A DNA stretch of 46,069 nucleotides from Planctomycetia bacterium (GTDB taxonomy: Bacteria; Planctomycetota; Planctomycetia; Pirellulales; UBA1268), in assembly GCA_046092145.1 (NCBI GenBank), contig JBJTDB010000069.1:1-46069 (forward strand), written 5' to 3'. The notes beneath the pieces are model-generated. The model was given only the letters and a program-made list of their open reading frames with translations, searched no databases and had not been told where the DNA came from. A program made the translations under genes and the position numbers. Shown here piece after piece: positions 1 to 46,069 of this stretch. Every line of letters starts with the position of its first letter. The stretch's first letter is position 1.

Positions 1-1
1 G

Positions 2-118
2 GCCGACATCTCGACCGAGTCTGGCGATGATGGCTCGGTGGTGGTGAAGTGGCGGTTTCGTGAGCCGCTCCCGGCCGGCGGCAGTGGCTTCGTACGGTTT
101 CGGACGCTCGTGCGGTAG
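2..118 (+). CDS. 3' end of a gene truncated by the window edge; probable DUF11/OmcB-like repeat protein C-terminus
   Basis: Frame 2 reads ADISTESGDDGSVVVKWRFREPLPAGGSGFVRFRTLVR* (TAG 116-118), resembling the 'W....PL.PG..G..RF...VR' end of DUF11 domains. Not in the ORF track. Confidence 0.55.
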   Translation, partial: ADISTESGDDGSVVVKWRFREPLPAGGSGFVRFRTLVR

Positions 119-128
119 CTTCACGAAA

Positions 129-317
129 AGCTCGGCATCCTGCCCTCGCTTTTCTTGGCGACCATCCGATCGCACTCGAGGGCCCGCCATCCAGGCGGGC
201 AGTCGTCCGAGGCGCAAGCACGTCCTGATTCAGACAGCTCGGCATCCTGCCCTCGCTTTTCTTGGCGACCATCCGGTCGCACTCGAGGGCCCACCCTCCA
301 GGCGGGCCCTCGTCCGA
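129..317 (+). repeat. Two ~82-bp direct repeats (129-210, 236-317), each with three CATCC-loop hairpins (REP/BIME-like, family A)
   Basis: agctcggcatcctgccctcgcttttcttggcgaccatccg(a/g)tcgcactcgagggccc(g/a)cc(a/c)tccaggcgggc..tcgtccga repeats with a 107-bp period. Stems: ggCATCCtgcc, gcgacCATCCggtcgc, gcccgcCATCCaggcgggc. Confidence 0.9.
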
Positions 318-433
318 CATGCTGTGCCTATATTCCTCCGTTGCAGGGAGCGGCGCACCGGGGGTAGATTTTCCGAATCGACGGCGGGTGCTGTCGCTCT
401 CCCTGACCCCCCTTCCCCTGCTCCGAGGCTGTC

Positions 434-1612
434 ATGTCGTCGTCGAACCGGTTCGGTCTCCCTCGTCTTTCAGTGGTCCTCGCCGGGATTGTGTGCGGAA
501 TGGCCTCGGTCGGCATCTCGCCCGCCGTCGCGCAGCCGGGGGCGGTCGCCGAACCGGCGGCCGATGCACTCAAGGTGCCGCCGCTTCCCAAGGGCACGCC
601 CGCCGAACTGATGCAGTTCGTCGAGGGCCTGCGAGCCGCAGACGTCAAGCCAAAGTCACGGCCGGAGATGATGCAGGAGAGGAAGGAGGTCTCGACGGTC
701 ACCATCGAGGCGGCCAACGCGATCCTGTCGCAGGTGAAGCAGAACGATCCGCTCCATGGCCGCGCGGCGATGATGAAGCTCGAAAGCCTCATGATGCTTG
801 GCCGACTCGGCGACGAGGCCGCCGCCAAGGAGATGGCCACGTTCGCCACATCACTGGTCAACAGCCCTGATGCCGAACTCGCCCGTGAGGCGCAGCGGCT
901 GGTGCTCGTCTCCGATGCCCAGAAGCTCTTCGCCAATGGCAGCGCGGCCGGGGGCGAGGCGTTGGTGCAGAAGACGGCCGCCATGCTCGCCGCCGATCCC
1001 GACGACATGAAGACGGCCGGCCTCGCGATGCAGCTCGCCCAGGCCTTCGAGCAACTGCCCGACGGAGAGCCGGTCGCTGTCGCCGCCTACAAGGCGTTCG
1101 GCCCCCTCTTCGCCTCCAGCGGCAACGAGCGGATCAAGCAGATGGGAGAGAGCTTTGCCGGCACGCTCCGGCGGCTCTCGCTGCCAGGCAACTCCATGGA
1201 GATCAAGGGCACGCTCCTGAGCGGCAAACCTTTCGACCAGAAGACGCTCGCCGGAAAGGTGGTGCTCGTCGACTTCTGGGCGACCTGGTGCGGACCGTGC
1301 GTGGCTGAAATACCGAACGTGATGGAGCAGTACGAGAAGTACCACGACAAGGGCTTCGAGGTGGTCGGCATCAGCCTCGACGAGGACCGCGAATCGCTCC
1401 AGAAGTTCGTCGAAGATCGCAAGGTCCCGTGGCCGATCCTCTTCGAGCAGTCGGAGGGGAACGGATGGCAGCATCCCATGGCCACCTACTACGGCATCAG
1501 CGGCATCCCGACCGTGATCCTCATCGGCCGCGACGGCAAGGTGATCACGCTCAACGCCCGCGGTGAGAAGCTGGGCGAGGAACTGTCGAAGCTCTTTCCC
1601 AATGCCGGCTGA
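434..1612 (+). CDS. Exported TlpA/ResA-family thiol-disulfide oxidoreductase with N-terminal helical domain
   Basis: Signal peptide ending ...PAVAQP; C-terminal GKVVLVDFWATWCGPC and the cis-Pro motif GIPTVILIGRDGKV. Confidence 0.9.
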   Translation: MSSSNRFGLPRLSVVLAGIVCGMASVGISPAVAQPGAVAEPAADALKVPPLPKGTPAELMQFVEGLRAADVKPKSRPEMMQERKEVSTVTIEAANAILSQVKQNDPLHGRAAMMKLESLMMLGRLGDEAAAKEMATFATSLVNSPDAELAREAQRLVLVSDAQKLFANGSAAGGEALVQKTAAMLAADPDDMKTAGLAMQLAQAFEQLPDGEPVAVAAYKAFGPLFASSGNERIKQMGESFAGTLRRLSLPGNSMEIKGTLLSGKPFDQKTLAGKVVLVDFWATWCGPCVAEIPNVMEQYEKYHDKGFEVVGISLDEDRESLQKFVEDRKVPWPILFEQSEGNGWQHPMATYYGISGIPTVILIGRDGKVITLNARGEKLGEELSKLFPNAG

Positions 1613-2735
1613 TCGACATCATCGAAGCCCGGTTTCGAAGCGGGCCGGGGCATTCGACTCGTCCGGCATCCGGAAGGTCTTCGACCTGGCCGCGCGGCTC
1701 GACGATCCGGTGAACCTCTCGATCGGGCAGCCCGACTTCGCCATGCCCGGCCCGGCTCGCGACGCGGCGAAGCAGGCGATCGACGCTGGAAGGAACGGAT
1801 ACACGCCCACCCAGGGCATCGCCCCGCTCCGCGAACGGCTTGAGGCCGATGCCCGTCGCGAGACCGGCCAGTCCGACCGCCGGCTCTGTATCACCAGTGG
1901 CTCCAGCGGCGGCCTCGTGCTGGCCCTCATGGCGATGCTCGATCCCGGCGATGAAGTGATCCTCTTCGAGCCGGCGTTCGTCATGTATCGCCCGCTGGTG
2001 GAGTTCCTCGGCGGACGGTGCGTGGTGATCGATACGGCGCCATCGTTTCGCATCGACATCGATCGTGTCGCAGCCGCGATCACGCCCCGCACGAAGGCGA
2101 TCCTGCTCAATACGCCTGCCAATCCGACCGGCGTCGTCGCCGATGCGTCCACGGTTCGTGAGCTGGCCCGGGTGGCCGACGCCTCCGATGTCACGCTGAT
2201 CAGCGACGAGCTCTACCGGTCCTATTGCTACGACGCCCCCTTCGCCTCCCCGGCCCTCTCCTCCGAACGCGTGGTCGTCATCGACGGCTTTTCAAAGTCC
2301 CATGCGATGACCGGCTGGCGGGTGGGCTGGATTCACGGACCGCGCGAGCTGATCGACACCTGCACGATGCTGCAGCAATACACCTTCGTCTGCGCCCCGC
2401 AGGTGGGCCAGTGGGCGGCGTTGGCGGCCCTCGATGCCCCGATGGACGTGCCGCTGGAAGAGTGCCGAAGAAAGCGGGACAGGCTCATGGCGGGGCTCCG
2501 TGACCGCTTCCGATTCGTGCAGCCGGGCGGTGCCTTCTACCTCTATCCTGAAGCTCCTGGCGGCTCCGGGGCCGCCTTCGCGGCGCGGGCCGTTGAACTC
2601 GAGAAACTACTGGTCGTGCCTGGAAACGTGTTCGGGGCCGCCGACACCCATTTCCGGATCGCCTACACCGTCACTGATGCCATGCTCGAGCGAGGCATCA
2701 CGGCCCTCAACCGCGTCGCCGCGTCGTTCGAGTGA
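1602..2735 (+). CDS. PLP-dependent aminotransferase class I/II (aspartate aminotransferase-like)
   Basis: NLSIGQPDF, YTPTQGI, NTPANPTG, SDELY, GFSKSHAMTGWRVG (PLP lysine). ATG 1602 overlaps the upstream stop by 11 nt. Confidence 0.92.
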   Translation: MPADRHHRSPVSKRAGAFDSSGIRKVFDLAARLDDPVNLSIGQPDFAMPGPARDAAKQAIDAGRNGYTPTQGIAPLRERLEADARRETGQSDRRLCITSGSSGGLVLALMAMLDPGDEVILFEPAFVMYRPLVEFLGGRCVVIDTAPSFRIDIDRVAAAITPRTKAILLNTPANPTGVVADASTVRELARVADASDVTLISDELYRSYCYDAPFASPALSSERVVVIDGFSKSHAMTGWRVGWIHGPRELIDTCTMLQQYTFVCAPQVGQWAALAALDAPMDVPLEECRRKRDRLMAGLRDRFRFVQPGGAFYLYPEAPGGSGAAFAARAVELEKLLVVPGNVFGAADTHFRIAYTVTDAMLERGITALNRVAASFE

Positions 2736-2775
2736 CTCGTTCGACGAAGGTGGGACGGCGTCCTCGGGGCCTGCG

Positions 2776-4065
2776 TCAGGCACTCTTGGGGCGAGCTTCG
2801 CGAACTGGCAGGACGGTCTCGGTGCCTTCGGCGGCCGCCTCGGTGATCACGTAGGTGCTTCCCTGGTTCTCGGGGAGCGAGAACATCAGATCGAGCATGA
2901 TGTCCTCCATAATTGCCCGCAGCCCGCGGGCGCCCGTGTCCTTCTTCATCGCCTTGCGGGCGATGGCATGGAGGGCGCCATCGGTGAATTCGAGCGTGCA
3001 GTCCTCCATGCTGAAGAGCTTCTGGTATTGCTTCACCAGGGCGTTCTTCGGATCACGGAGCACCTGCACCAGGGCCTTTTCGTCGAGCGGCTGTAGCGCC
3101 GAGATGACGGGGAGGCGGCCGATCAGTTCGGGGATCAGGCCGAATTCGAGGATGTCGTCGGAATCGACTTCCGGGAGCAGTTCGGCGAGGCCCGCGTCGG
3201 CCCGATGCCCGGCCGGCTGGCCGAAGCCGATCGTCTTCTTGCCGAGCCGCTGGCCGATGATCTTCTCGATCCCGACGAACGTGCCGCCGCAGATGAAGAG
3301 GATGTTGGAGGTGTCGAGCTGGATGTATTGCTGCTCGGGATGCTTCCGGCCTCCCTGCGGAGGCACGTTGGCGACGGTGCCCTCGAGCATCTTGAGCAGT
3401 GCCTGCTGCACCCCCTCGCCGGAGACGTCGCGGGTGATCGACACGTTCTGGCTCGTCTTGCCGATCTTGTCGAGCTCGTCGATGTAGAGGATGCCCCGTT
3501 GGGCGGCCTCGATGTCGAAGTCGGCGGCGTTGAGCAGTTTCAACAGCAGGTTCTCGACGTCTTCACCCACGTAGCCGGCCTCGGTGAGGGTGGTGGCGTC
3601 GCCGATGGCGAACGGAACGTCGAGGATTTTCGCGAGCGTGCGGGCCAGCAGCGTCTTGCCGCAGCCCGTCGGTCCGAGGAGGAGAATGTTCGACTTCTCT
3701 ACCTCGACGTCGGAGGTGTCGCCGGCGATGGAAAGACGCTTGTAGTGGCTATGGACCGCGACCGCGAGCACCCGCTTGGCGTGATCCTGCCCGATGACGT
3801 ATTGGTCGAGATGCGAGACGATCTCGCGGGGTGACGGGATCGCCGTGAAGAGCTGTTTGCTCGTGCCGCGGCGTCGCTTCTCCTGATCGAGAATCGATTG
3901 GCACAGTTCGATGCACTCGCCGCAGATGTAGACGTCGCCAGGGCCTTCGACGAGCGGGCCGACGTCGCGGTAGCTCTTGCGACAGAACGAGCAGAAGGCG
4001 TTCTTCTTGGTCGTGCCACCGGCGCCACGCCGCCCGATGTTGCCCACGTCTTTCCCAGATGGCAT
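2776..4065 (-). CDS. clpX: ATP-dependent Clp protease ATP-binding subunit ClpX
   Basis: C4 zinc finger CSFC...CGEC, Walker [13 protein letters not shown] pore loop, [17 protein letters not shown] loop, TGARGLR. Confidence 0.98.
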
Positions 4066-4373
4066 CAGTTCGTTTCCTCGGTTGGTTCGACGGGGTCGTT
4101 CCCGGTGGATCGCTCGGCCGCGGACGTCACCGTCCGCGAGGGTGCCATCGGCATCGACTGCACGTGGGGTTCAACAAGCGTTCGGATTTTTCGGTATTCC
4201 TCGTCACTGAGCATCCCGCGATCGCGAAGATCCTTGTATCCGGCCAGCGCCGTTTCCCAATCGCCATGATCGTCAGGGCCCCCCTGCCACCACGACCGGA
4301 TCTTTACGATCACCGCCACCCCGGCGGCCACGAGGACCCCGAGCAGGAGGCTGCTGAGCAGGAAGGATTGCAC
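4065..4373 (-). CDS. Small membrane protein with one N-terminal TM helix and a SHOCT-like segment, translationally coupled to clpX
   Basis: C-terminal part of ORF 4065..5066: hydrophobic [22 protein letters not shown], then [19 protein letters not shown]. Its stop overlaps the clpX ATG by 1 nt. GTG start at 4373 is inferred. Confidence 0.7.
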
Positions 4374-4626
4374 GTTTGTTCCGTGCCGCTGGCCCGTTGG
4401 CCGGCGGCGATCCATATCGTCACGGGGCCTTCCGACAATCAATCCATCGCTGTCGGAGTCCGAAAGTATGGCAGGGCCGGGGGCCACGGGTCCAGAAAGA
4501 TTTTGCAGTTTGCCCAGGCGGAACGAGCCTTGGATTGCGGGGCCGTTCTGCCTCGGAACCGCGTAGCGACGGGCAAAGTCTGCGGTTTCTGCGGAAAAAC
4601 CGCCGATTCCCCCCGGTCGGTGGCCG

Positions 4627-6300
4627 ATGGAACCGCGTATGAGAACTGTGGGAGTGATGCTCGTGCTCGCGACGATGGGTCTTCTCGGCCCGGCCGCAGG
4701 GGCTGCGCCGTCCGATCCTCCGGTCGATGCCCGGCTGCCCGAAGTCGTTCGCACGAAGCAGAACGTGTTCATGATCCCCTTCCGGCTGCCGGAGACGCGC
4801 GAGGCCGATGCCGCGGCCCGCCGCGTGGTGCTGCAGGTATCGACCGATCTCGGATCGACCTGGAACCCGGCCGGCGAGGTCGCGCCCGCGGCCGGGTCGT
4901 TCACGTTTCGCGCTGAACGGGATGGGGAGTATTGGTTTCGGATTCGTGCGATCGATGCCAAGGGACGGTCACGAGGCGGCTCAGGACCCGACATGCGTGT
5001 GGTGGTGGATGCGGCGGGGCCGCGGCTCGCCGCCCGCGTATGGAAAGGGGGCGATGGGGAAATCATCTGCCGCTATGCGGCAACGGACGATTCCCTCCGG
5101 CTCGACTCGCTGAAGGTGGAGTATCGAAGCAAGGAAGAGCCTGGCTGGAAGCCGATCGCGACCGAAGGAATCCTCTGCCGCGAAGTGCCGGCCCACATGA
5201 TCGGTGAAGACATCTGGTGGGCCGGCGAGAAGGCCGAGTCGGTGGTCGTCCGAATTTCGATCGCCGATGCCTCGGGCAACCAGACCGTGCGGCAGTTCAC
5301 GCTCGAGCCATCCGACCCGCGGGTCGATCAGGCATCTCTTGCGCGGGAACTCGGCGTCCCGCCGTTGCCGACCCGCGACGTGGCGGCCGATCCATCGTCC
5401 GGCCCCGCCTCGCCTCACCCCGCATTGTCTGCGGCCCCCCCTTCCCCGACGCCAGCCGGCGGATGGGCTTCAGAGCCTGCGACCGGATGGGCAGCCGACC
5501 GACCGACAGGATCGGCCGCACCCCCGGGGCATGCAGCCAGCGGGAGCGTGAATCGTTTTGTCTCCCGTGATCCCGTCGCCGCGTCGGGGTCGCATGCTGA
5601 AACCTGGGCCTCGGCTGCTGCGTCGGGCGGGCAGTCCGTGCAGTATCGCGGACGACCACTCCAGGTTTCCCGGTCGCGACGGTTTGCGTGGGACTATGAT
5701 TTCGAGCGGGATCGGGCGGATGGTCGCCCGGTGCGGGTCGAACTGTGGAGTACCCGGGACAGCGGCGCGAGTTGGCAGCGGACGGCGATCGACACCGACG
5801 GCACGAGCCCGATCGATGTCTCGCTTCCAGCCGCCGGTCTCTATGGATTCCGACTGGAAATCCTTCCAGCCGGGCAGGATTCCGGAAGTGGGCCTCGATC
5901 GGGTGATGCTCCGGAGACATGGGTGGCGATCGACGACGAGCCACCGCAGGTCGAGGTCGGTGACGCGGGCTCCGAGGAGCCTGGCGTCGTTCAGATCCGC
6001 TATGCATGCCGCGATCATTTGCTCGCCCCACGGAGCGTGAAAATCTCGTTCTCACCGCATGCCACGGGGCCCTGGTCGACGATTGCCACGGGACTCGACG
6101 GCGAAGGCGTGCATCGCTGGCAGCCCGATCGCACAGCCCCTCCGCGAGTGTTCGTCCGTGTCGAAGCGACGGACGTTGCCGGAAACATCGGCCAGGCCGT
6201 GACGCCCGAGCCGATTGTGCTCGCGGGGGCCCGCGTCGTCGGGCGGCTCGGAGGCCTGCGCGAACTGCCTTCGGAACCCAAGGCACCCACGGCGCCCTGA
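4627..6300 (+). CDS. Secreted hypothetical protein with a duplicated Ig/FN3-like beta-sandwich module and Pro/Ala/Ser linker
   Basis: Signal peptide (alternative start 4639). Internal duplication: STDLGSTW/TRDSGASW, DGEYWF/AGLYGF, VVDAAGP/AIDDEPP, ADASGN/TDVAGN. Confidence 0.8.
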   Translation: MEPRMRTVGVMLVLATMGLLGPAAGAAPSDPPVDARLPEVVRTKQNVFMIPFRLPETREADAAARRVVLQVSTDLGSTWNPAGEVAPAAGSFTFRAERDGEYWFRIRAIDAKGRSRGGSGPDMRVVVDAAGPRLAARVWKGGDGEIICRYAATDDSLRLDSLKVEYRSKEEPGWKPIATEGILCREVPAHMIGEDIWWAGEKAESVVVRISIADASGNQTVRQFTLEPSDPRVDQASLARELGVPPLPTRDVAADPSSGPASPHPALSAAPPSPTPAGGWASEPATGWAADRPTGSAAPPGHAASGSVNRFVSRDPVAASGSHAETWASAAASGGQSVQYRGRPLQVSRSRRFAWDYDFERDRADGRPVRVELWSTRDSGASWQRTAIDTDGTSPIDVSLPAAGLYGFRLEILPAGQDSGSGPRSGDAPETWVAIDDEPPQVEVGDAGSEEPGVVQIRYACRDHLLAPRSVKISFSPHATGPWSTIATGLDGEGVHRWQPDRTAPPRVFVRVEATDVAGNIGQAVTPEPIVLAGARVVGRLGGLRELPSEPKAPTAP

Positions 6301-6307
6301 CGCTGCT

Positions 6308-6332
6308 GCGGCTCGGGGCTGCCCCTCGCGGA
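6308..6332 (+). repeat. Collapsed (ends-only) copy of repeat family B
   Basis: 6308-6324 gcggctcggggctgccc equals 42194-42210; 6321-6332 gcccctcgcgga equals 42328-42339. Confidence 0.65.
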
Positions 6333-6371
6333 TCGAGGGGAGCGGGTAGACTGTGGTCGCCCGCAGGAGCG

Positions 6372-7490
6372 ATGCCCGTGTCCGAGCGTTTGAATGCTCT
6401 CGATCTTCTCGTTCACAACGTGGCGCTCTCGGCCGACGTGCCGTCGCTGGTCGTCATGGTGGGCGACGAGCAGTTTCTCTCGCTCTCCATCCTCGCGATG
6501 CTCCGCGATGTGCTCTGCCCCGACGAGGCCGATCGAGCGTGGGCATGGCGGGAGTTCTCGGGGGCCGACGAACTCGATCCGCGGGATGTCTTCGACGAGG
6601 CGGCGACGGTGCCGCTCTTCGCCGGGGCCACGCGGGCGGCGGTGGTGCGGGATGCCGATGCCTTCGTGACGGCCGCGCGCGAGCGGCTCGAAACGCTCGT
6701 GCAGAGCCGGCGAGGATCGCGGGGGGTCGTGATCCTCGATGTCCGCACTTTTCCGTCGAATACCAGGCTGGCGAAGGCGGCGGCCAAGGACGGCCTCGTG
6801 ATCGACGTCTCGACTCCGCAGAAATACGACCTCGCCGGATGGGTGCGGAAATGGGCGAAGATCCGATATGCCGCCGACCTCGCGGCCGCGAGCGCGCAGC
6901 GATTGCTCGAACGACTCGGCGGAAGCCTCGGACAGGTCGATCAGGCGCTTCAGCGGCTGGCGGCAGCCACCGATCCGGCCGCGAAGAAAAAGACGATTCC
7001 GCCGGAAGCGATCGACGACATCGCGGGCTCGCCACAGGAACGGACGGCCTGGGGCATGATCGACGCGGCGGCGGATGGCCGTACGGCCCAGGCGATCGCG
7101 AACCTCGCGGACCTGATCGAGGGGGGCGAAAATCCGATCGGCATCGGAGCCCAGATGGGGAGCGTGCTGCGGCGGCTTTCGACGGCGGCGCGGCTCCTCT
7201 CGCTGCCGCCCGCCGAAGGACGTCCCCCAAACGTCGATGCGGCGCTCCGCGAGGCGGGCGTGGCGGCCTGGCCGAAGGCGATGATCCAGGCGAAGGAATC
7301 GCTCGTGCACCTGGGGCCGCAGCGGGCCCGGCGGCTGCCTGTGTGGCTGCTCGAACTCGATGGCAGCCTCAAGGGCGAGGCCAGCCGGGGTCTGAGAGCG
7401 AGGCTGGCCTTGGAGCGATTCTTCTGCAAGATGAGCGGCCCCGCCACGCCCGGGAGACCGGCGGCGAAGAAGCCAGGAGGCCGTTCGTGA
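6372..7490 (+). CDS. holA: DNA polymerase III subunit delta
   Basis: VVMVGDEQFL, TVPLFAG...AAVVRDAD, FPSNTRLAK, LLELDGSLKG. AGGAG RBS before ATG 6372; TAGACT -10 at 6347-6352. Confidence 0.85.
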   Translation: MPVSERLNALDLLVHNVALSADVPSLVVMVGDEQFLSLSILAMLRDVLCPDEADRAWAWREFSGADELDPRDVFDEAATVPLFAGATRAAVVRDADAFVTAARERLETLVQSRRGSRGVVILDVRTFPSNTRLAKAAAKDGLVIDVSTPQKYDLAGWVRKWAKIRYAADLAAASAQRLLERLGGSLGQVDQALQRLAAATDPAAKKKTIPPEAIDDIAGSPQERTAWGMIDAAADGRTAQAIANLADLIEGGENPIGIGAQMGSVLRRLSTAARLLSLPPAEGRPPNVDAALREAGVAAWPKAMIQAKESLVHLGPQRARRLPVWLLELDGSLKGEASRGLRARLALERFFCKMSGPATPGRPAAKKPGGRS

Positions 7491-8929
7491 ACACCGACCA
7501 GTCGATCGACGCCCGCGACCTGTGGGACAATCCTCTCGCCTCCCGCTACGCATCCTCGGAAATGACGAGGCTCTGGAGCGACAACAACCGGTATCGACTC
7601 TGGCGGCAGGCATGGCTGGCCTTGGCCGAGGCCGAGGCCGAGCTCGGCCTGCCGATCACGCCGGCGCAACTGGCCGCGATGCGTGCCGCCCTCGAGCCGA
7701 TCGATTTCGCGAAGGCGGCCGCCTACGAGAAGCGGATGCGGCATGATGTCTTCGCGCATCTGCATGCCTTCGGCGATGCCTGCCCGCAGGCCAAGCCGAT
7801 CCTGCATCTGGGCGCCACGAGTGCCTATGTCACCGACAACACCGATTTGATCCTGATGCGGGAGTCGCTCGGCCTGGTGGCCGCCCGGCTTGCCACCGTG
7901 ATCGAACGGCTGGCGGCCCGGGCCCTCGAGACCCGCGACCTCGTCTGCCTTGGCCGCACCCATCTGCAGCCGGCCCAGCCGACGACGATCGGCAAGCGGA
8001 TCTGCCTGTGGATCCACGACCTCGTGCTCGACCTCCACGAGGTGCTCCATCGCCGGGCCACGCTCAAGGCCCGCGGCGTGAAGGGAACGACCGGCACGCA
8101 GGCCAGTTTTCTCGAACTCTTCGATGGAGATCACGCCAAGGTCCGCCGGCTCGACGATCTCGTCTCCAGGAAACTCGGCTTCGATGCCTCGTATGCCGTC
8201 TCGGGGCAGACCTACACCCGAAAGGTCGATTCGCAGGTGGTGGCGGTGCTGGCCGGCATCTCGGAATCGACACACAAGGCGGGTAACGATCTGCGGCTCG
8301 CGGCGGCCTGGGGCGAGATGGAGGAGCCCTTCGAGACGGAGCAGGTCGGCTCCTCGGCGATGCCCTACAAGCGCAACCCGATGCGGGCGGAGCGGATGTG
8401 CGGCCTGGCCCGGTTCGTGATGGGCCTGCTGACGACGACGGAGCAGACCGCCGCCACGCAGTGGTTTGAGCGGACCCTCGACGACTCGGCCCCCCGTCGG
8501 CTCGTGCTGCCGCAGGCATTCCTTGCGACCGACGCACAATTGGTGCTCTTCGCCAACATCGCGGGCGGGCTCGTCGTGGTGCCAGGGGCGATCCGTCGCA
8601 CCCTCGAGCAGTATCTTCCCTTCCTCGCAAGCGAGCGGATTCTTATGGAGGGCACGAAGGCGGGGGGCGACCGGCAGGATCTGCACGAGGCGATCCGTCG
8701 CCACAGCCATGCGGCCACGGCGCGGATCCGGGAGGGCTATGACAACGACCTCGCAGAGCGGCTCGCCGACGACCCGCTCTTCGCGGGCATCGACTTGGCG
8801 GCGGCCATGGAGGTTCACGGCCTCGCGGGCCGTGCCGCGGCGCAGGTCGATGAGTTCATCGCGGGCCCCGTGGCCGAGGCCCTGAAGGCCTGCCCGCACC
8901 GCGCCGGCGAATCGGACCTGCGTGTGTGA
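7487..8929 (+). CDS. purB: Adenylosuccinate lyase
   Basis: PLASRYAS, RHDVFAH, LHLGATS, GRTHLQPAQPTT, fumarase-family signature GSSAMPYKRNP. GTG start overlaps the holA TGA; AGGAGG RBS. Confidence 0.97.
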   Translation: MNTDQSIDARDLWDNPLASRYASSEMTRLWSDNNRYRLWRQAWLALAEAEAELGLPITPAQLAAMRAALEPIDFAKAAAYEKRMRHDVFAHLHAFGDACPQAKPILHLGATSAYVTDNTDLILMRESLGLVAARLATVIERLAARALETRDLVCLGRTHLQPAQPTTIGKRICLWIHDLVLDLHEVLHRRATLKARGVKGTTGTQASFLELFDGDHAKVRRLDDLVSRKLGFDASYAVSGQTYTRKVDSQVVAVLAGISESTHKAGNDLRLAAAWGEMEEPFETEQVGSSAMPYKRNPMRAERMCGLARFVMGLLTTTEQTAATQWFERTLDDSAPRRLVLPQAFLATDAQLVLFANIAGGLVVVPGAIRRTLEQYLPFLASERILMEGTKAGGDRQDLHEAIRRHSHAATARIREGYDNDLAERLADDPLFAGIDLAAAMEVHGLAGRAAAQVDEFIAGPVAEALKACPHRAGESDLRV

Positions 8930-8937
8930 GGATGACA

Positions 8938-9029
8938 GGCCCGCCTGGATGGCGGGCCCAAGGCCGCAGCGACCAGCAGTCGCGAAGGCCCAAGGCCGCG
9001 GTGGCCATGGATGGCACCGCGGACGTGAA
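8938..9029. repeat. Three-hairpin repeat, family A, between convergent purB and fur
   Basis: ggcccgcctGGATGgcgggcc / gcgaccagcagtcgc / ccgcggtggccatGGATGgcaccgcgg. Near-identical to 9764-9856; first hairpin is the reverse complement of the one at ~181-200. Confidence 0.88.
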
Positions 9030-9030
9030 A

Positions 9031-9534
9031 CTAGACGCGGTCTTGATGCCGTGACGTGCTGCGGGTCTTGCAGCAGTCGGCGCACAGCCCTGAGACGATG
9101 AGCCGGTGGCCCTGGGCCCGGAAACGATGGCTTCCGGCGACATGGGCGCAGATTCGGGCGACCTCGTCGCTGGTGAACTCGATGAGTTTCTGGCACGACG
9201 TGCAGTGGAGGTGATCGTGCTGGGGATAGCCGTAGTCGTGCTCGTAGACGCGACGCCCTCCGAGCACCATCTCCTTGAGCAGCCCGGCCGCGACCATTTC
9301 GCTGAGCGTCCGGTAGACGGTGGGGCGGCTCGCCTTGGCTCCTTCGGGCGTCCTTCGCAGCCCGTCGAGCAATTGCTCGGCGTCGAAGTGCTCATGGTGG
9401 CTGGAGATGTGATCGACGATCACCTGCCGCTGTCGGGTGATTCTTTTTCCGCGTGCCTGGAGGAATTCCTCAAACCGCTCCCGCGGCGTCATCGCGGTGG
9501 TCACTTTGCCGAGCGGAAAATCTGCAACAGCCAT
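9031..9534 (-). CDS. fur: Fur-family transcriptional regulator (Fur/Zur/PerR type)
   Basis: GKRITRQR, HFDAEQL, SRPTVYRTL, HDHLHCTSC, GLCADC. GGAGG RBS upstream of ATG 9534; TACAAT -10 at 9556-9561 (minus). Metal specificity cannot be determined here. Confidence 0.9.
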   Translation of the reverse strand: MAVADFPLGKVTTAMTPRERFEEFLQARGKRITRQRQVIVDHISSHHEHFDAEQLLDGLRRTPEGAKASRPTVYRTLSEMVAAGLLKEMVLGGRRVYEHDYGYPQHDHLHCTSCQKLIEFTSDEVARICAHVAGSHRFRAQGHRLIVSGLCADCCKTRSTSRHQDRV

Positions 9535-9605
9535 GCGGATGCGTCCTCCGCACTGATTGTAGCGTCCCGCAGAATCCACCGTTGGGCCGGAGTTTCGACG
9601 AACTC

Positions 9606-9743
9606 GCTCAGGGCTGCCCGTGCCATTCGCCGGACGTTCGCTGCGCCCATCCTGGGCTTCGCTCACTCGGACCTGGCTTCGCTCCGCCATCCATGGCTTC
9701 GCTTGCCAGCTACGCCGGCTCCATGGCACGGGCAGCCCTGAGC
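9606..9743. repeat. MITE-like/structured repeat, family B, with perfect 21-bp terminal inverted repeats
   Basis: gctcagggctgcccgtgccat (9606-9626) / atggcacgggcagccctgagc (9723-9743). Internal hairpins gcccATCCtgggc and gcCATCCatggc. Homologous to 42201-42332. Confidence 0.88.
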
Positions 9744-9763
9744 TACGGTTGAGAAGGTCGCAA

Positions 9764-9880
9764 GCCCGCCCGGATGGCGGGCCCCTAGGCCGCAGCGACC
9801 TGTGGTCGCGAAGGCCTCAAGCCCGCGGTGGCCATGGATGGCACCGCGGGCGTGAACTGGCACCGCGGGCGTGAACTGGC
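9764..9880. repeat. Three-hairpin repeat, family A, with a 19-bp tandem duplication, directly downstream of flgM
   Basis: Same three hairpins as 8938-9029; tggcaccgcgggcgtgaac is duplicated at 9839-9857 and 9858-9876. Confidence 0.88.
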
Positions 9881-10168
9881 TCACCCGCCCAGTCGTTCAA
9901 GCAGTCGGTCGAGGGCCAGATCGAGTTTCTCGGGCGTCTCGTACGAGCCGTCGGCGATCGCCGCGCGGATCGCGTTGACCCGGTCGAAGCGGATGTCGGA
10001 GGTCGCATCGGCGGCCCTGACGGCATCGACCGACAGCGTGACCGCATCACGCACCTCGGACACGCCCTGGTTGGCTGCCGTCTCGGCGGCGGCCTGTGCA
10101 GCCTCCACGCCCTTGACGGCGTTCACGCCTTGCGACCCATGCGTTGAAGTGACACCCCAAATGTTCAT
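9881..10168 (-). CDS. flgM: Anti-sigma-28 factor FlgM
   Basis: 95 aa with DAVTLS and DIRFDRVNAIRAAIADGSYETPEKLDLALDRLL (FlgM C-terminal signature). AAGGAG RBS; lies downstream of fliA. Confidence 0.9.
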   Translation of the reverse strand: MNIWGVTSTHGSQGVNAVKGVEAAQAAAETAANQGVSEVRDAVTLSVDAVRAADATSDIRFDRVNAIRAAIADGSYETPEKLDLALDRLLERLGG

Positions 10169-10346
10169 CGTTGATCTCCTTGCAGACAGTCGTGTGGTTC
10201 CGTCGTCCCCCGTTCGTATCCGGCTCTACGAAGCCGGCCGTCGGAGGGTTCGCTCGAAATCGCCCGAAGTCTTCCTTTCCATTGTTGCCGCGGTCTCGCG
10301 ATCCGGCGACTCCAGTCTCCGAATCATGCGCCGCTCCATCCGATCT

Positions 10347-10409
10347 TCATCGGCAGGGACGGCCAGCAATCTTGATCCGATTTTTTCCGTTCCAGTTTTT
10401 CCTGTTTTC
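10347..10409 (-). promoter_or_regulatory. Putative sigma-28 promoter of flgM (TCAAG-N16-GCCGATGA) with upstream A-tracts
   Basis: -35 TCAAG at 10375-10371, -10 GCCGATGA at 10354-10347, A-tracts at 10381-10409 on the minus strand. Confidence 0.65.
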
Positions 10410-10465
10410 CGGCCCTGCATCCTTCGCAGGCTGCCCAGCCTGCCATCGTTCACGGTCCGGGATCG

Positions 10466-11257
10466 TCACATCGCGAATTCCGGGCGCCGCCGTTCGAGCT
10501 GGTTTTGCAGCCGTTCGACGATCGCGGAATGCATCTGGCTCACGCGGCTCTCGGAGAGGTCGAGCGTGGCGCCGATCTCCTTCATCGTGAGTTCCTCGTA
10601 GTAGTACAGGATGATGATCAGCCGTTCGTTGCGGTTGAGTCCCTTGGTGACCAGCCGCATGAGGTCGGCCTTTTGAATCCGGCGGGTGGGGTCCTCGCCC
10701 TTCTTGTCTTCCAGGATGTCGATTTCGCGCACGTCCTTGGAACTGTCGGTCTCGCACCACTTCTTGTTGAGGCTGACGAGGCTCGCCGCGTTGGCCTCCA
10801 CGAGCAGTTTCTCGAAATCCTCGCGGGAGAGCCCCATGTGCTCGGCCACCTCGGCATCGGCGGGCGCCCGTCCGAGCTTGGCCTCGAGGGTCTTGATCGC
10901 CTCGTTGAGCTTGCTCGCCTTGCTGCGGACGAGCCGTGGCACCCAGTCCATGGTCCGCAGTTCGTCGAGCATGGCGCCGCGGATTCGGGGCACGCAGTAG
11001 GTCTCGAACTTCACGCCTCGGGACATGTCGAAGGCGTCGATGGCGTCCATGAGGCCGAACGTGCCGGCCGAGACAAGGTCGTCGAGTTCGACGCCATCGG
11101 GAAGCCGCGACCAGATCCTCTCGCCGTTGTACTTCACCAACGGCAGGTAGATCTCGATGAGCTTGTTTCGCAGCGATTCGTTCGACTGGTCCTTCTTGAA
11201 CCGTTTCCAGAGATCGTGGATCTCCTCGGGCGTCAGCTGGCTTGCTTGATAGGCCAC
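10466..11257 (-). CDS. fliA: RNA polymerase sigma-28 factor, FliA/WhiG family
   Basis: DDLVSAGTFGLMDAIDAFD, KFETYCVPRIRGAMLDELRTMDWVPRLVR, LYYYEELTMKEIGATLDLSESRVSQMH. GTG start with AAGGAG RBS. Confidence 0.96.
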   Translation of the reverse strand: MAYQASQLTPEEIHDLWKRFKKDQSNESLRNKLIEIYLPLVKYNGERIWSRLPDGVELDDLVSAGTFGLMDAIDAFDMSRGVKFETYCVPRIRGAMLDELRTMDWVPRLVRSKASKLNEAIKTLEAKLGRAPADAEVAEHMGLSREDFEKLLVEANAASLVSLNKKWCETDSSKDVREIDILEDKKGEDPTRRIQKADLMRLVTKGLNRNERLIIILYYYEELTMKEIGATLDLSESRVSQMHSAIVERLQNQLERRRPEFAM

Positions 11258-11291
11258 GTCTTCACTCCTTGAGTAGCGTCCGATCCGTATG

Positions 11292-11320
11292 ACATCGTCG
11301 GATCGGCATCCTGTCCTTGA
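11292..11320 (-). promoter_or_regulatory. Putative sigma-28 (autoregulatory) promoter of fliA (TCAAG-N16-GACGATGT)
   Basis: TCAAG at 11320-11316, 16-nt spacer, GACGATGT at 11299-11292. Same geometry as the flgM site. Confidence 0.55.
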
Positions 11321-11389
11321 ATTGGTTTTCAGCCGCCCCTGCGGCTTGCCTGGCTTGCCCGGCCTGCGCCGGGCTTTCTCCCGATGCGG

Positions 11390-13498
11390 CTATGCCGCAC
11401 GCGACACCTCCCCGTCTCCGAGCGTGGTGAAGACCTCGACCTTCGGTTCGTCGGCGATCTCCTCCTCCGCGAAGATGCGGAGTTCTGGTAGCTGGCGGGT
11501 CAGCATGTCGCGAATCCGGCTCCGCGTGGCACCCGGCACGACCAGCACCGGTGCCGCACCACGCTCGGTGCCGGGCCGCAGCGCGCGGCGGAGGCCGGCC
11601 ACCAGATGAGGCGACGGGCTCGGGGCATCTCCCTGCGCGAGCCGGGAGACCGTCGCCGATTCCAGGCGGATGACCGGGAGGCGACCGCTTCGGTCGCGGG
11701 CCCGCCGGCAGATCGTTCGGGCGACATGGCGGCGGACGATTTCGGCCAGGGCGTCGGCATCGCGGCCCTCCGTGGCATGGTCGGCCATGATCTCGAGGAG
11801 TTCGGCGAGCGGTCGGATCGGCACGCCCTCACGGAGCAGCGATTGGAGCGTGCGGTGGATCCGGGCCACGGTGAGCACCCCAGGAACGATCGAATCGATT
11901 ACGGCCGGTTGACTGGCACGGAGCGATTCGACGAGCCGAGCCACGGCATCGCGGGTGAGAAGCCGGTCGGCCTGCATCCGGACAGCCGTTTCGATGCCCC
12001 GGGCGACCATCGTCGCGTCGTCGAGGACCTCGGCGCCATGCCGCCGCGCCAGGGCGGCCTTCGCCTCGCCGACCCATGCGCCACGGCGGCGGGTCAGCGG
12101 ATCGATGGCTTCGGCGCCATCGACCCGGGCGTCGTCATCGGCTGCCGCGATGACGAACCAGTGTCCTGCGGGAATGTCGCCTTCCTGCACGACATCGCCG
12201 GCGATCGTCACGCGGTAAGCGCGGTCGGGCATCGCCAGATCGTCACGAAACTGGACGGCCGGCACGACCAGCCCGAGGTCGGCGGCGACAGCCGAACGCA
12301 GTCCGGCCACGGTCGTCACGAGCGGGCCCTCGTCGCCCCCGCTGCCGGACGAGACCAGCCGGAGGAGGCTGCGGCCGACGTGCACGACGATCCGTTCGTC
12401 GGCAAGCACGGTTTCGGCGAGCGATGCGGTAGCGGGGGTGATGGCCGTTGCGGCCCGATCGGGCGACGTGCGGGCCGCTGGCCCGGTTCGTTTTCGGTCG
12501 GCACGTGCACGGCGGGAGACGGTCCAGGCGGCGGCCATCGTGACGACGGCCATCGCGGCCAGCGGCAGCGGCGGGAGGTCGGTGAAGCAGAGGAGCCCGA
12601 GAAAGATGGCGGTGATCAGGAGCACGTGCGGCCGCGACGTGAACTGCCGTCCGAACTCCTGCGAGAGGTCCACGGCCTGGCTCGACCGTGAAATGAGCAG
12701 GCCCGTGGCCACCGAGACGAAGAGCGAGGGCACGGCGCTGGAGAGCCCGTCGCCGATCGTCAGCCGCGAGAAGACATCGACCGCCTTCTGGACGGGCATG
12801 CCATGCTGGGCCACGCCGATCGCGAGCCCTCCGACGATGTTCACGACCGTGATGATCACGCCGGCCACGGCCTCGCCGCGGACGAACCGGCTCGCACCGT
12901 CCATGCTTGCGAAGAAATCGGCCTGCCGTTGCAGATCGAGCCGTGCCAGACGGGCCTGTTCGCGGGTGATCGTTCCGGCCTGCACTTCCGTGTCGATCGC
13001 CATCTGTCGCCCGGGCAGTCCATCGAGGGCAAACCGGGCGGCGACTTCGCTGGTCCGTGTCGAGCCTGCGGTGATGACGACGAACTGGATGACCGCGATG
13101 ATCGCGAAGATCACGGCACCGACGACGAGATTGTTGGCGGCGACGAATTCGCTGAATGCCTGCACGACGCCGCCGGCGGCGTGGGTGCCGTCGATGGCGG
13201 CGCGGGTGAGGATGAGCCGCGTCGTGGCGATATTCAGCACGAGGCGGACGAGCGTCGCTCCCAGAAGGAACGTCGGGAAGATGCTCATCTCCAGCGGGGT
13301 CCGAGCTGCGAGCGCCCCGAGGAGGGCCAGGACGGAGATCGTCAGATTGGCCGCCAGCATGAGATCGACGATCGGCGATGGCACCGGCGCCAAGACGACG
13401 AGCACCGCCAGCAGGATCGCCGCCGGGATGACGAAGTCGAGGACATGGGCCGACATCCCACGAGGAACGGCGATGGTCGTGCCGGCTGGCTGGGCCAT
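11390..13498 (-). CDS. flhA: FlhA/FHIPEP-family type III export-gate protein, divergent
   Basis: FPTFLL.ATLVRLVLNIATTRLIL, FVVIT.G..R.SEVAARFALDGLPGRQMAID, DFFASMDGASRFVRGEAVAG, LTIGDGL, multiple TM segments, cytoplasmic FRDD and LLREGVPIR. Confidence 0.9.
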   Translation of the reverse strand: MAQPAGTTIAVPRGMSAHVLDFVIPAAILLAVLVVLAPVPSPIVDLMLAANLTISVLALLGALAARTPLEMSIFPTFLLGATLVRLVLNIATTRLILTRAAIDGTHAAGGVVQAFSEFVAANNLVVGAVIFAIIAVIQFVVITAGSTRTSEVAARFALDGLPGRQMAIDTEVQAGTITREQARLARLDLQRQADFFASMDGASRFVRGEAVAGVIITVVNIVGGLAIGVAQHGMPVQKAVDVFSRLTIGDGLSSAVPSLFVSVATGLLISRSSQAVDLSQEFGRQFTSRPHVLLITAIFLGLLCFTDLPPLPLAAMAVVTMAAAWTVSRRARADRKRTGPAARTSPDRAATAITPATASLAETVLADERIVVHVGRSLLRLVSSGSGGDEGPLVTTVAGLRSAVAADLGLVVPAVQFRDDLAMPDRAYRVTIAGDVVQEGDIPAGHWFVIAAADDDARVDGAEAIDPLTRRRGAWVGEAKAALARRHGAEVLDDATMVARGIETAVRMQADRLLTRDAVARLVESLRASQPAVIDSIVPGVLTVARIHRTLQSLLREGVPIRPLAELLEIMADHATEGRDADALAEIVRRHVARTICRRARDRSGRLPVIRLESATVSRLAQGDAPSPSPHLVAGLRRALRPGTERGAAPVLVVPGATRSRIRDMLTRQLPELRIFAEEEIADEPKVEVFTTLGDGEVSRAA

Positions 13499-13624
13499 GA
13501 AGGGCGAGTCACTGGGGTGAAAAACGTCGCTGACGGGCGGCGGGACGGTAGCGGAGCCCCGCAGGCCCGTCCAGACCGCTCCGGGCCGCGAGAGCGGCTA
13601 GAATGAAGGTTTTGGAACCGTGCC

Positions 13625-14068
13625 ATGCACCATGATCGCCTCGGCCTCGCCTTCGACTATCCCGACAACTGGTCGGTCGATACCGATGCCTCCGACATCG
13701 CCGCTCCTGCCGTCACGGTGTCGTCGCCCGATGGGGCCTTTTGGTCGCTCAGCGCCCATGCCGCCGGCACCGACCCCGACAGCCTCTCCCGAGCCGTGCT
13801 CGACGAGATGCGAAGGGAATACCGCGACCTCGACAGCGAGTCGGTGGTTGACGAGGTCGGTGGACACCCCATCGCCGGATTCGACCTCAACTTCTACTGC
13901 CTCGATCTCACGAACACCGCCCACGTGCGGGCGATGGCCACGCCTGCGGCGACCTATGTCGTCTTTTGCCAGGCGGAGGACCGGGAGTGGGATCGCGTGG
14001 CGCCGGTCTTCGAGGCCATGACGGCCAGTTTCATTCGATCGCTTCCCCGCGACGACGACGACGAATGA
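13625..14068 (+). CDS. Conserved hypothetical protein (PsbP/DcrB-like fold suspected)
   Basis: LAFDYPDNWSV...GFDLNFYCLDLTNTA...FCQAEDREW...FEAMTASF; normal codon usage; TAGAAT -10 at 13599-13604. Confidence 0.75.
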   Translation: MHHDRLGLAFDYPDNWSVDTDASDIAAPAVTVSSPDGAFWSLSAHAAGTDPDSLSRAVLDEMRREYRDLDSESVVDEVGGHPIAGFDLNFYCLDLTNTAHVRAMATPAATYVVFCQAEDREWDRVAPVFEAMTASFIRSLPRDDDDE

Positions 14069-14224
14069 AAAAGACTCGTGGATCAGGGGAGCCCGTGCTT
14101 GGTCGCCGGATGTTCCCGGCCTTCCCGGCCGCCGTGGTTTACGGTTCGCGGGAGCGCGCCTAAGATTCCGTTGACTGCATGCTCGTGTCAGATGGCCTGA
14201 GCTGCCCCCCCGCAGGAAGCCGCC

Positions 14225-15316
14225 GTGTCCCCCCTCCTCCTTCTCGCCGCCGCCGACAGGGCCACATCTTCCGCCGCGCCACTCGGTGGGAGTCCGATCC
14301 AGATGGTGCACTGGCTCGCCTTTGGCGCGCTCGTGACGGTGCTCCTGGTGCTCGATCTGACGGTGTTCCACAAGCAGTCGCACGAGCCGAGCCTTCGCGA
14401 AAGTGCGTTTTGGACATGCTTCTGGTCGGCCCTGGCCCTCTCGTTCAATGCGCTCCTTTGGTGGTGGCTCGGCGGCAAGGCGGCCCTCGAGTTCCTCACG
14501 GGCTATCTCGTCGAGTGGTCGTTGTCGATGGACAACGTCTTCGTGTTCGCCGTCGTCTTCGGCTACTTCGGCGTGCCGCTGAAGTACCAGTATCGGGTCC
14601 TCTTCTGGGGCATCCTCGGTGCGGTGATCATGCGGCTGACGTTCGTCCTGCTCGGGGCCGAACTGGTCGAGCGGTTCAAGTGGGTCATGTGGATCTTCGG
14701 CGGCGTTCTGGTCTACACGGGCGTCGAGCTCGCCTTCAGCGACGATGATCACGAGCCCGGTGACAACGCGCTCATCCGCTTCTTCCGCCGCATTATTCCG
14801 GTCTCTTCGCGTTCGGAGGGCGACAGGTTCTTCATCCGTGAGAACGGCCGGCTCATGGCGACGCCGCTCTTTCTGGTGCTGCTCGTCGTCGAGAGCACCG
14901 ACGTGCTCTTCGCCGTCGACAGCGTGCCGGCGATCCTCGGCGTGGTCGAGAAGGGAACGCCCTACATGCGGTTCGTCGCCTTCACGTCGAATGTCTTCGC
15001 GATCCTCGGCCTGCGGGCCCTCTACTTCCTGCTCGCCGGCGTGATGGATCTCTTCCGGTTCCTCAACTACGGCCTCTCCGCGGTGCTCGTCTTCGTCGGC
15101 TTCAAGATGATCGCCGAGGCGGCCCGTCACAACGAATGGCTGGCGGGCCTCGGCGGCTGGGATGCCCATGCGAAGGGCCATCTCGTCCATCCGGCCGTTT
15201 CGCTGCTGTTGATCGTGTGCCTGATCGGCACCAGCGTGGTCGCGTCGCTCATGTTTCCCGAGCGCCGCGATGGCGGCCAGATCGCCGGCCATGGCGACAC
15301 GTCATCCGCGTCGTAA
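14225..15316 (+). CDS. TerC/Alx-family metal homeostasis membrane protein
   Basis: FLTGYLVEWSLSMDNVFVF, QYRVLFWGILGA, VESTDVLFAVDSVPA, FTSNVFAILGLRALYF. Confidence 0.95.
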   Translation: MSPLLLLAAADRATSSAAPLGGSPIQMVHWLAFGALVTVLLVLDLTVFHKQSHEPSLRESAFWTCFWSALALSFNALLWWWLGGKAALEFLTGYLVEWSLSMDNVFVFAVVFGYFGVPLKYQYRVLFWGILGAVIMRLTFVLLGAELVERFKWVMWIFGGVLVYTGVELAFSDDDHEPGDNALIRFFRRIIPVSSRSEGDRFFIRENGRLMATPLFLVLLVVESTDVLFAVDSVPAILGVVEKGTPYMRFVAFTSNVFAILGLRALYFLLAGVMDLFRFLNYGLSAVLVFVGFKMIAEAARHNEWLAGLGGWDAHAKGHLVHPAVSLLLIVCLIGTSVVASLMFPERRDGGQIAGHGDTSSAS

Positions 15317-15359
15317 GGCATCGGCGTCGTACGAATGGTGTCGCGAGCCCGGCCGACCG

Positions 15360-16664
15360 TCAGGTCCGCGGGGCAGCCTGCCGATAGACCTCTTCGTGGC
15401 CCGCGGCCATCTGATCGGCCCTGTGGCGGCGGTGCACGAGGGCGTGGCCATGGCGGCCCATGCGGGCGGCGAGAACGACGTCGTCGAGGATGGCGATGAT
15501 CGTGCGGGCGAGGTCGGCGGGGTCGCCCGGCGCATGCACGAGGCCCGCCCGTTCGTCGTCGAGCAGTTCCGGGAACGTGCCGTGCGCCGGCGCCACGACA
15601 GGCACCCCGGCCCCCATCGCCTCGATCACGGGGATTCCCTTCGCCTCCGGGAAAAGGGTCGGCATCGCGAAGACGTCGATCGATTCGAGCAACGCGAGTT
15701 TGCCGGGGCGATCGACCTGGCCGAGCCATGTGACATGGTCGCCCACGCCGAGATCGCGGGCGAGGCCGAGGCACGACGCGACGTAGGGTCGCTCGGCATC
15801 GACCTCCGCGCCGGCGGCCCGCAGCTCGACGTCGTGCCTCTCCCGGATCATCGGCAACGCGCGGATGATCTGGTCGAGCCCCGTTTCGGGGCAGGCTCTG
15901 GCCAACGATCCGACGACGAACCGTCCGCCGCGACCGCGGCGTCGCGCGGCCATGTCGGGGGGCGAGGCGGGGAAGCCGGCGGGATCGATGCCGTGCGGCA
16001 CGACGGCGATCCGATCATGGGGCACGGCCAGGGCATCGGCCATCAGGTCGGCATAGAAGTGGTTGAGCGCCACGAACCGATCGACGTCATCCGCCCGCTC
16101 GCGGAGCAGGCCATGAATCCTCGAGCGATGCGGCTCGGGAATCCGCTCGATGAAGATGTCTTCTCCCGAAAGGCTGCAGACGATCGCCGCTCCCGTCGCC
16201 TGGCGGATCCGGCGGGCCATGCCCAGCAGCAGGACGTTGGAGAGGTGGACGACATCGGGCCGGAGGCGGTCGGCGAGCAGGCTCGCGAGTTTCTCCACCT
16301 CCTTGCGGTGGCGGCCATGCTCCCCTTCGAGCGAGGAGATCGTGAGCGGGCCCAGATCGGCCGGGCGGGTCTCGCCCGTGCGGCTCGAGAGCCAGGTGAG
16401 AAGCCATTGCGAGTCGAGAAACCGGTCGAGAAACCAGGGCGTGTGCCGGAAGAGCGGGATGTGCTGCTGCAGCCAGATGTTCACGCCCCCCATCACGATT
16501 CGCCGCTCGGCGATGTTCTCCTCGTCGGTCGTCGTCGGCACGTAGGCCGGGAGGAGCATCGCGTCGTTGCCGCGGGCCCGCAGCGCCCGCACGAGCGTGT
16601 TGTCGTGGAGGCATGAGCCACACAGCCGCCCCCCCGCCCCGGCCGTGATGTGAACGACCCGCAT
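15360..16664 (-). CDS. Glycosyltransferase family 4 (GT-B)
   Basis: PDVVHLSN, VVPHGID, DVFAMPTLFPEAKGIPVIEAMGAGVPVV; N-terminal GAGGRLCGSCLHDN. Confidence 0.92.
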   Translation of the reverse strand: MRVVHITAGAGGRLCGSCLHDNTLVRALRARGNDAMLLPAYVPTTTDEENIAERRIVMGGVNIWLQQHIPLFRHTPWFLDRFLDSQWLLTWLSSRTGETRPADLGPLTISSLEGEHGRHRKEVEKLASLLADRLRPDVVHLSNVLLLGMARRIRQATGAAIVCSLSGEDIFIERIPEPHRSRIHGLLRERADDVDRFVALNHFYADLMADALAVPHDRIAVVPHGIDPAGFPASPPDMAARRRGRGGRFVVGSLARACPETGLDQIIRALPMIRERHDVELRAAGAEVDAERPYVASCLGLARDLGVGDHVTWLGQVDRPGKLALLESIDVFAMPTLFPEAKGIPVIEAMGAGVPVVAPAHGTFPELLDDERAGLVHAPGDPADLARTIIAILDDVVLAARMGRHGHALVHRRHRADQMAAGHEEVYRQAAPRT

Positions 16665-16671
16665 GGGATCC

Positions 16672-18525
16672 TCACGCTCCGCCGACGCGGCGATCGAGGG
16701 ACAAGAGCACGAGCGCCACGTCGGCGGGCGTGATCCCGGTCACGCGGCCGGCCTGGGCCAATGTCCGCGGCCTGATCCGCTCGAGCTTCTCACGGGCCTC
16801 GGCCCGAAGGTGCCGTACGGCGGTGTAGTCGAAGCCTTCCGGAATCATCCGGTCGGCGAGCTGCTGCCGCCGCGCGATCCGTTCTCGCTCCACAGCGAGG
16901 TAGCCGGCATAGCGGATGTCGGTCTCGATCTGCATCGCAGCCTCCCGCGATACGCCGGCCAGTTCCGGCTTGGCCGCGACGCAGTCCGTCCAGCGAACCT
17001 CGGGCCGCTTGAGCCGCTCCGCAAGTGGCACGCCATCGACGCGGTGCGCCGCCAGCAGGCCCAGGGCCGCCTCGATCTCGGCCTGCTTGGCCTCGAGCCG
17101 CGCGATCCGTTGCGGCTCGGCGAGCCCCAGCCGCGCGGCGGTGGGCGTGAGACGGCGGTCGGCGTTGTCGTGACGAAGCGCGAGCCGGTGCTCCGCGCGG
17201 CTGGTGAACATACGATAGGGCTCGTCGACACCACGGGTCACGAGGTCGTCGATGAGGACGCCGATGTAGGAATCTTCTCGCTGGAGCACGAGCGGCTCGC
17301 GTCCCGCCTGGACGAGGGCGGCGTTGGTTCCCGCCACGAGCCCCTGCGCCGCCGCCTCCTCGTAGCCGGTCGTGCCGTTGATCTGCCCGGCGCAGAACAG
17401 CCCGCGGACCCGCTTGCTCTGCAGTGACGGCCCAAGCTGATCGGGAGGGCAGTAGTCGTATTCGACGGCGTAGCCGTATCGCATGATCCGCGCCCGCTCG
17501 AGCCCCGGGATCATGCCGATCATGGCATCCTGCACGTCGCGGGGCAGGCTCGTGGAGATGCCATTCACGTAGATCTCCTGCGTCCGCCGCCCCTCGGGCT
17601 CCAGGAACAACTGGTGGCTCTCCTTGTCGGCGAACCGCACCACCTTGTCTTCGATGCTCGGACAGTATCGCGGCCCCTGCGACTCGATCTGGCCCGTGTA
17701 CATCGGCGCGCGGTGAAGGTTCGCCCGGATCAGGTCGTGGATCTCGGGAGTGGTCCGCGTGATCCAGCAGACCATCTGCTCCTGGAGAATGCCGTCGGTG
17801 AGGAACGAAAAGGGCTGCGGATCGGCGTCGCCCGGCTGCACGTCGAGCCGGGAGAAGTCGATCGACCGTGCCGACAGCCGGCAGGGCGTGCCGGTCTTGA
17901 AGCGGTCGATCGTGATCCCGGCGCGGGCCAGGGCCAGGCTCACGCCCGACGTCGTCCCCTCCCCCGCCCTGCCCCCGGCCGTCGTGGCCTCGCCGGTGTG
18001 CATGATCGCCTGGAGGAAGGTGCCGGTCGTGAGGACGACGGATGCCGCCCGATACTCGGCATTGCCCCGCACCCGCACGCCCACGATCCGCCGCGCCGGT
18101 CCGCCGTGGTCGGGCGAACGGATCGGTTCGAGCAGGAGATCCTCGACCGTCTCCTGCCGGAGGTCGAGATTGGGCGTCTCCTCGACGATCCGCTTCACCT
18201 CGATCTGATAGAGCTTCTTGTCGGCCTGGGCCCGCGGCCCGTGCATCGCCGGGCCCTTGGATCGGTTGAGCACACGGAACTGGATGCCGGTGGCGTCGAT
18301 CGCACGGCCCATCACGCCCCCCAGGGCATCGACCTCCCGGACGAGTTGCGCCTTGCCCACGCCACCGATCGCCGGATTGCAGCTCATCTGCCCGACGGTG
18401 TCGCAGTTGGCGGTCAGCAACGCGACTTTGGCGCCGAGCCTGGCCGCAGCGCATGCCGCCTCGACGCCGGCATGGCCTGCGCCGACGACGACGACGTCAT
18501 GCTCGTAGCGGCAACTGGAAGACAT
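16672..18525 (-). CDS. mnmG: tRNA uridine-5-carboxymethylaminomethyl modification enzyme MnmG/GidA
   Basis: [66 protein letters not shown]. Confidence 0.98.
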
Positions 18526-18531
18526 GAAGAC

Positions 18532-19419
<888 letters not shown>

Positions 19420-19587
19420 GGTGGCGTGGCGGCTCGCTCGGGCTGGGCCGCGGGAACGGGTAGCGGTTTTCTCCCATTACCTTGACTGAAACGACGGCAG
19501 CGGGCTACCTTCGCCGCAAAATCGCATGGAATTCCGATGCGGGCCGACAGGAACACGGCCCGTTCGCACACCCCACAGGCGACCCCG

Positions 19588-20070
19588 ATGAGCCCCTCCC
19601 AGCCACGCCCCGACATTTTCGACGTCAAGAAGGTCACGAAACTGATCGAGCTCATGAAGGAGCACGATCTTTCGGAGATTGACCTGAAACAGGGCGACAC
19701 GGCCGTGCGGCTGAAGCGGGGGGGCGAGGTCGTGGCCTTCTCCGGCCCCGCGCCCGTCGCCTCCCGGACCGCTGCGGCCGCTCCCGCCGCGCCGGCAGCG
19801 ACCGCGGAATCGGCGGCCGATTCGAAGCTGATCCTCATCAAGAGCCCGATGGTGGGCACCTTCTACCGGGCCAGCGGCCCCGACTCGGCACCGTTCGTCA
19901 AGGTCGGTGATCACATCGGCCCGGAGAAGACCGTCTGCATCGTCGAGGCGATGAAGGTGTTCAACGAGATTCCGGCGGGCGTGTCGGGGAAGGTCGTGGC
20001 GGTCCTCGTCGAAAACGGCGCACCGGTCGAGTTTGGCCAGCCGCTCATCAAGGTCGATCCCGAGGGCTGA
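19588..20070 (+). CDS. accB: Acetyl-CoA carboxylase biotin carboxyl carrier protein
   Basis: [10 protein letters not shown] and the biotinylation motif [11 protein letters not shown]. Start 19588 is inferred (alternative 19537). Confidence 0.96.
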
Positions 20071-20114
20071 CGGTCCCTTGGAACCAAGTCATCCATGCGT
20101 GGCCGCACGAATCA

Positions 20115-21461
20115 ATGTTCAACCGGATCCTCATAGCCAACCGTGGTGAGATCGCCCTGCGGGTGATCCGTGCCTGTCGTGAAATGGGCATCGAGACGGT
20201 GGCGATCTTCAGCGAGGCCGACCGCGGCGCTCCCTATCTCGAACTGGCCGACGAGGCGATCTGCGTCGGCCCCCCCCGCGCGGCCGACAGTTACCTGCGG
20301 ATCGACCGGGTGATCAGCGCCGCCGAAATCGGCAACGTGCAGGCGATCCATCCCGGCTACGGATTCCTCTCGGAGAACTCGCACTTCGCCGAGGTGTGCC
20401 GTTCCTGCGATATCGGCTTCATCGGCCCGACGCCCGAAGCGATGGAGCGTGTGGGCGACAAGAATTCGGCCCGGGCCCTTGCCCGAGAGGCGGGCGTGCC
20501 GACGGTGCCCGGCAGCGAGGGGATCATCGGCAGCGAGCAGGAGGCGTTGAAGGTGGCCCGGGAGATCGGGTTTCCCGTGCTGCTCAAAGCCACTGCCGGC
20601 GGTGGCGGCAAGGGGATGCGTGTGGCGGCCAACGACCTCTCGCTGGCCAGCGCCTGGCAACAGGCCTCCGCCGAGGCCCAGGCGGCATTCGGCAACCCCG
20701 GCATCTACATCGAGAAATACATCGAGCGGCCGCGTCACGTCGAAATCCAGATCCTGGGCGACCAGCACGGCAACGTCTTCCACCTCTGGGAGCGGGATTG
20801 CTCGACCCAGCGACGGCATCAGAAATTGATCGAGGAGAGCCCCTCTCCGCGGCTTCCCCAGGCGACGCGGCAGAAGATGGCCGACGCGGCCGTCCGCCTT
20901 GCGAAGACGGCAAACTACTTTTCCGCCGGAACGGTCGAATTCATCGTCGACCAGCAGGACAACTTCTACTTCATCGAGGTCAATGCCCGCATCCAGGTGG
21001 AGCACCCGGTGAGCGAAATGGTGACGGGCATCGACCTGGTCAAGGCCCAGATCCGCGTGGCCGCCGGCGAGAGGCTCGACCTGAAGCAGGAGCAGATCAC
21101 GCCCCGCGGCCATGCGATCGAGTGCCGGATCAACGCCGAGGATCCCGCGGCCAACTTCCGTCCATGTCCGGGCAGGATCGACCGCATCATCGCCCCGGGC
21201 GGTTTCGGCGTCCGATGGGATTCCCATGCCACCACGGGCTACGTGGTGCCGCCGACCTACGATTCGCTCGTCGGCAAACTGATCGTCCACCAGCCGACCC
21301 GCCGCGAGGCGATCGACACCATGATCCGGGCCCTCAAGGAATTGCGGGTCGAGGGGATCAAGACCACCGTGCCGATCCACCTCGAGTTGCTTCAAAACTC
21401 CGCTTTTCACGACGCCCACATCGACACGACCTTCGTCGAACGCGTGGTGCTGGCGAAGTGA
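20115..21461 (+). CDS. accC: Acetyl-CoA carboxylase biotin carboxylase subunit
   Basis: [55 protein letters not shown]. Confidence 0.98.
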
Positions 21462-21494
21462 CACGGCTCACGCACGATCGTCGGGAGTGCATGC

Positions 21495-21562
21495 GGGTCG
21501 GGGCTGCCCGTGCCATTCGCCGGCCTTGCTGGCCAGCGCAGCCATGGATTGCGGAGCGGAAG
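21495..21562. repeat. Truncated, internally inverted copy of repeat family B
   Basis: 21501-21523 is identical to 9611-9633; 21528-21562 approximates the reverse complement of ~9678-9711. Confidence 0.75.
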
Positions 21563-21618
21563 AGACCGATTCACGCACGTCGCGCGATCACATCGTTTTC
21601 TAAAATCAGGAGTTTGTC

Positions 21619-22944
21619 ATGAGTGAATCGCTGTCGCGTCCCCACCAGGCCATTCGCCAGTTCCGCCGCGTCGCCATCCTCTTCGCGGGCGGCCCGGCGC
21701 CCGGGGCCAATGCGGTGATCTCGACCGCGGCGACCTCGTTCATGCGGAACGGCACCGAGGTGATCGGCATGAAGCACGGCTATTCGTCGCTCGCCGACTT
21801 CTCGCCGTCGAGGCCGCTGGTCGAGGGGCAGGACTACGTCCGTGTCACCCCCGCCTTCCTCAAGCGGACACGGTCGGGCCAGGGCATCATGCTCGGCACC
21901 GCCCGCACCAATCCGGGCAAGCACGTCTCGTCGCCGGAGCATCTCGACGACGCGGAGCGGGTGAAGCCGCTGGCGAACGTCTACGAGGGATTGCGGTCGC
22001 TCGGGGTCGAGGCGCTGATCTCGATCGGCGGCGACGACACGCTCAAGTCGGCGAACAAGTTCAAGCTCTACCAGGACCGACTCCAGGCCCAGGGGCGGCT
22101 GGCCGAGTCGGCCCGAATCCCGGTCGTCCACCTGCCGAAGACGATCGACAACGACTACATGGGGATCGATTTTACGTTCGGCTACTTCACCGCCGTCGAT
22201 ACGCTCGGAAGCGAGATCCGCAACCTGCTCTACGATGCGGATGCCAGCCGTTCCTACTTCCTCTGCGAGACGATGGGCCGAAGCGCCGGATGGCTCTCCT
22301 ATGGGGCGGCGATCGCCGGTGAGGCGAGCCTCGTGATGAGCGTGGAGGATATCCATGGCAAGTACCGGAGCGAGGAGACCGTCACCGACACCGACGGGCG
22401 GACCCGGGTGAAGCCGGTGATGAATATCGACGAAGTCGTCAACCGGATCGTGAAGACGATGCGGGTCCGCGAGGAGCAGGAGGGGAAGCAGTACGGTGTG
22501 ATCGTGATGGCCGAGGGGCTCGCCGAATACCTTCCGTCGAAAGCTCTCGAGGGAGTTCCGCGGGACGAGCACGGGCACATCTCGATCTCCCACATCCAGC
22601 TCGGCCGCATGTTCGCCAAGCTCGTCGCGGACGAGTACAAGCGGCAGACGGGCCGGTCGCGAAAGGTCGTCGGTCTGCAACTCGGCTACGAGGCTCGCTG
22701 CGCCAAGCCGCATGCCTTCGACGTGATGCTTGGAAGCCAGCTCGGGGTCGGTGCCTACCGGGCGCTCGCTGAGCGGGGGCTCGACGGCGTGATGGTGAGC
22801 GTGTCGGGCCAACTCGACCTCAATTACGTGCCGTTCGAAGAACTGGTCGACCCGAGCACGCTGGTCACGGTCGTGCGGTACGTCGAGCGAGGCAGCGACT
22901 TCCACAGCCTCGCCCGGTTCCTCGAGACCTTCGTCAACGAGTAG
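21619..22944 (+). CDS. pfp: 6-phosphofructokinase, probably pyrophosphate-dependent
   Basis: GGPAPGANAVI, GGDDT and PKTIDND (Asp/Lys PPi signature), ETMGR, LGYEAR. AGGAG RBS. Confidence 0.85.
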   Translation: MSESLSRPHQAIRQFRRVAILFAGGPAPGANAVISTAATSFMRNGTEVIGMKHGYSSLADFSPSRPLVEGQDYVRVTPAFLKRTRSGQGIMLGTARTNPGKHVSSPEHLDDAERVKPLANVYEGLRSLGVEALISIGGDDTLKSANKFKLYQDRLQAQGRLAESARIPVVHLPKTIDNDYMGIDFTFGYFTAVDTLGSEIRNLLYDADASRSYFLCETMGRSAGWLSYGAAIAGEASLVMSVEDIHGKYRSEETVTDTDGRTRVKPVMNIDEVVNRIVKTMRVREEQEGKQYGVIVMAEGLAEYLPSKALEGVPRDEHGHISISHIQLGRMFAKLVADEYKRQTGRSRKVVGLQLGYEARCAKPHAFDVMLGSQLGVGAYRALAERGLDGVMVSVSGQLDLNYVPFEELVDPSTLVTVVRYVERGSDFHSLARFLETFVNE

Positions 22945-22950
22945 ATCGCA

Positions 22951-24738
22951 ATGCCCAAGGCTCCATCGAGCACGACCGGCACGCTCAAGATCGGCGACCA
23001 GTGGAACGCGATCACGATCATCGCCCACTCGCAGACCCACCCCCTCAAGGCGATCTGTGAACTGACCGAGAACGCCATCGACGCCGGGGCATCCCACGTG
23101 CGGATCCTTCGACGTCGCTCGAGGGGCCGGCTCTATCTCGAAGTCGAGGACGACGGCCGGGGCGTGGCGCCGGATGAGTCGGGAGTGCCCGACTTCCAGC
23201 GGATCGCCACCCACCTGTGCGACTCGATGAAGCGGCATCTCGACGCCACGCACCGCCGCGGCGTGCATGGCGAATTCGGGATCGGGCTGCTCAGTTTCTG
23301 GAGCCTCGGCGAGGAGCTGCGGATGATCTCCGGGGGCGATGGCGTGCCGCTTCGCGAGCTCTGTCTCGCCCGGGGCAAGCGGCAGTACGCCATTCGGCCG
23401 GTTCGGGGGCGGCTGGCGACGGGTGGCACACGGATCGTCGTCGGGCCGCTGCTCGATGCCACGAAGAGCCTCGTCACCGGCGAGAAGATCGCCCGCTACC
23501 TCTCGGCTGAATTGCGGGATCGCATCCGTCGCACGGGCGTGGCGATCGACGTGGCCGACCAGGTGGCCCGGAAGCAGGTGCGGGTCACGCCCCGTGAGTT
23601 CGACGGCGAGCGGCTCGAAATCCCACGGCGGTATCCGACTCCGTTGGGCGACGTGAGCGTGGAGATCTACGTCCGTGGCGACGATTCCGCCGACGCCGCA
23701 GGCATCTCCCTCTGCAAGGATGGAACCCGCGTCCTGGGAAGCATCACGGAATTGCTCCCCTTCCAGCACACGCCGTGGGACGACCGCCGGCTCGCCGGGC
23801 TCGTCGATGTCGAGCCGCTCTCGCTCGCGCCAGGAACCCGTTCGGGGATCGTGCCGGATGCCGCATTCAATGCCCTCGTCGAGGTCGCCCCTGCCATCGA
23901 ACGAGACATTCTGGAGGTGCTCGGCAGCCGCGAGCAGGCCGAGGCGGAGCGGGCGAGCCGGCACCTGCTCAAGCAGGTTCACAAGGCATTCGCATCGGCG
24001 CTGGCCGACCTGCCGGCGGAGGAATACCTCTTCTTCGATATCCCCAAAAAATCCGACGAGCTTCAGCCGCAGCCGGGCTCGGCCGGCGGGCCGCTCTCCC
24101 TCCGCGGCCGTGATCCCGACGACCCGGCGCCCGGCGTCGAGGCCACTCCGCCGGCCCGCGTTGTGCCCGAACCGGGTCCACTGGCGACGATCCGCATCTC
24201 ACCACGGCATGCGCGTCGCGAGCCGGGCCGCGGCTGTCGGCTGGTGGCGGTCGCCCGCGACGAACACGGGACCGAAGTCGTGGAGGGGCTCACCTGGGCG
24301 TGGCGGGTCGTTGCCGGCGAGGCGACGCTCCAGGCTGACGGCACGTCCTGCGAGATCATGTCGCAGGGTGTCGGGATCGTGGCCGTCGAGGCCATTGCTC
24401 GACAGTGGCTGATCGAGGCGAACGATCGGGTGGACGTGAAGTTCGTGGAGCAGGCGGCCGGCGATGGCGATGGAGGCCGTGGACTCCCTTCCTACCGCCT
24501 GGAGGCCGAGCACGGTCAGCCGTGGCGGTCGCGGTACGATCCGCGGGCCAACGAGATCATCATCAATTCGGCCCATCGTGACTTTCTCGCCAGTCGGACA
24601 TCGGCCGCCAGGCATCGCCGCTACATCGGCAAGCTCTATGCGAAAGAGGTCGTGCTCTCGAACTTTCCGCACGAGTCGCCGGCCGAGGTGATGGAGCGGC
24701 TCATCGAGTTGACGCTCCGCACCGAGGACGCTCTCTGA
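22951..24738 (+). CDS. Uncharacterised GHKL (MORC/Hsp90-like) ATPase with C-terminal Ig-like domain
   Basis: Bergerat motifs ELTENAIDA, EDDGRG, GEFGIG, GGTRI; later ATIRISP...G.GCRLVAVARDEHG (Big_2-like) and IIINSAHRDF. Confidence 0.85.
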   Translation: MPKAPSSTTGTLKIGDQWNAITIIAHSQTHPLKAICELTENAIDAGASHVRILRRRSRGRLYLEVEDDGRGVAPDESGVPDFQRIATHLCDSMKRHLDATHRRGVHGEFGIGLLSFWSLGEELRMISGGDGVPLRELCLARGKRQYAIRPVRGRLATGGTRIVVGPLLDATKSLVTGEKIARYLSAELRDRIRRTGVAIDVADQVARKQVRVTPREFDGERLEIPRRYPTPLGDVSVEIYVRGDDSADAAGISLCKDGTRVLGSITELLPFQHTPWDDRRLAGLVDVEPLSLAPGTRSGIVPDAAFNALVEVAPAIERDILEVLGSREQAEAERASRHLLKQVHKAFASALADLPAEEYLFFDIPKKSDELQPQPGSAGGPLSLRGRDPDDPAPGVEATPPARVVPEPGPLATIRISPRHARREPGRGCRLVAVARDEHGTEVVEGLTWAWRVVAGEATLQADGTSCEIMSQGVGIVAVEAIARQWLIEANDRVDVKFVEQAAGDGDGGRGLPSYRLEAEHGQPWRSRYDPRANEIIINSAHRDFLASRTSAARHRRYIGKLYAKEVVLSNFPHESPAEVMERLIELTLRTEDAL

Positions 24739-24758
24739 CGGATCAGGGAGAGTCCGTA

Positions 24759-25355
24759 TCACTCGGTCGTGAGCGTGCCCTTCGTGCTCGGGATGCCCGG
24801 CTGTCGGGGGTCGGGCTCGACCGCGGCGCGGAGCGCCCGGGCGGCAGCCTTGAAGACGGCCTCGGCGATGTGATGGCCATTGCGGCCGTGGTGCAGGACG
24901 GCGTGGATGTTGGCCCCGGCGGTCGCGGCCACGCTCTCCCAGAAAACCTCGACGAGTTGGGCGTCGAAACTGCCGATCACGGGAACCGGACAGTCGACCG
25001 CGAATACGCAGGCGGCCCGACCGCCGAGATCGACGGCCACGGTCGCCATCGCTTCGTCCATCGGAATGATCGCGTGGCCGTAGCGGCGGATGCCGCGTCG
25101 ATCACCGAGGCATTCCTTGATCGCCGTGCCGAAGCAGCGGCCGACATCCTCGACGGTGTGGTGGCCATCGACATGCAGATCACCATCGCAGCGAATCTCG
25201 AGATCGAAGAGCGAGTGGCCGGCCAGCAGCGTCAGCATGTGGTCGAAGAAGCCGAGGCCGGTCCGGATCGTGGCCGTGCCCGCGCCGTCGAGGTTCAACG
25301 ACAGGGCGATGTCCGTTTCGGCGGTCTTTCGGGAAAGGGTGGCGGTGCGGGCCAT
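24759..25355 (-). CDS. hisB: Imidazoleglycerol-phosphate dehydratase
   Basis: RKTAETDI, GFFDHML, DGHHTVED, PMDEA, NGHHIAEAVFKA, IPSTKG. Confidence 0.98.
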   Translation of the reverse strand: MARTATLSRKTAETDIALSLNLDGAGTATIRTGLGFFDHMLTLLAGHSLFDLEIRCDGDLHVDGHHTVEDVGRCFGTAIKECLGDRRGIRRYGHAIIPMDEAMATVAVDLGGRAACVFAVDCPVPVIGSFDAQLVEVFWESVAATAGANIHAVLHHGRNGHHIAEAVFKAAARALRAAVEPDPRQPGIPSTKGTLTTE

Positions 25356-25386
25356 GTCGTGGGCTCCACGGGGAGGGATTTCGTGT

Positions 25387-26472
25387 TCAGATCGTCTTGA
25401 GGCAGGCGAGGAAGGCGTCGATCTCTTCGTCGGTGCCGACGGTGACCCGGAGGCCGTCGCCCCAGCCGGGGTAGTTCATGTAGCGAATCAGGAGTCCCTG
25501 CTGTTTAAGCGCTTCGTAGACCGGCTTGTGCGGCCGCTCCGGGTGGGTGCACCAGACGAAATTCGCCTGGCTTTCCACGGCGTCGTAGCCGAGCGATCGC
25601 ATGACGTCGGTGAGCCGGCGGCGCGTGGCGATGATCCTCGTGCGATTGTCGGCCAGCCAGGCCTGATCATCGATCGCCGCCGTGGCGGCCGCGATCGAGA
25701 GGGTGTCGCAGTTGTAGGAGTCCTTCACCTTCTGCAGTTGATCGATCACGTGCGGCTGGGCGACGGCGAATCCGAACCGAAGGCCGGCCAGCGCGTAGGA
25801 CTTGCTGAACGAACGGGTGACGATGACGCGATCGTTCTCCCGGACGAGATCGAGGCAGTTGGCGTCGGCGAAATCGCCATAGGCTTCGTCTACGACCACG
25901 GCACACGGCAGCCGCCGTGCGAGTTCGCGGACACGGGCTGGCGGCACGAGCGTCCCCGACGGGCTGTTGGGGTTGGCGATGATCGCCAGTTTCACGTCGG
26001 GCCCTGCCGCCGCCTCGGGCGCGGCGAATCGATCACCCAGCGACCAGTCGGGCTCGAAGCGGACCTCCTCGCACGACGCCCCTTGGATGCCCGCGAGCGT
26101 GCGGTAGAGGATGTAGCTCGGGGAAGGCGCCCGCATCCACTCCCCCGCTCCGACGAACGTCCTCACGAGGATCGTGAGCAGATCGTCGCTGCCGTTGCCG
26201 CACAGGATCCAATCGGGCTCGATGCCGAGCACCTCGGCGGCTCGCATCCGAAAGACGGTGGCGAGCGGATCGGGGTATTTGGCGAGCGTGCGACCGGCGA
26301 CCGTGGCGGCGATGGCCCGGGCCACGGCCGGTGACGGCGCGTAGGGATTCTCGTTGGTGTTGAGCTTGATCCACTTGCCCCCTTGGGGCTGTTCGCCCGG
26401 CACGTAGCCGGCCAGCGACGAGATGTCGGCGCGGACGAGAGACGCGGCGGAAGAGTCGCGAAACAGCGGCAT
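25387..26472 (-). CDS. hisC: Histidinol-phosphate aminotransferase
   Basis: YVPGEQP, KLNTNENPY, GNGSDD, NPNSPSG, VDEAY, RSFSKSYALAGLRFG. Confidence 0.97.
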   Translation of the reverse strand: MPLFRDSSAASLVRADISSLAGYVPGEQPQGGKWIKLNTNENPYAPSPAVARAIAATVAGRTLAKYPDPLATVFRMRAAEVLGIEPDWILCGNGSDDLLTILVRTFVGAGEWMRAPSPSYILYRTLAGIQGASCEEVRFEPDWSLGDRFAAPEAAAGPDVKLAIIANPNSPSGTLVPPARVRELARRLPCAVVVDEAYGDFADANCLDLVRENDRVIVTRSFSKSYALAGLRFGFAVAQPHVIDQLQKVKDSYNCDTLSIAAATAAIDDQAWLADNRTRIIATRRRLTDVMRSLGYDAVESQANFVWCTHPERPHKPVYEALKQQGLLIRYMNYPGWGDGLRVTVGTDEEIDAFLACLKTI

Positions 26473-26560
26473 AGTGAGGAGTGTAGCCCACGAGCGGTCG
26501 AAAGCCGCGTCGAGGCCACAGAGGCGTCACAATCGATCCAAAGCCACCGATCGAGCCACG

Positions 26561-27931
26561 TCAGGCCGGGTTCGATCGGGCATCGACGCTGCGGCGGTGG
26601 GCGGTGAGGCCCTCGACGTCGGCCAGGAGCCGGATGTCGGCGGCCATGTCGGCGAGGTCCGATGCGGCCAGATGGATCACGCTGCCGCCGCGGAGAAAGT
26701 GGTTGGCCGAAAGGCCGGCGGCAAACCGGGCCGTGCTCCCGGTCGGGAGGACGTGCGAGGGGCCCGCCGCGTAGTCGCCGGCGGCGACGGGGCTCCATGG
26801 GCCGAGGAAGGCGGCGCCCGCGTGGCGGATCCTCGAGAGCGTGTCCTCGGGATCACGGGTGTCGATCGAGAGGTGTTCCGGCGCCAGGTCGTCGGCCAGC
26901 GCCGCCGATTCCTCGTCGCTCCGGGTCACCACGATCGCCCCGAACCGTTCCAGGCTGTCGCGGGTGAGATCGGCCCGTTCGAGGACGGCCAGCCGCGCGG
27001 CGAGCACCGTCGCCACCCGGTCGGCCAGCGCCGCCGAGGACGTGAGCAGGATTGCGGAGCCGGGCGAGTGCTCGGCCTGGGCCAGCATGTCGGCGGCGAT
27101 GAATTCGGGCCGGGCCCCATCGTCTGCCACGATCACAATCTCGCTCGGACCGGCGATCGAATCGATCGAGACGTCGCCGAAGACATGCTCCTTGGCCAGG
27201 GCGACGAACAGGTTGCCCGGGCCGACGATCGTATCGACCCGCGGGAGCCCCTCGATCCCGTAGGCCATCGCGGCGACGGCCTGCGCGCCGCCGGCCCGCA
27301 CGACCGTCGTGATGCCGAGTTCGTGGCATGTGGCGAGTACATGGGGATTCTCGGAGCCGAATCGCGTCGGTGGAGCGACGACCACGATCTCAGGCACGCC
27401 CGCCACCCGTGCCGGTACCACGGTCATCAGGAGCGTCGAGGGGTAGGCTGCCGCGCCGCCCGGCACGCACACCCCGGCACGATCGAGGGGCAGATACCGC
27501 TGCCGGAGCGCGCCGCCGCCGGGGAGCCGCACCTCGACGTCACGGGCGAGTACCGCCTGCTGGAACAATTCGATGCGGTCCTTGATGCGACGGATGGCGG
27601 CAAGGAAGTCGGGGGCGGCTTCGGAGTGGGCTTTCGCGAGCGTCGCACGCGAGACGACGATGTCGTCGCGGCTCATCGCCACGCCGTCGATCCGACGGGT
27701 GTAGTCGAGCACCGCCTCGATGCCCCGCTTCCGCACCTCGCCGCAGATCCGTTCGACGACCTGCCTCGGCGAGAGCGGCTCACCAAAGACGTCGATCGTG
27801 CGCTGGCGGCCCGCCGGGCTCACGAGTTCTCCCTGCGAGGCGAGCGTCTGCCGAAGGGCGTCGAGATCGCCGCGGCCGCCAGGGGTCGACAGATCGATGC
27901 GACGGCACGGATGAGCGGCGGAAGAAGCCAT
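26561..27931 (-). CDS. hisD: Histidinol dehydrogenase
   Basis: VPGGAAAYPST, GGAQAVAA, GPGNLFV, IDSIAGPSE, DMLAQAEH, APEHL, GDYAAGPSHVLPT. Confidence 0.97.
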   Translation of the reverse strand: MASSAAHPCRRIDLSTPGGRGDLDALRQTLASQGELVSPAGRQRTIDVFGEPLSPRQVVERICGEVRKRGIEAVLDYTRRIDGVAMSRDDIVVSRATLAKAHSEAAPDFLAAIRRIKDRIELFQQAVLARDVEVRLPGGGALRQRYLPLDRAGVCVPGGAAAYPSTLLMTVVPARVAGVPEIVVVAPPTRFGSENPHVLATCHELGITTVVRAGGAQAVAAMAYGIEGLPRVDTIVGPGNLFVALAKEHVFGDVSIDSIAGPSEIVIVADDGARPEFIAADMLAQAEHSPGSAILLTSSAALADRVATVLAARLAVLERADLTRDSLERFGAIVVTRSDEESAALADDLAPEHLSIDTRDPEDTLSRIRHAGAAFLGPWSPVAAGDYAAGPSHVLPTGSTARFAAGLSANHFLRGGSVIHLAASDLADMAADIRLLADVEGLTAHRRSVDARSNPA

Positions 27932-28003
27932 GGTTCCCAAAGGATACCTGCGATCGACGCCGTGGCGAGGCGATGCGTCGAGCCCGCAGAAACGGGCGAG
28001 GGA

Positions 28004-28924
28004 TCAGCGATTGCCAGCCGGCGGCATGGCGGCCAGGCCCGTGGTCTCGGGATGCCACCGCCCATTCCATCGCTCGGCGAGCCAGGCGAAGGTGGGGTCG
28101 GGGGCGGCGTCGTGGCCGCGGTCGCCCGAGATCTCGCGGAGGGCCAGCATGCCTTCGTCAGCCACGCGATCCGAGAGGCGTGGATCGATCGATGCGATGC
28201 CACCGATCGCCCGTGTGGCGGCCTCCTCGCGATCGAGCGCCACCAGCACGATCGCCTGACGCAGCAATGGCTCCGGTATGTCGGGGGCGATGTCGGCGGC
28301 CCGACGGTAGGCGGAGAGCGCAGCAGACAACTTTCTGCGATCGGCGAAGCCGTCCCGCAGGTGCCGGTCACCCGCCTCGATGGCGTTGTGCGCCCGCCGA
28401 CGGGCGTCGGCGTTGCTCATGCGGAGCGGTCGCTCCCGATCGGTCATCGCCAGGCGCGGTGCCGACCTTGGAGCCGCGACCACAGGCCGGCAGCGAGTCG
28501 CGACGGGGTGCCAGGGGACGGGTGCGAGCCAGGGGGTCACTCTGCCTGAAAAGAACGTCGCCGAGAAGCCCGGTGAGACGGACAGGAAAACAGTCTCGCT
28601 GCAGGCGTACTGCCAAGTGCCATGCCATCCACAGCCGCACACCGGCATCGCCCAGCCATGGCATGGCGAAGGCATACAGACTCGAGGCAGGCATGGCCGC
28701 CAGCATGGCCCACACGCGGATTGCGGCACCGCGCACCACGGCGGCGAGGATGGGAGCCCATGGACCCACCGGCTGTAGCCGGCCGCGAAACCGGCGTTTC
28801 CGTAAGCAAACGTCGGCATCGGGGCGACGCAGTCCGGAGCGTGACCAAACCCCACGGCTGAAGTCATCGTGATAACGATGGCGATCATCCAGCCGGCGAC
28901 AACGCGTCGCGATGTGATGCACAT
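28004..28924 (-). CDS. Hypothetical exported protein: Cys/Pro/Trp-rich N-terminal region and C-terminal TPR-like helices
   Basis: Signal-like VVAGWMIAIVITMTSAVGFG; C-terminal ARRRA...AGDRHL...ALSAYRRAADIAPD..EPLLRQAIVLVAL. Start uncertain (28924 or 28969). Confidence 0.65.
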   Translation of the reverse strand: MCITSRRVVAGWMIAIVITMTSAVGFGHAPDCVAPMPTFAYGNAGFAAGYSRWVHGLPSSPPWCAVPQSACGPCWRPCLPRVCMPSPCHGWAMPVCGCGWHGTWQYACSETVFLSVSPGFSATFFSGRVTPWLAPVPWHPVATRCRPVVAAPRSAPRLAMTDRERPLRMSNADARRRAHNAIEAGDRHLRDGFADRRKLSAALSAYRRAADIAPDIPEPLLRQAIVLVALDREEAATRAIGGIASIDPRLSDRVADEGMLALREISGDRGHDAAPDPTFAWLAERWNGRWHPETTGLAAMPPAGNR

Positions 28925-29111
28925 GACCGCATGTCTCCCGGGAAAGGAGCGAGCGAAAAGCCTTTTCATCCGTTGTAGCCGAGGTGATCCATCCGTGTCG
29001 ATAAATCGGTTCGTGGTTTTTCCGCTGAGTCTGGCATCGGGCGGGCCGTTTGAGCCCGATCGGCGGCATGGGTAGGCTCGGGACCTCGGATCGCCCCCTC
29101 CAGGTTCGCCC

Positions 29112-29747
29112 ATGTCCGATACGACATCCGCCGGTCGCTCCCTCGGCATCCCCGATTCGGTGGTGCGCGCATTGGGCCGTCTGCGAACCCCGTGGGACAT
29201 CCAGGATTTTGTGAACAGCCTTGCCTGGAACCACGCCGGCGGCGACACCGCCCGGTCGGTCGTGCGGGTGCTGGAATTCGGGAAGGCCCAGTGCATCGAG
29301 GGGGCGTTCGTGGCGGCCTGCGCCCTGTGGCTCTCGGGCAGGCCCCCGCTGCTCATGGATCTGGGGGCCGATCGCGATTCCGATCATGTTGTCGCCCTCT
29401 TTCGCCGCGGCCGCTGCTGGGGGGCTATCTCCAAGAGCAACAGCCCCTGTCTGCGGTTTCGCGATCCGATCTACCGAACGCTGCGGGAACTCTCCCTCTC
29501 CTATTTCCCGCAGTACATGACCCGGCAAAGGAAGACGCTCCGCAGCTACTCCGTGCCGATCGATCTCCGGCGGCTTGATCCCGCGCTGTGGATCACGCAT
29601 CCGGGCTTCTGCGGGGAGATGGTCGACATCCTCACCAACGCCCGCCACTCCCACCTTCTGCCCCGCGGCATGACCGCCACCCATCTGCGGCCGCTCGACC
29701 CCATCGAGGTTCGGGGCCTCGGCGTCAAGGAATATCCGAAGGAGTGA
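29112..29747 (+). CDS. Transglutaminase-like/papain-fold cysteine hydrolase family hypothetical protein
   Basis: AQCIEGAFVAA (Cys), DSDHVVALF (His), WGAISKSN...LRFRDPIYR. TAGGCT -10 at 29073-29078. Confidence 0.7.
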   Translation: MSDTTSAGRSLGIPDSVVRALGRLRTPWDIQDFVNSLAWNHAGGDTARSVVRVLEFGKAQCIEGAFVAACALWLSGRPPLLMDLGADRDSDHVVALFRRGRCWGAISKSNSPCLRFRDPIYRTLRELSLSYFPQYMTRQRKTLRSYSVPIDLRRLDPALWITHPGFCGEMVDILTNARHSHLLPRGMTATHLRPLDPIEVRGLGVKEYPKE

Positions 29748-29748
29748 G

Positions 29749-30567
29749 TCACATCCCGGCCTGGCCGAGGAGCTTTCGGAGCGCCGTCATCGCGATCTCG
29801 CCGAATTGCCGTGGCGGGACGTGCCAGAGGGTCGGGTTGTGGAGTTCGACCGCAACGGCACCGGCGTAGCCGATCTCGTGAAGCCTCGCGATGAGCTGGT
29901 CCGGGGGCGACGAGCCTTCGCCGGGGAGAATTCGGTCGGAGTCGCCGGCCATCTCCCGCGGCACGTCGGCGATATCCGAGAGCTGCACATGGGCGAGGTT
30001 TTCCTTCGACAGGAGCCAGAGGTCGAGCGGCTTGCTCGGACCGACAGTCCAGTGAAACCAGTCGAGGCAGACACCCAGCGAGGGCAGGCCGACGTCCTCG
30101 ACGAGGGCAACGGCCGACTGGAGATTGTTGGGAAAGCTGGCACGGGCGTCGAATTCCAGCGCCAGCCGAATGCCTGCGTCGGCCGCCCGCTTGGCCGCGT
30201 CGCCGAGGCTCATCGACAAACGGCCCAGGTCTTGTGGGCCGAGTGGTCCAAACGCGTCACCGGCGATCACGAGGACCGGAATGCCGAGCGCCTGCATGAG
30301 CGAAAGCCGCGACTCGAAATGACTCCAGTGCTCCCGGCGGGCCTCGCCCTGGCTCGTGAGCAATCCTCCTTGAAAGCTCGCGGCCACCGGGCTCATGCCA
30401 TGCCGCGAGAACCGATCCGCAAGGGCTTCGACGTCGTACGACTCGAGAAATCGCTCGGCATGGCCGAGCCAGAGATCGACCGCCTCGCAATGGCCGGCTG
30501 AATACTCCTCGAGAATCGTTTCGAGCGATGCATTGAGCGAGCAGGCGGTGGCGACGGCGGGGCGCAT
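29749..30567 (-). CDS. Sugar phosphate isomerase/epimerase (xylose isomerase-like TIM barrel)
   Basis: RLALEF, GVCLDWFH, HVQLSD, DRILPGEG, GYAGAVAVEL. Start 30567 preferred (TGnTAGGAT 7 nt upstream); alternative 30576. Confidence 0.9.
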   Translation of the reverse strand: MRPAVATACSLNASLETILEEYSAGHCEAVDLWLGHAERFLESYDVEALADRFSRHGMSPVAASFQGGLLTSQGEARREHWSHFESRLSLMQALGIPVLVIAGDAFGPLGPQDLGRLSMSLGDAAKRAADAGIRLALEFDARASFPNNLQSAVALVEDVGLPSLGVCLDWFHWTVGPSKPLDLWLLSKENLAHVQLSDIADVPREMAGDSDRILPGEGSSPPDQLIARLHEIGYAGAVAVELHNPTLWHVPPRQFGEIAMTALRKLLGQAGM

Positions 30568-30642
30568 GATGCTCATCCTACCACTCGACTGCCGGGCGAT
30601 GGCCCGCTCCGCACAACGAACCCAAGTGTCGTGTGTGCGTGA

Positions 30643-32271
30643 TCACAGCTTGTCGTTCAGGAGATCGACGACGTCGTCGATCGGCACCCGTGTTTGGGCG
30701 AGCGAGTCGCGGTCGCGGAGCGTGACCGTCTTGTCGGCGAGCGTCTGCCCGTCGATCGTGAGGCACCATGGGGTGCCGGCCTCGTCCTGCCGGGCGTAGC
30801 GGCGGCCCACGGAGCCCTTTTCGTCGTACATGCAGGCCATGTGTGGCTTGAGTCGCCGGTAGAGATCGGTCGCCACCTCCGGCATGCCGTCCTTCTTCAC
30901 CAGTGGCAGGATCGCCGCCTTGAGCGGCGCGAGCCGTGGGTGGAGCTTCAGCACGGTGCGACTCCGCGGCTTGCCATCCTCGTCGGGCACCTCGTCCTCG
31001 TGGTAGGCGTCGCAGAGGAAGGCCAGGACGGCCCGATCCGCACCGGCCGAGGGCTCGATCACGTGGGGAACGTACCGCTCCCGCGTGACGTCGTCGAAAT
31101 AGGAGAGATCCTTGCCGCTCCCCTTGTGCCGGGGCTTGCCATCGGGCCCGGTCTCGAGGACCAGTTCGCCATCCTTGCGAACGAGCTTGCCTTCCATGTG
31201 GCTTCGAAGGTCGAAGTCGCCGCGGTGGGCGATCCCCTCCAGTTCGCCGAACTCGCCCGGTGCGAGAAACGGGAACGCATACTCGATGTCGGCCGTGCCA
31301 CAGGAGTAGTGGGAGAGTTCGTCGGCGCCGTGCTCGCGAAGCTGGAGCTTTCCTTCAGTGAGTCCGAGATCGAGATACCATCTCCAGCGGCGGTCGCGCC
31401 AGTAGCGATACCAGGCCGCCGAGTCGGAAGGCTTGCAGAAGAATTCGATCTCCATCTGCTCGAACTCGCGGGATCGGAAGGTGAAGTTCCTGGGCGTGAT
31501 CTCGTTGCGGAAGCTCTTGCCGATCTGGGCGATGCCGAAGGGCACTCGCACCCGCGACGTGTCGAGCACGTTCTTGAAGTTCATGAAGATGCCCTGGGCC
31601 GTTTCCGGCCGCAGGAAGGCACGGTCGTCGTCGTCACCCGCCAGGGCGCCGATCCGCGTCTGGAACATGAGGTTGAATTCGCGAGGCTCCGTCAGCGTGC
31701 CCGGCTCGGAGGCATCGGGGCCGATGGCCTCGGCGAGCGGAACGTTCCCGGCCAGCGGGATGAGCCCGCCGAGCCACTCGATCTCGTCAACCTGCTTGGC
31801 CCGCACGCCGAAGAACTTCTGGGCTCGCGTGACCGTGTGCGGAATGGCCTCGTCCCCCGACTGGTCCGTGACGATGAACGCCTTTTTCCCCCGATGGGCG
31901 GCCCAGCGGCCGTGGAGGTGGTCGTAGCGGTATCGCTTCTTCGATTCGCGGCAGTCGATCATCCAGTCGTGGAAGAGGTCGAAGTGGCCCGAGCACTTCC
32001 AGACCTGGGGGTGCATGATGATCGTGCAGTCGAGGCCGGCCATCTCGTATTCGCAGGGCGCGCCGGGCGGCGTGGCGAGCTCGTCGTGGCCCGAGACCAT
32101 GTCGTGCCACCAGGCTTCCTTCAGATTCCGCTTGAGCGCCACGCCGAGCGGTCCGTAGTCCCAGAATCCGTTCAGACCACCGTAGATCTCGCTCGACTGG
32201 AAGATGAAACCGCGCCGTTTGGCAAGCGACACGATCCGATCCATCTTCGACTGGTCGTTCTGTTTTTCCAT
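30643..32271 (-). CDS. glyQS: Glycine--tRNA ligase, alpha2 (homodimeric) type
   Basis: KRRGFIFQSSEIYGG, FNLMF, LRPETAQGIF, GKSFRNEITPRNF.FRSREFEQME, PHVIEPSAG, GRRYARQDEAGTP. Confidence 0.97.
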   Translation of the reverse strand: MEKQNDQSKMDRIVSLAKRRGFIFQSSEIYGGLNGFWDYGPLGVALKRNLKEAWWHDMVSGHDELATPPGAPCEYEMAGLDCTIIMHPQVWKCSGHFDLFHDWMIDCRESKKRYRYDHLHGRWAAHRGKKAFIVTDQSGDEAIPHTVTRAQKFFGVRAKQVDEIEWLGGLIPLAGNVPLAEAIGPDASEPGTLTEPREFNLMFQTRIGALAGDDDDRAFLRPETAQGIFMNFKNVLDTSRVRVPFGIAQIGKSFRNEITPRNFTFRSREFEQMEIEFFCKPSDSAAWYRYWRDRRWRWYLDLGLTEGKLQLREHGADELSHYSCGTADIEYAFPFLAPGEFGELEGIAHRGDFDLRSHMEGKLVRKDGELVLETGPDGKPRHKGSGKDLSYFDDVTRERYVPHVIEPSAGADRAVLAFLCDAYHEDEVPDEDGKPRSRTVLKLHPRLAPLKAAILPLVKKDGMPEVATDLYRRLKPHMACMYDEKGSVGRRYARQDEAGTPWCLTIDGQTLADKTVTLRDRDSLAQTRVPIDDVVDLLNDKL

Positions 32272-32338
32272 GCTTCTGGCACGCATTCCTTTCTGACGGG
32301 AGCCGGAGTGTAGTGGCCCCGCGCGGCGCCGGTCCACA

Positions 32339-33109
32339 TCAGCCCGAACGGGGCCGGTCGGCCACGAGCCATCCCGTCGGCCGATCGAGTCGCGGCACGA
32401 CCCCCAGGGAGTCGATCGCCGCGGCAGGGCGGAGATCCGCCTCCATCCCGATGTCGATGAGGTTGCGGCCGCCCACCGACGTGGCGAAGACACAGGCCAG
32501 CGACGTGGCGGCATCCAGGCCGGCCGCGACGACGCCACGATAGTCTGCCAGGGCCGCTCGTGCGGAGTCGTCGAGGTCCTCGATCGCGACGCCGGCCCGT
32601 AGGGCGGCATCGAGGATCGATCCCGCACCGAGTCGATCCTCCTCCGTGACCGCGCCACCGGTGCCGGCGCAGACCAGATGCACGTCGCGTCCATGGCCGC
32701 GCCGTGCACCCTGCACGGCGCGATCGGCCACGGCCGACCGGTTGACGACCGCGCCGATCAAGAGCTCGGTCGAGCCGTCGCAGGCATGAATGGCGGCCGT
32801 GCCGTTGGTGGTGGTGATGACGATGTCGCGTCCTTCGATCCTGTGCCGCGAATACTCGAGCGGGGAGTTGCCCAGATCGAATCCCTCGATCGGCCGTCCC
32901 TCCCGCTCGCCGCCCAGGAGCAGGTCGCCGGCGGTTGCCAGGCCGCGGGCCTCCCCGATCGTGCGGACCGGCCGGATGCGGGCTGCGCCGTTGGCCAGGG
33001 CGGTGATGATCGTGGTCGAAGCCCGCAGAACGTCGATCACGACGGCGATCCCTCCCGCGCAGGCCCCGGGAGGCATACGATGAAAGCAGTCGTGACACCA
33101 CCAGCGCAC
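32339..33109 (-). CDS. comB: 2-phosphosulfolactate phosphatase family protein
   Basis: VVIDVLRASTTI, GGEREG..IEGFDLGNSPLE, TTTNGT, VCAG, EED..GAG. GTG start with GAGGA RBS is inferred. Confidence 0.9.
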   Translation of the reverse strand: MRWWCHDCFHRMPPGACAGGIAVVIDVLRASTTIITALANGAARIRPVRTIGEARGLATAGDLLLGGEREGRPIEGFDLGNSPLEYSRHRIEGRDIVITTTNGTAAIHACDGSTELLIGAVVNRSAVADRAVQGARRGHGRDVHLVCAGTGGAVTEEDRLGAGSILDAALRAGVAIEDLDDSARAALADYRGVVAAGLDAATSLACVFATSVGGRNLIDIGMEADLRPAAAIDSLGVVPRLDRPTGWLVADRPRSG

Positions 33110-33127
33110 AGGATTTCCTCGGGTTCG

Positions 33128-33883
33128 ATGACGGGATTTTCCGCCACGATAGAGCAAACGCCCCCGGGCGTCGACAAGAGCGGCTCGAAGGTCCGCGGCA
33201 TGTTCGCCGAGATCGCGCCGCGATATGACCTCGTCAACCGGATGCTTTCCGGCGGCATCGATATCTGGTGGCGGCATGTGACCGTGTCACGCGTGCCCCC
33301 TCCTGCCGTCGGAGCGATGCTCGACGTCTGCACCGGCACCGGCGACCTGGCCCTGGCCTACGCCTCCAAGGCCGCCGCGGGCGTGCGGATCGTGGGCTGC
33401 GATTTCTGCGGGCCGATGCTGGCCCATGGGATCGACAAGGCGGGCCGGACGGGGGCGACGGTCGAATGGATCGAGGCCGATGCGATGGCCCTGCCCTTCG
33501 CTGACGCGGCGTTCGATCTCGTGACGGTCGCCTTCGGCCTCCGCAACATCGCCGACACCCGTCGCGGGCTCGAGGAAATGGCGAGGGTGCTCGCTCCGGG
33601 CGGACGGCTGGCGATTCTCGAATTCTCCCTCCCGTCGAACCGGCTGATCCGGGCGGGCTATCTCTGGTACTTCCGCCACGTGCTCCCGTTCATCGGCAAC
33701 TGCGTCGCCCGCAACCGCTCCGACGCCTACACCTACCTCAACCGGAGCGTGGAGGAGTTTCCCTCGGGCGAGCGGCTGGCGACCATCGTACGGGACGCCG
33801 GTTTCTCGTCGGTCGAGATGGTTCCGCTGTCGTTCGGCATCGCAACGCTCACGATCGCCACGCGGAGAGCCGCCGATGTCTGA
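33128..33883 (+). CDS. ubiE: Demethylmenaquinone methyltransferase (UbiE/MenG)
   Basis: VRGMFAEIAPRYDLVNRMLS.G.D..WR, LDVCTGTGD, LPFAD..FD, FGLRN, EMARVL.PGG. Confidence 0.95.
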   Translation: MTGFSATIEQTPPGVDKSGSKVRGMFAEIAPRYDLVNRMLSGGIDIWWRHVTVSRVPPPAVGAMLDVCTGTGDLALAYASKAAAGVRIVGCDFCGPMLAHGIDKAGRTGATVEWIEADAMALPFADAAFDLVTVAFGLRNIADTRRGLEEMARVLAPGGRLAILEFSLPSNRLIRAGYLWYFRHVLPFIGNCVARNRSDAYTYLNRSVEEFPSGERLATIVRDAGFSSVEMVPLSFGIATLTIATRRAADV

Positions 33884-34490
33884 CGGAACGTCACTGCCGC
33901 TGGTGGTGGGAATCACGGGAGCATCGGGCGCGGCCTACGCCGTGCGGCTCGTCGAGGCGCTCCTCGCGGCCGATCGGGAGATCCATCTTTCGATCAGCCC
34001 GTCCGGGCATGCGGTGATCCGTGAGGAACTGGGACGAACCGTCGATCTTGATCGCTTCGCGCTCGAGGATCTGCTCGGTGCGGCCGTGCCGAAGACCGGC
34101 CTGGTGCACTACCATCATTTCAAGGACCTGATGGCCCCGATCGCGAGCGGCTCGTTTCTCACCGGGGCCATGGTGATCTGCCCGTGCAGCGGCAGCACGC
34201 TCGCCGCGGTCGCCCATGCGATGGGCGAGAACCTGATTCACCGCGCCGCGGAGGTGCATCTCAAGGAGCGGCGCAGGCTCGTCGTCGTGCCGCGGGAGAC
34301 GCCCCTCTCGCTGCCGCAGCTCAAGAACATGCAGGCGATTCACGAGGCGGGTGCCGTCGTGCTGCCGGCATCACCGGGGTTCTACCACGGTGCCGAATCC
34401 GTGGCCGATCTCGTGGACTTCGTGGTGGCCAGGATCTGCGATCAGCTGGGAGTCCGGAACAGACTCATGCGCCGATGGGGGACGACCTGA
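33876..34490 (+). CDS. ubiX: Flavin prenyltransferase UbiX
   Basis: VGITGASGA, APIASGS, PCSGSTL, RAAEVHLKERR.LV.VPRETP, PASPGFYH. Confidence 0.95.
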   Translation: MSDGTSLPLVVGITGASGAAYAVRLVEALLAADREIHLSISPSGHAVIREELGRTVDLDRFALEDLLGAAVPKTGLVHYHHFKDLMAPIASGSFLTGAMVICPCSGSTLAAVAHAMGENLIHRAAEVHLKERRRLVVVPRETPLSLPQLKNMQAIHEAGAVVLPASPGFYHGAESVADLVDFVVARICDQLGVRNRLMRRWGTT

Positions 34491-35431
34491 TGGCGGCAGC
34501 AACGCTCCCGCGGCCGCTCTCCCGGCTTCGCACCTATCTCGAACTGGTTCGCTTCAGCCACACGATCTTCGCGATGCCCTTCGCGATCATGGCGGCCTTG
34601 ATCGCGGTGCGGTGTGGAATCGATCAGCCGGCTTCCGGGGGCATGGGGTGGACGCGATGGGTCCGGCTCGTCGGCGGCATCATCGCCTGCATGGTCACGG
34701 CCCGCACGGCCGCGATGGCCTTCAATCGTCTTGTTGACCGCACGATCGACGCTCAGAACCCGCGGACCGCGGCGAGACACCTTCCGCGCGGTGACGTGAC
34801 GACCGCGGAGGTCGTGCGGGTCGTCGCGATCTCGTGCGGCGGCTTCATCGGCTCGACCCTGCTCTTCCTTCCCAATTGGCTGCCGCTGGTGCTCTCGGTA
34901 CCCGTGCTGGCGTGGCTGCTGGGCTACAGTTACGCGAAGCGGTTCACGATGCTGGCCCATGTGTGGCTCGGGGTGGCGCTCGGTCTGGCGCCGATGGCCG
35001 CCTGGATCGCGCTTCGGTGGGAGGCGGTGTTGCGCGATCCCTCCGATATGCTGCCGGCGGTGATCCTCGGCCTGGCCGTCACCGCGTGGGTCTCGGGATT
35101 CGACATCATCTACGCCTGCCAAGACGCCCGCTTCGATGCCGATCACGGCCTGCACAGCGTGCCGGCCCGCATGGGCGTGCCGCGAGCCCTGCGGGCGTCG
35201 GCATGGCTTCACGCCATCACGCTGCTGCTCGTGGCCTGTCTTCCGCTGGCCGTCCCGGATCTGGGCCCGATCTATTGGGCTGCCGTGCTGGCGATCGCGG
35301 TGCTTCTGGCCTGGGAGCATGCGATCGTCCGCCCTGACGACCTTTCCCGGGTGAACGACGCCTTTTTCACGGCGAATGCGGCGATCGGGCTCCTGCTGCT
35401 CGCCGCGATCGCCGCCGATTTATGGCTGTGA
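34490..35431 (+). CDS. ubiA: UbiA-family prenyltransferase (MqnP-like, futalosine pathway)
   Basis: VRFSHTIFAMPFA, ARTAAMAFNRLVDR.IDAQNPRTA.R, YSYAKRFT, GFDIIYACQD. ATG overlaps the ubiX TGA. Confidence 0.9.
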   Translation: MAAATLPRPLSRLRTYLELVRFSHTIFAMPFAIMAALIAVRCGIDQPASGGMGWTRWVRLVGGIIACMVTARTAAMAFNRLVDRTIDAQNPRTAARHLPRGDVTTAEVVRVVAISCGGFIGSTLLFLPNWLPLVLSVPVLAWLLGYSYAKRFTMLAHVWLGVALGLAPMAAWIALRWEAVLRDPSDMLPAVILGLAVTAWVSGFDIIYACQDARFDADHGLHSVPARMGVPRALRASAWLHAITLLLVACLPLAVPDLGPIYWAAVLAIAVLLAWEHAIVRPDDLSRVNDAFFTANAAIGLLLLAAIAADLWL

Positions 35432-35508
35432 GGCACGACGCGGTTGCGAAAATCCCGATCGTGCGGTTCTTTGGGGAGCCGCCCGGACCGGGCGACAAGG
35501 AGGAATTC

Positions 35509-36642
35509 ATGATCCGCGCCGTCATGCCATCGTTCGAGCACGTCCGTGAGAAGATCGAAGCCGGGGAGCGGCTCGACGCCTCGGAAGCGGAACTGCTCTG
35601 GGACGAGCGGATCGGTCTGCATGAACTTGGCGAACTGGCGAACTTCGTCCGCGAGCGGAAGAACGGCAACGTCGCCTTCTACAACATCAACACGCACCTC
35701 AACCCGACGAACGTCTGCGTGTACCGCTGCACCTTTTGCGCGTTCCGTGCCGATCTCCGGGAGGCGCGGGGCTACGTGATGAGCGACGAGCAGATCCTGG
35801 CCCGCGGCCGGGAGGCGGTCGATGCCGGCTCGACCGAGATGCACATCGTCGGGGGCCTGCACCATCAGAAAGATTACGACTGGTATCTCGACGTCATCCG
35901 CCTGCTGCACGATGCCTATCCGTCGCTGCACCTCAAGGCCTGGACGCCGGTCGAGATCAACTGGTTTTGCCATCTCACGAAGCGATCGATCCGAGACGTT
36001 CTCGTGGAGATGAAGGACGCCGGTCTCGGCAGCCTTCCCGGTGGTGGTGCCGAGATCTTCCATCCCGAGGTCCGTGACAAGATCTGCGAGCACAAGGCCG
36101 ACACGAAGGAGTGGTTCGAGATCCACCGCACGGCCCACTCGCTCGGCCTGCGGAGCAACGCCACGATGCTCTACGGCCATATTGAAAACGCCTTCCACCG
36201 CACCGACCACCTGCTTCGGCTGCGGGAGTTGCAGGACGAAACGGGGGGCTTCCAGACATTCATCCCGCTCGCCTTCCATCCGGCCAACACCCGGCTCTCG
36301 CATCTTTCCAAGCCGTCGGCCGCCTTCAGCCTGCGGACGATGGCGATCGCGCGGCTCGTGCTCGACAACGTCGATCACATGAAGGCCTACTGGATCATGC
36401 TGGGCATCGGCACGGCCCAGGCGGCGCTGGCCTACGGCGCCGACGACATCGACGGCACGGTTCGTCATGAACTCATCTACCACGACGCCGGCGCGACGAC
36501 CCCGGAGATTCTCTCCGTCGAGGAGATCCGGAGGTTGATCCGCGAGGCGGGCCGCGAGCCCGTGGAGCGTGACACCCTCTACCGCCGCGTCATCCGCGAC
36601 GCCACCGGCTGGCGGGCTGCCGAGCCGCTCACGGCGGGATGA
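35509..36642 (+). CDS. mqnE: Aminofutalosine synthase (radical SAM)
   Basis: HLNPTNVCVYRCTFCAF (CxxxCxxC), EMHIVGGLH, SLPGGGAEIF, NATMLYGHIE, KAYWIM, GADDIDGT. AGGAGG RBS; menaquinone gene context. Confidence 0.9.
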   Translation: MIRAVMPSFEHVREKIEAGERLDASEAELLWDERIGLHELGELANFVRERKNGNVAFYNINTHLNPTNVCVYRCTFCAFRADLREARGYVMSDEQILARGREAVDAGSTEMHIVGGLHHQKDYDWYLDVIRLLHDAYPSLHLKAWTPVEINWFCHLTKRSIRDVLVEMKDAGLGSLPGGGAEIFHPEVRDKICEHKADTKEWFEIHRTAHSLGLRSNATMLYGHIENAFHRTDHLLRLRELQDETGGFQTFIPLAFHPANTRLSHLSKPSAAFSLRTMAIARLVLDNVDHMKAYWIMLGIGTAQAALAYGADDIDGTVRHELIYHDAGATTPEILSVEEIRRLIREAGREPVERDTLYRRVIRDATGWRAAEPLTAG

Positions 36643-36666
36643 CCGCAATCCTCGGGCGGGCACGGG

Positions 36667-38748
36667 TCAGCCGACGTTGCCCAGGCCCAGCGTGTCGCCC
36701 CAGCGATCGACCACCAGTTTCTTGAGCCTGGTCAGCGTCGCGTCGGCAAGCTCTGGATCGCGGCTGAAAAGATCGAGTGCATCGCCCCGGGCCTCGTCGA
36801 CGATCTCGGGGTGCTTGGCGAGGTCGGCGATGTAGAGGTCGATCCTGCCGCTCTGCCTCGATCCGACCAGTTCGCCGGGGCCACGGAGCGAAAAATCCTT
36901 CGCCGCGAGTTCGAAACCGTCGGTCGATGCCACGAACGCATCGACCCGTGGATGGGCCTCCGTGCCCGACGCCGTCACGGCGCCGCAGATCCCGGCGACC
37001 GCGCCGCGGGCCACACGGCCTCGCAACTGATGGAGCTGCGCGAGCCCGAAGCTGTCGGCATCGAGGATCGTCATGACGGTGGCGTTGGGAACGTCGATGC
37101 CGACCTCAATCACGCTCGTGCAGACGAGCACATCCAGCTTCCTGGCGCGGAAGTCCTCCATGATCGCCTGTTTCTCGGCCGGCTTCAGTCGCCCATGGAC
37201 CAGCGAGAGACGAAATGCCTCCAGCGGCCCGTTGGCCAATTCCTCGAAGGCCGAGGCGATCGTCGCCAGACCTCGCTTCGACTCCTCGATGGCGGGCACC
37301 ACGACATATCCCTGCCGTCCCTCCCGAAGTTTGTGTCGAACATGATCCCACCACGATGCTTCGTCGTCGGGGCCGACGCGATACGTCCGGACGGGTTGGC
37401 GACCGGCCGGACCCGATCGAATGGTCGACTGGTCGAGGTCGCCGTAGACGGCGTGGGCGATCGTGCGAGGGATCGGAGTGGCCGTCATCACGAGCACGTG
37501 CGGCTCCTTTCCCCCGTGCTGGAGTGTCGCCCGCTGCACGACGCCGAACCGATGCTGTTCGTCGATCACCACGAGCCCCAGGCTCTTGAAGGCGGCCTGC
37601 CCGCTCACGAGCGCCTGGGTGCCGATGACGATCTGCGAGGTCCCAGCCGCGATCCGATCGAGCGCCTTCCGCCGCTGGGCCCGCGTCTGCCCCCCCACGA
37701 GCAGTTCGAGGTTCACGCGGCCCCCGGCGAGGAGCCTCTCCAGCGTGTCCATGTGCTGCCGCGCGAGCAGTTCCGTCGGCGCCATGAGCGCGGCCTGATG
37801 GCCGCAGGCCACGGCGGCCAGCATCGAGTAGACGGCGACGGCCGTCTTGCCGCTTCCGACATCCCCCTGTAGGAGACGGTTCATCGGCTCGTGCTTCGCG
37901 ATGTCGGCGACGATGTCGGTGATCACGCCGTCTTGATCGGGCGTGAGTGCGAACGGCAGGCGGGCCCGGATCCGTCCATCGATGCGGGCATCGACCACCA
38001 TCGCAGACGCCGCCCTGCGATCCCGCTGCTGGGCACGATGCAGCCGCAGTGCCAGCTGCAGCATGAAGAGTTCCTGGTAGATGAACCGCCTTCTGGCAGA
38101 CTCCATCGTTTCCGCGGTCGTCGGAAAGTGGATTTCGCGGATCGCACGATGGATCGGCATCAGCCGCTTGGTCGCCAGCCAGGTCTCCGGAAAGGCCTCC
38201 TGCAGCAGGTCGGCGGCATGCGCGATCGCAGCCTGCACCGCCAGCCGCACGTCCGATTGCCGTGCGTCGTGTGCGAGATCGTAGACCGGCAGAAACTCGC
38301 CCTGCGACGTGTCTTCGCCGGCCGCGCACCAGCGCACCTCGGGGTGGGTCATCTCCCAGGCGGCGCCCGCCCGCTTCGGGATCCCCGCGAGCACGACACG
38401 CATCCCGGCGGCGAACTTTTTCGCCATGAACGGCATGTTGAACCAGACCGCCCGGAGGCTCCCCCCCTGCCCCTCGACGAGCACGGTCAGCATCTGACGT
38501 CCATGCGCCGTCATCCGCTGTCGCACGTCGGTGACCTCGCCCGTGAGCGATGCGTGCTCCCCTTCCTGGAGCGCGGCGAACGCATGCGTGCCGCTGAAGT
38601 CCTTGTAGGTTCGCGGAAAGTGGATCAGGGCGTCGCGGACGGTCGTGAGCCCGAGCGGCGCGAGTCTGCGGGCCCGTATCGTGCCGACCCCCGGCAGCCG
38701 CTCCAGCGGCGTCAACAGGCTTGCCTGGGGGGCGAGGCTCTGATCCAT
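36667..38748 (-). CDS. recG: ATP-dependent DNA helicase RecG
   Basis: PMNRLLQGDVGSGKT, MAPTELLARQH, IDEQHRFG, MTATPIPRT, VIEVGIDVPNA, LHQLRGRV, RGPGE..G..QSG. Confidence 0.97.
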   Translation of the reverse strand: MDQSLAPQASLLTPLERLPGVGTIRARRLAPLGLTTVRDALIHFPRTYKDFSGTHAFAALQEGEHASLTGEVTDVRQRMTAHGRQMLTVLVEGQGGSLRAVWFNMPFMAKKFAAGMRVVLAGIPKRAGAAWEMTHPEVRWCAAGEDTSQGEFLPVYDLAHDARQSDVRLAVQAAIAHAADLLQEAFPETWLATKRLMPIHRAIREIHFPTTAETMESARRRFIYQELFMLQLALRLHRAQQRDRRAASAMVVDARIDGRIRARLPFALTPDQDGVITDIVADIAKHEPMNRLLQGDVGSGKTAVAVYSMLAAVACGHQAALMAPTELLARQHMDTLERLLAGGRVNLELLVGGQTRAQRRKALDRIAAGTSQIVIGTQALVSGQAAFKSLGLVVIDEQHRFGVVQRATLQHGGKEPHVLVMTATPIPRTIAHAVYGDLDQSTIRSGPAGRQPVRTYRVGPDDEASWWDHVRHKLREGRQGYVVVPAIEESKRGLATIASAFEELANGPLEAFRLSLVHGRLKPAEKQAIMEDFRARKLDVLVCTSVIEVGIDVPNATVMTILDADSFGLAQLHQLRGRVARGAVAGICGAVTASGTEAHPRVDAFVASTDGFELAAKDFSLRGPGELVGSRQSGRIDLYIADLAKHPEIVDEARGDALDLFSRDPELADATLTRLKKLVVDRWGDTLGLGNVG

Positions 38749-38767
38749 GGGAAGGCCCGACCCGCTG

Positions 38768-39268
38768 CTACCGGGTCGATGTCTTTTTCTTCAGGTAGGG
38801 CTGGTAGGCCGCCACGGCCAATTCATCACACCGTTCGTTCTCGGGGTGGCCGGCGTGCCCCGCGACGTGCGTGAAGCGAATGGTATGAGACGAGGCGAGC
38901 CGGTCGAGTTCGCGCCAGAGGTCCTCGTTCTTGACCGGCACGAGCCGCCCCTTCTCCTTCCGCTTCCAGCCCTGCTGTTTCCATTTGGGCAGCCATTCCG
39001 AGAGGCCGGTGCCGACATAGACGCTGTCGGTGACCAGCTCGACGATCGTGGGCCGCTTGAGCTGTGAAAGGCCTCGGACGACGGCGGTGAGTTCCATCCG
39101 GTTGTTCGTGGTGTCGGCCTCGGCGCCGGAGTCGCTGGTCTCCTTGCCGCTGCCGGGGTGCCGGAGGATGAAGGCCCAGCCGCCCGGCCCCGGGTTGCCA
39201 CTGCACGCGCCGTCGGTGAAGAGCACCACCTCGTGGGGGCCTCGGGAGTCGGTCGAACGCGTGTCCAT
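38768..39268 (-). CDS. rnhA: Ribonuclease HI
   Basis: FTDGACSGNPGPGGW, TTNNRMEL, TDS.YV, VKNEDLW, GHAGHPENERCDELA. Confidence 0.98.
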   Translation of the reverse strand: MDTRSTDSRGPHEVVLFTDGACSGNPGPGGWAFILRHPGSGKETSDSGAEADTTNNRMELTAVVRGLSQLKRPTIVELVTDSVYVGTGLSEWLPKWKQQGWKRKEKGRLVPVKNEDLWRELDRLASSHTIRFTHVAGHAGHPENERCDELAVAAYQPYLKKKTSTR

Positions 39269-39295
39269 GCAGGCAGGCTCCTTGTCGTGCTGGTT

Positions 39296-41035
39296 TCAGG
39301 CCGCTTCCACGGGTGCACCCGCCGCGCGAACGGCATCGGCGTCGTCGGCCTGTGGATGCCGCAGCGGGAGCCGAACGATGAAGGTGCTGCCCCGACCGAG
39401 CTGGCTTTCCACCTCGATGTCGCCCCCGAGCAGCCGGCAGAGTTCGCGGACGATCGACAGGCCAAGCCCGGTGCCCGAATACTCGCGGGTCATGGTGTCG
39501 TCGCCGGCCTGGAACGTGCGGCCCTGCCGGAATTTCTCGAAGATCGTCTGCTGCTCCTCCGCCGCGATGCCGACGCCGGTGTCGGCGACCTCCAGGCGAA
39601 TCTGCGGCGGCCTGCCGTCGTCCGGCTCGTCGAGAAAGGCCCGGATGTCGATCCGCCCACCCTCGGGCGTGAATTTGCACGCGTTGGAGAGGAGGTTGGC
39701 GAGGATCTGCTGCACCTTCGGCTGATCCTGGACGACCGCCTCCAGGCCGGGGCCGATTTCGTGCGTGATTTCGAGCCGCTTCCGTTCGGCCAGCGGCCGC
39801 ACCATGTCGCACTGGGCGGAGACGACCGACTCCAGCCGGAAGACGGTCGGCCGAACCTCCATTTTTCCCGCCTCGATCTTCGCGAGGTCGAGGATGTCGT
39901 TGATCATGTCCAGCAGCATCCGTCCGGACGAACGGATGTTGGAGACGTATCGCTTCTGCTTGTCATCGAGTGATTCAATCGACCCGAGCACGTCGGAAAA
40001 GCCGATGATGCTGTTGAGCGGCGTCCGCAGCTCATGGCTCATGGTGGCGAGGAAGTCGCTCTTCAGGCGGTTCATGTCGTAGAGGTGCATGTTGGCCCGT
40101 GCCAGCTCGTCCACCTTCTCGTCGAGCGTTTCGTTGGTCTTTCGCAGTTCCTCCTGCGAGTCGACGAGTCCACGGAGCATGCGGTTGAAGGCGACACCCA
40201 ATTCCTCGAATTCGTCGGCGGTATGGATCTCGGCGCGGGCCTGCACGTTGCCGCGGCGGACCTCGTCGCTGACCTCCCGGAGGTGGTCGAGCGGCTTCAC
40301 GATCACATAGCGCACGATCGCGTAGGCGGCGAGCATCGCGAGGAAGACGGTCATGATCGCCGTGGCGAGGAGGATCGCGCGGTTCCAATTGATCGCCTTC
40401 TGGGTGGCCGAGTCGGGCATCACCACCTTCACCACCGCCATCAGGTCGCCCTCGGCGAGTTTCTCACGGGGCTCGTCGGGTTCGGCCGCCGCCTGCTCCG
40501 TGGTGAGCCCCTTGTATTCGTGGCAGATGAGGCAGCTCTGGCGGGCCCGTACCGGCTGGTAGTAGTGGTATTCCGAATTGTCGGCGGTGCGGAATTCGCG
40601 GTATTCGTTGGTCGGTCGCGGCGGGCCGCCGGCCGTGGGCGTCGGATCGGCCACGCCCGGTGCGGGCCGTTGGGTGAAGTAGTCGAGCACGGCCGCATCG
40701 AGCTGTGTGTAGGCGGTCCGCTCCTCGGGCGTCGCCGACGGCTCCAGCATCCGCCAGCCATAGGGCTGGCTTTGCAGCGTGCGGCCGAGTGTTTCGATGA
40801 GATTCGTGTATCGCTGGTCGGCCTCGAGGGTCTTCCAGTGGTAGTGGAGCATGATCGCATCGACGAGATGGCGGCCCGTGCTGCGGGTCGTCGTGTAGAC
40901 CAGTTCCTCCGTGCGGCTGCCGTACCACCAGAAGCTCCCGGTGATGAGCACGAACAGGCAGAGGCCGAACAGGAGCCGGCATTTCCGCTCCAGGCTCGTC
41001 TCGCCGAGGATGTCTTTGAACGATCGATACGACAT
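39296..41035 (-). CDS. Membrane sensor histidine kinase: periplasmic domain with CxxCH (DUF3365-like), HAMP, HisKA, HATPase
   Basis: Two TM segments flank YYQPV..RQSCLICH; KPL..L...DEFEEL..AFNRM (HAMP); FLATMSHELRTPLN; NLLSNACKFT; DTGVGI; GTGLGL. Start 41035 is inferred. Confidence 0.93.
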   Translation of the reverse strand: MSYRSFKDILGETSLERKCRLLFGLCLFVLITGSFWWYGSRTEELVYTTTRSTGRHLVDAIMLHYHWKTLEADQRYTNLIETLGRTLQSQPYGWRMLEPSATPEERTAYTQLDAAVLDYFTQRPAPGVADPTPTAGGPPRPTNEYREFRTADNSEYHYYQPVRARQSCLICHEYKGLTTEQAAAEPDEPREKLAEGDLMAVVKVVMPDSATQKAINWNRAILLATAIMTVFLAMLAAYAIVRYVIVKPLDHLREVSDEVRRGNVQARAEIHTADEFEELGVAFNRMLRGLVDSQEELRKTNETLDEKVDELARANMHLYDMNRLKSDFLATMSHELRTPLNSIIGFSDVLGSIESLDDKQKRYVSNIRSSGRMLLDMINDILDLAKIEAGKMEVRPTVFRLESVVSAQCDMVRPLAERKRLEITHEIGPGLEAVVQDQPKVQQILANLLSNACKFTPEGGRIDIRAFLDEPDDGRPPQIRLEVADTGVGIAAEEQQTIFEKFRQGRTFQAGDDTMTREYSGTGLGLSIVRELCRLLGGDIEVESQLGRGSTFIVRLPLRHPQADDADAVRAAGAPVEAA

Positions 41036-41157
41036 GGTCAGTGAATTTCCTTCCCAGATCGTACCCGCTGCCGAGGCTTGCCAGAAAGCCGCATCCTGCC
41101 TCGCTTCGTTCGTGACAGACCCATTCCGGAAGAGTGGGGAATGGCTGCAGGGCCTCT

Positions 41158-41186
41158 TCAAGACCCCGGTCGCCAGCGGTCGATCT
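41158..41186 (+). promoter_or_regulatory. Third TCAAG-N16-GNCGAT site (putative sigma-28 promoter) upstream of the kinase-like gene
   Basis: TCAAG 41158-41162, 16-nt spacer, GTCGATCT 41179-41186; intergenic and oriented toward 41239. Confidence 0.45.
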
Positions 41187-41238
41187 CCCGATGACCGGTG
41201 GCAACGGCCGGGGGACACCGACAGTGGGGGCAGTGTGC

Positions 41239-42108
41239 ATGAGCGTGACCATGAGGGTGGTGGGCGACGATTCCTGGCCCGTGCCGCAGACGTCGTCGCG
41301 CCCGCGGCCGCCGCTGTTTCGGGCACTGGGCCCCGACGAGCCTCCAGCCGAGGTCGAGATCGACGGCGAAACCTTTCGTCGCATCGAAGTGCTCAAGCAT
41401 GACTCGTGGGCGGCCAGCGGCATCTACGCCTCTCCGACCCGCCGTACCCTCTGCAAATTCAATCGACGCCAGCGGGTTGCCGTCGTGCCGATGGGCTGGC
41501 TCGGGAGGCTGCTGGCGGCCCGGGAGCAGTCCTTTCACGACCGGCTTCATGGCATCCCCGGCATCCCGGCCTCTCTCGGTCCCGTCCGGCTCGACGGCCG
41601 CGTGCTACCCAACGCCATCGCAAGAGAGTTCATCGACGGCCACGCGCTCGAGGAGCGGGAATGGGTTGACGACGCCTTCTTCCCCCGGCTCCGAAGGCTA
41701 CTGGCGGAGGTGCACCGTCGCGACGTCGCCCATGTCGATCTGCACAAACGGGAAAATATCCTCGTGGGTGACGATGGCAGGCCGTTCCTGATCGACTTCC
41801 AGATCTCGTTCGCGCTGCCGCGGTTTCCGCTGGTCGGCCCGCTGCTGCGACCCCTGCTCACGGTGCTGCAGCGGTCGGACGACTACCATCTGCTCAAGCA
41901 CAAGATCAAGCATCGCCCGGACCAATTCTCCGTGGGCATGCGCGACCTGGAACAGCTCCGGCCCTGGTGGATTCGGGCGCACCGCAGCATCGCGGTGCCC
42001 TTTCGCACCTGCCGCCGGCAGTTGCTCGTCTGGCTCGGCATTCGGTCGAAGAGCGGCCACGCACACAGCGAGGCTTTCCCCGAAATCGCGCACCGTCGGG
42101 CGGCGTGA
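41239..42108 (+). CDS. Atypical protein-kinase-like (RIO/Kdo-kinase-like) hypothetical protein
   Basis: TLCKF (ATP lysine), REFIDG, VAHVDLHKRENILV (catalytic loop), LIDFQI. Start uncertain (41239, 41251 or 41281). Confidence 0.8.
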   Translation: MSVTMRVVGDDSWPVPQTSSRPRPPLFRALGPDEPPAEVEIDGETFRRIEVLKHDSWAASGIYASPTRRTLCKFNRRQRVAVVPMGWLGRLLAAREQSFHDRLHGIPGIPASLGPVRLDGRVLPNAIAREFIDGHALEEREWVDDAFFPRLRRLLAEVHRRDVAHVDLHKRENILVGDDGRPFLIDFQISFALPRFPLVGPLLRPLLTVLQRSDDYHLLKHKIKHRPDQFSVGMRDLEQLRPWWIRAHRSIAVPFRTCRRQLLVWLGIRSKSGHAHSEAFPEIAHRRAA

Positions 42109-42193
42109 GCCGGCCTCTCTCCGGTCGCCCTCGCCGCCGCGTCCCTGTCTCACAATGCGTCGCTGTGTTCGAGATTGCGGCGACGTGATGGCC

Positions 42194-42339
42194 GCGGCTC
42201 GGGGCTGCCCACGCCCTCTCTCCGGACGTTCGCTTCGGGCATCCCTGCCCTTCGTTCACTCGGAGGTGGCTGCGCTCCCGCCCTCCGGGCTGCGCTGGCC
42301 ACCTACGCCGGCTCGAGAGCGTGGGCAGCCCCTCGCGGA
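42194..42339. repeat. Full copy of repeat family B with 14-bp terminal inverted repeats
   Basis: ggggctgcccacgc (42201-42214) / gcgtgggcagcccc (42319-42332). Interior aligns with ~9629-9720 with compensatory stem changes. Confidence 0.85.
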
Positions 42340-42418
42340 GGATCCATAGCCGGCACGCGGTTTGCTATCCTACGCCGGTCAGGGGCCACAGGATCGATCA
42401 GCCCGTCTGGAGGCAGTC

Positions 42419-44731
42419 ATGGATACCCGCGACGTGGATACCCGCTTCTTCGGTCGCTCGACCGTCCGCACGAAGGCCCGCGACGCCCGCCGTGCCCGCC
42501 CGCTCGCCGAGGAGCGGCTCGAGCCTCGCATGCTCATGGCGGTGGATACGACCTCCTCATTCGCGGTGAATCGGATCGTCTGGAACGGCGACGTCGTGAA
42601 TGCCCGTGCCGATGCGTGGATCGTGCGGTCAGAGGCCCAGCCGGCCGCGATTGGCGTGCGCAGCGGTTGGCAGACGGCGTCTCTTGGCGACGGGTTTCTC
42701 TCGCTCGTCGCTCCAGGGGCGTCTGCGAACGACGTCCTCGGCTGGGCACGATCCACCGCCGGCGTCCGCTCCGTCGAGCCGGATCGTGTCGTCACCGCCT
42801 CGGCGACCCTGCCCAACGATCCATCTTTCAATCGGCTCTGGGGTCTCCAGAACGCCGGCCAAACCGGTGGGCTCGCCGATGCCGACATCGATGCCCCTGA
42901 AGCGTGGGATGTCACGACCGGCTCGCGATCGGTCGTCGTGGCCGTCGTCGATACAGGCGTCGACTACAACCATTCCGATCTCGCCGCGAACATGTGGCGC
43001 AACCCCGGCGAGACTGCGGGCGACGGCATCGACAACGACGGCAACGGGTTCGTCGATGATGTCTTCGGTTGGAATTTCGTCACGAACACGGCCAATGTCT
43101 TCGACGACAATTCCCACGGCACGCACGTCGCTGGCACGATCGGGGCGGTCGGCTCCAATGGTGCGGGTGTGGTGGGCGTCAACTGGCAGGTGTCGATCAT
43201 GGCGCTGAAGTTCCTCGACGCGAGCGGCAGCGGCACGACGAGCGCCGCCATCGCGGCGCTCAACTACGCCACGATGATGCGTCGGACCTACGGCGTGAAC
43301 ATCGTCGCGACGAACAACAGCTGGGGTGGCGGCGGCGCCTCGACGGCGCTCCGCGACGCGATCACGGCCGGTGGCAACGCGGGCATTCTCTGCATCGCCG
43401 CCGCCGGCAACGACAGCACCAACAACGACTCCGTCGGCCACTATCCCTCCAACTCGGTCGGCACCTGGGGCATTTCCGTGGCCGCCACCGACTCCTCGAA
43501 CCGGCTCGCGTCGTTCTCGAACTACGGGGCGACGACCGTCCACGTCGCCGCTCCGGGCGTCGGGATCTACTCGACGACTCCCAACAACACCTACGCGAGT
43601 TACAGCGGCACGTCGATGGCCACGCCGCACGTCACCGGCCTCGTGGCGCTCATGGCGGCCGCGAACCCGCAGGCCACCGCCGCCCAGATCCGCTCGACGA
43701 TCCTTTCGACGGTGACGGCCGTCTCCGGGCTCGCCGGCACATGCTCCTCAGGCGGCATCATCAATGCCGCGGCCGCCGTGCAGGCGATGCGGGGCACGAC
43801 ACCGACCGAGCCCTCCCCGGTCGCCGACATCATCGATGTGACCCCCGACCCTCGCACGACGTCGGTCGGCGCCGTGCTCGTGCGTTTCGACCGGGCCGTC
43901 ACGGGCGTCGATGTGTCCGACCTGACGCTTTCCCGTAACGGCATCAGTGTGCCGCTCTCGGACGCGACCATCACCACCACCGACAACCTGACATGGACGC
44001 TGGCCGGCCTCGACCCGCTCACGGTCACTGCGGGCAGCTACTCGCTCACGCTCAACGCGGCCGGCAGCGGCATCGTGTCGATCAATGGGGGCACGCCGCT
44101 TGCCGTCTCGGCCTCCGATGCCTGGACCGTGCAAGCCGCGAGCCTCGTGGATGCCGGCGATACGATCGCGACGGCGGCCCCGGTGGGCATCACGACCGGG
44201 GACCTGCGTCTTTCCGGCCGGATCGGCGACGGCTCCTTCGGGGCCCGCGATGTCGATCTCTACCGTGTCACGCTCGCCGCGGGGCAATCCCTCGTGATCG
44301 ACATCGACGCCCAGTCGCTTGCCGGCTCCTCGACGCTCGACAGCTACGTCCGCATCTTCAACGCCGCTGGCAGGCAGGTGGCGGCCAACGACGATGCGAG
44401 CGGGTCGCTCGACAGCTATCTCGCCGTGCGGGCGATGACAGGCGGAACCTTTTTCGTCGGTATCTCGGGATACGGCAACGCATCCTACAGCCCGACCCGC
44501 GGAGGCTCAGGCCGCCGGGGCTCGACGGGCGACTACCAGGTGCGGTTCGCGTTCTCGTCGCTGGCGGCCACTGCGGGAGTCGCCCGAGTGGCGGGCTTCC
44601 GGGATGCACGTGGGGCGGCGTCATCACCGGCTGGGCTCGCATCGGCCTTCGCGATGTATGGTGCGAACTGGAACGCAGCCCTTCCTTCCGCCCCGTCGGG
44701 GCAGCGGCCGTTCCGTCGGGCGTCCTGCTGA
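42419..44731 (+). CDS. Secreted S8 (subtilisin-family) serine peptidase with Planctomycete LEPRxLL motif and C-terminal PPC-like domain
   Basis: ERLEPRMLMA; triad VAVVDTG / HGTHVAGTI / GTSMATPHV; oxyanion AAAGN; DVDLYRVTL.AGQ...DSYVRIF...ANDD. GGAGG RBS. Confidence 0.95.
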   Translation: MDTRDVDTRFFGRSTVRTKARDARRARPLAEERLEPRMLMAVDTTSSFAVNRIVWNGDVVNARADAWIVRSEAQPAAIGVRSGWQTASLGDGFLSLVAPGASANDVLGWARSTAGVRSVEPDRVVTASATLPNDPSFNRLWGLQNAGQTGGLADADIDAPEAWDVTTGSRSVVVAVVDTGVDYNHSDLAANMWRNPGETAGDGIDNDGNGFVDDVFGWNFVTNTANVFDDNSHGTHVAGTIGAVGSNGAGVVGVNWQVSIMALKFLDASGSGTTSAAIAALNYATMMRRTYGVNIVATNNSWGGGGASTALRDAITAGGNAGILCIAAAGNDSTNNDSVGHYPSNSVGTWGISVAATDSSNRLASFSNYGATTVHVAAPGVGIYSTTPNNTYASYSGTSMATPHVTGLVALMAAANPQATAAQIRSTILSTVTAVSGLAGTCSSGGIINAAAAVQAMRGTTPTEPSPVADIIDVTPDPRTTSVGAVLVRFDRAVTGVDVSDLTLSRNGISVPLSDATITTTDNLTWTLAGLDPLTVTAGSYSLTLNAAGSGIVSINGGTPLAVSASDAWTVQAASLVDAGDTIATAAPVGITTGDLRLSGRIGDGSFGARDVDLYRVTLAAGQSLVIDIDAQSLAGSSTLDSYVRIFNAAGRQVAANDDASGSLDSYLAVRAMTGGTFFVGISGYGNASYSPTRGGSGRRGSTGDYQVRFAFSSLAATAGVARVAGFRDARGAASSPAGLASAFAMYGANWNAALPSAPSGQRPFRRASC

Positions 44732-44740
44732 CGGTGCTTC

Positions 44741-45067
44741 ATGATGGTGATCCGCCGAATGCTGGACCTGCTCACGACCGCACGATTCGTTGTCGGCGAG
44801 ATCGTCTGGCTTTGCGTTGAACGCGCCGTCGGTCTGCCGAAACCGGCGCGGATCGCATTGGGAGGCATGGCGGTCGCGGTGGCTCTGGTGTCGGGCTTCG
44901 TGATCGTCACCCAGCGGTCCCCTGATTCGTGGCGTCGGGAGAGTCCGACGCCCGATCAGATCGGATATGCCAAGACACTCGGCATCACGATCGACGAGGG
45001 CATCTCGAAAGGCGAGCTTGCCGATCGGATCAAGAGTGCGAAGGAATCTCGGAAGGACACGGATTAG
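44741..45067 (+). CDS. Small membrane-anchored hypothetical protein
   Basis: TM segment [19 protein letters not shown], then [29 protein letters not shown], resembling a small helical domain. Confidence 0.55.
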
Positions 45068-45975
45068 CGATTATTTCGAAGGAACCATGCCTTGGTGTTC
45101 CTTCGCCACTCCTCGCTCACCTCCCATGCCAGGTTCTGGAAAAGAGCGGCATCCTCGGTCGAAACGGCGAGCGTGGCCTTGGGCGTCGTGATTGTGGCCG
45201 GAAGCCCGACAGGGCTCTCCCGGTGGATCACGCTGTAGAACACACATGCTGTGAGATAGGCACCGACGTTGCTGCTGTGATTGCCGTCGGCACGATAGAG
45301 CGGCTTCGCCGGATCGCCGGCCCGGGCCTTCTTCCAGGCTTCACCCACAGGGGCAATTTCTGCGCTCCCCTTGCTGTCATACAGTCGCTCCAGAACGGTC
45401 ATCGCAGCCGCGGAGAGCATGTCGGCGGTGGTGTATCCATTTTCCCTGCCCCACAGTGCATAGAGCATCGGAATTGCATTGCTCGACTTGGCGAGAACGC
45501 CGAACCGTGAGGCGTATTCGCGGTAGCTCTCAGGGGCGTCCTTCGGCTGTGTCGATTGGTCCTGCAAAACGACGAAATCAAACCAATTGGTTTGTGATTC
45601 GGCGATGACGGATGGTGCGGTTCCGGTATTCCAATGGCCCTCGAGGCTCTCCCCGTAGACGTTGACCTGAGAGACCTCGATCTCGGCCTTGCCCATACGT
45701 CGCGACATTTCCGCCACGGCACCGGGGATGTCACCGTAATCGGTATGGCTGTTTCCGATGAAGAGGATGCGGTACGGCAATCCGCGGGGAGGTGGCTCAT
45801 CGAGGAGCCGCTGACGTTTCCAGTTCAGCCGGCTCGTGTTCGCCGCAGACCTTCTCGCGGCATTCAGGGCAGGAAGCGACAGCCCGATCAAGACACCGAT
45901 GATCGCAATGACGACCAGGAGTTCCAGCAGCGTAAAACCGTGTAGGGGCCGGAAGGAGGGTGTACCCTCCTTCAA
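45064..45975 (-). CDS. Prepilin-type N-terminal cleavage/methylation domain fused to an SGNH/GDSL hydrolase domain
   Basis: G|[31 protein letters not shown], then [10 protein letters not shown] (block I), [14 protein letters not shown] (block V). The frame stays open to the window edge; TTG 45975 is a guessed start. Confidence 0.8.
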
Positions 45976-46069
45976 AGCGTGAAGTTGTTTGCGACCCCTG
46001 ACACGGAGTTTACGACCATGAAGAAGGATGTTACCGGCGTTGTTACTTTCATCGGCGTCGATCTTCACA

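Follow-up and report, generated by a model that had tools for sequence, protein, structure and literature searches.

An flhA-fliA-flgM Cassette as Part of a Flagellar Relic in a Non-Flagellated Family of Pirellulales

The flhA-fliA-flgM cassette described here belongs to the remains of a flagellar system found throughout a family of non-flagellated Pirellulales. The inner-membrane type III export gate (FlhA, together with FliF, FliO/P, FliQ, FliR and a membrane-only FlhB encoded on another contig, C216) and the sigma-28/FlgM pair have been retained, and the rod, hook, filament, C-ring, ATPase and stator have been lost. It is highly probable that the locus does not serve motility, and with equally high confidence the relic appears to be maintained by selection. 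An active and rewired sigma-28/FlgM circuit is also likely. The most complete explanation, in which the cassette is one half of the relic, FlgM leaves through the gate and FliA has been rewired, is favoured here at somewhat less than even confidence, and the exit of FlgM through the gate is proposed more tentatively still.

The Cassette and Its Neighbours

The window, i.e., the whole stretch of 46,069 nucleotides that was analysed, is an entire contig (C69) of a genome (G000) that is 96.84% complete and comprises 396 contigs. Three genes are located on its minus strand: flhA (11390..13498), encoding a divergent, family-specific form of the export-gate protein (702 amino acids), fliA (10466..11257, GTG start), encoding a sigma-28 factor of 263 amino acids, and flgM (9881..10168), encoding an anti-sigma-28 factor of 95 amino acids. 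FlhA matched the FHIPEP profile (PF00771) with 615.7 bits and scored 599.7 with the FlhA model TIGR01398 versus 445.2 with the SctV model TIGR01399, both below the equivalog cut-offs. The source names given for close FlhA homologues agree with an assignment to Pirellulales. FliA reached 268.1 bits with the FliA/WhiG model TIGR02479 (cut-off 189.6), and its sigma-70 regions 2, 3 and 4 were detected. FlgM exceeded the Pfam cut-off of 25 (PF04316, 30.1 bits) and fell slightly below that of NCBIfam (TIGR03824, 38.4; cut-off 40.75). Intergenic gaps of 132 bp (flhA-fliA) and 297 bp (fliA-flgM) separate the genes, and the former contains neither flhF nor flhG; in G035, a flagellated relative, flhA is followed by a gene for an SRP54-type, FlhF-like GTPase.

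Downstream of flgM lies a fur-family gene on the same strand (9031..9423; 130 amino acids by homology; PF01475, 78 bits), whose open frame extends beyond the homologous part to 9729. It follows flgM in all 17 family loci long enough to include this region and is a conserved neighbour with putative membership in the system. On the upstream side of flhA, a divergent gene of 147 amino acids on the plus strand (13625..14068) is followed by a TerC/Alx gene. A Pfam search of this gene gave no match, and its AlphaFold2 model (pLDDT 92.3) has a PsbP/Mog1/DcrB-like fold, with Foldseek matches to PsbP, DcrB and the EagT6/SciW chaperones. The gene is carried by 36 of 41 Pirellulales genomes, including flagellated ones, and in G035 it is distant from flhA; it is probably not part of the system. 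The gene order, spacing and flanks given by the original prediction were all recovered, as was its statement that the window holds no further flagellar gene: in genome-wide searches, FliF, FliP and FlhB matched C216 only, and the other families matched nowhere or stayed below the cut-off.

Retained and Missing Flagellar Genes

The three genes had been thought to be all that remains of the flagellar system, which needs correction. Profile searches identified a fliF-fliO/P-fliQ-fliR-flhB cluster on C216, in which Pfam matches were obtained for FliP (210 bits), FliQ (59), FliR (88) and FlhB (97; profile positions 2-237 of 335), and a FliO-like stretch scored 21.3 bits, slightly below the cut-off of 22. 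Two open reading frames after flhB have no Pfam match and were read as antisense of an opposite-strand gene. A profile search of the genome gave no match to Flagellin_N, Flg_bbr_C, Flg_bb_rod, FliG_C, FliMN_C or MotB_plug, and the FliI/YscN search returned four sub-threshold matches (best 216.7; cut-off 379.5) and no injectisome-type ATPase. When the open reading frames of three flagellar loci of G035 were used as queries, only FliF, FlhA, FliA and housekeeping genes were matched.

The analysis was extended to 24 other genomes of the same family (25 with G000), 16 genomes from other families and a wider sample of 121 genomes of the order. All family genomes are metagenome-type assemblies, in which absences are inferred from searches, and two of the relatives consist of only 5 and 20 contigs, at 92-94% completeness. 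FlhA is present in 23, FliP in 21 and FlhB in 21 of the 24 relatives; profile searches of the same 24 detected no flagellin, rod/hook protein, FliG or above-cut-off FliI. In the other families, flagellin was found in 12, rod/hook proteins in 11, FliG in 15 and FliI in 14 of the 16 genomes. The proposed uncoupling of the cassette from a flagellum is thus borne out, no complete flagellar set having been found in G000 or in any of the 24 relatives. Across the order, where flagellum loss is recurrent, FlhA occurs in 119 of 121 genomes versus 79 for rod/hook proteins, and has commonly outlasted the axial genes.

Gene order in the family is strikingly uniform. Of 22 family loci, 20 show the order flhA-fliA-flgM and the remaining two run into contig ends; the frames are intact across 12 genera with locus G+C contents of 47 to 72%. 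Similarly, mdh-hydrolase-fliF-fliO/P-fliQ-fliR-flhB was observed in all 15 family loci fetched, some of them cut at a contig or locus end. Here fliF is directly followed by fliO/P, unlike in the 20-kb fliF locus of G035, where FliI is encoded about 2 kb from fliF and no match to fliO/P/Q/R or flhB was found. On the other hand, the linkage of flhA and fliA is ancestral and not newly built; because it is ancestral, it gives no evidence of coupling. In G027 (family f4), flgM also lies directly behind flhA-fliA. Rod-less genomes of other families have gate and flgM unlinked, which counts against our favoured explanation; in G040 and G049, flgM is on a contig other than that of flhA, or megabases away.

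The family FlhB has been reduced to the membrane domain and lacks the C-terminal switch domain. Its profile match stops at position 249 of 335 or earlier in each of the 22 family genomes that gave one, G000 among them, and the proteins (236-264 amino acids) terminate just past a Q-A-D-P-x-V motif, upstream of the cleavage site present in G035 FlhB. Among the 121 genomes, those with rod genes contain 78 full-length and no truncated FlhB (one without a match), compared with 31 truncated and nine full-length forms in the rod-less genomes (two without a match), i.e., 31 of 40 matched. The truncated form recurs in nine families.

Selection and Protein Conservation

By the Nei-Gojobori method (up to 14 pairs per gene), dN/dS was 0.10-0.35 for FlhA, 0.012-0.088 for FliA and 0.056-0.40 for FlgM, with 0.06-0.16 for the comparison gene PurB. 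These ratios point to purifying selection on flhA, fliA and flgM and, along with the family-wide synteny, contradict the neutral decay of flhA that the original prediction had considered. FliA sequences share 85-98% identity within the family and 78-80% with that of a flagellated relative. FlgM is conserved in its C-terminal half and first 13 residues, and the N-terminus is the site of the export signal in Salmonella.

FlhA has evolved unevenly. Full-length bit scores are 557-626 in the family versus 805-856 in other families. Conservation of the membrane part is 0.82, compared with 0.83 in flagellated relatives, and its dN/dS is 0.04-0.17; in the C-terminal domain (0.14-0.37), the family has kept only 34 of the 156 positions that do not vary among flagellated relatives. 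The C-terminal (chaperone-docking) domain is thus relaxed, which counts against the favoured explanation, and the membrane (proton-path) part is conserved. Equivalents of R147, R154 and D158 are retained, and the family sequences differ at the positions corresponding to the dimple residues F459 and T490. In the proton-path region, K203 is replaced by R and D208 by E in all 22 family sequences, which likewise counts against that explanation. Moreover, FlhA of G022 and G027 has an internal gap, and flhA of G006 has a frame break near residue 602, which may be due to assembly error or real decay.

Promoters and Expression

A sigma-28-type promoter of flgM is predicted at 10347..10375 (minus strand) in a conserved spacer block (T-C-A-A-G, 18 nt, C-G-A-T-G), with an A-rich stretch before it that extends to approximately 10389. 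Sites of this type are present in 20 of 21 family fliA-flgM spacers, and that of G000 was the top match (27.9) of a genome-wide scan with a matrix trained on flgM sites only. The same architecture also precedes the flagellin genes of 8 of 11 flagellated relatives. The flgM leader (10169..10340, minus strand), approximately 172 nt from the predicted start according to alignments and length estimates, contains conserved blocks and an AAGGAG ribosome site; it had no Rfam match, and the family alignment yielded no consensus fold (-0.51 kcal/mol). In the flhA-fliA spacer alignment, conserved columns mark a sigma-28-like site (11293..11320, minus strand; G000 score only 14.6) that lies 35 nt before the start of fliA and is a candidate for autoregulation; in 14 of the 22 family spacers, the best-scoring matrix site carries the motif. 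A conserved element upstream of flhA (13544..13580, minus strand) has sigma-70-like geometry (T-x-G-A-C, 17 nt, T-A-x-x-G-T), is single-copy in the genome and occurs at 21 of 23 family loci versus none of six flhA upstream regions of flagellated relatives; a pseudoknot reading of it is only weakly supported. Because flhA carries this element and the matrix scan found no sigma-28-type site at the gate genes, gate and sigma circuit are not obviously co-regulated.

A sigma-28-type site was also identified before an IHF-like gene (PF00216, 90 bits). It scores at least 18 in 22 of the 24 family genomes, compared with none of 14 other Pirellulales; this score was reached in 0.17% of 3000 random 300-nt windows. 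Such a family-specific site lends indirect support to the earlier suggestion of a repurposed signalling module. Beyond flgM and the IHF-like gene, the genome-wide scan revealed no clear regulon. In addition, three RNA libraries of a single study contain contigs (92-99% alike) that span 9883-10326, including flgM and its leader, as well as parts of fliA and flhA, with DNA carry-over possible throughout.

Complex prediction for FlgM and FliA (custom alignments) gave a score of 0.38, compared with 0.15 for the best of three controls, with at least 70% contact agreement and a partner pLDDT of at least 53. Of 80 solved complexes, 58 pass the mark used, as do 2 of 110 mismatched pairs; at scores of 0.60 or less, it is passed by only seven of those 80 and by both of these mismatched pairs. 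A like complex has been solved already, and the pass may therefore reflect memory of the predictor; the result weakly supports binding of FlgM to FliA here.

Comparison with Known Systems

Chlamydia, non-flagellated and part of the wider PVC group, has stray FlhA, FliI and FliF paralogues and sigma-28; Chlamydiae possess a full injectisome, have kept FliI and are not known to carry FlgM. In contrast, the searches of G000 detected no injectisome-type ATPase, and its FlhA scores higher with the FlhA model than with the SctV model. Buchnera aphidicola, a reduced endosymbiont forming basal bodies without a filament, has kept basal-body, rod and hook parts, whereas only inner-membrane parts are retained here, in free-living freshwater/environmental planctomycetes.

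Closer parallels are offered by Legionella and Lysobacter. According to PMC5655016, Legionella oakridgensis and other clade III Legionella have lost the flagellum and kept functional sigma-28 and FlgM; L. oakridgensis has a sigma-28-dependent flgM promoter, FliA governs non-flagellar genes, and FlgM is apparently degraded. It has no basal body and no gate at all, unlike the complete membrane gate and the fixed position of flgM behind flhA-fliA in the present family. Since that pair works without a gate, a FliA/FlgM pair has no need of one. The non-flagellated predator Lysobacter enzymogenes OH11 is reported to lack flagellin and to keep FlhA, FlhB and FliP/Q/R (PMC7688988), and the retained genes are expressed and reused for antifungal protein secretion and twitching control (PMC7688988, PMC7277350, PMC9927559). 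It differs in having hook-related proteins (FlgD) and the FliI ATPase, which is required for secretion; our family is without FliI, FliG, rod, hook and the C-terminal domain of FlhB.

Alternative Explanations

These parallels fit a plausible, though less probable, explanation in which two independent relics were kept. FliA/FlgM would act as a regulatory pair of general use, with the anti-sigma factor cleared by proteolysis or by partner switching, as has been proposed for L. oakridgensis, and the gate would have another job, either the export of a different protein into the periplasm or a task unrelated to secretion (ion conduction, polar or membrane organisation). L. oakridgensis, with FliA and FlgM only, and the reused export genes of L. 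enzymogenes are precedents for it, and the unlinked flgM of G040 and G049, the gate genes without sigma-28-type sites, the near-universal FlhA in flagellated and non-flagellated genomes of the order and the relaxed docking domain point the same way. Against it are the placement of flgM directly behind flhA-fliA in the family and G027 and the conserved FlgM N-terminus; furthermore, no alternative substrate or partner was found, the one conserved neighbour tested (13625-14068) being order-wide and not system-specific.

Slow decay, with conservation due only to recent flagellum loss and the genes being non-functional leftovers, is already disfavoured and has little chance of being correct. The FlhA scores about 230 bits below other families, the relaxed C-terminal domain, the G006 frame break, the gaps in G022 and G027 and the recurrent flagellum loss could be read in this way, but dN/dS is well under 1 for all three genes and each FlhA domain, frames and gene order have persisted over 12 genera of widely differing G+C, the membrane part of FlhA has kept the conservation level of flagellated relatives, the promoters are conserved and the same truncated FlhB recurs in nine families. 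Even more improbable is a hidden flagellum or appendage, built of unrecognisably divergent axial proteins or encoded in unassembled or unbinned DNA. The family genomes are all fragmented or metagenome-type (396 contigs in G000), very divergent proteins can escape profile searches, and the two frames after flhB have no Pfam match, although they were later read as antisense. However, five independent families are absent from all 25 family genomes, the 5- and 20-contig assemblies included, and the same profiles match strongly in relatives of the order; moreover, fliF directly precedes fliO/P, unlike in G035, and the FlhB switch domain required for rod/hook export is deleted.

A Possible Role of the Relic

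Returning to the gate-coupled circuit, the account in PMC7911332 describes the Salmonella checkpoint (FlhB switch, FlgM export, FliA release), which shares its three actors and promoter logic with the present system; here, by contrast, the hook-basal body, the FliK/FlhB C-domain switch, the ATPase and the class 3 flagellar genes are absent. In that account, the FlhB C-domain controls the early-to-late substrate switch, FlgM is a late substrate, and low-level export continues without the ATPase. It further states that FlgM export in model organisms depends on completion of the hook-basal body and on cleavage of the FlhB C-domain, and that FliJ assists gate opening; the hook-basal body, the C-domain and FliJ are all missing in the family, which counts against the coupling. 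In the favoured explanation, FliA would switch on its own gene and that of its inhibitor, flgM, and would be kept bound by FlgM until the latter is removed. The likeliest outlet would be the residual proton-driven gate, passing FlgM to the periplasm and requiring neither the early-substrate dock (the FlhB C-domain) nor filament chaperones. FliA activity may thereby be set by gate activity or membrane state, and FliA may now drive non-flagellar targets, such as the IHF-like gene, in this family.

Composition of the cassette and of the second relic block

The three same-strand genes that the original prediction had read as export gate, sigma-28 factor and anti-sigma factor were confirmed at their positions by open reading frames and profile matches. 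On the minus strand, flhA (11390-13498) encodes a protein of 702 aa that matches FHIPEP (PF00771) with 615.7 bits over profile positions 2-655 of 657. This FlhA has the full-length architecture of membrane domain, linker and C-terminal cytoplasmic domain and could be aligned to the solved Salmonella FlhA across residues 25-694; the source names attached to its close homologues fit a placement in Pirellulales. It scores 599.7 with the FlhA equivalog model TIGR01398 (cut-off 772.1) and 445.2 with the SctV model, in both cases below the cut-off. The fliA gene (10466-11257, minus strand, 263 aa) reaches 268.1 bits with the FliA/WhiG model TIGR02479 (cut-off 189.6), and the Pfam search matched sigma factor regions 2, 3 and 4 (PF04542, PF04539 and PF04545). 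The flgM gene (9881-10168, minus strand, 95 aa) matches Pfam FlgM with 30.1 bits (cut-off 25) and the equivalent NCBIfam equivalog with 38.4 (cut-off 40.75). Spacers of 132 bp (flhA/fliA) and 297 bp (fliA/flgM) separate the genes. The first of these (11258-11389, minus strand) contains a G+C-rich inverted repeat just past the flhA stop, conserved in position in an alignment of close relatives, which looks like a terminator separating the transcription of flhA from that of fliA.

A Fur-family gene lies downstream of flgM, and the divergent side upstream of flhA holds a 147-aa gene (13625-14068, plus strand) followed by a TerC/Alx gene (14225-15316, plus strand). The product of the former is cytoplasmic, has no Pfam match and shows a confidently predicted fold like that of PsbP, Mog1, DcrB and Eag chaperones (pLDDT 92.3); a role as dedicated chaperone was rejected, because 36 of 41 Pirellulales genomes have this gene, among them flagellated members, and because a long distance separates it from flhA in G035, a closed, flagellated genome from another Pirellulales family. 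The TerC/Alx gene belongs to an NCBI subfamily named 'riboswitch-controlled' (TIGR03718, 373.5 bits), and an Rfam search of 9000-14300 matched no family, yybP-ykoY included.

The assembly of this genome comprises 3.27 Mb in 396 contigs (96.84% complete, 0.94% contaminated), of which the window is one entire contig. Another contig, C216 (8.8 kb), carries in order mdh, a hydrolase gene, fliF, a FliO-like stretch and FliP in one frame, fliQ, fliR and flhB, so the earlier view that no flagellar parts remain beyond gate, sigma factor and anti-sigma factor had to be given up. On the other hand, the expectation that no full flagellar set would be found elsewhere was borne out by genome-wide profile searches. 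Flagellin_N, Flg_bbr_C, Flg_bb_rod, FliG_C, FliMN_C and MotB_plug had no match, and the model TIGR01026, which covers both FliI and YscN, gave nothing above its cut-off and only four sub-threshold ATPases, the best two of which adjoin each other like ATP-synthase subunits. When every open frame of three flagellar loci of G035 was compared with the genome, only FliF, FlhA, FliA and housekeeping neighbours were matched. Judged by filament, hook and rod, C-ring, export ATPase and stator, this is not the gene set of a flagellum. Judged by ATPase and gate protein, it is not that of an injectisome either, with no FliI/YscN-type ATPase above the cut-off and a gate protein that scores higher with the FlhA model than with the SctV model.

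The FliF protein of this block matches PF01514 with 64 bits and has no match to PF08345, the C-terminal M-ring domain, which the FliF of G035 carries at 30.6 bits. The AlphaFold2 model of the C216 protein (mean pLDDT 66) places membrane helices at residues 48-69 and 482-506, along with three alpha/beta modules of which the last is interrupted by a low-confidence Pro/Ala-rich stretch (305-354), and the best Foldseek matches of the model are FliF. The FliO-like stretch (21.3 bits) and FliP share a single open frame of 513 aa on C216 (4626-6167, plus strand; fetched locus L004). The frame enclosing FliP measures just 294-299 aa in low-G+C relatives, and the single frame may be a fusion or an effect of the high G+C content. 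Two small open frames after flhB were rejected as genes, being antisense to a 383-aa gene on the opposite strand that is seen in the low-G+C relative G023.

Distribution and gene order in Pirellulales

The occurrence of flagellar genes was compared between 24 further genomes of the family, which span 12 genera and include two assemblies of 5 and 20 contigs, and 16 genomes from other families of the order. Within the family, FlhA was detected in 23 of 24 genomes (the sole miss being 50% complete) and FliP and FlhB in 21 of 24 each; all three were present in 16/16 genomes of the other families. Flagellin, the rod/hook domain, FliG and FliI above the cut-off were found in none of the 24 family members and in 12, 11, 15 and 14 of the 16 others, respectively. 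The loss of the flagellum is a family trait and not an assembly gap, and a hidden flagellum is unlikely. Rod-less genomes of other families may retain more: G029, G031 and G040 have FliG and FliI, and a single cluster of G040 contains fliF, fliG, fliI, fliO/P/Q/R, a truncated flhB and flhA. Reduction has gone furthest in the present family and in part of another one, f4. Ten of 11 flagellated Pirellulales with rod/hook genes have two FliG_C matches each; the one beside fliF and fliI scores low (44-74 bits), and its counterpart at another genomic location reaches a high 140-155 bits.

Both blocks are constant within the family. The order flhA-fliA-flgM was found in 20 of 22 loci with a G+C content of 47-72%, and a neighbour (next to TerC), the divergent flhA-fliA-flgM-fur and a convergent purB keep their order in every locus that extends far enough. 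The order mdh-hydrolase-fliF-fliO/P-fliQ-fliR-flhB is likewise constant in 15 fetched loci, some of which break off where the contig or the locus stops. In G035, a region of about 35 kb contains flhB, fliI, fliG, fliF, the hydrolase gene, mdh, flhA, the gene of an FlhF-like GTPase and also fliA, which is followed by purB. The two blocks of the family may thus be the remainder of a G035-type region after deletion of the genes for cytoplasmic and axial parts. Two loci from one genus (L062 and L068, from G023 and G013) have the flanks of the relic blocks swapped, with purB after flhB and the gene of about 383 aa after fur, the arrangement that an inversion with breakpoints shortly after flhB and fur would produce. 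Two genomes of the same genus as the window's (G002 and G003; loci L037 and L038) have a locus G+C content of 47-48% versus 65-69% in the window and G021 (L054), with the same gene order.

Loss of the FlhB switch domain

The FlhB match of the window's genome spans profile positions 2-237 of 335, and none of the 22 family genomes with a match has one that extends past position 249. These proteins of 236-264 aa terminate 10-25 residues past a conserved Q-A-D-P-x-V motif, ahead of the N-P-T-x cleavage site and the C-terminal domain of about 100 residues, both of which are kept in G035. The family has therefore no FlhB C-terminal cytoplasmic domain with its autocleavage site, the part to which the switch from early to late substrates is assigned in the text of PMC7911332.

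A larger sample of 121 Pirellulales genomes, evenly drawn and all at least 85% complete, was used to follow this feature across the order, 119 of which contain FlhA. Among 79 genomes with a rod/hook domain, FlhB is full-length in 78, truncated in 0 and without a match in 1; among the 42 in which no rod/hook domain was found, it is full-length in nine, truncated in 31 and without a match in two. One of the 31, G132, is ambiguous, with pieces at contig ends. Eight of the nine full-length proteins from rod-less genomes score 287-349 bits and the ninth (G086) 378, compared with 362-411 in rod-bearing genomes. Truncated FlhB occurs in nine families of the order and, because several of these also have flagellated members, the truncation probably happened more than once, as judged from family distribution and not from a tree. 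Loss of the switch domain is a repeated and clean molecular signature (seen in 31 of the 40 rod-less genomes that have an FlhB match and in none of the 78 with a rod), which also provides an annotation rule: the presence of FlhA, FliP or FliA in Pirellulales does not predict motility, and the length of FlhB does.

Selection and the domain pattern of FlhA

Pairwise dN/dS values (Nei-Gojobori, up to 14 pairs per gene) lie far below 1 for all three cassette genes, with 0.012-0.088 for FliA, 0.10-0.35 for FlhA and 0.056-0.40 for FlgM; the neighbours Fur and PurB gave 0.012-0.22 and 0.06-0.16. FliA is 85-98% identical within the family and 78-80% identical to that of flagellated G035, matching malate dehydrogenase (78%); the identity to G035 is only 40% for FlhA and 23% for FliF. 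The two parts of FlhA differ. Its membrane part is under strong constraint (dN/dS 0.04-0.17), with a mean column conservation of 0.82 in the family versus 0.83 in flagellated relatives. The C-terminal domain is relaxed (dN/dS 0.14-0.37; conservation 0.63 versus 0.82); of 156 positions at which flagellated relatives do not vary, the family retains only 34. Neutral decay of a relic, which could account for the relaxed domain, is an unlikely explanation for the cassette as a whole, given the strong constraint on the membrane part and on FliA.

Individual residues follow this division (Salmonella numbering, from the alignment to the solved FlhA). The equivalents of loop residues R147, R154 and D158 are invariant in 22/22 family sequences and 6/6 flagellated ones, and K203 is replaced by R and D208 by E in 22/22 family sequences. 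Of the residues D456, F459 and T490, which we take to form the hydrophobic dimple of FlhA, F459 is a variable S or T in the family, and T490 is R in 77% of its sequences; all six flagellated relatives have F and T. The roles of the charged loop residues and of the dimple, which docks chaperone-substrate complexes, are those set out in the text of PMC7911332.

Several variants of FlhA were also observed. In the closest relative (G006, locus L041; FlhA 95% identical), the FlhA match breaks near residue 602 into two pieces that overlap and lie in different frames, either through a frameshift or through an assembly error. In G022, G027, G054, G085, G097 and G128 (one genus of the family and several f4 genomes; the FlhA of G022 has 640 aa), the FHIPEP match comes in two parts, one from profile 2 to about 405 and the other from about 453 to 655, which suggests an internal deletion or replacement where the C-terminal domain begins. 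Six other genomes (G047, G049, G064, G116, G126 and G136) have an extra, separate match to the C-terminal half of FHIPEP alone (profile about 310-656, 233-257 bits) in open frames of about 500 aa, by its profile match a stand-alone paralogue resembling the FlhA C-terminal domain.

Sigma-28-type promoters and the putative rewired regulon

Flagellin genes in eight of 11 flagellated relatives have the upstream motif T-A-A-A-G, 17 nt, C-G-A-T, which, as read from sequence, is the order's version of the sigma-28 promoter. In the family studied here, 20 of 21 fliA-flgM spacers contain T-x-A-A-G, 17-18 nt, C-G-A-T-(G/A)-A with an A-rich stretch ahead; in the window this candidate flgM promoter occupies 10347-10375 (minus strand), about 172 nt ahead of the flgM start. 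A weaker sigma-28-like candidate site precedes fliA at 11293-11320 (minus strand), 35 nt ahead of its start, and the motif recurs in 14 of 22 spacers. A matrix trained on the flgM sites alone gave its highest score in the whole genome to the flgM site (27.9), followed by a non-coding site on contig C230 (24.6). An IHF/HU-family gene (PF00216, 90 bits) lies 115 nt downstream of the latter, and its orthologues have a site scoring at least 18 in 22 of 24 genomes of the family, 108-187 nt from the start (12.6 and 15.0 in the other two). No site of at least 18 was found upstream of this gene in any of 14 Pirellulales from other families (maximum 13.4), the rod-less G027, G029 and G031 included, and that score is attained by just 0.17% of 3000 windows of 300 nt drawn at random from the genome. 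The conservation of a non-coding motif across such a G+C range is hard to explain without function, although the genomes are not independent, and the sigma-28 circuit looks alive and rewired. The presence of FliA targets at flgM, fliA and the IHF-like gene is read from the sequence motif.

Other scans were less informative. A strict search with what we take to be the enterobacterial sigma-28 consensus gave 0 matches in the genome, and a first order-specific motif with a spacing of 17 gave two matches versus 0-4 in shuffles, the flgM-site matrix performing better. The matrix gave 13 matches of at least 20 genome-wide versus 0-3 in five mononucleotide shuffles; this excess was rejected as evidence for a regulon because most of the matches sit in sequence with codon periodicity. 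Further candidates, from this genome alone, are C190:5328-5356, C320:14453-14481 and C356:8739-8766. The matrix scan found no sigma-28-type site at the gate genes, the best score before fliF being only 7.4, for which no site is claimed. A different conserved element with sigma-70-like spacing precedes flhA at 21 of 23 loci of the family and in none of six flagellated relatives. A pseudoknot in this element was rejected (89.6% of cells paired versus 87.8% in shuffles, with 10 of 500 shuffles as high; only two pairs change on both sides, and one loop would be 1 nt), and a promoter is the preferred, if unproven, reading.

The flgM leader (10169-10340, minus strand) is about 170-320 nt long across the family and has conserved blocks, including one that ends C-A-A-C-A-A-T-A-G and a G-A-A-C-C ... 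C-G-T-A pair. A structured RNA was rejected here, with no Rfam match and a consensus fold of -0.51 kcal/mol with four pairs. In three metatranscriptome runs from one study, whose habitat label rests on small word shares, contigs 92-99% alike the window cover flgM, its leader to 10326 and parts of fliA and flhA; none is listed over 10327-10529 or most of flhA, and such contigs, in which DNA carry-over is possible, cannot show starts or absence. Depth figures peak, at up to 416, in the contigs across 10175-10326, and the contig end at 10326 is compatible with a flgM transcript start near 10340.

Removal of FlgM and alternative explanations

Building on the observed inventory, constancy, selection, FlhB truncation, FlhA domain pattern and promoter motifs, a working of the cassette can be proposed. 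FliA would switch on its own gene and flgM, FlgM would sequester FliA, and removal of FlgM would release FliA to drive at least the gene of the IHF-like nucleoid protein and no longer flagellar genes. A complex prediction with own alignments gave 0.38 for the textbook pair FlgM-FliA versus 0.15 for the best of three controls, a score that may reflect memory since a similar complex has presumably been solved. The runs share at least 70% of contacts, with a partner pLDDT of at least 53. Among 80 solved complexes 58 reach the mark applied, and among 110 mismatched pairs two do; at scores of 0.60 or less it is reached by only seven of the solved complexes and by both passing mismatches. The prediction weakly supports a binding of FliA by FlgM.

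How FlgM would be removed can be explained in two ways. It might leave through the residual, proton-driven gate, a serious possibility to which we give somewhat less than an even chance. This is suggested because the deleted parts (the early-substrate dock of FlhB, the filament-chaperone dimple of FlhA and the ATPase) are the needs of rod, hook and filament export, and because the channel, the proton path of FlhA, FliA and an N-terminus of FlgM that is conserved across the family remain, with flgM fixed behind flhA-fliA. In Salmonella, FliA is FlgM's own export chaperone. Against such export, that of FlgM in model systems requires parts that are absent in the family. The FliA/FlgM pair might instead be independent of a gate that was put to other use, which we regard as plausible and about as likely as export, or slightly less so. 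Precedents exist for both halves: according to the text of PMC5655016, Legionella oakridgensis retains only FliA and FlgM, with FlgM seemingly degraded, and PMC7688988 describes a gate with another use in Lysobacter enzymogenes.

Relation to known cases and biological meaning

Partial flagellar loci and relics in non-motile bacteria are already known in general. In the count by Abby and Rocha (PMC3459982), incomplete type III loci, almost all derived from flagella, occurred on 61 replicons. A recent survey, the main text of which does not mention Planctomycetes, reported partial sets in 4% of genomes, with FlhA, FlhB and FliP/Q/R strongly tied to flagellin and disappearing along with it (PMC12199754). 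Pirellulales depart from this rule. In comparison with described cases, the new features are the minimal composition (only a membrane gate and the sigma/anti-sigma pair, lacking ATPase, C-ring and all axial parts), the repeated disappearance of the FlhB C-terminal domain as a marker for the absence of a flagellum, the persistence of FlhA across the order, and a family-specific sigma-28-type promoter on the IHF-like gene that points to a rewired regulon. In the main texts of openly accessible papers, no description was found of this pattern in Planctomycetes or of a natural FlhB without its C-terminal domain, nor any paper that joins a planctomycete term with flhA; supplementary tables may list partial sets.

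If the gate still moves protein, this natural system would make it possible to test what a bare export gate can achieve by proton-motive force alone, what the FlhB C-terminal domain is dispensable for, and how a secretion-coupled sigma switch can be reused. A broader proposal, rather doubtful as a whole, is that Pirellulales repeatedly made the flagellar core into a minimal inner-membrane export or signalling device that lacks ATPase, rod and C-ring and consists of FliF, FliO/P/Q/R, FlhA and the membrane domain of FlhB, and that in the present family the throughput of FlgM would gate a sigma-28 factor rewired to the IHF-like protein, as a switch for membrane state or life cycle. If true, the minimal device would be a living example of the stripped-down gate that has been postulated as the ancestor of the flagellum and the first step towards injectisomes.
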